This document shows, in pieces, positions 1 to 64,000 of a stretch of 64,000 bases of DNA. This DNA comes from Felis catus (taxonomy: Eukaryota), in contig NC_058376.1 of NCBI RefSeq assembly GCF_018350175.1, positions 14,694,001 through 14,758,000 of the forward strand, read 5' to 3'. The translations under genes and the position numbers were made by a program. The notes below the pieces were generated by a model that did no database searches, was not told where the DNA came from, and saw only the letters and a list, made by a program, of their open reading frames with translations. How positions within the stretch are numbered: position 1 is the first letter of the stretch; each line of letters opens with the position of its first letter.

Positions 1-153
1 CAGGATCTCAGCCTTTCAATAAATACTCTGTCTGTTTTTGTCTCTTTGTCTCTTTCACTCTCTTCAGTTACTTGGTCTTAGTGGTTTTAGAAAACACTTT
101 TAAAAAAGGAAAACATTTTTCTTCTTAATAGAGCTCATGTCAAGTTTATTCTT

Positions 154-381
154 TTTTTTTTTTTTTAATTTTTTTTTCAACGTTTATTTATTTTTGGGAA
201 AGAGAGAGACAGAGCACGAACGGGGGAGGGGCAGAGAGAGAGGGAGACACAGAATCGGAAACAGGCTCCAGGCTCCGAGCCATCAGCCCAGAGCCCGACG
301 CGGGGCTCGAACTCACGGACCGCGAGATCGTGACCTGGCTGAAGTCGGACGCTTAACCGACTGCGCCACCCAGGCACCTCC
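154..381 (-). mobile_element. SINEC_Fc (young felid tRNA-derived SINE), full length
   Basis: tRNA-like head, (CT)n linker and A-tail. Perfect 15-bp TSD gtcaagtttattctt at 139-153 and 382-396. CpGs retained. Confidence 0.97.
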
Positions 382-452
382 GTCAAGTTTATTCTTAACA
401 GATCCCATTACGTATATCAAATACAACATGGTTGTGTACATAAAATGGTTGT

Positions 453-729
453 CTATGACTTCACTCATATGAGGACTTTAAGGTACAAAATGATGAACAT
501 AAGGGAATGGAAGCGAAAACAATATAAAAACAGGGAGGGGGACAAATCATAAGAGACTCTTAAATATGGAGATCAAACAGAGGGTTACTGGAGAGGTTGT
601 GGGAGGGGGATGGGCTAAATGGGTAAGAAGCATTAGGAATCTACTCCTGAAATCGTTGTTGCACTATATGCTAACTAACTTGGATGTAAATTAAAAAAAA
701 AGAAATTAAAGAAAGAAAAAAAGAAATAA
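453..729 (+). mobile_element. 5'-truncated felid/carnivore L1 3' end with A-rich tail
   Basis: Matches the recalled carnivore L1 3'UTR (gaaatcgttgttgcactatatgctaactaacttggatgtaaatt + A tail). TSD aaaatggttgt at 442-452 and 730-740. Confidence 0.9.
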
Positions 730-1398
730 AAAATGGTTGTATATGCAACAGAATAAAAAATATAAATAAGTAATGAATAGTTATATATACCCATTGAAAT
801 ATAGGGTATCTTTGAGGATTGAGGGGAACAGTGGAAAAACTAAATAAATCCTAATTTCTCATAATAGACTCTGTACAAAATTGGCATATTTTAAGGAAAT
901 GAAATGAATTTACAATTAATTGACCACAGCTTCACAGCAGCCCGGTAGTATGAGCTTGAGCAATTTAGATTTACCATTATAGACTTCCATTACTCTGTTT
1001 CAATATGCAGCAAAAATATTCTGAGCATGACATATGAAAGAGCAAAATTAAAATGTTCCCTATTCTTAATTTTCTTGCTGGTTCTTTTTGTGTTCCCTGT
1101 ACAATTATGTAAAATCCAATTACTTAAGTCAATATCATAATAGTTAGAAATCTCTACTTTAGTAATTATGAGAATGTGGTAGCCAAATGGGTTTATAGAG
1201 AATGCACTGTATCTTATACAAGAAAAGCTGCTCTTTGCTTACGTCTTCTGCATGAACACTCCTGTCTTTGCACAGAGATGTAAATCTAGGTGGGATTTCT
1301 CTTCAGTTGCGTGCAATATCATCTACTTCTCCACACTATTTCTTTTTTATTATTATCATTCCTCCATTTGTGCTCTACTTATTCAAATAAATATTCTT

Positions 1399-1608
1399 CT
1401 TAAAAATTTTTTTATTGTGTATTTATTTTTGAAAGAGAGAGTGCAAACAGGGGAGGGGCAGAGAGAGAGGGAGACACAGAATCCGAAGCAGGCTCCAGGC
1501 TCTGAGCTGTCTACACAGAGCCCGATGTGGGGCTCAAATCCACAAACCATGAGATCATGACCTGAGCCAAAGTTGGATGCTTAACTGACTGAGCCACCCA
1601 GGTACCCC
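1399..1608 (-). mobile_element. SINEC
   Basis: Typical SINEC body. 16-bp TSD tcaaataaatattctt at 1383-1398 and 1609-1624. Confidence 0.95.
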
Positions 1609-2699
1609 TCAAATAAATATTCTTAAATACTTCATCATATATCCTGCCACATCCTTTTAGAATATTTTTTTAGAATTCATTTGCCTTTTCCAGAGAATAA
1701 ATTTGTAGAAATGCAATTTATTAATGGCACAGAATCCTAATAACTAAATACTCCAATTTCTAAGATCTTTGAAAAAGTACTGCTCAGTATTTCCTTGATG
1801 TCAAATGCTTAGATAATGTTAATAAGTAAAATATATACTACTTTAGTACCTAGAAGATTGTGACAGTTCACCGTTCTCAGGATGCGTACTCTTTTATTTA
1901 TTTTACTCCTTGTAGTGAGTTATATGGTTTTAAAATAGAGTTTTAAAAGTAGAACTGAGTTTATAATATACTACTGACTAACTGTGTGATTAGAGACAAA
2001 TAAACTCCTTCGTACTTCAGATGTCTTAAAAAAAAAACAGACAAACAAGCAAACGAACAAACAAACAAAACCAGATACCCAACCCAACTCTTTATGTTGC
2101 TTCATGGGTTATCAGAATATATTGCTATAGCATGCATTATTAAAAATAAAATCCCACAAAATTTTGACCACTGCTTTTAGCAATAACATAAAAGTGAATA
2201 GGCTAAAGATTTCAATTTTTTATAGCTAATTTTTATTTTTAGGTATAAGGATGGATCAATTGCTAACATTTTATTAAACAATACTCTGAAAGTAACAAAT
2301 TATGCGGAAGACAACGTCCCTGTCATGAGGGCTCCTCTCAGACAAGCTGGCAAGAGTTGGAAAGTAGGTTATAGCCCACAACCACAAAATAATTCCAGTA
2401 CCTTCCTGACCAGAAGGATTCTACTAACAAAACATGAAAAAAGAAAAAGTGAACTAAAAATCCTATTGCAAATGAAATATTGACTAAAACAATCAAATGA
2501 AAGTCCTCATTTTAAATTATATCCTCCCCAAAGCATATTAAATTTAGGTGACAGAAGGAAATTCTAAAATTATTACTCAGGATTTTCCAGTGTTCTCCAA
2601 TTCCTTATGCAGCATAATATAAATTTGTTAGCATGATATCCATGGCCAGATAACCTTTCTGGTTCAAGCTCTTTTCCACTTGCAAAGGGAAAAGGAGGG

Positions 2700-3016
2700 C
2701 CCTTGAACTTCCTCAAACAAGTGCTTTGCACATTGAACTTGTCCTATTTTCTTTCCTGTGATTTTGCTCTGCCTGTCCAAATGCATTATCCTCTAAGTAA
2801 GGCCCAACCTGAGCTTTACATTTTCTGGAAAAAGTCCTCCGATCTTCATTTCTTTTCTCATGAGATTATGTCAGTCTAACTACAGTTATAGTTAGTTTGT
2901 AATGTTGTTGATAGCTGCGTGTCAATTCCATTACACTGTTGCTTAAACTTGCACCCTCCAAGACCTAGCATAAACCCTGGCATGTAGCAGGGACAAATAA
3001 AATTTATTTAATGAAC
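2700..3016 (+). mobile_element. L2 3' fragment
   Basis: gacctagcataaaccctggcatgtagcagggacaaataaaatttatttaatgaa resembles the L2 terminus. Confidence 0.55.
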
Positions 3017-3261
3017 TTGTCTTCTTGTATTTGAAATATGAATCCCTTTGAGTAGATGTTTGTTAGCATGAAATATTTGGTAGACACACCTGAAGAAGTT
3101 CCTAGACAGTAAAGTGCCCATATGATGAACTGAAATGAGGTGTCGAGATACTTAGAGAGTAAAGCTCGTGGTATCAGCTTCAAAGCTTCAAAATGAAGAA
3201 ATGTAGCTTATGATCAGCTTCATCACTTCTGGTAGATACTAAAAGAATTGAAGGTGTTTTG

Positions 3262-3264
<3 letters not shown>

Positions 3265-3304
<40 letters not shown>

Positions 3305-3321
3305 TGTGTGTGTGTGTGTGT
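3265..3321. repeat. (TG)n microsatellite
   Basis: Directly visible, one TA interruption. Confidence 0.98.
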
Positions 3322-3854
3322 AGTGCACATAATGGGTCAGACAAACTGAAGAAGGCTCTCAGAATGCCCAAAGGTATTAAAGCAGAGTCCATGAACCAGA
3401 AATTGGCCTCAATTGGTCTTAATTACCTGAAAGAAAGTAAAAAGATAATCTAAGTCTTGCTGTTACTTCTAGGTCTAGGACGATCAAAGAATGGGTGTGA
3501 TCCTAACAGACAACTTAGATGTTCTGGAACCGAGAAGTTCATCACAAAAAATGCCATTTCCCCCCTCTAATTGCAGTTGAACCAGTCATTGAAATTATAA
3601 ACATCATCACAATTACTACATTCATCTGCAACAGTAGAATAATATTTACCAAGTGAGTAGCTCAACACTATTTTAGATTTATGAAATATCCATGCATTTA
3701 TTCAGTAGTCCTCACCCGTAATACTTTATTCATGCAGGGAGCAATACAATATTGTATTTTCACTGTCCTATCTCCATCCCAATTGGGTGATAGGTCCAGT
3801 GTTCACCGTTAAGAACTATCCCAAGCAGCTCACGTCCCAAATACCCATCTAAAT

Positions 3855-4099
3855 CAGAGGTTCCAAACAAAAGAATAATTTTGTCTCCAGAGGACAATTG
3901 GCAAGGTCTGGAGACATATGCAATTGCCACAACAGAAGTATGGTGTGTGTGGGGAAGGTGGGGGAGGCAGTGCTACTGGCATCTAGTGGAAGAGGCCAGG
4001 GATGCTGCTAAACATCTTAGGATGCACAAGACAGCTCTATCCTAACAAAGAAAGATCCAACCCAAATGTGAATAGTGCCAAGAGCCCTGGAAACCACGG
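3855..4099 (+). mobile_element. MER20 (hAT-Charlie DNA transposon fossil)
   Basis: Contains gtgctactggcatctagtgg..gaggccagggatgctgctaaacatc and both terminal regions of the recalled MER20 consensus. Confidence 0.88.
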
Positions 4100-4685
4100 A
4101 GACAGTAAATGCTTGGTTAAAGTGCAAGAAACAAAGCAAAAAGGTAGAGAATGATAAAAGAAGGGCATGACCAAAGGGGGGGGGTGGATCATGACAAAGT
4201 AAGCGAATAGAGCAAACATGAGAAATATGATGATGCGAAATAGCACAAGATGGGCAAACAGATTAACAATTATCGTGGAAAATAAATTCTCCAAACGTTG
4301 CCCTCTGCCCTAATATGTTTCACGTGCAGAGCTAGGCCTGAGTTGTGTTTTTAGTAGTACTATGCTGGAGAGTGTGGGGTGATCATTAGCAGAAAAGAAA
4401 TTATTCCTATGAATACACATAAATGTGTATTAAGAGGTTTCAATATTCCAGTGAGCCATCACAAAACTGCTGGAAATGTCTCTTACAAATTAGACATGAG
4501 AATATGAGAAAATGATCTTAAAAAACTATGAACATAATTTTATAAACTGAGAGGAAGATTCTTTATAAGTAAAATTTTAATTTACTCTTGCTTAAAGTCT
4601 TGGGCACAAATTTAATCTATATGTTTTAGGAGATAGGTACTGTCAGCCCATATTTTCAAGAAAATGGAGACTGTGGTAGTTAATT

Positions 4686-4874
4686 TTGTTTAATGTTTAT
4701 TATTATTATTTTTTTGAGGGGGGGAGGGGCAGTGAAAGAGGAGAGAGAGGATCCCAAGCAGACTTCATGCTGCCAGCGCAGAGCCTGACTTGGGACTCCA
4801 TCTCACGAACTGTGAGATCATGACCTGAGCTGAAATCAAGAGTCGGATGCTTAACTGAGCCAGCTAGGCGCCCC
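4686..4874 (-). mobile_element. SINEC (older subfamily)
   Basis: gagatcatgacctgagctgaaatcaagagtcggatgcttaactgagcc..ggcgcccc head. Confidence 0.92.
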
Positions 4875-4967
4875 ACCAATAAATCCCTTTTAGGGCAAAC
4901 CTTATTTGGCATCTATTTATCAAAGGACTACAACTAACACATTGGATCAGCAACCAGGTTTGTTTAT

Positions 4968-5146
4968 TTATTTTTTTTAATTTTTTAATGTTAATTTTTG
5001 TTTTTGAGAGAGAGATAGAGCATGAGCCAGGTAGGGGCAGAGAGAGAAGAAGACACAGAATCTGAAGCAGGCTCTAGGCTCTGAACTGTGAGATCATGAC
5101 CTGGGCCAAAGTCAGACGCTTAACTGACTAGCCACCCAGACACCCC
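4968..5146 (-). mobile_element. SINEC with internal deletion
   Basis: SINEC head and tail are present but the middle segment is missing. Confidence 0.9.
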
Positions 5147-5711
5147 AAGATTTGTTTATTTTTTTATATGAAGTGGTAACTTACTCTTTGGATTGTCAGT
5201 AATGAGTTTTGTGTGATTTACTCACGTTTTTTGAAATCGTTTTTGTTTTATTACTATTGAAACTTAAATTTTTTTGTCTCCATTACTGCACTTGCTGCAT
5301 GATGGTGAGTTAGAATTGTATGTGTGTGAACTTCATGAAGGCAGGGAATTTAGGCCTTTGTTCAGAACAATGTCTTGTCTATAATCAGAAATCAATAAAT
5401 ATTTTTTCAACGAATGCCTGACTAAAATAATTCTCTAAAGCAATCAGATGAACAAATCCACCTACCAGGGGAAATAAACCTTTTAACATGCAATATATGA
5501 CATGTATTTGAATTGCGCTTTAAATTTCTTGTTTCCTATTGAGTAACTTATGTCATATGAAACAGATAATACAAAACAAAACAAAAAGATGCTTTCCTAA
5601 TGAAGACAGTCAAAGGTGTGGGATGCATTCAATACATGTACCATATGAATAAAAAAAATGGAATGCCATAATTCATGGTAGAAAAAAAGTTTATTTTAAA
5701 TGCCAATTCTA

Positions 5712-5938
5712 GGGATGCCTGGGTGGCTCAGTTGGTTGGGCGGCTGACTTCGGCTCGGGTCGTGATCTCATGGTCCATGAGTCTGTGAGTTCGAGTCCCG
5801 CGTCGGGCTCTGTGCTGACAGCTCAGAGCCTGAGCCTGCTTCGAGCTCTGTGTCATCCTCTCTCTCTGTACCTCTTCCACTCACACACTCTCTCTGTCTC
5901 TCTCTCTCTCAAAAATAAATAAACGTTAAAAATTGTTT
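5712..5938 (+). mobile_element. SINEC inserted in the 3' end region of KRTAP15-1 (antisense to the gene)
   Basis: Full SINEC. TSD aaatgccaatt(c/t)ta at 5698-5711 and 5939-5952. Confidence 0.95.
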
Positions 5939-5948
5939 AAATGCCAAT

Positions 5949-5954
5949 TTTATT
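5949..5954 (-). terminator. Candidate polyadenylation signal (AATAAA) of KRTAP15-1; second copy at 5690-5695
   Basis: tttatt on + strand, about 285 nt downstream of the stop codon. Confidence 0.6.
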
Positions 5955-6239
5955 TGAAATTTAAGTGAAAGAATTCTAAGATAACAATAAGAGAAAAATC
6001 TCAGAAAGAAAGTAACAGAAGGGATTCTGGGCATTGACATAACAATGAAATTTCAACATATATCTCATATGTCTGATTTAGAAAAAAAGGTCACTTTGTC
6101 CACAGTGAATCACACACTTCTGGGAGGACTGTGACGGCAAGTCCTGTTGAAGGAGATGGTCAGTGATTGCAGATACTGGACAAGCTGCATGTTAACATTT
6201 CATAAGGTACAAACATAACCATAAGATAATGGGGGATAT

Positions 6240-6692
6240 TCAGTAAGCTGACCTAAAAAAGCGAGAGCTAAAAGCTGGTTGGTTACAAGTTGACTGGCAA
6301 CTCCTGGAAGAAAAAAAAGTTGGACTATAGAAGCTGGACCCACAGCCCAGAGATTGGAAACCAGTGCTCCCATAACCAAAAGACCCAAGGCCAATGTTTC
6401 CACATCCCAGAGATCCAGTGTAATTTGTTTGGCAGGGTCCGAAGAAGATGGAATTGTTTGGACGGAAGCAGGATGTCTGGTAGGATCTGGCCCCGGTACA
6501 GGATGTCCAGCAGCTGGTGGGCTCACAGTAGGTCTCCTGGCAGCCACCAAAGAGAGAGGAGCCCAGCTGGCGGGTGCTGGGAGAGTAGACTGCATTGCTG
6601 GGGTAGAAAGAGTCATAGGTGGAAACGGGGTGCCCCAGGTAACCTCCAAGAGAGCTGGAGGAGAAGCTTCCAGAACTGCGGTTGTAGTGCAT
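6240..6692 (-). CDS. KRTAP15-1: Keratin-associated protein 15-1 (PMG2 ortholog), 150 aa, single exon
   Basis: Motifs PVSTYDSFYPSNAVYSP, CQETYCEPTSC, ARSYQTSC, GSLGCGNIGLGS and GFQSLGCGSSFY match KAP15-1 as recalled. TATA about 75 nt upstream, Kozak aacATG. Confidence 0.92.
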   Translation of the reverse strand: MHYNRSSGSFSSSSLGGYLGHPVSTYDSFYPSNAVYSPSTRQLGSSLFGGCQETYCEPTSCWTSCTGARSYQTSCFRPNNSIFFGPCQTNYTGSLGCGNIGLGSFGYGSTGFQSLGCGSSFYSPTFFSSRSCQSTCNQPAFSSRFFRSAY

Positions 6693-6765
6693 GTTGGGAG
6701 TTCTGAGTTCAGCTGAGTTGCAGAGAGGTTTGGTGAGTGTGACTGTTACCTTCTACTGGAACCTT

Positions 6766-6918
6766 ATTATATACCCTAGCAATGGGGTAGTAGCATGTGC
6801 CCTTTTTAATAAGAATGCTTAATTAGGCTCCAGTCAAAATGAAATCCATTTTCATCATCAAAGCCCTTTTTTATGAACACAGACTTTTAAATGAAAGAAT
6901 CTCATTAGTTTTTCAAAG
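6766..6918 (-). promoter_or_regulatory. KRTAP15-1 proximal promoter: TATA (6766-6773) and TCF/LEF sites CTTTGAT (6857-6863) and CTTTGAA (6912-6918)
   Basis: Motifs read directly on the minus strand. LEF1 sites are established in hair keratin/KAP promoters. Function inferred. Confidence 0.6.
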
Positions 6919-7959
6919 CGATTGTTCATGAGGTAAAAATGTCACCTCTCATTCACCTGGCTTGGGTAGATGAATGTAATTGTATGGTAAGTGTCCCTTT
7001 AAGATTGGTGTTTTATTCATCTACCCCTCAAGATATTGTATCGAATGGGTAACACAGTGAGAAATTTGCCATGTTTAAAGTTCTCAAAAAAGTGCTTTGT
7101 AGGCTGGAGGGGATATTTATTTTGTTCCAAGTTTAGGAACCCAATTGAGAACAACAACAACAAAAATATCCATACTCTCTGTTTCCTCTCCCAAATCTTG
7201 TGGCCTTTATAGAAGAAATAAACCCCTACGCACTCCTAATTGATGGAAAAGCTAAATGAATATCCTACACATTTGGATTTTGGTTTTCCTACAACACAAG
7301 TGCCCAAGCTGCTTTTGTGTGTATAAGTATTTGATTTAAAAATAGAGGGTCTAATATCTGCAGGAGTACTTTGAAGATTACATTGTAAAAATACTGAAGT
7401 CGGGGAATCCTTGCCCTGAAGTTGACTTGCTTCCTGTTAGAGTCACCGGTAAATTGTCAAAAACTCTTCAGCCCTATAAAGTTTAAGTAATTTTTTGGTG
7501 GTGTTGATGTGATTGAAAACGAGAGAATAAGCACTACACATAAAAGAAATGGGTCTTTTAGTCTCGTGGTTTCCTCTCATAGGGTGGGAATTTTACTATA
7601 GAAGATAAAGGAAATCAAGAAATTAGGAAAGTGTCTACCTTATGTAGACTTCAAAGAAATAACAAATGTTTGAAGAATTCATAGTTACAAATGACTTTTA
7701 TAAATTGAAATGGGGTGGGGGAAATCAGAAAAGATGATAATGTGAAATTCAGAATGAATGCCTTTGATTCTGCCCAGAGAATTAGTATCATTAATATCTT
7801 TCTAGACTCTCCGGCCAAGGTCATCATTGACTGCAAGTGGAGTAGTGCATGGTTACAGGAAATGGCTTAAAATATCCTGTGGTAATGGGCAAACCTCCTA
7901 GGATGCCCATCTTCAAAAATTGAAATGTTGTCCAGTGGAAATGAGCTGAGACTCATTCT

Positions 7960-8160
7960 AGAAAGAACTGAGATTACTAGGTGGAAGCTTTAAGGTAAGA
8001 TTCAGCTAAAAATCTAAGACAAGCCACTGTTGTAGGTAATGAGATTTCCATCTTGAGGGCACTGGGAATAGCTTATCAGGATGTTGTCAATAGGAATCCA
8101 ACCTGGTAGAGGACTGGAGATAATTGTTAAACTCCCTTCCAAATTGTAGACTTCATGGGT
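7960..8160 (+). mobile_element. Ancient L3/CR1 or MIR3 3' fragment
   Basis: aggtggaagct...gtaggtaatgagatttccatc...tcaggatgttg...cccttccaaat resembles the L3/MIR3 tail. Confidence 0.5.
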
Positions 8161-8341
8161 CTGAACTTTTTGAGTAGATGAATTGGTTTTCAAGAATGTT
8201 TCATATATTACCCAACATAGTTTGTCCTCTTTCTAGAATAAGCAAATCTTATTTATTAGGCTTCTTAATTATGAATAGCAGAAAGCATTCTACTATATTC
8301 CAAACCTTCCTATTTTATTTGTGTATAAAATATTGAACATT

Positions 8342-8530
8342 GGGGTGCCTGGGTGACTCAGTCAGTTGAGCATCCAACTCTTGATTTCAGCTCAGGTCAT
8401 GATCCCTTGTGGCAGGCTCTATGCTGAGCGTGGAGACTTCTTAAGATTCTCTCTCTTCATCTACCCCTCTCCCCCACTGACAATCTTTCTCTCTCTGTCT
8501 CAAAAACAAAAATAAAAACAAAAACAAAAA
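8342..8530 (+). mobile_element. SINEC (older, internally deleted)
   Basis: ggggtgcctgggtgactcagtcagttgagc head, CT-rich linker and A-rich tail. Confidence 0.9.
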
Positions 8531-9217
8531 TATGGAACACCAAAACATCCGTGTATTCAACTCACCTAAATCGAATTTGCTTTTGGATGTCATCTGCTCT
8601 TATATAAGCTGTTTCTGTGGAAGAATATTCTATAAGTCACGTATTAGGGAATTTTTTTACATTCTTACTTCCACAAAATGGAGGTTTTTGCACTCCAACA
8701 CTTTTGTTCAGAAGTGGAAGGGAAATGCTGTACGGTGAAATGAACAAATCAAACAGCACAGAAGCCACAGGAAGATAAACTTTCTCAATCTCTCTACTTC
8801 CTCAAGGTATCAATCTTCATTACCCTACTACATTGAGGTGGAATATGAGTCATAGAACAAGAAAAAATATGACCATTATTTTAGAAATTTTGTAATGCTT
8901 GTCAGAAACACCTGAAAACAATTTAAGTCAAAGTGATGTATGTTGCTTTCTGAGGCAAGGAAGAATCTCCTTAAGATGGCTCCTTTGGTCCAATACTTCA
9001 AGGCAATTACCTTATAAACTTTCTTTAGAACAAGAACATTTTCCAGAGTCTGGGGAGGTTTTTTTTTTTTTTTTTAATGATCAACACTACTTCTGATTAA
9101 AGATAGAAATACATTGGGCATTTTTGCCACGTTTTGGTTTTTTAATGCTTTTTCAGAAATCTTAGATGAATCACCTCTAACATTCCAAAATAGCATAAAG
9201 CAATTTATAATATTTAA

Positions 9218-9346
9218 NNNNNNNNNNNNNNNNNNNNNNNNNNNNNNNNNNNNNNNNNNNNNNNNNNNNNNNNNNNNNNNNNNNNNNNNNNNNNNNNNNN
9301 NNNNNNNNNNNNNNNNNNNNNNNNNNNNNNNNNNNNNNNNNNNNNN
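9218..9346. other. Assembly gap (129 N)
   Basis: N run covering the tail of the adjacent SINE. Confidence 1.
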
Positions 9347-9368
9347 GCAGGTGGGGGAGGGCAGAGAG

Positions 9369-9417
<49 letters not shown>

Positions 9418-9544
9418 CCCAAGCAAGCTCCATGCTGTCAGTGCAGAGCCTGACACAGGGCTCGATCCTATGAACTATGAGATCATGACCTGAGCCGAAA
9501 TCAAGAGTCTGACATTCAACTGACTGAACCACCCAGGCGCCCCC
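9347..9544 (-). mobile_element. SINEC
   Basis: (GA)n linker and head ending ccaggcgccccc. Confidence 0.92.
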
Positions 9545-9960
9545 AAGATTGACTCCTATTAGTTTTCATACACTTTAAGCAAACCCTGAATTCCTCAGTT
9601 CCCTGAAATAAGGGAATCTCAGTTAATATTTCACTGAAGCCATTCAAACTGAGATCTGACTTTTAAAAAATCCTCATACATCTTGCATATTACCAATGCT
9701 GCTTCCTGATGATACCATTCATTAAGGAAACTTGCTTGGCAACAATCAATGTATGTTTTTGTTTAAAAGAAATGACTATGAATAGATCAGTTAGTTAGCA
9801 ACTTTGCCATCCAGATGGCAACAATTTGAGGCAGATTGTGAAAGGGGTATCAATTATTTTTAATTAAGCCAGCCTTCCTCCTCCCAGACACTGTCTACCT
9901 CTAAAGCAGTTCTCTGAGTGATCTGCTGGGTGACCTTTGGTAGAGGAAGATGACTAATAG

Positions 9961-10143
9961 CTTTGAAGATTCAACGCTATTACCTGAATTTCAAGCCACA
10001 AATATTACTGTGCTTTCCAGTTGTAAAACCACAAAAACTACATGCGTTTGATTGTGATGATCTTTTCAATTCAATTAAAAGCAGAAGGTAACCTGTTTTT
10101 ATGTGTCATGCAAACGGCACACCCAATGATAAGGGTATATAAA
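9961..10143 (+). promoter_or_regulatory. KRTAP14 proximal promoter: LEF1 site CTTTGAAG (9961-9968), CACACCCAAT box (10118-10127), TATATAAA (10136-10143)
   Basis: Motifs seen directly. CTTTGAAG about 180-250 bp upstream is the classic hair-gene LEF1 element. Confidence 0.7.
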
Positions 10144-10207
10144 TGCCCCAGTCCAAGATGTGACATTCGAACTCAGAATCTTGCTGTAAAGCACATCTCC
10201 TGTCACC

Positions 10208-10711
10208 ATGTCCCACAACTGCTGCTCTGGAAACATCTCCTCTCAGTCCCTTGGGGGACTGCGCTACCCAGGATCTTCCTGTGGATCTCTCTACCCCAAC
10301 AACCTGTTCTTCAGCACTAATCTCCGCTCTCCCAGCAGGTGCCAGCTGGGCTCCTCTCTCTACAGTGGCTGTCAGGAGACCTGCTGTGACCCCACCGGCT
10401 TCCGGACATCCTACCTGGTGTCCAGCCCCTGCCAGACGTCCTGCTACCGACCAAGGACCTCCACGTTCTACAGTCCCTGCCAGACAACGTATTCTGGGTC
10501 TCTGGACTTTGGCTCCAATGGCTTTCAATCTTTTGGTTATGGCTCTCCCTTTCTGGGCTTTGGATCCAGTGGTTTCCAATCAATGGGGTGTGGTCCCAAT
10601 GCTTTTTCATCCCTGAGTTGTAGATCGAGCTTTTATCGTCCAATGTCCTTCTCTTCTAGAAGTTGCCAGTCTGCTTTTTACCAACCAACCTGTGGATCTG
10701 ACTTCTACTAA
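10208..10711 (+). CDS. KRTAP14: Keratin-associated protein 14-like (PMG1 ortholog), 167 aa, single exon
   Basis: C-terminal half [27 protein letters not shown]...[27 protein letters not shown] closely follows mouse Krtap14 as recalled. Sits head-to-head with KRTAP15-1. caccATG start. Confidence 0.8.
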
Positions 10712-11015
10712 TCTTATGTTTCAACATAATACCTCCTATGTCTAGAAATAACTACTACATCAAGATCCATGCGACCTATTGATCTCCTGTCCTATCATTA
10801 GCTTACAAATTTGACTTATACTGTTACCTATTATGGACTAGAAATAACTTGAATTCCAGTAATTGGAAAATATATTCATTGAAGACAGATGTTGAAGCAG
10901 TTTTCTTGTAGTTATACAGATGTAGTACTGAGGCATGTTTCTTTCTTAATATCAACTAGTTATTTCTTCTAGTGCATTTGTTTCAAATTTTACAAAATGG
11001 AAAAATATAAGCTTA

Positions 11016-11021
11016 AATAAA
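11016..11021 (+). terminator. Candidate polyA signal of KRTAP14
   Basis: AATAAA about 305 nt after the stop, followed by T/GT-rich sequence. Confidence 0.6.
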
Positions 11022-11168
11022 AATATATTATATGACCTTCACATATAAGATTTTCATATTATTTGTTTACTCTGTGTCTTCAAAACTACTTTTAAACATC
11101 TGAATGGATATTTCTGATATTTGTGTTTATCATTTAAAATTTTTTTACTTTAGCAAGTAAAGTCATCA

Positions 11169-11374
11169 GGGCACCTGGATGGCTTGAGTAAGCATCAGAC
11201 TCTTGATTTCAGCTTGGGTCATGGTCTCACAGGGTGTGAGTTTGAGCCCCATTTCAGGCTCTATGCAGACAGTGCAGAGCCTGCTTGGGATTCTCTCTCC
11301 CTCTCTCTCTGCCCCTCGCCTTCTCTCATGCTCTCTCTCTCTCTCTGTCAAAATAAATAAATAAACATTTTTTT
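11169..11374 (+). mobile_element. SINEC
   Basis: Full body with imperfect TSD aagt(a/c)aa(g/a)tcatca. Confidence 0.92.
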
Positions 11375-11471
11375 AAGTCAAATCATCAACTGTCTTTGTT
11401 TTGAAAGAAATGATTTCATCTTTAATGTCTACTCCATATCTTCACATGATAAAATCTAGACATATATTTTT

Positions 11472-11691
11472 TATTGAAAATTTTTTTACGTTTATTTATT
11501 TTTGAGAGACAGAGTGAGACAAAGTGAGAATGAGGGAGAGGCAGAGAGAGAGGGAGACACAGGATCGGAAGCAGGCTCCAGGCTCTGAGCTGTCAACACA
11601 GAGCCCAATGCGGGGCTCGAACCCACAGACCATGAGATCATGAGCTGAGTCGAAGTCGGACTCTCAACTGACTGAGCCACCCAGATGCCCC
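11472..11691 (-). mobile_element. SINEC
   Basis: Full body with TSD tagacatata(t/c)tttt. Confidence 0.93.
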
Positions 11692-11961
11692 TAGACATAT
11701 ACTTTTAAGAAAACAAACAATTGTGGCCTTTTGTTCTGTATGGAGTGAGAAATTTCAATGTTTTTATGCAGAATAATTATAAATTGTAAAGGATATTAAA
11801 CATACTACATAATTTTAGAAAGAAGATTACTCTAATAACTGTATCCTAAAATATAAGAGAAAGTGGACTGAAATTCTCCAGTAGTAAATTAGACGTTAGT
11901 GAATTAGATTTGGTGAGGCTTCCATTAACCCCGTTCTGCTGACATAGAAGAAATCAAGTCT

Positions 11962-12050
11962 CAAGTGTTGAATCACTACATTGTACATCTGAAACTAATA
12001 TAACACTGTGTGTTAACTACAATGGAATTAAAATAAAATTTTAATAATAA
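11962..12050 (+). mobile_element. Carnivore L1 extreme 3' end
   Basis: gttgaatcactacattgtacatctgaaactaatataacactgtgtgttaactac matches the L1_Carn terminus. Confidence 0.85.
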
Positions 12051-13261
12051 TGGGAAAAAGAGACCAAATCTCTAAATTAAATATATAACACATTCCAATA
12101 TTTATTAGTAGGCAAGCACAGCAGAGTCAGTCCTGTAAGTTTGGTGAAGTCCCAACATGCTCCTGCTTTGCGGTTGTTTGGTTGATAACACTCATTGGAA
12201 AACAACAACGACAAAACAAAGCTCAAAGCCAATGCAAATATTCTGTTTCAGCATTCAGCCAAACATCCGGGCAGATGACAACCTTCGAATCAGCACCTCT
12301 GTCCCAGATTTTTACCCTCTCAGTCAAGGGCAATGTTACTGAAGGCACAGAGAGCTAAATTCTTACCCACAGGGTAACCGTATATCTTGGCCTATTCTTT
12401 CTGGCTTAGCATCCAGTCTCATTTTTTCATGGTCTTAGAGTTTTTACTTATGAGTGATCATTGAATTAATATAAGTGAGATAGGTTTGAGAGGCCTCCAC
12501 TCTACTTTGGTCATACTTTCAGCTAGTGGGGTATAAGATGCATATATAGTGAACAGAGTCTTTGCTTTAACCAATGTTAAATCTGAAAGAAGACAAGCCT
12601 TTTCTTATCCTTCCGTTGTTCACCCTTTTTGAATAAAATCAGATTATTGCTTTTCTTTCGCAGACAGTGTGCAAAGGCATCGCTAAGAAACGATTACACT
12701 CCGATACAAACGGTAGGACAGCTCACACATTCAAATCTTGGTGAAGGGTCATTTGTTTTTCTAACCTGGTCGGGACTGCTTTGGCTCTCTTGATGGGGCA
12801 CAACCTGCAATACGATACACCGTGTTACCAGTGGGTGGAGTTAGTGAGAGATTTGAGAATTACTGATTAGCTGTATATGAAATATGAGCATGCACTTGAG
12901 GCTGCCACACCACATATAAAGAATAATTTACATGCCCTTGCTGCCGTCGTTTGACCGCATATTATATTAGTTAAATCTGCAACTATTAGTTTTGTTTGGA
13001 AACATTTTCTTCTTTAAACTTTGCAAAATTTTATTCTTAGGAGCAATTACTCAAATGAAAAGTTCATATTCAATGAAGAAGGTAAATACAGAATTTCTGT
13101 TATTAAAGCAGGTTGACGGTGAATATATAATCTGAACCATAATTTGAAACTATTTACTATCCACTATGGAGGTCAGCAATGGCACTGACCACATGAAAAG
13201 TTAAGAGACAATTTTGCTGAAGAAGCATCAGTAGCTACTTCAAAGTAAAGTAACAGTTTTT

Positions 13262-13375
13262 TCCAAGTTTATTTATATTTTTATGTAAATAATCTCTGCA
13301 CCCAACATGGGACTCAAACTCATGACCCTGAGATCAAGAGTCACGTGCTCTTTCAACTGAGCCAACCAGGGGCCC
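13262..13375 (-). mobile_element. Short SINEC-type element
   Basis: gagatcaagagtcacgtgctctttcaactgagccaaccaggggccc head plus A-rich tail. Confidence 0.85.
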
Positions 13376-13396
13376 AAAGGTAGTTTTTATGATAAT

Positions 13397-13821
13397 GTGA
13401 GGAGAGAAAAATTCTCTAAAGGCCTGATATACAAGGGAAGCCATCTTAGACTTATTTCTAAGTCAGCCTGACTGTACATTAACTTTGTTCAAACCAAAAG
13501 CCTGATTGATGGCCGCCATAATGCATTGTATACCTACTTTGTGAATGAGGAGCCTTAAGGAAAACCATCTTGTCCTTGAGATATCGATCATTGCTCCTAC
13601 TTCCTGCATTCCTTCATTTCACAACTCATGATTTCTACCTATTTGTCAGTCTATAATATTTTTGAACTTTTCCAAGATTGTAAAAAAGTACATAACCCTG
13701 TAAAGACTGTTCATTCTCGGGAGCACTTTCTTTCCAGTGAAGATTGTGTTTTCTGGGCAGCTGTCCTAATTGGGGCTTGAGTAAGACTCTATTTTCATTC
13801 TATATTAGAGTTCTTGCTGGC
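13397..13821 (+). mobile_element. Probable ERV1-type solo LTR (family not determined)
   Basis: TG...CA ends with U3/R/U5-like composition (gccatctt, ctcgggagc, degenerate polyA region). No clear TSD. Confidence 0.45.
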
Positions 13822-14219
13822 AAATCTGCATCACCAAATGCTTCCAAAGATGATTATCATTAGCAGTTGCAAAAGATGTGTTAACATATCACTCGGGTAC
13901 ATACATTTTTATGTAGGTCGAATAACTATGCTAATGATCTTCACGCATGTTAAACCCTAAGTTTTCTCGTGCATTCGAAAAGAACACACACGCAAAAGCA
14001 ATAGCTGTTGACGTGCTCTTCCATTAGAGTTGTGTTTGTTTTACTCTTGTTCATTTGTTTCATATCAATTTAATTATTAGACCAGCCGAAGAACCTAAAG
14101 AGTGAGAGTAAAATGTTCTCCCAACACCATGTGAAGAATCCAAGGATGTAAAGCTATGGAAAGTTCATGATGCTCTATTTGACAATGTTAATGTGAAGCC
14201 ATTTAAATAGTTCAACCCT

Positions 14220-14436
14220 GGGGCGCCTGGGTGGCTCAGTCGGTTAAGCGTCCAACTTCAGCTCAGGTCACGATCTCGCGGTCTGTAAGTTCGAGCCCTG
14301 TGTCGGGCTCTGGGCTGACAGCCCAGAGCCTGGAGCCTGCTTCTGATTCTGTGTCTCCCTCTCTCTCTGACCCTCCCCCCGTTCATGCTCTGTCTCTCTC
14401 TGTCTCAAAAATAAATAAACTTAAAAAAAAATTTAA
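14220..14436 (+). mobile_element. SINEC_Fc-type, fairly young
   Basis: Perfect 14-bp TSD aaatagttcaaccc at 14205-14218 and 14437-14450. Confidence 0.96.
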
Positions 14437-15759
14437 AAATAGTTCAACCCGGAAGCTAAAATCATTGGTTGTTGCCTCAGGAATAATAAAAAATACAAAT
14501 ATGGTGAAGGGCAACATCATGGCAAAGATGGGTAAGATTCCTGTGGAGAAGCAATAGTTGTAAGTACTGTAAACAAATGACTCCTAATTGTATCCAAAAA
14601 AGCTTCAGTATCCTGCTAATCAAACTGGAAGCAGTAGTTTAAAAGCTTTAAAAGCAGTCACATATGTACGCACAGCAGGTTAGTTCGGCAATCAATGCTT
14701 TTCTTCACCTCATCTGTAACCTCTGTTGTATTATTAATTATCTTTGTGCTTTTGTGTTGCTGGTTTTAAGGTTATTAGTACGTTATTTTTACATGACAAA
14801 GCACACACAAAGAATTTTCTTTTGTTTCTTGCTTGGGTTAAGTACTCTGCCATGCTGGATTCTAAATCTTTTTTTTTTTTTCCTACATCTATGCTATTTC
14901 TGCATCTATAATCCTAGTTTACTCTACTCAAGGACTTTCCCATGATTTTTCTCAGATTGCCTCCTTCAACCTGACTCACCAAGATGGGAATAGAATTTAC
15001 AGTACCTGGGAGATGTCACAAGAGTTTGGTGATTTTATTTTTTTTTAATTTCATAGAGAAGTTTCTAGGGGGTGACAGGATTTGTGTTGGGGAATTTGAA
15101 GGGAAGATAAGAAATCTGTCAAGTTGCATAAGAATTATCTTCCTCTTCTTGTTTATTTTATCTTTTTAATTTTCAACAAGAAGCTAATTATCTCCAGTTT
15201 TTAGCTGCTGGTATTGAACTTGAATATACCAAGTGAGATGTAAGGGAGCTTTATTTTTTTTGTTCTTTTTTAACTATTTAAGTGTTCATAGCATTGGGTA
15301 TTGAGGAAGGGAACATCATGATGTGACACTAATAATGGCAATTAAACTGAATTGTCATAGCACTCAGGATTTCTAGTGATATCTTCCTGAGAGGAAATCA
15401 AATATTTCTCTCTCAGTGTATCATTAGGTATTATAGTTAATACACATATTTTTAAAAGAAATTAGCTCATCCTTCCTACAGGTTCTTCTTCTAAACTCTA
15501 AATTTATTTTCAGTTTTACTCTTTATTATGCATATCGCTCATGAGGCTAATGAAACAAAATGCCATAGGAGTTGAAGGCTATTCATATAAAACAATTTCT
15601 GTAGCACAAGAAATTGCTACAGATTCTGTAGCACAAGAAATTGGTACTCTGGTGAAATAAGGGGTTGCATATTTTTAAAAAAATCAGAAAAGAACAATAA
15701 AAGAGCTTCAGGAGATCAAATTCTGCTAGATCTTTGATTTATACACTTCGGCAAGCTTC

Positions 15760-15850
15760 TAATCCTTTGGAGTTTTTATTCCCTTATCTCTGGAAAGGTC
15801 TATAAGACAATGTTTATCTTTCTCACAGGGATGTTTGAACATTAAATGGA
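15760..15850 (+). mobile_element. MIR fragment
   Basis: ggcaagcttctaatcctttggagtttttattcccttatctctg...ctcacagggatgtt resembles the MIR core. Confidence 0.5.
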
Positions 15851-15949
15851 AGTGGTATATCTGATACCTCTCGCATCCTCCGTTATATCCTCATTCTCTC
15901 GCTCAGATCTGGGCACAGATATGGTGAACAATTTCATGCAGACTTCAAC

Positions 15950-16410
15950 CCTCTTTGCCCAGACAGGTCCTCCCCTGCCAAACACAGCACATCTTTCGTT
16001 CTTGACCTGGGCTTCTCTGAGGTTACAGCCAGGAAAACAAATGGAGCTCACGGTGAATCTTTCTTTGCACAATGAATAAAGTTCTAGGAAGTTAACATAC
16101 ATCTGGGACAATCTCGAACCAATGGTAGAGATGGGAGCTATTGAATACATGCTTCCACCTATCGATCAGATCCCGGCATAGACAATTCCAAGAGTCATTG
16201 TATACATTTCTGAAAAGCCCCAGGAAGATTGGGTCCCCACTGCCCACTGTAACAACAACTAAAAATATGTCCCTTAATGAGATTTTCCTCTCTGATTCTT
16301 TCACCTTCCATGATCTCCCCAACCTGCTCCCTGGGATCTTGTGCCAAGTAAACCACCTGCACCCAGTTTTCTGACTTCAGATTATTTTGGGGAGACAGAG
16401 ATTGAAGTTA
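15950..16410 (+). mobile_element. Degenerate ERVL LTR (LTR16/LTR33-like)
   Basis: 3' end aagtaaaccacctgcacccagtttt...ttggggagacagaga resembles LTR16/33 termini. Confidence 0.4.
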
Positions 16411-17087
16411 AGCCTCATAAACATAAATGCTTGTTCAACATTGCTTGGGTGTGTTTCTCTTTGCCTGATTCAGGTTGAACCTTGGAGAAGCATTAGGAGG
16501 TTATCCACACTTCCTTAACCCAGTTACTACCCATCTAAGATCACTGTGAATCTTACACATGTTTATAGGCAAGGTTCGGGAACACTTCCCCTGTGGCAGG
16601 CAGAGACCCTGGCACTTATGCTAACCAACAGAGAGCATATATAGCACCTGACCTGGGAGCTCATTTTTTTTTTTTCTGCTGAAAATCCACACTCAGATTC
16701 TAGACTTTGAGGTATGTGTCTGACGATGTGTAGCCTCACCTTATAAATTATATCGTATTCTTGTTGTCTGCATTTCTAGTTTATGTACCAATTTCTTTGT
16801 GTTCCTTTATCAGCAAAAACGCATGTCCTTTATTCTCAGGCAAATGTCACTGACAGTGAGACATGTACAATATAGACCTCCAGGAAATGACTACCCCCAA
16901 CAGGAAACATATCCAATGTCAACAGAAATGTGCTCAAATCTATCATGTGGTAAGTTCACAAACTTGGTTTCAGAGTCATATTGATATTCATCTAAATCTC
17001 CCAAATCCATAAAATACAAACAACTACAAGCAAATAATAATAATAAAAAGAAGATGAACAATATATTTGAGTGCCGGATTACATACA

Positions 17088-17093
17088 TTTATT
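17088..17093 (-). terminator. Candidate polyA signal of the KAP13 gene at 17325-17810
   Basis: tttatt about 230 nt past the stop. Confidence 0.55.
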
Positions 17094-17324
17094 AGATTAA
17101 AATTTTCATTTTCAATTGCATTTCAATGAAGCATATATTCAATCAATAGTACAGAATTTAGAACTTAATTTGAGAATACGCATTAAGTTCAGAGTCAGCC
17201 AGAAGTCGATGATGCAAGAAACTGATGATTTAGGAATAAAAGATTAGTAGTAATTGGTGGAAATGAAAATGGTGGCTGTGCCAAGTAGAGACTTTGACAT
17301 CAATTCTCAAAAGCATCTGGACCC

Positions 17325-17810
17325 TCAACAAGTTGATGTATAGAAGCCAGATTCACAGGTTGGCCTGTAACAGCTCCTCGAGGTAAAGTAGTTAGGGCGG
17401 CAGAATCTGGATCCATAAGCCAGCAGAGGGAAGCAATGGACTCTATAACCCAGGGGTCTGAAGCCCTGGGATCCATAGCCCAGTGAGTAGCAGCTTCTGG
17501 ACCCAAAGCCCACAGACCCAGGGTAAGCAGTCCAGCAGGGGCTGCAGAACGTGGAGGTCCTCGGGAGGGAGCAGGACGTCTGGCAGGGGCTGGACACCAC
17601 ACAGGACGTCCGGCAGCTGGTGGGCTCACAGCAGGTCTCCTGACAGCTGCTGTAGAGGGAGGTGCCCAGCTGGCAGGTGCTGGGAGAGCAGAGGTCAGTG
17701 CGGTAGACCAGGTTGCTGGGGTAGGAAGAGCCACAGGAGAAGCTTGGGTAGCGCAGGTAGCCCCCAAGGGAGCGGGAGGAGAAGTTTCCAGAGCAGCAGC
17801 TGTAGGACAT
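17325..17810 (-). CDS. KRTAP13: KAP13-family protein, copy A, 161 aa (positionally and C-terminally KRTAP13-4-like). True start is the internal ATG at 17810.
   Basis: [22 protein letters not shown]...CQETCCEPTSC...RPTCESGFYTSTC. TATATAAA at 17888-17895. The ORF-track ATG at 17888 lies in the TATA box. Confidence 0.9.
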   Translation of the reverse strand: MSYSCCSGNFSSRSLGGYLRYPSFSCGSSYPSNLVYRTDLCSPSTCQLGTSLYSSCQETCCEPTSCRTSCVVSSPCQTSCSLPRTSTFCSPCWTAYPGSVGFGSRSCYSLGYGSQGFRPLGYRVHCFPLLAYGSRFCRPNYFTSRSCYRPTCESGFYTSTC

Positions 17811-18113
17811 GTTGAAGGGAGATGTGAGTTCAGCTGAGTTACGGTGAGAAGACTCTGAGGTTGAATGTCGCCTCCTAGACTGGGGCATTTATATACCCTC
17901 AGCAGCAGGTGTGGTGGCCTGCATGGTCATCCTTTACGTATTTGTGCGTCTTCATTTACATATGTGTAACTCAGAAATCTCTGTAATTGCAGTTGGATAG
18001 TCTCCCACATCTTGTATTTATGGGTGCTATAATTTTGGTGTTACAGCCAAAGCCAATGAACTGCTCCTAGGTCAGAAATACCGTGACTGTATGACATTAA
18101 TGATCATCCCATC
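17439..18113 (-). repeat. Left arm of 675-bp inverted repeat (partner 22376-23050)
   Basis: Hand alignment: 1 difference in 303 nt of promoter/5'UTR and about 6 in 372 nt of CDS. Confidence 0.95.
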
Positions 18114-19570
18114 ATGATGAGGAAAGCACCAGAGCCAGGAGAGGAAAAGGCTTGTGCTTCCTGCATCTGCTTCTTGTGTATCAACATCTGGTTTTGTTGA
18201 TGGATGCCTCCCTCCTAAGAGTGGGGAATGAGATCACATCAATTTTTTTTTTCTGGTGCATGGATCGGAGGCACAGTTTCTACCTAGATGGAGCCTTCCT
18301 TGAAAGATCCCCCTTGTCAGCATTCATTCCCATGCTCCAGAATTACTTGGTGGTAATTCGTTATGCCAACAGTGGAGAGAGATGCACCAAGCACTAGTTA
18401 CCCACCGCGTCTCTTGTCCAATGAAGAGAGACAAAAGACGTAAAACAAAGACCGAGAGAAATGACCGGACATTGATGGACACCTTGCCACATACCTAAGG
18501 ATAGGGTGACAACAAAAGGGCGCGGTTGAAACAACCCGGGGAGGATCAATCTAAGTCCATCTCCGGGCAGTCAAGAAAAACACACCACTATGGTGAGGGC
18601 AGGGAACAGCGGAAAGAGAACCATATAAGCTTAGGGAGTTTAACCTTTTTTCTAGCGCATTCTTAAATGATGATCTGTTACACCCTGATGTCTTTATACT
18701 CAAAAAATTTCAACAGTAGTGTACCTTATGAATTTTGGTGTGCTATCCTTTTTTATCATCTTCATTTATAAATATCCAGGTCTTCTACCATCTCAGAATG
18801 TCTTAGCTTTTTACGGCACAGGGTTTGAATGTTATTTTGGTAGTTGCACAGCCAGGTACCTCCCTACGTTTTCTTGCCTAAATGTTTCTTTTCAGTCCCT
18901 TTTCCTCAGGGTACATGAATCTCTCTCTCTTTCTCTCTGTCTCTGTCTCTGTCCCTCTCTGTCTTCAACTCAATCTGTGCCCCCACCACTTTCCACTCTT
19001 GTTTTTTTCTGTGTTAAGTTTGATTACCTCCTTTTTCTTTCTTGTTTTGTTCTTTTTTGCCATTGTTGAACTAGAAATTGAAAGTGTTTTTTAAGTTTGA
19101 TAATCTATCGTATTCTTAGAGTATAACCAACTGCTTTCTAAGTTCCATGTTAAAATAATGTCAGTTAAAAAATAAATAAATAAAATGAAACCAGTGAAAT
19201 AATGTTTTAGACCTGGGAGAATGTAGTATCATGGTTGATGTCAATATTTTCTTATTTTACTTTCTAATAAAACTCTAATACACTCACAACGGTAATGATA
19301 ACAACTATTGAATTTTCTCAATAATTTGTACCCATTTTAAAAGCAGCATCATCTAGACCTTCTAGAAGGAAGAGGACTGAGTAGAGAAGTAAATGACCTC
19401 AATTCAAACAGCTACTTGGTGAGTCCTTGATTTTCCGTCCTTCAAAATTGGAATTTCTCCTTGCTCTGTGCGTCAGCAAATGGGCAAAGTATCCTATTGA
19501 TACAGTACTGTGGGTACTATTACTTCCCAATTTTTTCTGCTTTTAAACATAACTCTTTAAAATTATCTTA

Positions 19571-19885
19571 ATGTTGGTCAAAGAATGCAAGGTTTTAGTT
19601 ATGTGCGATGAATACATTCTGAGAATCTAATGTACAACATGGTAGCTATAGTTACTAATAATACAAATACCATGTTAATATAGTTAAAATTTGCTAAGAA
19701 AGATATTCTCAAGTGTTTTAACCACATGCACAAAAATTGTAACCATGTGGGATGGCAAAAAATCAAAAATTGTTTGATTTTGATAATCATTCACAATGTA
19801 GATTTATATCTAAATATCACATCATACACCTTAAATACATATAACTTATTTGTCTCTTGTACTTCAGTAAAGCTGGAAAAAAGCA
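19571..19885 (+). mobile_element. L1MA-type 3' end
   Basis: aatctaatgtacaacatggtagctatagtt...tttgctaag...cacatcatacaccttaaata...cagtaaagctggaaaaaa. Confidence 0.85.
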
Positions 19886-20964
19886 AAATAATCTTGAATA
19901 TAAAACTTGTGGATTAAAAGGGAGCATAGATGTATTAGGCAAATTGCAAAAGTTAATGAATTTGTCTTCAATTACTCTTGGTTCCTTGTTCAAGTATCCT
20001 TCTTAACACGAGGTATTCTTCTCATCCTTTTGCATCTAAATCTCTAAATCTTCATCCACATTAAGTTAATATAATTTTCAGAAAGATTTGTCAATTCCCC
20101 AACCTTGGGCTAATTCCTTAACCTTGGACCCAGAGATTATATTATTTGTTTTATATAGCATAGACTTCCACATTTTTTTGAACTGATTTATTTATCAACA
20201 ATTAAAAATTGTGATACTTCACATAAAATTTATCACTCGGGGCTGTACCTGTAGTGGCTTCTGATCTGCAACGCAGTGTAAAGTGTGTGTACGTGGTATG
20301 GAAATTGCAGACAGAGTTGGAAAGAAAGGCTGAACGCCCACAATGGTAGCATTTGAATCTCCTGGATTTGGTAGGTGTCGTCTACTACCATTGAAACTAC
20401 TATAACACGACTTTTAAATGGTCACCTTCACTGTAGCAACTCACTTATTTGAATCATTCCTAAGTATTGTTAAAATAAAAATTTTCAAAATTACATATAA
20501 TTAGCAAGTTAATGTTGCTTAAAATACTGAAACTTTTCTCTCAATGAGAATAGAAAATACCTAAGTATGCCAGAGTCCCAGAGGTACTCTATGGGCCAGA
20601 ACTAAGTCAAAAGAAATGAACCTACATCTGGAGTTGCCATTCGCTTAAAATTGTATGTTGATTTTGAAAGTACTGACTGAGAGGCTAAGAGAATTCCATA
20701 AACTCACTGGGCTTAAGAAATAATATTGGAATTCAGCATCTACCAGAGTTGAGGTCATGTCAAATATCCCAGACCTTGGAGAGCCAATTCCTAGAAGTAA
20801 AATTGAATTGTTAATAAACAGCTTTTTCATACAGACTGAAGCCCAGGTTTGAACCATCTCAACCACTGATTGGATTAAAACGACCCAGGGTGCTGTGACC
20901 TTATCCTAGAAGCCTGCCTGAAGCATAAGTCAATTCTTTCTGGAAAAGGGTACATCATTCTGGG

Positions 20965-20965
<1 letters not shown>

Positions 20966-21007
<42 letters not shown>
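20966..21007. repeat. (TG)n microsatellite
   Basis: Directly visible. Confidence 0.98.
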
Positions 21008-21010
<3 letters not shown>

Positions 21011-21147
21011 CACAAATATATATCTATTAACCTCTCAAAATATTGTGGGAATATGAGAAGAAAAGACAAACAAAAGAGAACACCAGAAAACACAATCTGA
21101 AATACATGGTCCACATTTCAAAATCAAACATTAAAATAATTACGTGA

Positions 21148-21371
21148 GGGGCGCCTGGGTGGCGCAGTCGGTTAAGCGTCCGACTTCAGCCAGGTCACGA
21201 TCTCGCGGTCCGTGAGTTCGAGCCCCGCGTCAGGCTCTGGGCTGATGGCTCGGAGCCTGGAGCCTGTTTCCGATTCTGTGTCTCCCTCTCTCTCTGCCCC
21301 TCCCCTGTTCATCCTCTGTCTCTCTCTGTCCCAAAAATAAATAAACGTTGAAAAAAAATTAAAAAAAAAAT
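21148..21371 (+). mobile_element. SINEC_Fc, young
   Basis: Perfect 15-bp TSD aaaataattacgtga at 21133-21147 and 21372-21386. CpGs intact. Confidence 0.97.
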
Positions 21372-22375
21372 AAAATAATTACGTGAAGAAGAATTTAACA
21401 ATAGGAAATAGGAAGGTATTATTAAGAAATGATTACGTTTAAAGAAGTAAATGTAAGATTGAGAATTTTGGCAGAAAAGTAAAAGCCACACAACAGAACC
21501 TCATTGAAATATTGGAAATTTACAATATATCTGATTTATAAAACTTAACTGATATGTTTTATCAGGAGAGGGAACAAAGCGGAACAGAAAATGAATGAAT
21601 TGGGAGATGGGGTAGAAAGAAATTCCCAAGCTAAAGCATAAAGTCATAAAAAGAATGAAAACAGAGAAAAGAGTCTAAGAGGCATATGTAACATAGGTTA
21701 ATAGTGTACTTTGCTCATAACTGGAATCAGAGACATCCCGTGTGTCCCAGGACCTAGTTTCTCTAATATCTCTGCTGTATCATAGCACAATGGGGCCCTT
21801 AGTCAACTAAGCCTCCTGCAGTTGAGGATCTGAGAAGGAAATTCTCAGGGCTGATACACGTATGGATGAGAATCTATTAGGACTACAGGCTTCATATCAG
21901 ATATATTGAATCTAAAACCCAATTATTTTCTTCCCTCATTTAAATATTGCTTAGTCCTTTGATTCTCCTCCTAAAGGCCCCCACTGATCTCCACTTGCAA
22001 TTCTGCTTTGGTACTGTCCCTCACTGTAGCCATGTCTCCAAATAAATGTCCAGGCTTCTCTCTGTGCCTTTAACAGTCAATGATCGGCTGGCATCTTTTC
22101 CCCCTTCCATTGGATCTGAGACATATTGTGTAAGAGAATGTGGATATAGATGGACAATAATTTTGGAAAATGAGAAAACATGGTGACAAGTAAGGTCAGT
22201 ATTTACTATGTTCCTACTAAAGCCAAAACTATGCCTCTGATCAATTGACAAAGAAGGAAAATAGTTATATTTTATTTCCTACCATTTGAGAAAAGTATGT
22301 GCCCATTATTGCCGGAAACAAAATACCTGACGATTCTGATTCTGACAAGAGGAAAGGAAAGGCTTTCCTGGCTTA

Positions 22376-22678
22376 GATGGGATGATCATTAATGTCATAC
22401 AGTCACGGTATTTCTGACCTAGGAGCAGTTCATTGGCTTTGGCTGTAACACCAAAATTATAGCACCCATAAATACAAGATGTGGGAGACTATCCAACTGC
22501 AATTACAGAGATTTCTGAGTTACACATATGTAAATGAAGACGCACAAATACGTAAAGGATGACCATGCAGGCCACCACACCTGCTGCTGAGGGTATATAA
22601 ATGCCCCAGTCTAGGAGGTGACATTCAACCTCAGAGTCTTCTCACCGTAACTCAGCTGAACTCACATCTCCCTTCAAC
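22376..22678 (+). promoter_or_regulatory. KAP13 promoter and 5'UTR: HOXC13-type CCCATAAA (22465-22472), octamer-like ATGTAAAT (22528-22535), CACACC box, TATATAAA (22594-22601), CTCAGCTGAACTC leader
   Basis: Motifs occur at conserved positions in the other KAP13 copies. Confidence 0.7.
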
Positions 22679-23050
22679 ATGTCCTACAGCTGCTGCTCTG
22701 GAAACTTCTCCTCCCGCTCCCTTGGGGGCTACCTGCGCTACCCAAGCTTCTCCTGTGGCTCTTCCTACCCCAGCAACCTGGTCTACCGCACTGACCTCTG
22801 CTCTCCCAGCACCTGCCAGCTGGGCTCCTCCCTCTACAGCGGCTGTCAGGAGACCTGCTGTGAGCCCACCAGCTGCCAGACGTCCTGCGTGGTGTCCAGC
22901 CCCTGCCAGACGTCCTGCTCCCTCCCGAGGACCTCCACGTTCTGCAGCCCCTGCTGGACTGCTTACCCTGGGTCTGTGGGCTTTGGGTCCAGAAGCTGCT
23001 ACTCACTGGGCTATGGATCCCAGGGCTTCAGGCCTCTGGGTTATAGAGTC
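22376..23050 (+). repeat. Right arm of 675-bp inverted repeat
   Basis: Reverse complement of 17439-18113. Confidence 0.95.
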
Positions 23051-23162
23051 TGTGGTTTCCCTTCCCTGAGCTATGGATCCAGTTTCTGTCGCCAATCTAT
23101 TTTCCTTTGAGAAGTTTCCATCCATCTTGTAATGCGCACTCTGTAGATCTGGCTTCTACTGA
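22679..23162 (+). pseudogene. KRTAP13: KAP13-family copy B (KRTAP13-3-like C-terminus). Frameshifted: a 143-aa ORF ends at 23110, ancestral stop at 23160-23162.
   Basis: Near-identical to copy A for 124 codons. Two separate 1-bp deletions (about 23093 and about 23135) disrupt the restorable tail CRPIYFPLRSFHPSC...CRSGFY*. May still make a truncated protein. Confidence 0.8.
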
Positions 23163-23422
23163 TTAGTGTGTCAAAGAGCCAAATCCATTTGAAACAGGCA
23201 GATTCTGTGATGAGATTATCTATTGTCTTAATTTTCTCCATTTGAAAGCATCTAATATTCCCTGATTGCCACCAACTTTACCTTGCCTGCTCTCAAACAC
23301 CGGCTGATAGAAGAACCCTGTCAGACTACAAGATTAATTAGTAATTCAAATTGCATTGTTGATAGAATTTATGGTTTTGCATTTCTCTCAAAAATAGAAG
23401 AAAAGTCAAATGATTTTATTTT

Positions 23423-23428
23423 AATAAA
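23423..23428 (+). terminator. Candidate polyA signal of copy B
   Basis: AATAAA followed by a T-rich tract. Confidence 0.5.
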
Positions 23429-24785
23429 CTCTTTTTTCTGCGGTCCAAATCTGCTGTCAATGTTGTTATTTCTTAGTGATGTGTCAAGTAGGAATCGTGT
23501 TATCATTACTGCTGGTAATGGCCGTTGGAAATCTCAGATTTTAAAGGCTGTGCGCTAATTTTGGTTGGGCTTGGGTATTTTCTCCTGTTGAAGCAGGACT
23601 TCCTTGGATGCCAACAGTTTCTAGGTACCGCCTTTTTCTCAATGATATCTCAAGAGATTTGAATGTCTTGTTCAGACAATAAATATAGACCATGCATAAA
23701 AAGACATCATAGAGACATTATGCATCAGAGAAATTTGAAGAATGTGTGAACAAAATTTAGATTTACATGATGAGGCTGTGCATGCAGGTTATTCAAATGA
23801 AAGACTAGGGTGTGGGTGTAAAATTTCAGAAAAGAGCGCCTATGAGCTTTAGCTAATCACAGTGAAGGTATGTCACATATTTTTTTTAATTGACTAAATC
23901 CCTGTTCTCCAATTACTGTTTTCAATCTGCTCAAATTATCTCCATTTGTATAAGAACAACTTAGATGGGAACAAACCTAGCTGAGAAGGAACTAGGCTCA
24001 GCAGGTGTGAACTTGCACCTGGGTTCTTTGCCAACATACACAGTGAATCTAACTCTATACATGAAACCTTTATTATCATTGAAAATGATTGTTTCCGCTG
24101 TATATTGAAATGAAATGAGATATTCTTTATTTGTACCAGATTCCCTCCTACATCCAAGTGTTATAAATGTAAGGTGCTAACATGTAACATAGATACTAAC
24201 TATGTAGTAGATAACACAGACAGCATAACATACTATCATAGACAGCACGATAGCAACCAGAGACGTTATATTCATACAGAACAAGCAATGTTTAAATATT
24301 TTTTTTCCTATTTTTATTTGATATGGTCTTCAAACATGTCAAAATTAGGAAATGGATTGCAGGGTACTCGAAGCTTGGAAAACACCCAGTCTGCTAAGTT
24401 GATCTCAGTATATTTCACCATGCTCTATTTACTTCCTCCTTTCCTACCTACATAATAAAATCTGAATGTAAAAGGAGTTGTCAGGTTCATCACATTCAAC
24501 CTACTTACTCTATAGAGGAGGAAACTGAGAGAAGAGCCAGATAGAATTTTACTAGATGACACAGCAGATTATTGTAGACTTATTAGTAGAATTGCTTTAT
24601 TCCATGCATTCTCTCAGATCCTGTCTTCCCTTATATGCTCCCTCTCTTCCTCATCTTCTCCCCTCCTCCCCCATCATGTTTAGGAAATAGTCATGACACT
24701 TACATGGCTAGAGGAACACATAAAGGCATAATGAAAGAAGATTTGGGGGAACAAATTCATCGTCCGTCGCGTTATAAAATTTAAA

Positions 24786-24830
24786 ATCAGCAAACTCCTC
24801 TGTAAACGGTCCTGCTAGTGAATTTTAACG
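24786..24830 (+). mobile_element. MER58-like 5' fragment
   Basis: cagcaaactcctctgtaaacggtcctgctagtgaatttt resembles the MER58A end. Confidence 0.4.
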
Positions 24831-25031
24831 ATCCAAGTTGTTATCATGCCCATAATCTTCAACCAAGAGAAAGAATCCAATTTTTACCCCAAAACATAAG
24901 CAAGGGCATAGCAGTCATGGGGAGCAGACAAAACTTTTTTGGCCAAGCTGAGGCCAAATGTCTCCTCTGTTAATGGCTCCAGATTTTAGATGTAGTAGTG
25001 GAAATTTTTCTGGTTTTCAGAAATATACTAG

Positions 25032-25528
25032 TGTCTTAGTTTTTCTGTTATTGCCAAAGCAAACTATATCAAATTCGTGGAATAAACAATACTCATTTAT
25101 TATCTTATAGTCCCATAGGTGAGAAGTCAGGTACAATCTCACTGGGCTAAAATCACTATGCTGGCAGAGACGCATTCCTTTCCAGAGGCTCTATGGGAAT
25201 ATCTACTTTCTTGCCATTTTCAGTTTCTGGTGGCCAGATGCATTCCTTAGCCCATTTTCTCCTTCCTCCGTCTTCAGATACAGCAATGAGGGTCAAGTCG
25301 ATGTTACTCTGCCTCACTCCCACCTACTCTTCTGCCTCTCTCTTCTATTTTTCAGGATGCTTAAGATTATGTCATGCTTATCTGGCAATGTCCCTATTTT
25401 AAGGTCAACTGATTAGCAACTTTAATTTCATCTGCTACCTTACTAACCTTTTCCACATCAAGTAACATATCCACAAATTCCAAGATTTAGAATATGGGTG
25501 TATTTGAGGAACTGTTATTCTACCTACA
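25032..25528 (-). mobile_element. MLT1-family (ERVL-MaLR) solo LTR
   Basis: tgtcttagtttt...ctcactgggctaaaatc...gaggctctatgggaat...aaggtcaactgattagcaact...ctacctaca. Confidence 0.88.
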
Positions 25529-25573
25529 AACATTAATAAACAAGCAAATTTATATATTTAAAAAAAAACCCTT

Positions 25574-25784
25574 GGGGGGCCTGGGTGGCTCAGTCGTTGA
25601 GTGACCAACTTCAGCTCAGGTCACGATCTCATGGTTTGTGGGTTCGAGTCCCGCATCGGACTCTGTGCTGACAGCTCGGAGCCTGGAGCCTGCTTCGGAT
25701 TCTGTGTCTCCCTCTATGTCTGCCCCTCCTAGCTTGTGCTCTGTGTCTCTCTATCTCAAAAATAAATAAACACTTAAAAAAAAA
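25574..25784 (+). mobile_element. SINEC
   Basis: Full body with A tail. Confidence 0.94.
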
Positions 25785-26169
25785 CCTCAAAGACTGATTG
25801 TGAATAGATAGCAATATTATGAAGTGCTCAAAAAGAGCAAAATTCAATGGTGAGGATAGCAAACTTGCAACACCACAATTACACTTGAAGTTATAACAAT
25901 ATCCCATTTCACGCTGATAGCCAAGGTAAGAAACCTGTAATATTCTACAAGAAACATAACTCCTGAGTTGATGTCTTGCCATGACCATTCAGGAAACTAC
26001 CCCCTTCTCTATTCCATGTCTCTGGCACATACTAAATTTCCCAGAGCACAGACTCTTCTTTCTATACTTCCGTAGAGTATAGTGAATCGTGATCTTCCAG
26101 TTCTCACCAAGTTAATCCTACTGCACATAATGGACAGAGACCAGCTGGCACTTATCTGGCTTCCTCCTG

Positions 26170-26375
26170 CTGCGTCCTTTGACGGAGATGCTCAGCACCT
26201 CGGATTTTGAACCTAGGGGTTTAGGTCCCGGCTTCCGCAGCCTGCACAACTATAATTCCGGAAGCTGCTAATCATCTGTCTGCCAACTGGTTTCCAATTC
26301 TGACTTCCAAGAATAAGTGTAACCAGTTTCCCAGAAAATGCTTCCATGAATCCTTTCTAGGAACTTGATTTCAAC
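26170..26375 (-). mobile_element. Ancient interspersed repeat (LTR-like, family undetermined), paralogous to 30775-30985
   Basis: Reverse complement aligns to 30775-30985 at roughly 60-65% by eye. Confidence 0.5.
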
Positions 26376-26719
26376 AATTTCTATTTATTAATGTTTATCC
26401 CATTAGTGATTACAGACAGTAGCTTGATCCTCCCCAACTCCTTGCCCTCATATTTGTTCTTTTTTCCTAATTAGTCATGCCTCAGAACACATCGCCAAAC
26501 ATGTTGTCAGTATCATTAGTTTTCATGACATTTTCACTGAGCCTTTTCCATGAGTCAGAGTCTGTGAAATGGAAATGTGTATTATTGAATATGTTTTTAG
26601 ATTATATTTGTGTATTACTCCATAATTTAAAATATAGTAAGAAAAGGTGTGGGGTCTCTGTTCTAACTGGCCTGAAAGTTAATAGAGAAAGCAAATACTA
26701 AAGAAATAATTATTTAACT

Positions 26720-27090
26720 ATAGTAACAATGAGCTATGAATGAGTTTCTGATACTAAAATAACATCGAGAGATATGCGCCTAGCCTTAGAGGTCAAGAAA
26801 AGTTCCCCAGAGGAATAGAATTTGAAATAGCTTGAAAGAGTAAGTAGGGAATGGATAGATAGTACTTGGAGAAGAGTATTTTGAGGACCCCGTCTTGAGA
26901 TGTACATTATAACACCGAATGGCATTTTGTCTTGTCATTGAAGGAAAATGAAAAAATGCCTTGAAATTAGGCCAGAAAGATTTGGGGGCCATTCTTTGTC
27001 TTCAGTGGTCTAGCTCAGAATTGCACTTTCTTCTGAAAGCATCAAGGGCCATTGAATGGTTTTAGGCAGAGGCATGAGATTGTCCGATTT
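26720..27090 (-). mobile_element. L2 fragment
   Basis: gggccattgaatggttttaggcagaggcatgagattgtccgatttg is a typical L2 motif. Confidence 0.55.
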
Positions 27091-27605
27091 GTTAGTGTTT
27101 TTATATAATTTTTGTTATTCAATTAGTATTGACACACCATGAAATGAACAGATTTTAATGGTAGAGTTTGATGTTTTTGACAAATATATACACTTATAAC
27201 TAGTTACAGCTACCCGATCAAGATATAGAACATTTTCCCACGGCAGAAAGTATCCTTATGCTTCTTTTAAACCAATCCCTGCCAACTCGAGCCAACTATT
27301 GTAATGATTTCTGTCACTGTAAAATGATTTTGCCTCTAGCATTTCCTAAAAATTAAACCATACAGTATGTTCTTAGATGTGTCCATCTTTTTTCATTCAA
27401 CATAATGTTCTTGAGATTCTCCATGATACATATGTTTTATTCATTTTATTTCTGTGGAAATAAATGTGCAAATAGATGACAGTGTGTTTAGTCCTTCACC
27501 TGTGGATGGACATTGAATTGTTACAAGATTACAGAAAACTTTTTAAATCAATAAAGCTGCAATGAACATTGATTGTTCCAGTCTTTTTGTGGGCTTCTGA
27601 TTTTA

Positions 27606-27640
27606 GTGTTTGTTTGTTTGTTTGTTTGTTTGTTTGTTTT
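27606..27640. repeat. (GTTT)n microsatellite
   Basis: Directly visible. Confidence 0.95.
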
Positions 27641-28339
27641 TAGAAAGACCTCCGAATGGAATTTCTGGATCATAGAGTAAGCATATGTTTAACTTTATTA
27701 GAAAATGCTGATCATAAATAAATGTTAAAAAATTAAAGAAAAAAATTGCTGATCAGTTTTTCAAAGTTAGTTTTATCATTTCATTCTACCACCAGTGATG
27801 TTCTACATTTCTGGGGGTTTCACATTCTCATCAATATTGACATCATTCTTTCTCTTAACCATTTGCTAGATGTGAGTAGTATTTTATTGTGATTTTAAAT
27901 TGCATTTACTTGGTGAATAATGATTTTGAGCACCCCTTCTTGTGCTCATTGGCTATCCTTGTGACTTCTTTGTGTAGTGTTTATTCATGTTTTGCCATAT
28001 TAATTTTTTTGCTAAGATATTGGAATTCTTTATTTACTCTGGAAATCAGTCCATTGATAAATATACTGCTAATAATCTCATAGTTATGCGTTCTCTCATT
28101 TTAGTGACAACTTTGGATAAGAAAAAAAATTCATTTTGATGAAATCAAACTTATCAATTACTTTTCTTTTATTGTGTTTTTTTTTTTTTTGTATTCTTCA
28201 AGAAAAGTTTTTCTTCACATCAGGTTGGAAAGATATCCTTATTTTTGCTAGAAGCTTTAAAACTTCAGTCTTTATATATGTCTATGAAAGGTATCAACAC
28301 ATATATTTTCTTAAGTTCTTTACCTATATCAGCGATTCT

Positions 28340-28551
28340 TTTTTTAAATTATTATTTGAGAGAGAGAAAGAGAAAGTATGAACAGGTGTGGGGAGGGGCA
28401 GAGAGAGAGAGAGAGAGAGAGAGAGAATCCCAAGCAGACTCTACACTCAGCAAGGAGCCCAACACAGTCCTTGATCCCTTAACCCTAGGATCATGACCCG
28501 AGCCAAATTTAAGAGTTGGACGCTCAAACAACTGAGCTACCTAGGTGCCCC
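28340..28551 (-). mobile_element. SINEC
   Basis: (GA)n linker, head ending ctaggtgcccc, TSD-like cgattct. Confidence 0.9.
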
Positions 28552-29735
28552 GATAACCACCGATTCTAATATAATTTTTGAAAAGACATTTTTCCCCAAA
28601 AAGATATTTTTTAAAAAGATGTTGATTTGACATCTCCATTAAAAAAATTTGACAGTATACATGTGAATCCATTCTAGAACTCTATTCTGTTTCACTGATT
28701 ATCTATACTTATTTCAGTGCTACCATATCTTAATATACCTTTATATATATCTCTTTAAATGAGATAATGAAAGTCTTCCAACTTTACTCCTGTTTCAAGA
28801 TGATTGTGCTTTTTCTTGCTTCTTTGCATGATATAAATTTTAGAATCAGTTCTTCAATTTTTATAAAAATGCCTCCTGGCAGTTTTGTTCAGAATGTGTT
28901 GAATTTATAAATTAAGCATACTAAACGTCTTTCAATCCATGATATGTGTCTCTACTTATTTGGATCTTATTTAATTTCTTTCTGCAGTATTTCATAGTAT
29001 AAAATACACAAACCTTAAACCTTGAAATGTAGATTATATGTTTTGTTATTCATATAACATACTTTGGATTTTTCACATATTTTTGGTTATTATATAGAAA
29101 TAAAACAGATTTTAATTGTAATTTTATAGATTCATTACATTTTTTTATGTCATTCTACCTATGAATACATAAAGTTTTCCTGTTCCCTTGCTAGTGTTTA
29201 TGCCTTTTATGTGTTTTTATTGCCTTATTGCTGTGGCTAACACCTGCAGTGCAATGGTGGCTAGAAATGTAGGGATACGGTGATGTGGCTGATTTTGTGT
29301 GCATGTATGAGTGTGTAGGTGTGTGCTACCCTCTTTGCTCACAACATTAATAAATATGTATCTTTTAAGTTTTAAGAGCTTGTTGTTTATGGGATCAGAT
29401 TACATCTAACCATGGAAATGGGCCGAAATTGACTGATTATTAATTGAGTCAATTTAGAGGACATTTGCAACAAAATCCCTGCTTTCTCATCCTCCATGAG
29501 CCTGGGAACTCCAACTGCAAACTCTCCTCACATCAGGAAATGGGAACTTTACACATAGAAATTTACTAATTGAACTTCTAATTAAGATTGGCATACTCAT
29601 GATACCATCCCATCTCTAACACCTCCCTCTTTAAATTTCACTGTAATTCAGTTTAGCCCAATTTCAGAAGATGGAGAGATAACGTGTATTGATAGAGAAG
29701 CGCCATAAAGGAAATAGCATTTAAACATGAGTCTA

Positions 29736-29946
29736 GGGGCACCTGGATGGGTCAGTTGGTTTTGCATCCAAATCTTGATACTGGCTCAGGTCGTGATCTC
29801 ATGGTTTGTGAGACTGAGCCCTGTGTTGGACTCCACACTGAGCACGGAGCCTGCTGGGGAATCCTCTCTCTCCCTTTCTCTCTGTTCCTCCCTCACTTGC
29901 ACGTGTGCATGCCTTCTTTCTCAAAATAAATAAATAAACTTAAAAA
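29736..29946 (+). mobile_element. SINEC
   Basis: ggggcacctggatgggtcagttgg head and A tail. Confidence 0.9.
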
Positions 29947-30774
29947 ACAATGAATCTAAAAAAACAAGGCAATGAATCTAAAAGGTAGGATGATCTTAAA
30001 TATCAAAGACACGAGAACTATGAGAACAGATAAGAGGGAGTATAGGAAGAGGGTGTAAAATGACCAAAGCAGGATGGAAAAATGCTTACTGTGTGTTCAG
30101 GGAATAACTGAAGTTCAGCTGGTTTATGGCAAAGGGAGGATTTATGTAGCAATTGGAGACAAAGATAAAAAAAAAAACAATACGGGTTGTATACATGTAG
30201 ATATGCTGACTATTGGACCTCATTATCATAGATTTTTCTCATTCTTGCTCAGATTAGTGCAATCATCTTCCCATTGGATATCCTTGCTTCAGTTTCTACC
30301 TTGATCAAGCAATCTTTGTTCATCCTCCTGCCACAGCTTGTAAAATACTTTCTCGTGGAAGCTTTGTTAAGTTCTGAAGATAGTTGAGTTCTCATTGTTA
30401 AATTCATGTATGTGTTGAGGATTTGCCTGTTTACAGCTGTTAATCACTGTTATTTGGTTAACCTTGCTAGATGGTAAGTTCAAAGAAACAGGAACCACAT
30501 TTTTAAATATTGGTTTTAAAATGTCTCACTACACAGTAGCAGATAAATGAATGCATTCTTTTTTGAAAAAAAAATATAATGGAACATTTGTTGATCATAC
30601 ATTTCCTATGAGCAGAGTCAAATGAATATTATTTTGAGAACTGACTGGTATCGACAAGATGTTTAACAACATAGTACCGAGGCATGACTAATAAAAAATA
30701 TGGGAGTCAAGGTTGAAGGGTAACAAAGCTGTTATCTGCAATCACCAATGTGACAGGAATAAATAAATAGGAAT

Positions 30775-30985
30775 TGGTGAAATCAATTGCATAGAAATGA
30801 CTCATGATGAGTTTCCTGGGAAACTAAATACATCAATCCCTAGAAATCTGAACCACATGCTGGCTGGTAAAAAAGATGACTGCCAATTCCTGGAAATAGA
30901 ATTGCTTAGGCAGCAGGAACCTGAGAACTGAATTCTTGAGTTCAAAATATACACAGCCAGTGGGTGTAGCAGATCAGCACGAAAT
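30775..30985 (+). mobile_element. Ancient interspersed repeat, inverted paralog of 26170-26375
   Basis: gaaatcaattgcatagaaatgactcatg..tttcctgggaaact aligns with the 26.3-kb copy. Confidence 0.5.
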
Positions 30986-31404
30986 ACAGCAAGAGAAACT
31001 TGGAAGTCTGGTAGAGGTAGGACCTATAGGAAATCTAGTAGCACTTTGGTAGAGAGCAGGACTACAAGGAAACAAGACCTAGAATAATTGTTGCTGGAAT
31101 ATAGAGGGAACCTTACTTTGATCCTGGTAAACTCAGAATGTTGCAGAAGACTTGGACGTAGGTGTTGGCTGTTTCAGGAGCAGCTTTTATATGGGATTGA
31201 GACAATTTCTTGATATGCAATGATAGTTTTTATACTTTGATGCTGATATCCTTAAATGGGACATTGTATTTAACCTAAGTATCAGTTGTGCTATTACAAA
31301 TGTACTGCCTCAACATTGTAATTGCCAGCTGTGTGTATTGCATTATACTGCGGTGTAATGACTATTGAATCTCTCCCCGATTTGCCTTTAGAAGGTTGTT
31401 TGCT

Positions 31405-31600
31405 GGGCACTTGGGGGTTTCAGTCATTAAGCACCTGGCTCTTGTTCTCAGCTCACGTCATGACCTCAAGGTTTGTGAGATCTAGCCCTGTGTTCGACTC
31501 TGGGCTGACAGCAGGAAGCCTGCTTGGGATTCTCTCTCTCTCCCTCCCTCTCTGCCCCTCCCTTCCTCCCCTACTCTCACTCTCTCTCTAAATAAATAAC
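31405..31600 (+). mobile_element. SINEC (diverged)
   Basis: Head, gcctgcttgggattctctctc linker and aaataaataa tail. Confidence 0.88.
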
Positions 31601-32089
31601 TAGAGTATTTCCTGGAGCCAGAAAACCACTTTTACGTTTTTATCCAGGTAATTTTTTTTCATCATCAGCCATAGCTCTGATTTAGGCAAAAAATACTCCT
31701 CCATGTTAAGGCTATTTTGTCTGTGTTCTGTATCTCTAGAATGACTGTGGCCCCCATGTGGGAATGTGCATGTGGGGATTACGTGGATTATTCTATTTTA
31801 AAACTCATGGAAGTTATAAGCAAAATAAAATTAAGTTCATAGAAGAGTACTGGACACTGCCCTTTCTATTTCTGTCAGGGAAAGCCAAATGAAATTTTCT
31901 ACATTTTCTCTCAAAATTTCAATCCCTTTAGATTTCCCACTGACAGTGTCGAAACCATGATCATTGCTCAAGCAATTTAATGGCGAGTCTTTTTTACCTC
32001 TTCTATTCCACTGTCCTCAACATGATGACTTTGAGTCTTGTGTTTGTTGCCTCATGGTCTTGCATGGTCACAACATTGTCCAAAATGGG

Positions 32090-32145
32090 TATTATGAGCT
32101 GATTTGTGCCCCTCCCATCAACATTCCCATGTTGGATTTCTAACC
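32090..32145 (+). mobile_element. MLT1 LTR 5' end running into the assembly gap
   Basis: tattatgagctgatttgtgcccctccc...catgttggatttctaacc. Confidence 0.7.
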
Positions 32146-32278
32146 NNNNNNNNNNNNNNNNNNNNNNNNNNNNNNNNNNNNNNNNNNNNNNNNNNNNNNN
32201 NNNNNNNNNNNNNNNNNNNNNNNNNNNNNNNNNNNNNNNNNNNNNNNNNNNNNNNNNNNNNNNNNNNNNNNNNNNNNN
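32146..32278. other. Assembly gap (133 N)
   Basis: N run. Confidence 1.
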
Positions 32279-33549
32279 AACTCATGATGATAATGGGGAG
32301 CGAGAGAAGGAAGAGGGATGACTGGAGGAGAGAGAAGATGAGATTACATGGCACAATTGAAATTGCATTAAAATGAAACTTAGGAACCAGGGGTCTATCC
32401 TTAGCATTGCCATTAACTTTCTGTGAGACTTAGAAACTAACTCTTGTAGGTCTCAAGATCCATGTCTATACAACAAGTTAAGTTTGACGTGGTGATCTCT
32501 ACAGTCACTATGTCTCTCATATTTAATGCATCCAGGAAGAGAGTGGGACATTTGTATTTCCTCTAAGAAATGGCACATTTGGCAAGTCTATGTTTCTCCT
32601 CGAGCTTCTATTTTCTCATATGCTAAAAGGACGTTAGACTATCATGAGTGAATTCCACACTGGGATGCTTGTGAGTATGATGAAAAAACGCACAGAAAAT
32701 TTCTTTAAAGATTCCCTGGCTCTGTGCAAAGTTACCACTTTATTTTTAGGTTTGGCTCATTTACAATAAGCCCTATTTTTAACAGCTTATCGTTTCCTGA
32801 TATACTATATTTGTAAAAGTTTAGAAAGGAATCATAAAATAACTGAACCTCAGGTTGAGATACAACGGAAGCAGACATCAGGGCTGTTCCAGAAGCCCAT
32901 TTGGGAAGGCACCAAGATGGAATCCATGTCTTCTGAACCTGACCTTCTCACCTGGCTTCAGTGATAACGTCATACACGCTTAGAGAAATGAATCAGGCTT
33001 GAAACTGGTTGTTGGAATGCAAAATGCAGATGCCTTTAACCAAAATGAGACAAATTCAGTTTTAGTTATTGAAAGCTCATAGGTAGCCTTCTCTCAATTT
33101 TACAAACACATGGCAGTTTTCTATTTACTTCTTTCTTTTTAATGGACCAAACCATATAAACTTATTTCCTTGCTTTCTATATTCCTGGTGTTATGTGGCA
33201 ACTTCTTAATTCCTTCACTCTGCCAGCACAGATACAAGGTCAGCTGTTCATTGAGTGAATTCAACTCTCCTCTGCTCCTCAGATTTATTGTCAGAGAAAC
33301 CTGCACCTTCACACCTTGCGTACACAACCTTTCAAAGCCCTTTCACAGAAAAATAGAATCTTTCATTTCAATTTCACAAATACACAACGAAACAAAAGTA
33401 GAAAATAAACAAATAAGAAACCACCATATTATTTGTGGATTAAGACGTTTATTAGATTTAAATCATGTAAATGTCATTTAGAGAAGCTAATCTATTAAAA
33501 TAAATTCTTTCTTAAAGGCTGGCTTTAGAGTTTAAATTTGGGTTATTCA

Positions 33550-34000
33550 GTTTAGTGCTGGGAATATGTTGTTTAAAAGTTAAAAATCAGTAGAGATGAG
33601 GCACAAATAAAACAAACTTTTAACTTAAAACCTCATATGATTATAAACTAATAAATACCTTTGATTCTAATCCAAACATCGAAGAAAAAAAAAACAATGA
33701 AATTGGGAAATGTTTTGAAATGCATGATAACAGTCATATAACTCAGTAAAATTGGGGAGATACAGCTGCTAAGAAGGAAACATTTAAATTTTAACGTATA
33801 TACAAACATACAAGAAAGCTTGAAATAAAATTTTAGTACTCTACATGAGGAAGCTTGAAAAAAGAATAAAAATTGAAACCAAAAGAAATTTTAAGATAGG
33901 AAATTATAAAGACAAGAATAGAAGTCAATGAAATAGAAATCAACATGAAACAGACAAAGCCAACAAGGTCAAAATTCGGATTTTGTGAAAACTAATAAAG
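33550..34000 (+). mobile_element. Old L1 ORF2 (endonuclease-adjacent) fragment
   Basis: gaaattgggaaatgttttgaaatgcatgataac...ggagatacagct...gaagtcaatgaaatagaaa...gaaaactaataaagtt. Confidence 0.7.
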
Positions 34001-34206
34001 TTATTTATTTCATTTAAAAAATCATATAGGAAAATAGGTGACAAATAGCTTCAGAAAATTTATATAATCATTTGGAAGAATATTTATTTTTATATATTCC
34101 AAAGCAGAATTAACTTTTCCTTCCTTTCTCTCCAGCAACTAAGGTATGTGTCTTTGTCTTTCTCACTCTTAGTGACTTCCAAATGCTTTTTCAAAATAGC
34201 CCTCGT

Positions 34207-34431
34207 TGGGGCGCCTGGGTGGCGCAGTCGGTTAAGCGTCCGACTTCAGCCAGGTCACGATCTCGCGGTCCGTGAGTTCGAGCCCGGCGTCGGGCTCTGG
34301 GCTGATGGCTCAGAGCCTGGAGCCTGTTTCCGATTCTGTGTCTCCCTCTCTCTCTGCTCCTCCCCCGTTCATGCTCTGTCTCTCTCTGTCCCAAAAATAA
34401 ATAAACGTTGAAAAAAAAATTAAAAAAAAAC
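34207..34431 (+). mobile_element. SINEC_Fc, young
   Basis: Perfect 14-bp TSD aaaatagccctcgt at 34193-34206 and 34432-34445. About 97% identical to 21148-21371. Confidence 0.97.
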
Positions 34432-35004
34432 AAAATAGCCCTCGTGACAAACTTAGGAGTTACTAACCACAAGATGAATAGGCTTCAGAACTACTCTTAG
34501 ACAAAATGGAAAGTTAAATAAATATGTTTTCAAAGAGTACCAAGTCTTAATTCAGATCTTCTGCACCAAAGAGGCTTGTAACCTCATTCCCTTCCAGTTA
34601 ATTCTTATCTCTAATTCTACTTCATATAACAGTGATTGAATGGAATCCAGTTGAAGGAGACTTCCCATGTACTCAGATCCTGGTCTGCTTGTTTATTGAT
34701 CAAGAATGCACACTACTGACCTCCAGAGAGAGTTTTCTTTTTTTTTTAAGAAAAAAAAAAGCCCTAAATTATTTGTCAACACTATACAACTGGACAGTTT
34801 CAAACTATGTGTGCTGTTTACTATGGCAATATTGACTTGCATTTTTTGTTTGTTTGTGAGTCTGCATCCTTTTTTTTTTTTCTTTTCCCTGAGTCTGCAT
34901 TCTTGAGATATGGAGCTAATTGTTTCTGATCTGAGAGGTGTCATGCACCGATTATAGTATTTATTTTTTCAATTGCACACACTTCTAGAAATTACTTTTA
35001 ATGA

Positions 35005-35219
35005 TTTTTTTCCCTAATGTTTATTTATTTTTGAGAGAGACAGAGACAGAGCATGAACGGGGGAGGGGCAGAGAGAGAGAGAGACACAGAATCTGAAACA
35101 GGTTCCAGGTTCTGAGCTGTCAGCGCAGAGCTCGACGCAGGGCTTGAACTCATGGACCGTGAGATCATGACCTGAGCTGAAGTCCGATGCTCAACCAACT
35201 GAGCCAATCAGATGCCCCC
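35005..35219 (-). mobile_element. SINEC
   Basis: Full body. Confidence 0.93.
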
Positions 35220-35366
35220 AAATTAATGATTTTATAGTTGGAGGAAACAAATTTTCTGAAAATATTTTTCTTTTTCTTTCATTTTTGAAGGATATTTTGA
35301 ACTGATATAAAATTCTAGGAAGCTGAATTTCCTTTTTCTTTTCAACCTTTTAAAAATATCATTCCA

Positions 35367-35578
35367 GGGACACATGGGTGGCTCAATGGGTTGGATGTCG
35401 GACTCTTGATTTCAGCTCAGGTCGTGATCTCACGCTTCCTGGGTTCAAGCCCTGCATCAGGTTCTGTGCTGTGTCAGCATGGAGCGTGCTTGGAATTTTC
35501 TCTCCCCCTCTCTCTGCCCCTCCCCTATTCATGCTCTCTCTCTCTTTCTCTCAAAATGAATAAACTTAAAGAAAAAAA
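35367..35578 (+). mobile_element. SINEC
   Basis: Full body, TSD-like aaaa(t)atcattcca. Confidence 0.93.
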
Positions 35579-36784
35579 AAATCATTCCATGTTCTTCTGG
35601 TGTTAAGAACATTAGCTGTATTTCTTATCACTATTCCCCATATGTAATATTTCCTTTTCTCCTAGCTAATTTATGATTTTCTTTTTATCTTTGCTTTTAA
35701 TCAATTCACTATAATGCACCTAGTGTGGATCTCTCTTGATTCAAGCATCCTAAGATTCTTGGATTTGTAAATTGGAAGTTTTAAGGATTTGTTTGCTGTT
35801 ATTCTGTTTGTTGTTAGGCAAATGTACAAAAGTTTTTACTGTAGTTTTTTTTTTTTCTGCTCAATTTTTTTATGGGACTTCTCTTACACAATTTTTAGAT
35901 TGCCCTATGTTTTTCAACAAGTTTCCAAATCTTTACTCTGCCTCCTTTTTCAATCTTTATTTCTCTGTGTAGCTTAGTTTGGATAATATATATTTTTTAA
36001 AAACCTATTTTCAAGTTGACTTATCCTTACTTCTGTTTTGTCAAATATTCTCATAATCCTATTTTAATTTTATGTCTTTACTTAATTTTAAGCCTTTAAC
36101 TTTCTGTTTAGAGATATCCATTAGTTTTTTTTTTAATTATTTCCATCTCTTATAATTCCCATGTGTTTATTAATTGCATCCATCTTTTTCTTAATTATTT
36201 ACATGTTCATCATAGTCTCTTTCAAGTCTGTGCCAACTAATTCTAATATTTGTAGTAAATGTGAACTTGCTTCCATGGATAGTTTTGATTGGGTAACATT
36301 TACATGCTCCTTGAAATTTTTTATAATGATTTATTACATTATAGACATTATAAACAAAAGACCAGTGGATTTTGAAATAGAGATACTTATATTTATAGAG
36401 TCACAATTGTAGTTATAAACACATATGATTATATGATCAATACATATGCACACACAAAATAAACATATGCAACTATATTCCTTTATTGTTTTCCAGAGAA
36501 CATAAGTCCTTCCCTCTGCATGTTAGAAAGGCAAAGGACTTAACAGTAAGCTTCATTAAAGAATTGAGTTAAGCAGGACTGTCCCCAGTTTAAACCAGTT
36601 TGAATGCATCTCCACTTTGCCCACACTCCAACCAGATATGTTGACACTCTGATCTGAGCTCATTATTTTATTCTCTATTTCAGCTGAGGACGAGGCTGGC
36701 CCAGAGTTTCAGACTGTTCTAGTGTGACTTTGAATTCATTTGAGTCGGTTCATTTTAGTTATTGTATCTTACAGTTTTAGTATG

Positions 36785-36989
36785 TTTTTAAAATTACATT
36801 TATTTATTTTTGAGCGACAGTCTGTGAGCGGGGGAGGGGCAGAGAGAGAGGGAGACACAGAACGTGAAGCAGGCTCCAGGCTCTGAGCTGTCAGCACAGA
36901 GCCCGATGTGGGGCTCAAACCCATGAACTGTGAGATCATGACCTGAGCCAAAGTCAGACACTCAACCGACTGAGCCACCCAGGCACCCC
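36785..36989 (-). mobile_element. SINEC
   Basis: Full body, TSD-like cagttttagt. Confidence 0.93.
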
Positions 36990-38029
36990 CAGTTTTAGTG
37001 TTTTTATGCTCATTTTTATATATTCTAGTATTTTGCCAAAACTCTTAACTCTTGTCTTTAATTGCTTAAAAATAATAACCGCAGTTATTTTTCTGTACAT
37101 TTCTAGTATGTACATTATCTAGATACTCTGTAAGTTTGCTTATGCTATGTGCTGTCTCTTGGTTTGGTCTTGTTTTGCTTGTGTGTAGCCTTAGTAAATT
37201 TTAATCAATTACCACAGGTCATTTAAGCCTCTGAATGGGTCTATTTTTGCAAGGATTTATTCTGGTTATGCCAAGCTGAGGTAAGATTACTAACACTCTC
37301 AATATCATAAACACTGATGCAAGTCAAAGGTTGCCTTCAGTTCCTATGAAACACACTCTATGTTTGCATACTCATAAAATTCTGGTAGAATCTTTCAAAG
37401 CCCAGAATGTTTACCTGTATTCCCAGCTCCTTAAAAATGAAGTCCTGAAATCTGATTCTATTCATTCACACCAATAGCCCATTAACATTTTTGGATTCAG
37501 TGGACAACTCAGGAAGAAAGTAGCCCAAATACCATTTATTTTGACTTAAAACTTGTCCTAATGCGATCTAGCAATTCTTAGCTGATAGTACTCCAGAGTT
37601 TATGTATAGATTATTTTCTTAAATCCTACTAAAGTTTTTATTCATAATAGTGATTAAACTATCTAGTCTAATGCTATCAAAAGTTATATTTGGTATAAAT
37701 ATCACATTAAGTTTCTATATAAGAATATTCATTCTGTGATATATGCAAAATTATTTAGAGTAGACAATAAACATGGAAGATTATCACTAGAAATCTGTTC
37801 AAGTAAATTTAATAGGTGACTATGAAACCTAGGATTATTGTCACTCAGAACTCAGACTGAAAAATGACAGAGTAATGTGCACGCATTATTAATTATTCAT
37901 AAACATACCAGCTAACTTTATAGATCTCTGCTTTGTTCATTTCATTTTATTTTCCCAAACTTCCTCTATTCCAACCCATACCAATTCTGTTTTTGCTTTT
38001 CATAGTATGCTCCAACTTTCAGGAAACTG

Positions 38030-38190
38030 TGAACATTGATTTCTCCATAAACCTGGGATCTTTGGCCAGACCTTGACTTACTTTGAGCTTCCATTGCCTC
38101 ATGTTTAAAAGAAATTTAGCACATAAAATATGTCTCCTTCTGAGTGCTGTTCAAGATTCTAAAGAAACAATGACTTGAAAATCTACTTGA
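38030..38190 (+). mobile_element. MIR fragment
   Basis: ctttggccagaccttgacttactttgagcttccattgcctcatgtttaaaag...gtgctgttcaagattctaaag. Confidence 0.5.
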
Positions 38191-38854
38191 ACATTTATTT
38201 AGCGTAACTCAAAGATAGTTCTTTTTGATTATTAGATTTATCTTTTTATCAAACTGTGTCTCACATATCAACATATTGTTTTCTGGAATACATGGCCTAA
38301 AAAAGATTAGCACACGTCTATAACAAAATAGAAATAAAGGATCTCCATTTTTTCTTGACATTAAGGCTATGGTTCTCAGCTATGTAGTTGAAGTCATTGG
38401 AGAACATTAGGGTAAATACCCACACAAGCTGATCCAAAAATCTTTACACCAAGCATGATTGGTTTCCTTCTTATATACCATAAAGAAATTAATTCAATCA
38501 AAATGTACTCACTGGGATTCAGTGAGTTACTTTGGTTACTTTCCCCAAGTAATATTGGATGAGTCTCATGGAAGTTATTCAACATTTATATTTAGTAGTT
38601 CCTGAAAATATACAGTCACAAGTTAGATTTACATTTAATTTTTTTCATGTGCAAACCTACCATTGTATCTAAATTTTATTCTTTCCCTCTGCATTTTGCA
38701 TATATCTACCAACTTTTGTGCTTTTCTTCTCCTATGAAGAGAGATACAGGGTCTCACATGATTTAAGAGATTAGATTTTTATAGATCTGGAGATATTCAT
38801 TTATACAGTTTATATAAAAAGGAAAATATCTACAGACAAAACTTTAAAGCTTCT

Positions 38855-38947
38855 TTTAAAGTTTATTTATTTATTTTAAGGGAGAGAGAGAGTGAGAATA
38901 AGCAGGACAGGACAGAGAGAGACGGAGAGAGAGAATCCCAAGCAGGG
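38855..38947 (-). mobile_element. 5'-truncated SINEC (tail and GA linker only)
   Basis: Ends abruptly at gaatcccaagcaggg. Confidence 0.8.
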
Positions 38948-39010
38948 ATTGTGTATGCAATAATTGTATGATTTCCATCACCAATAGAGCTATATGATTG
39001 AAATCTTATG

Positions 39011-39016
39011 TTTATT
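39011..39016 (-). terminator. Candidate polyA signal of copy D
   Basis: tttatt about 145 nt past the stop. Confidence 0.55.
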
Positions 39017-39160
39017 GCTTAGTTTTACATATGGCAAGAACCAATATGAAGGCTAAGCTCGTGGCCACAGAAAGGGTGAGGAATTAGTCTCTGGAGACCA
39101 TAGAGAGTTGTTTCTTGTGAAAAAAAAAATAGTTAACATTCTGCAAAAAGATCCAGACAT

Positions 39161-39601
39161 TCAACAAGTTAATCTGTAGAAGCCAGATCCATAGATTGGT
39201 TTGTAGCATAATGGCTGGAGATGCCGAAAACCAAAATAGGTTGGGTGGCAGAATGTGGATCCATAGCTCAAGGTGGGGAAGCCACAGACTCCATAACCCT
39301 GGGGTCTGAAGCCTCTGGGCCCAGCATAAGTCATCCAGCAGGGACTGCAGAGTGTGGAGGTCCTTGGGCGGGAGCAGGACATCTGGCAGGGGCTGGACAC
39401 CACGCAGGACGTCCGGCAGCTGGTGGGTTCACGGCAGGTCTCCTGACAGCTGCTGTAGAGAGAGGATCCCAGCTGGCAGGGGCTGGGAGAGCAGAGGTCA
39501 GTGCGGTAGACCAGGTTGCTGGGGTAGAAAGAACTTGGGTACCGCAGGTAACCCCCAAGGGAGCGGGAGGAGAAGCTTCCGGAGCAGCAGCTGAAGCCCA
39601 T
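39161..39601 (-). CDS. KRTAP13: KAP13-family protein, copy D, 146 aa, with two in-frame internal deletions
   Basis: MGFSCCSGSFSSRSLGGYLRYPSSFYPSNLVYRTDLCSP...GSGFYRLTC. ATG 39601 has strong Kozak (aacATGG), with a weak in-frame ATG 6 nt upstream. TATA at 39699-39706. Confidence 0.85.
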   Translation of the reverse strand: MGFSCCSGSFSSRSLGGYLRYPSSFYPSNLVYRTDLCSPSPCQLGSSLYSSCQETCREPTSCRTSCVVSSPCQMSCSRPRTSTLCSPCWMTYAGPRGFRPQGYGVCGFPTLSYGSTFCHPTYFGFRHLQPLCYKPIYGSGFYRLTC

Positions 39602-40049
39602 GTTCATAGGAGATGTGAGTTCAGCTGAGAAAACACAGAGAATCCTGAATTCACACTGAGAATATTCTGAGGTCTATTCTACCTCCCGGACGGTGGCATT
39701 TATATACTCTCAGCTGCAGGTGTCGAAAGTGACAAGGGCATCATCCCTATGTTTGTACTCCTTCATTTGCATAGTATTAACTCAATCATCTTCTCTGTAA
39801 TTGCAGCTGCGTAGTTTCGCACCTACTGCATTTATGAGGACTATAATAAATTTTGTTATAACACAAAGCCAATGAACTATTCTTATGTCAGAAATGTTAT
39901 GACCGTTTTGCATTAATGGCCATGTCATCTTGGCCGAGAATGCCCCTCCTTTTCTTCCTGGTATATGCTGTACCTGTATCTGATTCTGGTTTGGCTGGGG
40001 TATGAGTTCCTTCTAAGGGTGGAGATTAAAATGACATCACCTTTCTCTC

Positions 40050-40052
40050 TTT

Positions 40053-40092
<40 letters not shown>

Positions 40093-40095
40093 TCA
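40050..40095. repeat. (TTTC)n microsatellite
   Basis: Directly visible. Confidence 0.95.
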
Positions 40096-40531
40096 TTTGG
40101 TTATAGGCATAGCTTTGACCTTGCCAAAAAACCTTCTAAAAATCGAAAAACTACTTGTTTTAATTCATTCATTTTTATCCAAAATTTATTTTCCAAGTAT
40201 TAAATATTAATGCAGAGTATCTCATACTGGATGAAGGCCTAACAATGTTACAAGTTGAATGGAGAAAGGCTTGGAACAGAAAGGATCCAGGACAAGTATT
40301 TGGAAGCAAGATAAAAGAACAGTACATCAGAACAGAGTTACAGATGGAGACCAATTTGAGCCCATGAGAAGAGAATCAGAGTATTTATCAGTTGAGGTGA
40401 GGGGAAAAAGTAAATGCTCAATCTCATGAACTGTAAGATCATGACCTGAACCAAAATCAAGAATCAGATGCTTATAAAGTAGTGAAAAATGCTAGAACAT
40501 AGCTAGAACATCTCCAAATGTTGCCAATTTG

Positions 40532-40533
<2 letters not shown>

Positions 40534-40570
<37 letters not shown>
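40534..40570. repeat. (TA)n microsatellite
   Basis: Directly visible. Confidence 0.97.
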
Positions 40571-40576
<6 letters not shown>

Positions 40577-40581
40577 TAACC

Positions 40582-40802
40582 TGTCTTAGTCCATCCCAGC
40601 TACTATACAGAATATCACAGACTGAGTCACTTATACACAACAAACATTTATTTCTTACAGTTCTGGAAGCAGGGACATCCAAGATCAAGGCATCATCACA
40701 TTAGGTGTCTGATGAGATCCACTTCCTAGATGCGCATCTTTTCACCCAACCTCAACGGCAGAGTGCCATCTGGGATCTCTTCTTCAAAGGGCTAATCCCA
40801 TG
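40582..40802 (-). mobile_element. MLT1A-like MaLR LTR fragment
   Basis: tgtcttagtccat...aacatttatttcttacagttctggaagc...ccaagatcaaggc...gggctaatcccatg. Confidence 0.85.
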
Positions 40803-41409
40803 TACCAAATGCACTTCAGGTATCATATTGGCACAATGTACACCTCCACGCTAGTTTTTTTTTTCCTAAAGTAGAATTATTTATCCACATTTAAAATTAC
40901 TGGGATATTTTATATTAAAATGCTGGCTCTGAGTTGGGGAACTAATGGCTTCCAAATAGGTATTTGATTCCCATGTCTGTTTTCTACCTAATTTTTTTTC
41001 CTATCTGTGGTTTGTGGAACCAACAGATTCCCATCATATACTTTAGATCCTACTTTTGCCACCCATCTAATTATTTTATGGGAGTTGCTTTTCATCCTGT
41101 TACTAACCATCTGGAAGGTTCAACTCTAATTAATCATCTTAACAAGTAGCCAGGAGCTTAAAAACCATGACTTGGGATATTAAGATTTATGCCATCAGAT
41201 GATGTGTTGTCTATGGGTTATCTAGAAGGTATTTTTATTATATTTGCCCAATGTTGGCTAGGGGTCATTTGTATCCCAGTAAATATGTCCACTGGGAAGC
41301 CATACCGTAACCAAAAAAACATAATGGTTTTCAAAAAAGGAGAAGAATGTAGCTCATATCTGGATTTCAGACTTTTTCCTCCTCAATAACAAACAACATC
41401 TAGTACATA

Positions 41410-41900
41410 TTTTTTGTTTGCCAGTCTGCCGCTTAGATATTCTCTTGAATTTTTCGTTGTCTGAAATTATCTTCAGTTTTGAAGCACACATTGATTGAGC
41501 ATAGCATTCTAGGATGACATCTGTGTTCTTTCAGAATTTTGAATATTTCATTCAATTATCTTTGTAAATAATTCATATTTTAGTCCCATCATCACTTTTT
41601 TTTTCCTTTTTAGAAGGAAATTAGCTTTCTTTCTCAGGTTTCCTAGAAACATTCCTGTCACTGGTGTTCATGAGTTTTACTAGTGTGTAGATGTATTTTC
41701 TCGATTTTTATCTAACTTTTAGTTGGCACTGTTTATTGACTTTGTTTAGGAAAAATTTTAGTGGTTTCTCCCCAACATATTATCTCCCCAATTCTCTCTC
41801 TTACCTGTTTTAGGACTCCAAAGACAAGTATGTTCAATCTTTTCGCTATGGTCCATATTTGCATAAATTCTTTTCACCTCTCTTTCTCTCCACGCGTTAG
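41410..41900 (-). mobile_element. Old L1 fragment
   Basis: ttttgaagcacacatt...gcattctaggatgac...ctttcagaattttgaatatt motifs. Confidence 0.55.
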
Positions 41901-41907
41901 TTTAGAT

Positions 41908-42000
41908 AAACGGTTCCTCAAACAAGAGCAGTTGTGCCTTCTATCCTCCAAGGAATACTGGGCAATATCTGGAGAGACAATTTTGGTTGTCATGACTAGC
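41908..42000 (+). mobile_element. MER20 5' half
   Basis: ggttcctcaaac...gggcaatatctggagagacaattttggttgtcatgactag. Confidence 0.75.
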
Positions 42001-42750
42001 GAAGTCTCTGATCCTCCTACTTAAAACACCTCAATTGTATTCATTTCCTCCTACTTAAAACACCTGAATTTTAAAAATAGTCTTTTCGTAGATCGATTTG
42101 AGGGTCTAAGGAAATAATGAGTAGGATATTCTTTGAACCCTGATTATGACACTAGATAAGGATAATGTCTTTTTGTAACTTGTTTTTATTCCTTGGGACC
42201 TGCTGCTATTTTAGTCTCACAGGGGCTTCTTTAGCTATTTAGCCTGTGAAAGCTGAGAATGTTACCCAAAGAGTAAACATATAGTGTCCCCAACTTTATA
42301 GTGACATCCAAATGAAATAGTCAAGTCTGTTGCCATAAAAAGTTTTTTTTTCACCTATATTTAGTTTGGGCTTGACTAAAGCACTAATAGGGCATCAGAC
42401 ACATTTTCCCCACCAAGAATATCTTTCCATACATATAGAAAAGTGGAATGACATTGGACCCTCATCATCAGATGCATGAATCTGGCCATTTTAAAATAAG
42501 ATTTGGGTAAGCTCATTAGAATTTAAGACTCTTACATCTTTTTAAACTGGCTTTTAGTTTTTCTTTCATTTATCATACTAACCACGTAAACCTAAATGTT
42601 ATTATTGTTAATGAAGTTCCTGATGAATCTGTCAACTACATAGTCACATTCTCTCTGTACACATAGATAAAATCCATTTTTTTGAAAGACACAAAATATA
42701 CCCTAAGTCTCAGAACTTTATTCATAAGACCTAAAACTGTAAAATATATT

Positions 42751-42881
42751 GGGCCACCTGGGTGGCTCAGTTGATTAAGCATCTGATTCCTGGTTTTGCC
42801 TCGGGTCATTATAGTGCAGAGTCTGCTTAGGATTCTCTCTTTCCCTCTCTGTACCCTTCCCCTGCTTGAGTACACTCTCTT

Positions 42882-42918
<37 letters not shown>

Positions 42919-42940
42919 ACAAATAAACTTAAAACAAAAC
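42751..42940 (+). mobile_element. SINEC (internally deleted, long CT linker)
   Basis: Head, (CT)n and tail. Confidence 0.9.
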
Positions 42941-43415
42941 TATAAAATATGGATGTCCAGTAACTATAGTTTGAATGAGAAAAATATCCATAGTCAGAAG
43001 AAATTAGATCAAATCCAGACTTCCAAAATTTACTCTGAGGTGCAAATTGAGCTCTTATTAAAACAGCCACATCAAACTTAACACAAACTCTGGTCAATAA
43101 TGTATAAATAATAACATACAAATATTTCAATGCCAGAATGCATTAGTTTATTGGGTTATACTTATTTTACTTTTTATCCATTTGGAAACAAATTTTCATG
43201 AATTCAATCTGTAATGCTGACATTATGCTCATTTTGGAATTAAGTCATTAAATTAAAAGGGTGCAGGAATCAGTCTGTTAGACTATGATTGATGGAAAAA
43301 GATTGGGTATGGAATTGGCGATCAAAGACTAAGATAGTTGCCACTGGAAATAATGAGCATGATGGAACTACATTTTGATGATTTTGCATAAATGTACTAG
43401 ATCTCAACAAGTTGA

Positions 43416-43908
43416 TTAGTAGAAGTCAAATAGATAGATAGGTTGAAAATGAGATGGCTGGAGGCTACTAGAAGCAAAATGTAGTGGCAGAAACTGGGTC
43501 TATAGCTCAGGAAGGAGAAATCATGGACTCCATAACCTAAGGGTCTGAAACCACTGGATCCATAGTCCAGTGAATGGCTGCTCCTAAATCCATAACCCAG
43601 AAAGAAGTCATTGCTGGACCCAAAGTCCATAGATATGGGATAAGTTGACTGGCAGGAACTGCAGAGCGGAGCAGGATGTCTGGCAGGGGCTGGACTCCAT
43701 GCAGGATGTCTGGCAGCTGTTGGGCTCACAGCAGGTGTCCTGACAGCTACTGCAGAGAGAAGAGCACTGCCTATATTCTGGGAGAGCAGAGGTCAGTGCT
43801 GTAGACCAGATCATTGGAGTAGGAAGAGCCACAGGAGGAACCTGGGTAGCTCAGGTAGGCCCCAAGGGAGGGGGAGGAGAAGTTTCCAGAGCAGCAGTTG
43901 TGACTCAT
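43416..43908 (-). pseudogene. KAP13-family pseudogene
   Basis: [43 protein letters not shown], then a 2-bp deletion with TAG at 43771-43773, a 17-bp deletion near 43668 and a further frameshift near the end. Restorable tail ...FDFY* at 43416. TATA-like tataaaa near 43960. Confidence 0.9.
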
Positions 43909-44728
43909 GTTGAGAGTTGAGAAAATTCTGAGGTTTAAGGTGATCTTGTGCACTGGGTATTTTATACTTATCAATTGGCATGGCAGAGTCAGAGTATAGG
44001 TACAATCTTCTTATATCATCTGTATACCCTCTTCTGCATTTGTGTAAATCATCAATCTTCTCTGTCATTGCACTTGACTAGACTCGTACCTATTGTACTT
44101 GTGGGTGCTATAACTTGTGATTATAACACAAAGCCAATAATCATTCCTATCTTAGAAATTCCAGAACTATTTTTCAGCGATCCTCAACCTGTTACAGCCA
44201 GGAAAGTTCCTTCTCTCCCTGGCTATGACTGCATGTATATCTATTCTTGCTTCGCTCCGGGATTTTTGCTGTCACTTTTCTACTGTGCCAAGTGATAAGT
44301 GACATAGATTTATTTTTTATAAGGATGCTTCTAATGATTGATTCTACTTGTCACCACTGATTTACATTCTCCAAATTTATTCTCCATCTATCACATACTC
44401 CATCTATCACATATTATTATACAGAACTTCTTACATCCAATGGAGGGAAGAAAAATAACACATAATGAGAAGTGGCTAGAAATAGGAAGGAGCCAGGCAA
44501 ACATTTAAAGGCAAAGGGACTCAAAAAGACTGACTCGAGACGGTGTCACAAGAAGAGATTGACTCAGGCCATTAGAAGAGGGAGCAGGAGTGATGGTGAC
44601 AATGTGGGAATCTGGGAAAAAGGAAAAGACAGGGATTTTAGGTACCTCTTCTACCTACTTTTAGTCTATGGAGATCTTTTCATCTAAATGCCATTTAAAA
44701 CAAATAATATCTAATGTATTTTCACATT

Positions 44729-45373
44729 CAGTAAAACCTTGGGTTGTGAGTAACTTGTTCTGTGAACGTTCCACAAGATGAGCAAACATTTGTACTAAAT
44801 TGTAACTTGATAAATAAGCGATGTCTTGCAATATAAGTAGTATGTGATGCCGGATGTCACATGATCACAACTGAGCCAATGGTTCTCTCTCCTCTCTTTC
44901 TCTCTCTCTCTCTCACTGCAAGATTGTGGGTGATCATCAATGCAATGTCACATTTCTGTGAAATCTTCAAAAGGAGGCAAAAGCAAGTGTCATTGGATAG
45001 GTTCCTTGTTAAATTTGCACAAAAAGAAAAAGATTCCATTGAGCCAATAGATAGCAGTGATTCCATTAGTGACAGCGAAAGTCATCCTACACAGCAACCT
45101 TCCTTTCTCTCATCTCCCTCGCACCAGCCATGAAGGTTTTTAAAGTTAAGTATAGGTTAATTTGTTTATTTTTCTTTATAATTTGTATTTTCTTTATTAT
45201 TTTGTATTCTATTACAGTATGATAATCATTTTTATATGAATATTTTTGGGTTGTGGAACGAATCACATGAGTTTCCACTGTTTCTTATGAGAAAATTTGC
45301 TTTGATACACAAGTGCTTTGGAATACAAGCATGTTTCTGGAATGAATTATACTCACAAACCAAGGTTTTACTG
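44729..45373. mobile_element. MER82-like Tigger MITE, full length (645 bp)
   Basis: 14-bp terminal inverted repeats cagtaaaaccttgg / ccaaggttttactg. Internal remnant of the transposase C-terminus (NAMSHFCEIFKRRQKQVSLDRFLVK). Confidence 0.88.
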
Positions 45374-45594
45374 TGTTTTCATTTGCATCATCCAAATTTT
45401 AAAAGAACCTGGGGTTCACCTCCTAGAACAACTTTTTCTTTTGAATAGTAAAATAACTGAGCATTAATTTCCAATGGGTTCACTATGTCAGATAAATTTG
45501 CACTGTAATAAATACTAAGAGAGATTGTCGGGGCTGAAGGAAAATCAACTTAGGTGGAAACAACAAATTTCAAAAAAAATAGAGAAACAACTTG

Positions 45595-45914
45595 GTAGTT
45601 GTATTCTTCAGGAAGCAGGCACTGAGACAGGGATAGAAGAACAAAACATTTATAAAAGAGTAGCACCTGTGAATGAACAAAGCCATTCTACCACCTCTTT
45701 CAGTCACTGACTGCCAAGAGAAAAACTTGACCTTGGCTAAAAGGGGAGGCAGAGCCCAAAGAAGCCAACAGAGAAAGCCTGTCAGCTGGCTTCCCTTGTC
45801 AAAGCCAGAGAGCTATTCCTCTTGTGCAGCAATGTGATGTGAGCTCCAGTGCCGATCTGTACCCATCACAGTCTGCTGGTGGCACCTTCAGGGTCAACGT
45901 GTCGGGAGAGAGAT
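45595..45914 (-). mobile_element. ERVL LTR (LTR16/33-like), probable 3' LTR of the adjacent internal region
   Basis: tagttgtattcttcaggaagcaggcactgagacagggat...catttat resembles the antisense LTR16/33 end. Confidence 0.55.
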
Positions 45915-46351
45915 TCTCCATGGCTCTGGTAGGCCTCTATTCCTAAGGGGAATAATAAAAGGGCAAGGCCGTGGCATGAAACACAGTCCCTGTCACTGCA
46001 TTTGATCTTGTGGCTCCAGCTGGTGCTTACCATCGCCCTCGTTCACCATCCATGAAACATTTGCCTCGCCCTCCATTACCGTCTCTGGTGGTCATGGTGG
46101 ATTTCTCGGATGGTGTTACCCAAGACTTATTCTTGAGAAGTATGAATACTGATAACTCTACCTTTTTCTTGCGAGAATCACTGCATTTGACAAATCATGT
46201 CCACAGTTGGGAGGTTCTAAGAGCCATCCAAGTAGATTCACTGAGCTGCACACGTATCCCCCCTTCCCTCACTGTGTAACAGTAACATTAGCACTTTCTA
46301 CTGATCAGGGTCATCTACCCAGGGATAGATGGATGACAACTCTTTTTTATT

Positions 46352-46382
<31 letters not shown>

Positions 46383-47440
46383 TTCATTTGCCTGTCTGTT
46401 CCTGACAATAAGGAGCCCAAAGAGCTCAGGCAGCAGCCATAGCTACGGTTCAGTGAGACGCCTGTTGTGTTCCTTAAGAAGTCTGCCTTTGAGAACTGGG
46501 TCTCCATCCTTGAAAATTCCAGCTGTAGAAATAGGAAGCACAAAGTTTTTAAATGAGTCACTGAAAGTAATAGTAGGTGGATACTTGGAGCTCAGTCTTT
46601 TGAAGGCATTGCCTCCATGCTCAGTTTTGCAGTCAGTACGCTAATCCAACGCAGTATTAGGCAGGTAGCTTCAGGCTGCTGTGGTTTTTGCTAAAACCTG
46701 TGGATCTCGACATACACTGTCCCTACTGTAAAGTGGATTTCCTGATTGGTCGCTACAGTGGGAGCAGTCCCATGCTGGTAGATGGAGCTATTCATTAACT
46801 CCTGAATAATGGTGCTGCTGTGGTAAGCATAAAAAGCAAACTCATACTCTGAATGCATATCTACATGTTTGAGAATGAACACTGATCTTTCCAGGGCAGA
46901 AGAGGACCACATTCAACTTGCAACCAAGCTGCCAGTTGGTCTCCTTGAGCACTAATGTCATGGTGAGAGTTTAGCATTAGCCTCCGTTACTGAGATTGGA
47001 CAGTCACAGGTGGCATAATTGTATCAGCTTTGTAAGTAGATTCTGCTTGTGTTACTGTACCCATTCATAGCCTCTGGGTCATTTTGTGCACTTGTTCATC
47101 TTGCCAGCATTGTAGGGACTGCTGATGGAGGTAGGCTCACGTCAACCGGCGGAGTCATTTTGTCTACTTGATTGTTTCTTCCATGGTTGATGCATTCCGG
47201 TGGGCACTAAGAAGAAATACACACTGTGTGTCCACCTGCGTGTGTCTATCCACATGCCTCTACACCAGATTCCTTTGTATCAGCATTCTAATATTCTCCT
47301 TTCCAGGTCCCTAATTAGCTGACCAGGTCAATTGCCACCGTCCAGGAATTTAGATGTATCAGATCTATTTTTTTCCTTTTGTCAGCCAACACCAAGGTCC
47401 TGCATCCTTTGGAGGAAATATGCTCTATACTGCTCTTGAG
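45915..47440 (-). mobile_element. ERV-L (class III) internal remnant: RNase H, integrase and dUTPase, heavily degraded
   Basis: Minus-strand peptides LNSWTVAIDL (RNase H DSWAVANGL), FILKHVDMHSEYEFAF..IYQHGTAPTVATNQEIHFT (integrase D,D core) and NTTGVSLN..LGSLL (dUTPase). Confidence 0.8.
46347..46385. repeat. (TTTA)n microsatellite
   Basis: Directly visible. Confidence 0.93.
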
Positions 47441-47502
47441 ATTATTATTCATATAAAGTTTAGGTATGCATAAAAAAGGATTACAGAAAGGATGTGTCTT
47501 TA

Positions 47503-47526
47503 AAAATTTTTTATCTTTTATTTTAT

Positions 47527-47564
<38 letters not shown>

Positions 47565-47726
47565 ATGAGCAAGGGAGGGGCAGAGAGACAGAGACAGAAC
47601 CTGAAGCAGGCTCCAGGCTCCGAACTGTCAGCACAGAGCCCGACTCGGGGCTCGAACTCACGAGCAGTGAGATCATGACTTGAGCCGAAGTCAGACGCCC
47701 AACTGACTGAGCAACCCAGGTGCCCC
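47503..47726 (-). mobile_element. SINEC
   Basis: Full body with (GA)n. Confidence 0.94.
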
Positions 47727-48054
47727 AGAAAAAAAGTTTTAAAGAAATAAATGTCTAAAGCCCCAAATAAATTAGCTCAAATTCATCAATCTATTTTTAG
47801 GTTTACAAAGTTTGCTCCCATAGACATGGTAAAAATTGACTTATTAAATACCCCCCCAAAAAGCAAAAACAAACAAACAAAAAAAAAAAAAAAAAACAAA
47901 CCAAAAAACCAAAAAAAACAAAAAACTCAAACACCTTACCCAGTTAAAACTAACAATAAAATTAGCATAATATTTGGAAGGCAGAATGAATGAGTTTATT
48001 ACATTATGTTCATTTGGGTTTTCATCTCTTGTGAATAAAATGCATGAACAAGAA

Positions 48055-48300
48055 GGGTGCCTGGGTGGCTCAGTTAGTTAAGCAGCTGACTTCTGCTCAG
48101 GTCATGATCTCGCGGTTCATGAGTTCGAGCTCCATGTCGGGCTCTGTGCTGACACCTCAGAGCCTGGAGCCTGTTTCGGATTCTGTGTCTGCCTCTTTCT
48201 GTCTCTCCCCACTCGTTCTCTCTCTCTCTCTCTCTCGCCCTCTTTCTCTCACAAATAAATAAAACATTTAAAAATTATTTTAAAAATAAATAAAAAATAA
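48055..48300 (+). mobile_element. SINEC, just 3' of copy C polyA signals (antisense to the gene)
   Basis: Full body, TSD-like aaat(g/a)catgaa(c/t)aagaa. Confidence 0.93.
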
Positions 48301-48344
48301 ATACATGAATAAGAATCCCACTATTTCATTAACGATAATTCATG

Positions 48345-48385
48345 TTTATTAACATAAATTCCATTAATTGATCTCACCATTTATT
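48345..48385 (-). terminator. Candidate polyA signals of copy C (48380-48385 and 48345-48350)
   Basis: Two tttatt hexamers 190-225 nt past the stop. A third lies at 47995-48000 beyond the SINE. Confidence 0.5.
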
Positions 48386-48573
48386 TAATTCCACCAATTC
48401 TATCAACTAATCCAATAAAATTAATCATTAAGTTCAGTATATGTTAGAGACAGGTTTTTTGGTCAGTGCTTTGTGGCTGGAGAAAAGGTGACTGAAGACT
48501 TTTTCCTGAAGATCATGAAGATGATAGGTTCCCTGTTTAGAGATTCGACACACTCCTCAAAATGTCTGCACTC

Positions 48574-49101
48574 TTAACAAGTGGATGTATAGAATCCAGA
48601 TCCACAGGTTGGTCTGTAACATGATGACTGACAGCTCCTGGAGGAGAAGTAGGTTGGGCGGCAGAAACTGGATCCATAGCTCAGGGAAGGCAAACCACAG
48701 ACTCCATAACCCAGGGGTCTGAAGCCACTGGATCCACAGCCCAGAGAGTAGCAGCTTCTGGATCCACGGCCCAGGGAATGGCAGCTTCTGGATCCACAGT
48801 CCACAGACCCAGGGTAAGCAGTCCAGCAGGGACTGCAGAACGTGGAGGTCCTCGGGAGGGAGCAGGACGTCTGGCAGGGGCTGGACACCACGCAGGAAGT
48901 CCGGCAGCTGGTGGGCTCACAGCAGGTCTCCTGACAGCCGCTGTAGAGGGAGGAGCCCAGCTGGCAGGTGCTGGGAGAGCAGAGGTCAGTGCGGTAGACC
49001 AGGTTGCTGGGGTAGGAAGAGCCACAGGAGAAGCTTGGGTAGCGCAGGTAGCCCCCAAGGGAGCGGGAAGAGAAGTTTCCAGAGCAGCAGCTGTAGGGCA
49101 T
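48574..49101 (-). CDS. KRTAP13: KAP13-family protein, copy C, 175 aa (KRTAP13-1/13-2-like, two decapeptide repeats). True start is the ATG at 49101.
   Basis: [12 protein letters not shown]...GSRSCHSLGR-GSRSCYSLGC-GSSGF...RPTCGSGFYTSTC. TATA at 49179-49186 contains the ORF-track ATG. Confidence 0.92.
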   Translation of the reverse strand: MPYSCCSGNFSSRSLGGYLRYPSFSCGSSYPSNLVYRTDLCSPSTCQLGSSLYSGCQETCCEPTSCRTSCVVSSPCQTSCSLPRTSTFCSPCWTAYPGSVDCGSRSCHSLGRGSRSCYSLGCGSSGFRPLGYGVCGLPSLSYGSSFCRPTYFSSRSCQSSCYRPTCGSGFYTSTC

Positions 49102-50129
49102 GTTGGCAGGAGATGTGAGTTCAGCTGAGTTACAGTGAGAAGGTTCTGAGTTTAAATGTCGCCTCCTAGACTGGGGCATTTATATACTGTCAACCATGGG
49201 TGTGGCATTTTTTACAGTCACCTTTCCCACACTTGGAATCTCTCATTTTCCTATATGTACATCAGTGATATTTTCTCTAATTGCAGATGATTCCTTCCGT
49301 CTCATATTTGTGGGAGAATTCATCGTGATGTAGCACCAAGCCAACGAACCATCCCAATGTCAGAAATGCTATGACTGTATGTCATTAATGCCAACTAATC
49401 ACGACCAGGAAACCCCCTACTCTTCTCCTTGGCTGAGACTCGTTGTGCCTTTTGCCTGTACATTGGCTGGGGAATGCTTAGCTCTAAAGGCAGGGATTGA
49501 GATGAACCTCAGTGGAATAGAGGCACCTTATTTGTCACCAATGATTTTCTTTCTATAAATGTATTTCATTGCCTAAAATTAATTCTTATACATTACATTA
49601 CCTTATATATATACCTCTCAAATCCATTGGAAAGGGGAAAATAGATACGATAAATTGATTGAGAAATATGATGGGTCACAGAGAGAAATCGGGACAAGTG
49701 TTTAAAGGCAAAATGACTAAGCAAGATTAATTTGGGACAAAAATCTCAGTGGAGACCAATTTGTACACGTGTGAAGAAACTCAGAGTCAAATACTCTTGA
49801 GGTGAAGGAAGGTAACTAGTGACACTATGGGTCTTTCCATCTGTGTGTAATTTCAATAAAAACAAGTTCTGTATTAATATAGTTTATGGCTTTTCATATA
49901 CACATTGTCCCTTTTGTCACCTGTAGTTACAATGTGTCCAGTAATCCTGCTCTCCTAGGAGAGTCTTATTACACAATACTTTCTGGTCATTTTTATCTTT
50001 AGGTTCTTATCTTACGATTATCTCCTTCATTGTAAAAACATTTTTCCCTACTTTAGTTTTCTTTAAGATTATTTTTCCATTGTAAAATATCCAAATATTT
50101 TCTTTTATAGAGTTCTCCACATCAGGCAA

Positions 50130-50760
50130 AACTTAACTAAAATGAATCTTGAAGCATTTTCTCTGGTTGGAAAGACAATGACCTCAGAGGGGAACTTGTA
50201 ATTGCAGGAGGCAATAAAAAAGATTGAAATGTAAGTGAATTGTCTAAATACTCACTGTGCGTAACACTAATAAAGTGGTTTGTGGTTCTTAATATATAGG
50301 TAGAAGTAAACAGTAATTAAGAATGATCATTAAAATCTCTTGAAAACTTACAATTTTTGAAATTATAAAAAAATAACTTAAAGGATAAAATTCTAACTTT
50401 AACCATTTTATTACCTCTCCCAAAAGTGAGAAAAGTGTGAAAATTTATTATTACACGTAGAAAATGTGTAAGCAGAAATTTCAAATTATCAATAATTAAG
50501 TTAACTATAATAGACTAAATAATCTGTAGAAAAGACTAAGACTATCAGACTGGACTAAAAACCAAAACTATTGTCTACTTAAAATAGAGTTTCTTCAATA
50601 TAAGGAAACAGAGAAGTGAAAAAGTAAAAAGAATCATCAGGAAAAAGAAACAAAAAATGCTATCTCTGTTTTACTAACCCCAAAGTTTGCTGTATGACAA
50701 GACATGAAGATTATTAGATGTAATACAAGATATTTCTTCACAATCATTCTGTCAGCCTTT
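50130..50760 (+). mobile_element. Old L1 (ORF1 end/ORF2 start) fragment
   Basis: gacctcagaggggaactt..., gactatcagactggactaaaaacc...ctattgtctacttaaaatagag motifs. Confidence 0.55.
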
Positions 50761-50804
50761 CAGGATGATATCCATGACTTTGTAATTCATTTAGAGGATA
50801 CCCT

Positions 50805-51020
50805 AAAGCCACACCATCCAACAGACCAGCTACTATCCACATATATCAAGTTCAATTAACATCAATTAAAATTAAATTAAATTAAAAGTTTCATTCTCCA
50901 GTCATATTAGCCACGTCTCAAGAGCACAATAGATACACGTGGCTGATGGAAGCCATATATTGGAAAATGCAGATAAAAATATTTTCAACAACACAGGAGG
51001 TTCTACTGGACACAGCTGCC
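50805..51020 (-). mobile_element. MER3 (hAT-Charlie)
   Basis: ccagtcatattagccacgtctcaagagcacaatag..cacgtggctgatgg..ccatatattgga...ttctactggaca matches MER3. Confidence 0.8.
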
Positions 51021-51106
51021 TTAGAGTTCACAGCATGCTTTGTTGACTTGCTAATATAAATGAACACTTTTACTATTTCCTGCCCAATGCAAGAATGTCA
51101 GAAATC

Positions 51107-51328
51107 CTTTTTTTTATTTTTTTTAGTGTTTATTTATTTTTTGAGAGACAGAGAGACAGAGCACGAGCGGGGGAGGGGCAGAGAGAGAGGGAGACACAGA
51201 ATCGGAAGCAGGGTCCAGTTTCTGAGTTGTCAGCACAGAGCCCGACGTGGGGCTCGAACCCACACACCACGAGATCATGACCTGAGCTGAAGTCAGATGC
51301 TCAACCGACTGGGCCACCCAGGCGCCCC
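51107..51328 (-). mobile_element. SINEC
   Basis: 16-bp TSD aagaatgtcagaaatc at 51091-51106 and 51329-51344. Confidence 0.96.
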
Positions 51329-51382
51329 AAGAATGTCAGAAATCTTAGGGTCAGTTATCTTTACCCCAATTCATGCACTATT

Positions 51383-51606
51383 ATTTTTAATGACAGCTTC
51401 TCTTTTTTTTAAATTTATTTGTTTATTTTGAGAGACAGAGAGAAAGAACGAGAAAGGAAGGAGCAGAGAGAGGGAGAGAAAGAATCTCAAGCAGTTTCCA
51501 AGCTGTCAGTGCACAGCCCAGTGTGGGGCTGGATCCCACGAGCCATCATGACCTGAGCCGAGATCAAGAGTTGGATGCTTAACCAACTGAGGCACACAGG
51601 CATCCC
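51383..51606 (-). mobile_element. SINEC with a short extra 3' segment inside the TSD
   Basis: TSD aattcatg(c/t)a(c/t)tatt at 51368-51382 and 51607-51621. Confidence 0.85.
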
Positions 51607-51619
51607 AATTCATGTATTA

Positions 51620-52330
51620 TTCTGTTAGGATATTCATTATTATAATTTCAGTTATGCTTATGTATATTGATAGGTATTTGCCTCCTTGTTTTTACGACCC
51701 AAATTTGCTTACATCTACCCAATATATATCTTTTGTTTACTCTTCATTTCTTTTTAGATCTTTTTTGTATGTTCTGGGGTTATTTTGCTTCTGACTATAT
51801 ATAACTTTTATTACATATTTTAGTGCTGGAAAGGTAGTGACAGATTCTTTATGTTTTTGATTGTCTGAAAATTCTACATTTCTCCTTTAGTTTTGAAACA
51901 AATACTCACTAGTCAAGTATTCTAGCTTTAAAGTGTTCTTTCTTCAGAAATTTGAGGATATTTAATTATTTTCCTGCTTTCCTTTTTCCATCTGTTTAGA
52001 ATTCAGCTGTCAATCTTACTGTGGCTTTTTTGAAGGTAACTTGCATTTTCTTTCCCTGTTGGTGATTTTAAAGTTTTCTCTTCCTTTTTGTTCATCAGTT
52101 TTGACTCTGATGCATTCTCTTTATTTGTTAGTTTGAATATGTTCTCCAGAACAATCTCCAATTGTCTCTCCAGCTGTGTCTAATTTCTTCTTAATCCATT
52201 CAACAATTCTACATTTAACTTACTGCACTTTTCAATTTTAGAATTTTTAGTTGGTTATTTTAATATGTTTCTCTCTCTCCTAAAATCTTAAATTTCTCTT
52301 TTTATTTCCTAAAGTGACTTCTACTACATG
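51620..52330 (-). mobile_element. Old L1 (L1ME-like) fragment
   Basis: gacagattctttatgtttttgattgtctgaaaa...ttttgaaaca...ttctttcttcagaaatttgagga. Confidence 0.6.
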
Positions 52331-52399
52331 ATACATATTTTGGATTTAATCATTTCTTAACTTCTTAAAGCCTGGTGAATTTCCCAAGGGTATCAGATA

Positions 52400-52525
52400 A
52401 TCTCTATCTACATCATCTATCTTTATCATCTATATATTCATCCGTATCTATATAAAAGTATATCTATAATTATATCTATACCTATAAAGTTATACCTGCA
52501 TTTACATTTATATCTATATCTGTCT
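52400..52525. repeat. Degenerate (ATCT)/(AT)-rich low-complexity tract
   Basis: Directly visible. Confidence 0.8.
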
Positions 52526-53201
52526 GTGTAAAGAAATTATTGAAGGTCATCTCTATACCATACTAATCTAATCAAGCATTGAAATAATTTGGAACTGAGC
52601 TTTAGTTCATAGGAAGGGGTCAATATTTGAAGCTTACCCTAGTCTTAAGGTTTTGTTCAGAGTCTCAGACAATTTTTGTCAAAATCATTAGAAGTTTGCA
52701 ACCTTCAGTTTTGGTTACCTGAGCTCATGAGTTGCATCAGCCTCTCATTTGGATTCAGCAATATTCCAAATCTAAAAATAGTCACAAATTCTGAGACTTT
52801 GTTGTTGTGGTGGATGAAACCTCCCTGATGTTTTGTCCCTGGTAATTTCTGAACATGTCACATATATTTTCTTTATCTAGATTTTTCTAGGCAAAAGATA
52901 TTAATTCTGAATATATACTTTTTTCATTTCTAAGTATACCAATTTTTATCTTAGTCCCCCTTAGGAATAAATTTAAAATTCATAATTAATCCTTGGATAC
53001 AATATTTAGCTTTTAAAATATGAAAGAATGATTAGAATTATGAGAAATAAAAGTAAGCGTCTGAGCACTAAACTATTTTAATGGTTTGAATGGAAGGGGG
53101 TAGAAACAAGAATTATTGTGGTTTAAAATGTAATACCTTTAAAAAAAACAAATAAAATGTAATACCTCTAAATGACGGAGTGACAGTTACTCATCAACTA
53201 T

Positions 53202-53425
53202 CTTTTTTTCAAAATTTTTAATGTTTATTTATTTTTGAGAGAGAGAGAGACACAGAGTATGAGCGGGGGGAGGGGCAGAGAGAGAGGGAGACAGAATCCG
53301 AAGCAGGTTCCAAGCTCTGAGCTGTCAGCATAGGGCCTGACGCAGGGCTCAAACCCATGAACTGTGAGATCATGACCTGAGATAAAGTTGGATGCTTAAC
53401 CAACTGAGCCACCCAAGTGCTCCAT
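53202..53425 (-). mobile_element. SINEC
   Basis: TSD tcatcaactat at 53191-53201 and 53426-53436. Confidence 0.95.
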
Positions 53426-53517
53426 TCATCAACTATTTGTAACCATGTATTCCATTGACACACCTTATAAATATCTCCTTCAACTGTAAGTTAACTGAAT
53501 TTTCAATAATTTCTTTT

Positions 53518-53665
53518 CTTTAAAAAAATTTTTTTAATGTTTATTTATTTTTGAGAGAGAGACAGAGAGACAGTGCCTAAGCAGGGGAGGGGCAGAGAGA
53601 GAGGGAGACACAGAATCTGAAGCAGGTTCCAGGCTCTGAACTGTTAGCACACAGCCCGAGTCGGG
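53518..53665 (-). mobile_element. 5'-truncated SINEC
   Basis: Tail and body present, head missing after cagcccgagtcggg. Confidence 0.88.
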
Positions 53666-54426
53666 AGTAGGTTCCTTATCAAAATCTATCTATCTTTGCA
53701 TTTTGATATTCCTGGAAATACTTTGCCTAAAAAAACAGAGAATGATATCATGAAAATGAAAGATAATATTTGCCCATGTTTTTGTGTGTTTAAATACGCA
53801 TTAAATCACCATTCCTGACAGTATCAAATGCTTATTATCTTTTAGTTTGAAACATGAGTCAAAACCAAGGTGGAAATCATCCTTAGGAATTTAGATTCTT
53901 CACTCTAATGTTAAGGCATCACTCATTACACATACATAGAGAAGATCATATTGAGAACTCATCAGTGACATTACAGGTGCTTATCACGTTTACCAAGAAA
54001 GTTTAGAGTGACTTCAAGCCAAACTACCTAAAATTAATACATAGTCATTTTCATTTGTGTTCAATTCCATTTCTCTCTCATGTGCAAGCCTCACCATATA
54101 AATCTAAACATTATTTTTGTTCTCTGCATTCCTTATATAACTATCAGCTAGTCTGCTACCTTACCACTTCTTGTGAGGGAATCAATCCCATTCCTGAATC
54201 TGAGATTTCCATTTGCAAAATAGTCTTCCACTACCTGTAGTTTGAGTAAGAAAAATGTCTGAGGTCCCTCAAAATTAGTTCAAGTCCCCAATTTCTCAAG
54301 ATTTCCAATCTATTTCCAGGTGCAGATAAATACTTTCATAATATCTTCTTTATCTATCACAGTAAAAAAACTTAGCCAATAAACAACTAACAACAATAAA
54401 CACAGCTGGATATCAGAAGCAGTAAG

Positions 54427-54432
54427 TTTATT
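54427..54432 (-). terminator. Candidate polyA signal of copy E
   Basis: tttatt about 280 nt past the stop. Confidence 0.55.
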
Positions 54433-54712
54433 AGATTATAGTCATTTGGTTTTTCATACAATTTTGGAAGAAAATCCAATAACATGAATCTTATCTGCAA
54501 TGCAGACTTTAGACCTTCTGTTCAGGGAGTATATTCATTGGAGAATTTTTCAAATAAAATCTGTCAGCCAGTATTTGGGGGCAGACACTAGGTGAGAATT
54601 TGATAATCAAAGAATAAGAAGCTAATTCTTCTTGCAAGTGATGAAGAGAATAAAGGTTATGAGTAGAGGTATTGGTGAGATGAACAATAAGGTTAGAAAT
54701 TTAGTAAAGTGA

Positions 54713-55198
54713 TCAGTAGAAGCCAGATCTACACATTGGTTTGTAGCAAGAAGACTGGTAGGCCCTAGAAGTCAAGAAAGATGGGTGACAGAACTGAGAT
54801 CCATAGCTCATGGAAGGGAAACCTTGGACTCTGCAAGCCATGGGTCGGAAGCCACTGGATCCACAGCCCAGAGAATAGCAGCTTCTGGACCCAAAGCTGG
54901 CAGACCCAGAATAAGTTGTCTGGCAGGGACTGCAAAACGTGGAGGTCCTCGGGAGGGAGTAGGACGTCTGGCAGGGGCTGGACACCATGCAGGACGTCTG
55001 GCAGCTGGTGGGCTCACAGCAGGTCTCCTGACAGCCGCTGTAGAGGGAGGAGCCCAGCTGGCAGGTGCTGGGAGAGCAGAGGTCAGTACGGTAGACCAGG
55101 TTGCTGGGGGAAGAAGAGCCACAGGAGGAGCTTGGGTAGCACAGGTAGCCCCCAAGGGACTGGGAGGCGACGTTTCCAGAACAGCAGCTGTAGGACAT
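54713..55198 (-). CDS. KRTAP13: KAP13-family protein, copy E, 161 aa
   Basis: MSYSCCSGNVASQSLGGYLCYPSSSCGSS...SSCYKPMCRSGFY. TATA at 55271-55278, octamer ATGCAAAT at 55337-55344. Confidence 0.92.
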   Translation of the reverse strand: MSYSCCSGNVASQSLGGYLCYPSSSCGSSSPSNLVYRTDLCSPSTCQLGSSLYSGCQETCCEPTSCQTSCMVSSPCQTSYSLPRTSTFCSPCQTTYSGSASFGSRSCYSLGCGSSGFRPMACRVQGFPSMSYGSQFCHPSFLTSRAYQSSCYKPMCRSGFY

Positions 55199-56139
55199 GT
55201 TGGCAGGAGATGGGAGTTCAGCTGAGTGACAGAAGATTCTGTGCTTGAATATTGCTTCTCAAGTAAGGCATTTATATACTCTCAGCAATGGGTGTGGCAC
55301 TTTACAGTGCCATCTTTTCCAGATTTGGAGTCCCTCATTTGCATACATGTAACTCAGTAATCCTCTTTGTAATTGGAGTTAACTAATTCTCTTCATCTTA
55401 TATTTATGGGTGCACTCATTTTATAGCTCTATGTCAAAGAATTACATCCATGTTACAAATGCTATGACGATATGTAATTAATGTGTACTCCGTCATGGCC
55501 AAGGAAGCCCCTCTTATTTTTCTGGTCATGACTAGTTGTACATGTGCTCCGATTTGGCCGAGGAATGCTTTCTTCCTAAGGTGGGGATTTCGAGGCAGTC
55601 ACCTCCACTTTGTGTCAGTGTCTGAGAAGCAGAAATCTGGTCTTGATGAGGAACCTTCTAAAGATTGCCCCTACATCAAGCCATTTATTTACTCTCTCTA
55701 ATATAATCTTGCATTCAGTACCTACTATTAACAATGCTTACTATGTCCAGTCTAGAGGGCTGTTATAACAGGAAGCCAAAGAGATTGAAAGAGAAGTTAG
55801 AAATGGGCATAATCCTGAACAAATATGTTGTAAAAATCTACTGTTTAGAAAAAGAAACAAGATACATTGGTAGAAAGAGGGACAGAACTATCTGGAACTT
55901 CTTCTGTCCCCCTAGAGAACTTGTGGATATTCTGTCTTTTAATGCAATCATTATCATATTGGTTCAAAATGAACTTAATTCATGGCTTTTGTATGATACA
56001 TTTGTATGTGCAAAATTTCCTGGGGTCTACCTTCCCACAATACTTAAAATTTTGAATGCTTTCTGAGTATCTCCAGTCATGGCAGATTCTATGTTTTTCT
56101 CCCTGCTTTTGGTACATGATTCTGTCCCTGCTTTATAAC

Positions 56140-56490
56140 TAGACAGGACCCCAGCTTGCAATCTTGAAGTTTATAATTTGGGGGGACCTCTTTAAGAAAA
56201 AGAATACAACATTATGAATATAGTAGTAGATATAAACACGAATGCTAATTTAGAATAAAAATAATATTAGCAAATACAAACTTACAGGATGACAATAAAA
56301 ACACAAATATCACAAAATCAAGACAACAATATGATATCAAAATCATCACTATCATCTGTAATATTTCCTCTATATTTATGGCCTGCATAGTCTTTGATCA
56401 CTTTCACATATGACAATGATTTTGTCAACATCATTTTCTGTAGAAAGAATAGAATATAACTCACTTTTTCTTCCATAATTATGTACCAAA
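56140..56490. mobile_element. hAT-Tip100 (Zaphod/MER115-like) fragment
   Basis: gggggacctctttaagaaaaagaatac...catagtctttgatcactttcacatatgacaatgattttg resembles the recalled Zaphod consensus. Confidence 0.5.
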
Positions 56491-56792
56491 AAATACTCAA
56501 ATTATTTCTGATGACACAGAAAAGGTCCTTTCAACATTGCTATTTATTAGTAACGCCACATCTGTAACGTCCTGTGTTGTTTCTCCTCAGCTGATGCTTC
56601 AATCCTGAGATCAGGCTTATCTCAGCCTGGTGTCCCTGCCTCACTTCCCCATCCCAGTCTGCCGGCCCTGGAGGCTGCTGACTTGTGTGAGAATCAATCA
56701 GCTATGGATCCTCAATTTTAGTGATCTTCTACTGGATAGCTGAGTAGTATCTTGGTTCTAATCGTTCTTGAACTCAAAACTCCCTGAAGGCC

Positions 56793-56982
56793 TTTTATTT
56801 CTTTTCAATTTATTTATTTGTTTTGAGAGAGAGGCAGAGAGGGAGAGAGAGAGAATCCTAAGCAGGCTTCATGCTGTTAGCGCAGAGCCCTACATAGGGC
56901 TCAATCCCACAAATCATGAGATCATTACCTAAGCTGAAGTCAAGAATCAGATGCTTAACAGACTGAGTCACCCAGGTGCCCC
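56793..56982 (-). mobile_element. SINEC
   Basis: Full body, TSD-like ctccctgaag. Confidence 0.92.
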
Positions 56983-58823
56983 ACACCTCCCTGAAGTTCT
57001 GAGGTTCATCAGGTTGATTCTAGGAGCCAGTGGTAATACAGGCAGCCTTCTGGATCCACCTACAGCCCCAGAACTACTACAAGGGCAAATGATTGACTCC
57101 CAGACTATGGCAGCACAGCCAGAGCAGTGGGTTCCCCCAAACCTCCCTGGAGGAGTGGAGTGGAGCCTTGGAAAAGGTCAGACAAAGAACCCTAAAGAGG
57201 ACCCTCATGTTCAAGCTTCATTAGGTTAAATATGTCTCTGTCTTAACCTTAGTTGCTCTATCCAAGATGCTTCAACATGTGCTGGTGATATTCCGTCTGA
57301 GATATTGGAAACCTGCATGCAATGCCCAGGTCTCTCTTCAATATACCTTCCATGGAAACGTCTCTGTCCAGAGTCCCAACCTAACTTTCAATAATTGCAT
57401 TGTTGTGGTTTGTTGTTGCTTTTGTTATTTTTCACTGGTCCTCTTTGACTCCAGGTTTTTTTTAACAAAGGAAAATATCTGATAGAAATATCACATCGTT
57501 TGAGTCTCTTGCCGTTTCGTGCCAATTTCAAGATCAATGAACTGATGCAACAGACACCAAAAGTCAAATATGTGGTGTCAGACACTCAGAAAGTATAGTG
57601 CGGTGGCTTATGGCATTGAGTTGTAACTCTACTTGATAAAATGACTGTACAATTTTACTGTATATGTTTAAATTAACAACTTTCCTCATGTAAAAGCAGG
57701 TTCCGTTGCAGCGTTACAAAAAGAAGCACACTCTGCAGGACTTCTTCAAACAGCTACTTTTAAAAAGTTTATCTTACGATCTTTACATTTTGAATTTTTC
57801 TTTCCTACGAGCTCTCAACTACTGAAACAAGAGTCCTAGCCTACACAATGCTGTGAGCACCATGCCTTTCTCAAATACTGGTTTTCAAAGAACTTCTTCA
57901 AAACGGTTGTCTTATCACAAGTAAGAGTGACCCTTTGCTCACTGGATAGAGGACAGTTGTTAACCAAAATAATAAAGTTAGCAAAAATTGTCCACAGTGA
58001 CACAACCCTCCAGCTGTCCTCACAGGGACGCAAGGATGCCCTTCTCTTCCCCATACATCTGACTCTCCTCGCGTCAAGGAGGAGTGTTATACCGGTTGAG
58101 ATCACAGATGGCAAACTGTCAGGTCCTCTACCAAATCCAGCCCACACACAAGTTTCTTCATCACACAGGTATAGGTCCCCATAGGCTTTTCATCAGACTT
58201 CAAATCAGTCGCCAATATTTAAAAATCAAAAGAAATCACACAGAATATGGAGGTCTGACATCTTCTAAATTTCTGACGTTCTGGTTATGCTGGGCTCCCT
58301 TGCTTCCGGCTGCCTGGAACAGACTACAAACTGCCCCATTCAGAGAAGATGTGTTCCGCCCCCCACTTCCTTACAACTTCAGTTACTCCTCTTTATTTAA
58401 CAGCTCCGGGGCCAAATTTCAGCGGCCATTAGTCATTAAGCCCGCACTATTATTTTGTTGTGTTAGTTAATGTCTCTATCACATGTGGGAGAAGGAGAGG
58501 TAAATGGAGAGACTTTGGGTTTTAGGACATTTTGTGAAAACGCACTGCTTGGGCACTTGAAGAATAGTCTTCCATATTTAATAGAGAAATATAATGTGTC
58601 CACGTTGGTGGATTGGGATGTAAAACGTCGATCATGAAACAAATCACAGATCAGATGGACCACCTCACTTATGTTTAAATACTTTACACACCAACAGAAC
58701 TTGACATGGTCTTTAAATACTGGGCAACAACTTAAATCAGTGGTGTCTTAATTCTGAATATGCAACAGAATTTACAAAGGGCCATTTTAGACATAACGAA
58801 CCAAGCAGAAAATAAACAATTTT

Positions 58824-59058
58824 ATTTATTGACTTAGGTATGTATGTATATATGTATGTATGTATATATGCATTTATAATTTTGGGGAAAGCACAAGCAG
58901 GGGAGGGTTAGAGAGGGGGGACAGAGGATCCAAAGCAGGCTCTGTGCTAACAGGCTGACAGCAGTGAACTCAATGTAGGGCTCAAACTCACAAACCGTGA
59001 GATCATGACCTGAGTTGAACTCGGACACTCACCCAACTGAGCCACTCAGGTCCCCCCC
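58824..59058 (-). mobile_element. SINEC with (TATG)n-expanded tail
   Basis: TSD aaaat(a/g)aacaatttt at 58809-58823 and 59059-59073. Confidence 0.92.
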
Positions 59059-59155
59059 AAAATGAACAATTTTAAAAACCAAGTGATTGAGCTCCTCAGG
59101 CCGTTCCACATGTGGTTCTAATGTACCACCATGGTTAGATTAAAGGGTTAACCAA

Positions 59156-59200
59156 GTTAAATTAAATTAAATTAAATTAAATTAAATTAAATTAAATTAA
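59156..59200. repeat. (TTAAA)n pentanucleotide microsatellite flanked by a direct repeat
   Basis: Flanked by attaaagggttaac at 59139-59152 and 59196-59209. Confidence 0.95.
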
Positions 59201-60030
59201 AGGGTTAACATCTAGCCAGGAGCCCACAGGAGATGCTCATAGCTGCGTGACATCATACTACATGCCTGACAACTGTAACCACCTCTGTGCAGGGATTGTC
59301 TTTCCAAGAATATAAAGTACAACATTACAGAGAGAGAAAAGGAAATCTATTTTCTGCTTATAACATCATAATTCTATTGTAATGGGCAGTTGCTGCTAAT
59401 AACACGCTGCACCCTCTCTTCTTGCTACTGTGCAGATATAATAGCTGTTACGAGTGCTGTTGTTTGGAAATGTTGAAGATGGATTTAGTAGCATTAATAT
59501 CCATCCTGCAAGATGCAGCACCCTAGGGTTTGAACAAAGGCTACGTGTCACTACCCAGCGACATTGTGCAGATGGCCTCATGATGAGTAGTAATGACTCA
59601 CTATAAATACAGGAGAGAAGAATAGCAATTGTGACAGACTGTGATAGCTAAAATGGAAGGCAGAATAAAAAGGGCTTTTGCATTAGAAATCGGATGTGGA
59701 ATGTGTGAGTGGAAGAAAGTGCAATGGCCTGTAGTACATCCATGTAGGCGCTCCATAGACATGTTGATTGCATGTAAAGGGAAATTGTCTTCATGTTTTA
59801 AATGCCTTAAGCAAAATAAATCATGTAAGAGTGTTATGTAAGTATTTATTTTTGTTCCTTCTTTGGGCAGCTTAGTGAAAGTTGACTATGTGTATCTATT
59901 GGACACAGAAGCTTTTCTACTCCGAGGCCACGGCTCAACTAAGACCCATAGGCTTAATGTTTTCCAGATGATAACAAGTTTTGACCCAGTGGAAAGTAGT
60001 GAAATGAAGAGAAAGAGTAGAGACTAGTAG

Positions 60031-60069
<39 letters not shown>
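60031..60069. repeat. (TG)n microsatellite
   Basis: Directly visible. Confidence 0.98.
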
Positions 60070-60071
<2 letters not shown>

Positions 60072-61139
60072 CACCTTCCTCTCCTGCTACTTTGTGGAGG
60101 TCTGGCCTCTTCCTGAGGCTGGCGTGTCCCTGTCTCCTGCTTCATTTCCTTCTCTCCCAAGCCTTTGCTGACTGAAAGCACAGGAGTGGCATATACAAGG
60201 CAATTCCATATTTACTCTGCATTTATTCATCTAACCTCTGGAAACTGACATAGGATTAGGGGAGCTCTCTGTTCATGAATTTCTTCCCTTTCCAGTGCAG
60301 GGGTGAGAGGGGATGGTACATGAGCAGGCATGGGTCATGGCATGCAGAGGGGAGCAGGAACAAGAAAGGTAGAGGAAGAAGTTATTCCAGGGCACTTCTG
60401 GATATTCAGCGGCTTCAGAGTAGAGGGTACTTGAGGTTTCTTGGTTCCCAGGGCTTCTTTACTCTTATAGTTAGGCAGGAGCCCTAGACAGAAAGACAGC
60501 TGATTTTCTCTAGAGAGGACCTTGTTTAATACTGCTTCATTGACTGAGCTGTGTCACAGTGGCTGGCTGGAGGCACAGACATAGCAGAGGTCATGGTTTC
60601 CCCGTGTCTGTTGGAAGCAACTGGAGACAGCGCCAACATCAGGGACACCTCCAACCCAGGGTCTTGTTTTGGTGTCTTTGCTTAACTCCACTGACTCATT
60701 TTCCCATTTCAGTGCTTAAATTCTATGATGCTAAAATTTGGTTCTGGTGCCCAGAGACTAATTCCTTTGCAAGTTCTGCCCCATTCAAAGTAGACTCAGG
60801 TTTCAATGAGAAGGGATAAAGGCTGTAAAACAAAGTGTAGCTCACGTATTCCTCAGGAAGTGTTGTCCACAGGTTACGTCTTTCTTGCTGGCTACCTTTC
60901 TTGACATTGACTTTTTAACTCATCTTAATATCAGGATCTGATTTGTTTGTAGAGATCTGGAATTCCAAATAAATAAACAAGGTAATCTCGGGGCATTGTA
61001 GAATGGACTATGTTTGATCACTCAAGATTTGAAACTCTGGTGCGTTTCAGTAATGCCTGTTAAAACATGCAGGTCAGAATCCCACCAGCACAGAGGTGGC
61101 TGTGGGGAAGGGGCCTTCACAACTGAGAGAGAAGGTAAT

Positions 61140-61360
61140 GTGAAAACTCAAAAGCAAAGCCTGGCATTGCCTTTCCCAGCACTATGATCTTGTGCCATTG
61201 ACTTGAGCTCTCTCTGCCCCCACTTTTCTCATCTGTGACATGGGAATAAGGGTATCTCTTGCATTGGGTTATTATAATATTATAAAAATTAAAAGAGATA
61301 ATATAGGTAAAATACCCACAAAATTGCCTGGCAATTAGCATAGAGTATATGTGAATCTTT
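61140..61360 (+). mobile_element. MIR
   Basis: ctctctctgccccacttttctcatctgtgacatgggaataagggtatc...attaaaagagataatataggtaaa..gcctggca. Confidence 0.75.
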
Positions 61361-62680
61361 GCTCAAATAATCCAAGAAACCATTTCCCAAGTGCTTCTGA
61401 GGTATCGAATTTGAGAATCGTTGCTGTAAATATCTTAAATACATTTTTATTGCGTGAGTCATTCTTTTTTTATTGCCTGAGTCATTCTTTAACAAAAGAG
61501 CAAAATGTTTATAATTAAATGAGAAACTTGGGATTTCCAAAAGTACACTTGCTTAAAAACAAGAGTATAGCAACTGCAACCCTCTATAGAAAGCGCTGTT
61601 TTAAATTTTCAGAAGACTGATCAGCAAAACCAGTGATAAATGATCTCTTAAGTTAATGGCTTAATGCTGTGCTCACATGCTATGTTTCTTATCCCTCTCG
61701 AATGTCCCTTTCTTTCTCTTCCCAACCATCCCTTACTTCCTTCCTTTTCCTTTTCTCTTTCCCCCATCTTTATGTTTCACGCACCACTTATCTTGGTTGA
61801 GCCGTCTAGACCAGTAATACTGTCAGACCAAAGAAATGTTTCCATGTGTCCCATTGGTTAATGTTGACCCTCCCCTATACTTACTTCCAAGAGTAGTTAA
61901 GCATTTCTATTCATTTATCTTACAATGCTTGCGGTTTAATTAGTTTTGTTGGTATTTTATTTCATTGTAGATCAGATGTCTTTGAACGAAAAGTTTCTAG
62001 CTCCCATTTAAAATTTCGCAATCTCCATGTCATAATGCCTTTTTAATCAAACATTCCCAAAGGCAAACAACTTCAAGATGATTTGCAAATGTGGCCCTGA
62101 TGACACTGTTCACAGCTGCACATATCTGGCCTTTAGAGTTCTTAGTCTGTTGCTTTTCCAGAGTATTTTAGGAATTTCCAGCTTCATGCATCCCATCTTA
62201 ATTTCCCAGATACAGTTGACCTAGAAGAAGGACCACCCTCCTCCCCTCAGTTCCTGTGTCACCATAGACTTGCAGTAATGTTTATTAAGAAGATGATACA
62301 GGCAGTCTTATTATTGGCTTTATTATTTTTACTTGTTGACAGTTGAAAATACGTGATCCTCTGTTCATGAACCCAGATTCTGCTGCTTGGTTCCTTAGGA
62401 AACATAAATAGAAGAGTCTGGTACCTTGTCAGTATGAGACACTAGGAAGTGGAGGGTCGCAGGCACCCTGTGGTGCTGTATGGATGGTGATTACCGGATT
62501 ATTGGCCATGAAAATAGTCACCTTCGTCCTATATGTGAGAAAGGGATGATCTGTGTCTCTTAAGTAAACGAATAAAACATATTCAGCCATGTCTGTGCAG
62601 AGGGAGATCAATTTCCTTTTCATTAGATAACTGATTTAGTGAAACCCCGGAGGACTCTACCAAGTTGTTTTCCTCATACA

Positions 62681-63580
62681 CACACCCAATGGAAAGGGTT
62701 TATAAAGTTCCTGAGGAGACAATTCACCCCAAGTCCTCATTAGACCTAGAAAAAATTGACGTTTGGAGACACTATCTAATCAAAATTTTAAAATGCCTTT
62801 TTTTCCCACTTTAATGACTGTTTGTCTCTTGTTATGGATTAAATTGTGTCTCTCAAGATTCATATGTTGGAGTCCTAAACCTCATTACCTCAGAATGTGA
62901 CCTTATTTGAAGATAAGGTCTCTAGAGAAGCAATCCAGTTCAATAGTGAGGTCATTGTGATGAACTGTAATCCAATATGACTGTTGTCATAAAAAGGGGG
63001 AAATTGGGGCAAAGAGATATTCATGCATAGAAGGAAGGAGATACTGAGAGACCCAGGGAGAAGAGGGGTGCCTACAAGCCAAGGGGAGCAGCCTGGAACA
63101 GATCCTTCCCTCACTGCCCTTAGAAGGACCCAATACTGCCAATACTTAGATCTAGGTCATGCAGCTTCCAGAGCTGTGAGACCATGCATTTCTGTTGTTT
63201 AAGCACCCAGTCTGTGGCACTTTGTCAAATTAATACATCCTTCATCTGTCAGAAGGGGGTCCTGTCTTCCCAGGAATTGAGTGACCATGGTCATTGACTC
63301 CATCTTCCCATGTCTACCAAGTTTCTGCTGGTCACCAGGGAACCTTCCAGCTATCGTGTGCCCACTTATTATCACGCTTCCTCACCAGTCCTTCCAGAGG
63401 ATGGGACCATGAGCTTGGGGCTGTGGACTCTAGTTTCCAGTGTCTGGGCTGTGGATCTGTGGATCTGAGAACTTCCCCACCTCTCATGTTGAATTGGGCC
63501 TCTTGACACACCTGTTGTTTCTCTAGGAGAGATCTGTCTCCTTTTTCCTGACCAAAATGTGTTCAGAGGTCCATAAATCA
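62681..63580 (+). pseudogene. Ancient, heavily decayed KAP13/14-family pseudogene interrupted by an MLT1 LTR
   Basis: Promoter 62681-62706 matches the KRTAP14 promoter 10118-10143 at 23/26. 63519-63561 matches the KRTAP14 3' CDS 10652-10694 at 29/43 ungapped. Remnant peptide SSFQCLGCGS. Confidence 0.75.
62830..63237 (+). mobile_element. MLT1B-like MaLR solo LTR
   Basis: tgttatggattaaattgtgtc...cagaatgtgaccttatttgaagataaggtc...ctacaagccaagg...gtttaagcacccagtctgtggcactttg...aataca. Confidence 0.9.
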
Positions 63581-64000
63581 GCATGTTGTATTTCTAAGAT
63601 CTCAAACAATGAATTTTTAAAAACTTTATTACTAAGGAAGCACTAGATCTTTTAAGTCAGGAACTGCCTATCCATTTCTAATAAATGAGACCTATTTTAA
63701 TTCACTGACAACCTATGCCACAAATAGAAATATGCAAGTTGCTACTTCCAAAATTATCTTTCTTCCCGACCTCACCCCCAACCCCCTTCCTTTCCCTTTT
63801 CTTAGGACACATTTTATTTTCACTACTCTCTGGATCATCTCTTTTTAGTATGTCACAAAGGAATAGAAAGACCACCTTATGTTACAATAATTTACTTAAC
63901 ATAGAAATTAGGCTCATGTTTCTATTTATTTCAGTGTGTTTTATATGTTTTTAATCAATTTTCTTTGGCATGAAAATGCATTGGTTCTGCTTCCCTTAAG

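What the first reader, a model, noticed from the sequence alone, without database searches (positions are those of the whole stretch)
17439..23050. 675-bp, ~99% identical inverted repeat: arm-to-arm gene conversion of promoter plus 5' CDS in a head-to-head KAP13 pair
Seen: 17439-18113 is the reverse complement of 22376-23050, with 1 difference in 303 nt of promoter/5'UTR and about 6 in 372 nt of CDS, around a 4,262-bp spacer. Both boundaries are abrupt. Outside them the flanks remain only distantly homologous (atc-atgatg-aggaaagc vs atc-taagcc-aggaaagc) and the C-termini differ strongly. Known: human has an old divergent KRTAP13-3/13-4 pair next to KRTAP15-1 (recalled), and KAP families show concerted evolution. 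Inference: these are old paralogs homogenised by recent conversion, not a new duplicate. The regulatory part is more identical than the coding part, so their proximal promoters are being kept the same. The arms could also mediate recurrent inversion of the spacer, swapping distal enhancers between the two genes.
Basis: partly seen in the sequence, partly recalled or inferred. Interest (0 to 1): 0.75.

Follow-up and report, generated by a model that had tools for sequence, protein, structure and literature searches.

The report
Cat KAP13 gene pair, front halves repeatedly copied
Two old, head-to-head hair-protein (KAP13) genes in a cat genome keep their promoters and first three quarters almost identical by repeatedly copying one onto the other; their tails stay private, and this is a clean new example of a process already known in this gene family.

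Summary
Window 17439-18113 is the reverse complement of 22376-23050: 675 nt, 7 mismatches (1 in 303 nt of promoter/5'UTR, 6 in 372 nt of CDS), 4,262-nt spacer, abrupt edges.

The arms are the front ends of two PMG/KAP13 genes: g3 (161 aa) and g4 (143 aa, cut short by two 1-bp deletions just past the tract).

Recurrent gene conversion between old paralogs is strongly supported:
- Within the window, the tract puts g3 with g4, but the 3' CDS/UTR puts g3 with g6. dS is 0.03 in the tract and about 1.6 beyond it.
- Across carnivore proteins, the N-terminal part groups g3-type and g4-type by family (felids, hyena, dog, mustelids, seals, bears), including shared family-specific deletions.
- The C-terminal part splits cleanly by gene. 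AU tests reject the opposite groupings.
- Within Felidae, lineage-specific residues shared by both genes point to at least three separate events.

Not supported: "promoter more identical than CDS" (Fisher p=0.14; four of the seven differences are CpG transitions).

Untested: inversion of the spacer.

Gene conversion in KAP families is published, so this is a new member of a known kind. The same scan noted many other conversion mosaics elsewhere in this genome.

The parts
17439..18113 (-). Arm A: conversion tract on gene g3 (303 nt promoter/5'UTR plus CDS codons 1-124)
   Evidence: 675 nt, 7 mismatches to the reverse complement of arm B
22376..23050 (+). Arm B: conversion tract on gene g4 (303 nt promoter/5'UTR plus CDS codons 1-124)
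17325..17810 (-). g3: intact KAP13-type single-exon ORF, 161 aa plus stop; private tail from codon 125
   Evidence: PF05287, E 1.4e-48; 96% to a Neofelis KAP13-1-like protein; tail orthologous to Hyaena P0008
22679..23162 (+). g4: KAP13-type gene. The open frame ends at 23110 (143 aa). The ancestral frame runs to the stop at 23160-23162 through two 1-bp deletions near 23090-23093 and 23135-23138.
   Evidence: Read in frames 0/2/1 with X at the breaks, the tail matches the intact 177-aa Hyaena protein P0019. The same 143-aa ORF is annotated in at least 11 other felid species; the two Lynx copies are 133 aa with the same tail.
17888..17895 (-). TATA box of g3, 85 nt upstream of the ATG, inside arm A
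   Evidence: sequence read directly
22594..22601 (+). TATA box of g4, 85 nt upstream of the ATG, inside arm B
17088..17093 (-). AATAAA signal downstream of g3 (private 3'UTR)
23423..23428 (+). AATAAA signal downstream of g4 (private 3'UTR), at the position homologous to that of the paralogs
18114..22375 (.). Spacer between the arms, 4,262 nt and 37% GC. It has no convincing ORF. It holds a (TG)21 run at 20966-21008 and a young tRNA-derived carnivore SINE at 21148-21380 (+).
18220..18345 (-). Old upstream homology block of g3 (-410 to -535), about 62% identical and collinear with the g4 block
   Evidence: z about 11 vs shuffles; reverse-complement control z 0.2
22158..22283 (+). Old upstream homology block of g4 (-396 to -521)
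   Evidence: also 71% to 44276-44400, upstream of a KAP13 relic
48574..49101 (-). g6: third, weaker partner. Its 5' CDS is 95.7% identical to both arms, but its promoter only about 70%. Its tail is the closest relative of the g3 tail.

Best explanation
g3 and g4 are ancient KAP13 paralogs lying head to head. Their front ends (about 300 nt of proximal promoter and 5'UTR, plus codons 1-124) are repeatedly overwritten by one another through ectopic, non-reciprocal gene conversion during repair of DNA breaks.

Shown:
- The tract is a mosaic inside older, diverged homology.
- The tails are orthologous by gene across carnivores, while the front parts group by lineage.
- The process has recurred in felids, hyena, dog, mustelids, seals and bears.

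Inferred:
- The edges are set by loss of usable homology. Upstream, this is where strong paralog similarity ends at about -300. Downstream, identity drops to about 70% at codon 125 and indels follow. Heteroduplex cannot extend past such sequence, so the edge reinforces itself.
- In feliforms the edge lies about 10 codons further 5' than in caniforms. The cat's two edge differences (17454, 17457) may be the next step of that erosion.
- The last full homogenisation in the cat lineage was of the order of 1-5 million years ago. This rests on 1.04% arm divergence against 4.4% cat-tiger divergence over 10.8 My.
- g4 lost its reading frame in the felid stem, yet its promoter and first 124 codons stay intact, most simply because g3 keeps refreshing them.
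For: Window evidence:
- Tract geometry and mismatch counts.
- Partitioned trees: promoter (g3,g4) 95/95; 5' CDS (g3,g4) 94/95; 3' CDS+UTR (g3,g6) 87/89, with g3-g4 only 58% identical.
- A Sawyer-type permutation gives g3-g4 a concordant run of 139 polymorphic sites, global p<0.0005.
- dS for g3-g4 is 0.034 in codons 1-124 and 1.58 beyond; for g3-g6 it is 0.073 versus 0.51.
- Old collinear homology lies upstream of the tract.

Cross-species proteins:
- The g4 tail, read through with X at the breaks, matches the intact Hyaena P0019 and the g4-type tails of dog, mink, seal, bears, rhino, horse and a bat.
- The g3 tail matches Hyaena P0008 and the caniform g3-type tails.
- N-part tree: Felidae 95/94*, Hyaenidae 100/98*, Canidae 94/96, Mustelidae 99/96*, phocids 96/89*, Ursus 94/89. 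The family label needs 5 changes (the minimum) and the gene-type label 7.
- C-part tree: g3-type versus g4-type split 95/92*, type label 1 change, family label 10.
- AU tests: the N-part rejects g4 monophyly (p=1.4e-6); the C-part rejects a felid clade (p=0.003). Searches gave the same result on a broader paralog set.
- Family-specific deletions are shared by both gene types: 7 aa in bears, 4 aa in Hyaena.

Within Felidae:
- D53 is in both genes of Panthera pardus and P. onca.
- Y89 is in both genes of Neofelis.
- S24, S30 and L72 are in both genes of Prionailurus viverrinus but not in P. bengalensis g4.
Against: - The promoter part of the tract is therefore tested in the cat window alone.
- Rows for one search were chosen by their C-terminal motif, so the C-part split is partly circular. 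The groups tested by AU were named after the alignments had been seen.
- In three families the two gene types come from different species of that family.
- Within Felidae the N-part tree is an unresolved polytomy. The cat's g4 N-part is as close to Puma g4 (1 aa) as to the cat's own g3 (3 aa). A conversion specific to the cat lineage therefore rests on the 99% DNA identity and a rough clock.
- Neither the direction of transfer nor the mechanism that sets the edges was shown.
Confidence: 0.9

Rival explanations
1. Recent inverted duplication: one gene's front end was newly duplicated and inserted, and the differences outside the arms arose afterwards or reflect unrelated flanking DNA.
For: The very high identity (99%) and sharp edges are what a young duplicate would also show.
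Against: - Both flanks of both arms carry old homology: the 3' CDS/UTR and an upstream block.
- The g4 tail is orthologous to intact genes of hyena, dog, mink, seal, bears, rhino, horse and bat, and the g3 tail to a different set.
- Both mosaic genes exist in independent assemblies of many felids.
- A fragment that replaces a homologous stretch of an existing paralog is gene conversion by definition.
Confidence: 0.03
2. Purifying selection alone: the front ends are simply under stronger constraint than the tails, with no sequence exchange.
For: All KAP13 paralogs conserve the N-terminal half better than the tail. The TATA region and the sequence around the start codon are conserved family-wide.
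Against: - Constraint cannot give 302/303 identity in non-coding promoter, nor dS of 0.034 versus 1.58.
- It cannot make the two genes share family-specific substitutions and deletions, so that the N-part tree follows species families rather than genes (AU p=1.4e-6).
Confidence: 0.03
3. Assembly artefact: one arm is a mis-assembled copy of the other.
For: Near-identical inverted repeats are a known source of assembly error. The reads test could not be run.
Against: - Both the 161/164-aa and the 143-aa mosaic proteins are annotated in separate assemblies of Neofelis, Panthera onca, P. pardus and Prionailurus viverrinus, with neighbouring accession numbers.
- The arms carry 7 fixed differences and join different private flanks.
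- 14 DNA-like runs from 6 studies hold 94-95% of the sampled words of 17300-23200. This last point does not separate the arms.
Confidence: 0.02
4. A single old conversion in the felid stem, followed by slow divergence, rather than ongoing exchange.
For: - The felid N-part tree is unresolved.
- The cat's arms differ at 3 residues, while cat g4 differs from Puma g4 at only 1.
Against: - Arm divergence of 1.04% (promoter 0.33%) is well below the 4.4% cat-tiger genome divergence over 10.8 My (PMC3778509).
- Lineage-specific residues shared by both genes in Panthera, Neofelis and P. viverrinus need at least three separate events after the felid radiation.
Confidence: 0.1

Closest known systems
Concerted evolution of KRTAP1 genes by short-tract gene conversion (Zhou et al., bioRxiv 10.1101/282418)
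   Same: The same superfamily of hair matrix genes. Paralogs older than the species compared. Lineage-specific residues shared between copies. Strikingly sharp borders between concerted and radiating sequence. Decapeptide-repeat copy-number changes inside the converted part.
   Different: [quoted passage not shown] The flanks, promoter included, radiate normally, and the four copies are tandem. Here the tract takes in about 300 nt of promoter and 5'UTR and stops inside the CDS at codon 124. That leaves a private tail and 3'UTR. The two genes are inverted, head to head.
Family-wide gene conversion in high-sulfur KAPs (Wu et al. 2008, PMC2528016; Khan et al. 2014, PMC4180150)
   Same: GENECONV/RDP-type evidence for frequent conversion and high GC in high-cysteine KAP subfamilies. 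KRTAP13 is listed with 4-16 copies per species and many pseudogenes.
   Different: Those surveys work on coding alignments. In the text I read they describe neither this pair, nor its promoter inclusion, nor its conserved 3' edge, nor the frameshifted partner.
Primate fetal globin pair HBG1/HBG2 (from my own knowledge, not checked here)
   Same: Conversion covers the promoter and the 5' part of the gene and ends at a fixed internal boundary. The 5' parts therefore group by species and the 3' parts by gene.
   Different: The globin genes are direct tandem duplicates and both are functional. Their boundary is tied to a simple repeat in an intron. No such element was seen at the KAP13 edges.
Functional gene / pseudogene conversion pairs such as CYP21A2/CYP21A1P (from my own knowledge)
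   Same: A broken copy stays highly similar to its working neighbour through conversion, and could pass defects back.
   Different: Here the frame breaks lie outside the tract, so exchange within the tract cannot transfer them. No disease or phenotype is known.
Other conversion mosaics noted by this scan in the same genome (s1-805835 KRT37/KRT38; s1-811414 inverted KRAB-ZNF promoter/exon-1 block; s1-162429 OR10Q)
   Same: Paralog pairs with near-identical blocks that include promoters or gene fronts, and private tails.
   Different: Different gene families. I did not check those notes.

Membership tests
PMG / KAP13-type high-sulfur keratin-associated protein genes (Pfam PF05287) | Protein matches the PMG profile above Pfam's gathering score | tested here: met
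   g3 165.8 bits and g4 166.2 bits (cut-off 29). All seven ORFs of the window match.
PMG / KAP13-type high-sulfur keratin-associated protein genes (Pfam PF05287) | Closest relatives are annotated KRTAP13 proteins of related species | tested here: met
   412 hits at E<=1e-10. The best is 96% identical (Neofelis KAP13-1-like). Searches give the felid cluster members.
PMG / KAP13-type high-sulfur keratin-associated protein genes (Pfam PF05287) | Single-exon gene with its own TATA box and polyadenylation signal | tested here: met
   uninterrupted ORFs, TATA at -85 in both arms, AATAAA at 17088-17093 and 23423-23428.
PMG / KAP13-type high-sulfur keratin-associated protein genes (Pfam PF05287) | Expression in the hair follicle | not testable with these tools
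Interlocus (ectopic) gene conversion / concerted evolution | Sharply bounded high-identity tract embedded in older, diverged paralog homology | tested here: met
Interlocus (ectopic) gene conversion / concerted evolution | Tree of the tract conflicts with the tree of the flanks among paralogs | tested here: met
   (g3,g4) in promoter and 5' CDS versus (g3,g6) in 3' CDS/UTR; permutation p<0.0005.
Interlocus (ectopic) gene conversion / concerted evolution | Across species the tract groups by lineage while the flanks group by gene | tested here: met
   Protein level only: (AU p=1.4e-6 and 0.003). Shared family-specific deletions.
Interlocus (ectopic) gene conversion / concerted evolution | Synonymous divergence is depressed in the tract | tested here: met
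   dS 0.034 versus 1.58 (g3-g4) and 0.073 versus 0.51 (g3-g6)
Inversion polymorphism by recombination between inverted repeats | Inverted arms long and similar enough for homologous exchange | tested here: met
   675 nt at 99%, 4.26 kb apart
Inversion polymorphism by recombination between inverted repeats | Both spacer orientations seen in haplotypes or species | not testable with these tools
Unprocessed pseudogene (for g4) | Frame-disrupting changes relative to intact orthologues | tested here: met
   Two 1-bp deletions relative to the intact Hyaena P0019 and other g4-type proteins
Unprocessed pseudogene (for g4) | Neutral evolution or loss of expression | tested here: inconclusive
   From the table I count about 4 replacements in the 19-aa private tail across the felid g4 rows. 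By my rough estimate that is near the neutral expectation. However, the 143-aa (133-aa in Lynx) ORF is open in every felid g4-type protein retrieved. No RNA data could be laid.

The most novel reading that the evidence does not exclude
The frameshifted partner g4 is not inert. One possibility is that the felid-specific 143-aa protein, which lacks the ancestral tail, is an expressed short KAP13 kept by selection for over 10 My. The other is that g4 is a dead gene whose promoter and first 124 codons are kept open only by conversion from g3, and which feeds its own unfiltered mutations back into g3. In addition, the 675-nt arms may flip the 4.3-kb spacer, so that cats are polymorphic for its orientation.
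Probability: 0.3. Interest if true: 0.45.

Novelty: new member of a known kind. Interest (0 to 1): 0.3.

Why it matters
It gives a well-delimited natural case of gene conversion that includes a promoter and stops at an internal edge. That edge has held, to within about ten codons, since before cats and dogs split.

The case is useful for three reasons:
- It helps in studying what sets conversion boundaries.
- It warns against calling KAP13 orthologues from N-terminal or whole-protein trees.
- It explains how a frameshifted copy can look like an intact gene in annotation.

It does not change the picture of KAP evolution, where conversion is already documented.

Tried and rejected
Tract and promoter trees at nucleotide level could not be built.
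There is therefore no evidence from reads on arm presence, inversion or expression.
Later work on them was local alignment and scripts only.
- The look-up of sequencing runs shows that many runs of one organism hold the stretch, but this cannot tell the arms apart.
- A second look at the 90% protein cluster added only one new felid protein (P0135).
- Stringent local alignment of the upstream flanks found nothing for g3-g4 (z 1.5). Softer scoring did.
- I considered a patch imported from g5, g6 or g7 as the source of the four clustered CDS differences. I rejected it because three of them are CpG transitions and one is private to g3.
- The donor of the shared promoter could not be identified. 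It is 74% identical to g5 and 70% to g6 and g7.
- Findings search by words gave nothing.
- The big representative-protein search, structure prediction and complex prediction were not needed.
Full report
**1. The observation.**
The repeat finder finds a single inverted pair in 15000-26000: 17396-18127 against 22362-23093, 732 nt at 97%. Window 17439-18113 is the reverse complement of 22376-23050, 675 nt with 7 mismatches.

One mismatch lies in the 303 nt upstream of the start codons (17870, position -60). Six lie in the 372 nt of CDS (positions 148, 163, 200, 210, 354, 357). The spacer is 4,262 nt.

**2. What the arms are.**
The window holds seven open KAP13-like genes (g1-g7) and at least one relic:

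| Gene | Coordinates | Strand | Note |
|---|---|---|---|
| g1 | 6240-6692 | - | |
| g2 | 10208-10711 | + | |
| g3 | 17325-17810 | - | 161 aa |
| g4 | 22679-23110 | + | 143 aa |
| g5 | 39161-39607 | - | |
| g6 | 48574-49101 | - | |
| g7 | 54713-55198 | - | |
| relic | 43484-43908 | - | frame-broken |

All seven ORFs match Pfam PF05287 (PMG) far above its cut-off.

The best database relatives are felid "keratin-associated protein 13-1-like" proteins, up to 96% identical. Other notes of this scan call the genome cat.

Each arm carries a TATA box 85 nt before its ATG. The arms are therefore proximal promoter, 5'UTR and codons 1-124 of g3 and g4, which face each other.

**3. g4 is cut short.**
Against its paralogs, g4 has two 1-bp deletions, near 23090-23093 and 23135-23138. 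The first is about 40 nt and the second about 85 nt past the tract.

Read in frames 0, 2 and 1 with X at the breaks, its tail runs to 23160-23162. It then matches the tail of an intact 177-aa Hyaena protein, P0019.

A g4-type ORF with the same short tail is annotated in thirteen other felid species: 143 aa in eleven and 133 aa in the two Lynx. They span both subfamilies. The first break therefore dates to the felid stem.

**4. Evidence inside the window.**
- *Upstream homology.* Among g3-g7, BLAST-level homology ends between -290 and -330. The tract's upstream edge is thus where usable similarity stops. A weaker collinear block survives further out (18220-18345 vs 22158-22283, about 62% identity, z about 11).
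- *Sliding identity*. g3-g4 is 98-100% from -288 to +323 and 94% over 323-373. It is 70% in the next 50 nt and 48-58% after that.
- *Partitioned trees*. These give (g3,g4) 95/95 for the promoter and 94/95 for the 5' CDS. For the 3' CDS plus 3'UTR they give (g3,g6) 87/89, where g3 and g4 are only 58% identical.
- *Permutation test*. A Sawyer-type test gives g3-g4 a concordant run of 139 polymorphic sites, global p<0.0005.
- *Synonymous divergence*. For g3-g4 it is 0.034 in codons 1-124 and 1.58 in the 19 comparable codons beyond. For g3-g6 it is 0.073 against 0.51.

The 5' CDS is also 95.7% identical between g3/g4 and g6, whose promoter is only about 70% identical. g6, some 26-31 kb away, is therefore a weaker third partner, in the CDS only.

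**5. Evidence across species.**
I therefore used the annotated proteins returned. KAP genes are single exons, so these proteins are plain ORF translations.

*Two old gene types.* The C-terminal tails define two types. The g3-type is present in felids, Hyaena, dog, mustelid, seals, sea lion and bear. The g4-type is present in cat (read through with X), Hyaena, dog, mink, seal, polar bear and panda. It also occurs in a rhinoceros, a zebra and a fruit bat.

*N-terminal part* (columns up to cat codon 124). The two types group by family: Felidae 95/94*, Hyaenidae 100/98*, Canidae 94/96, Mustelidae 99/96*, the two phocids 96/89*, and Ursus 94/89. The family label needs 5 changes, the minimum possible, and the gene-type label needs 7.

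*C-terminal part.* One branch (95/92*) separates all g3-type rows from all g4-type rows. The type label needs 1 change and the family label 10.

*AU tests.* These reject g4-type monophyly in the N-part (log-likelihood difference 184, p=1.4e-6). They also reject a felid clade in the C-part (p=0.003). A broader paralog set gave the same answer.

*Shared deletions.* Family-specific deletions are shared by both types: 7 residues in bears and 4 in Hyaena.

*Caveats.*
- I picked rows by their tails, so the C-part split is partly circular.
- The AU groups were named after I had seen the alignments.
- In three families the two types come from different species.
- The promoter is untested outside the cat.

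**6. Within Felidae.**
The N-part is too similar for a resolved tree. Single residues are informative:
- D53 occurs in both genes of Panthera pardus and P. onca, and in g4 of tiger and snow leopard. It is absent from Neofelis and the small cats.
- Y89 occurs in both genes of Neofelis.
- S24, S30 and L72 occur in both genes of Prionailurus viverrinus but not in P. bengalensis g4.

That requires at least three exchanges after the felid radiation.

In the cat itself no residue is private to both arms. The case for a recent event rests on DNA identity. Arm divergence is 1.04%, against 4.4% between cat and tiger genomes that split about 10.8 My ago (PMC3778509). This gives roughly 2.5 My, with a Poisson range of about 1-5 My. 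The clock is rough.

**7. The seven differences**.
- Four are CpG transitions (-60, 163, 200, 210).
- One is private to g3 (148).
- Two are private to g4 and sit within 19 nt of the 3' edge (354, 357).

The contrast of 1/303 with 6/372 is not significant (Fisher p=0.137). The CDS part is 62% GC against 44% for the promoter part. The claim that the promoter is held more identical than the CDS, and hence that promoter identity is being selected, is not supported.

**8. The edges.**
In felids and Hyaena the private part begins at codon 125. In dog, mustelids, seals and bears the two types stay alike for about ten codons more. I infer a homology-limited edge that creeps inward as mismatches build up next to it. 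The cat's two edge differences fit that picture. This is an inference, not a result.

**9. The spacer.**
It has no convincing ORF. It holds a (TG)21 run at 20966-21008 and a young tRNA-derived carnivore SINE at 21148-21380. That SINE is up to 96% identical to other copies in the window. These are good orientation landmarks.

Inversion between the arms is mechanistically plausible, but I could not test it. 

The look-up of sequencing runs showed 14 DNA-like runs from 6 studies holding 94-95% of the sampled words. This does not tell the arms apart. The argument against an assembly artefact is that both mosaic genes appear in independent assemblies of several felids.

**10. Comparison with what is known.**
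Gene conversion and concerted evolution are documented for high-sulfur KAP families (PMC2528016; PMC4180150). [quoted passage not shown]

The present pair differs in three respects. The tract includes the promoter. It ends inside the CDS. The genes are inverted. I found no paper in the library describing this for KRTAP13.

The same scan has noted 39 conversion-type findings elsewhere in this genome, so the kind is common.

**11. Verdict.**
The main interpretation (old paralogs, recurrent conversion) is supported and extended to the whole order Carnivora. The promoter-selection inference is not supported, and inversion remains open. This is a new member of a known kind, of modest interest.

Noticed in passing
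window 43484-43908 (-), with upstream match 44276-44400: An eighth KAP13-like locus. It is a relic whose matches to g6 and g7 lie in several frames. Its upstream region is 71% identical to the old upstream block of g4 (22134-22260).
   Followed up: partly
window 48574-49179 (-) and 17325-17888 (-): g6 and g3 share a similar 5'UTR (the upstream in-frame ORF extension reads alike) and a 5' CDS 95.7% identical. Their promoters beyond about -105 are only 50-76% alike. This looks like a second, CDS-limited conversion relationship across 31 kb.
   Followed up: partly
window 22854-22919 and its mirror in arm A; g6 and Lynx/Hyaena proteins: A 30-nt (decapeptide) repeat inside the tract varies in copy number. 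g6 has one extra unit, the Lynx g4-type proteins lack one, Hyaena P0008 has one more, and Hyaena P0019 has two more. Repeat slippage accompanies the conversion.
   Followed up: no
proteins P0123 versus P0129/P0131/P0125: The lion g4-type protein is identical to that of Puma and lacks D53, which leopard, jaguar, tiger and snow leopard carry. This is either a reversal by conversion from another paralog or incomplete lineage sorting.
   Followed up: no
window 21148-21380 (+): A young carnivore tRNA-derived SINE with an apparent short target-site duplication. At least 20 related copies lie in the window, two of them 96% identical.
   Followed up: partly
window 9218-9346 and 32146-32278: Two runs of N (129 and 133 nt). 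They were left as they are.
   Followed up: no
proteins P0085 and P0072 (Equus): In equids a g4-type protein and a different paralog are identical over the second half of the N-part, then diverge at the same point before the tail. The 5'-restricted homogenisation may therefore extend beyond Carnivora.
   Followed up: no
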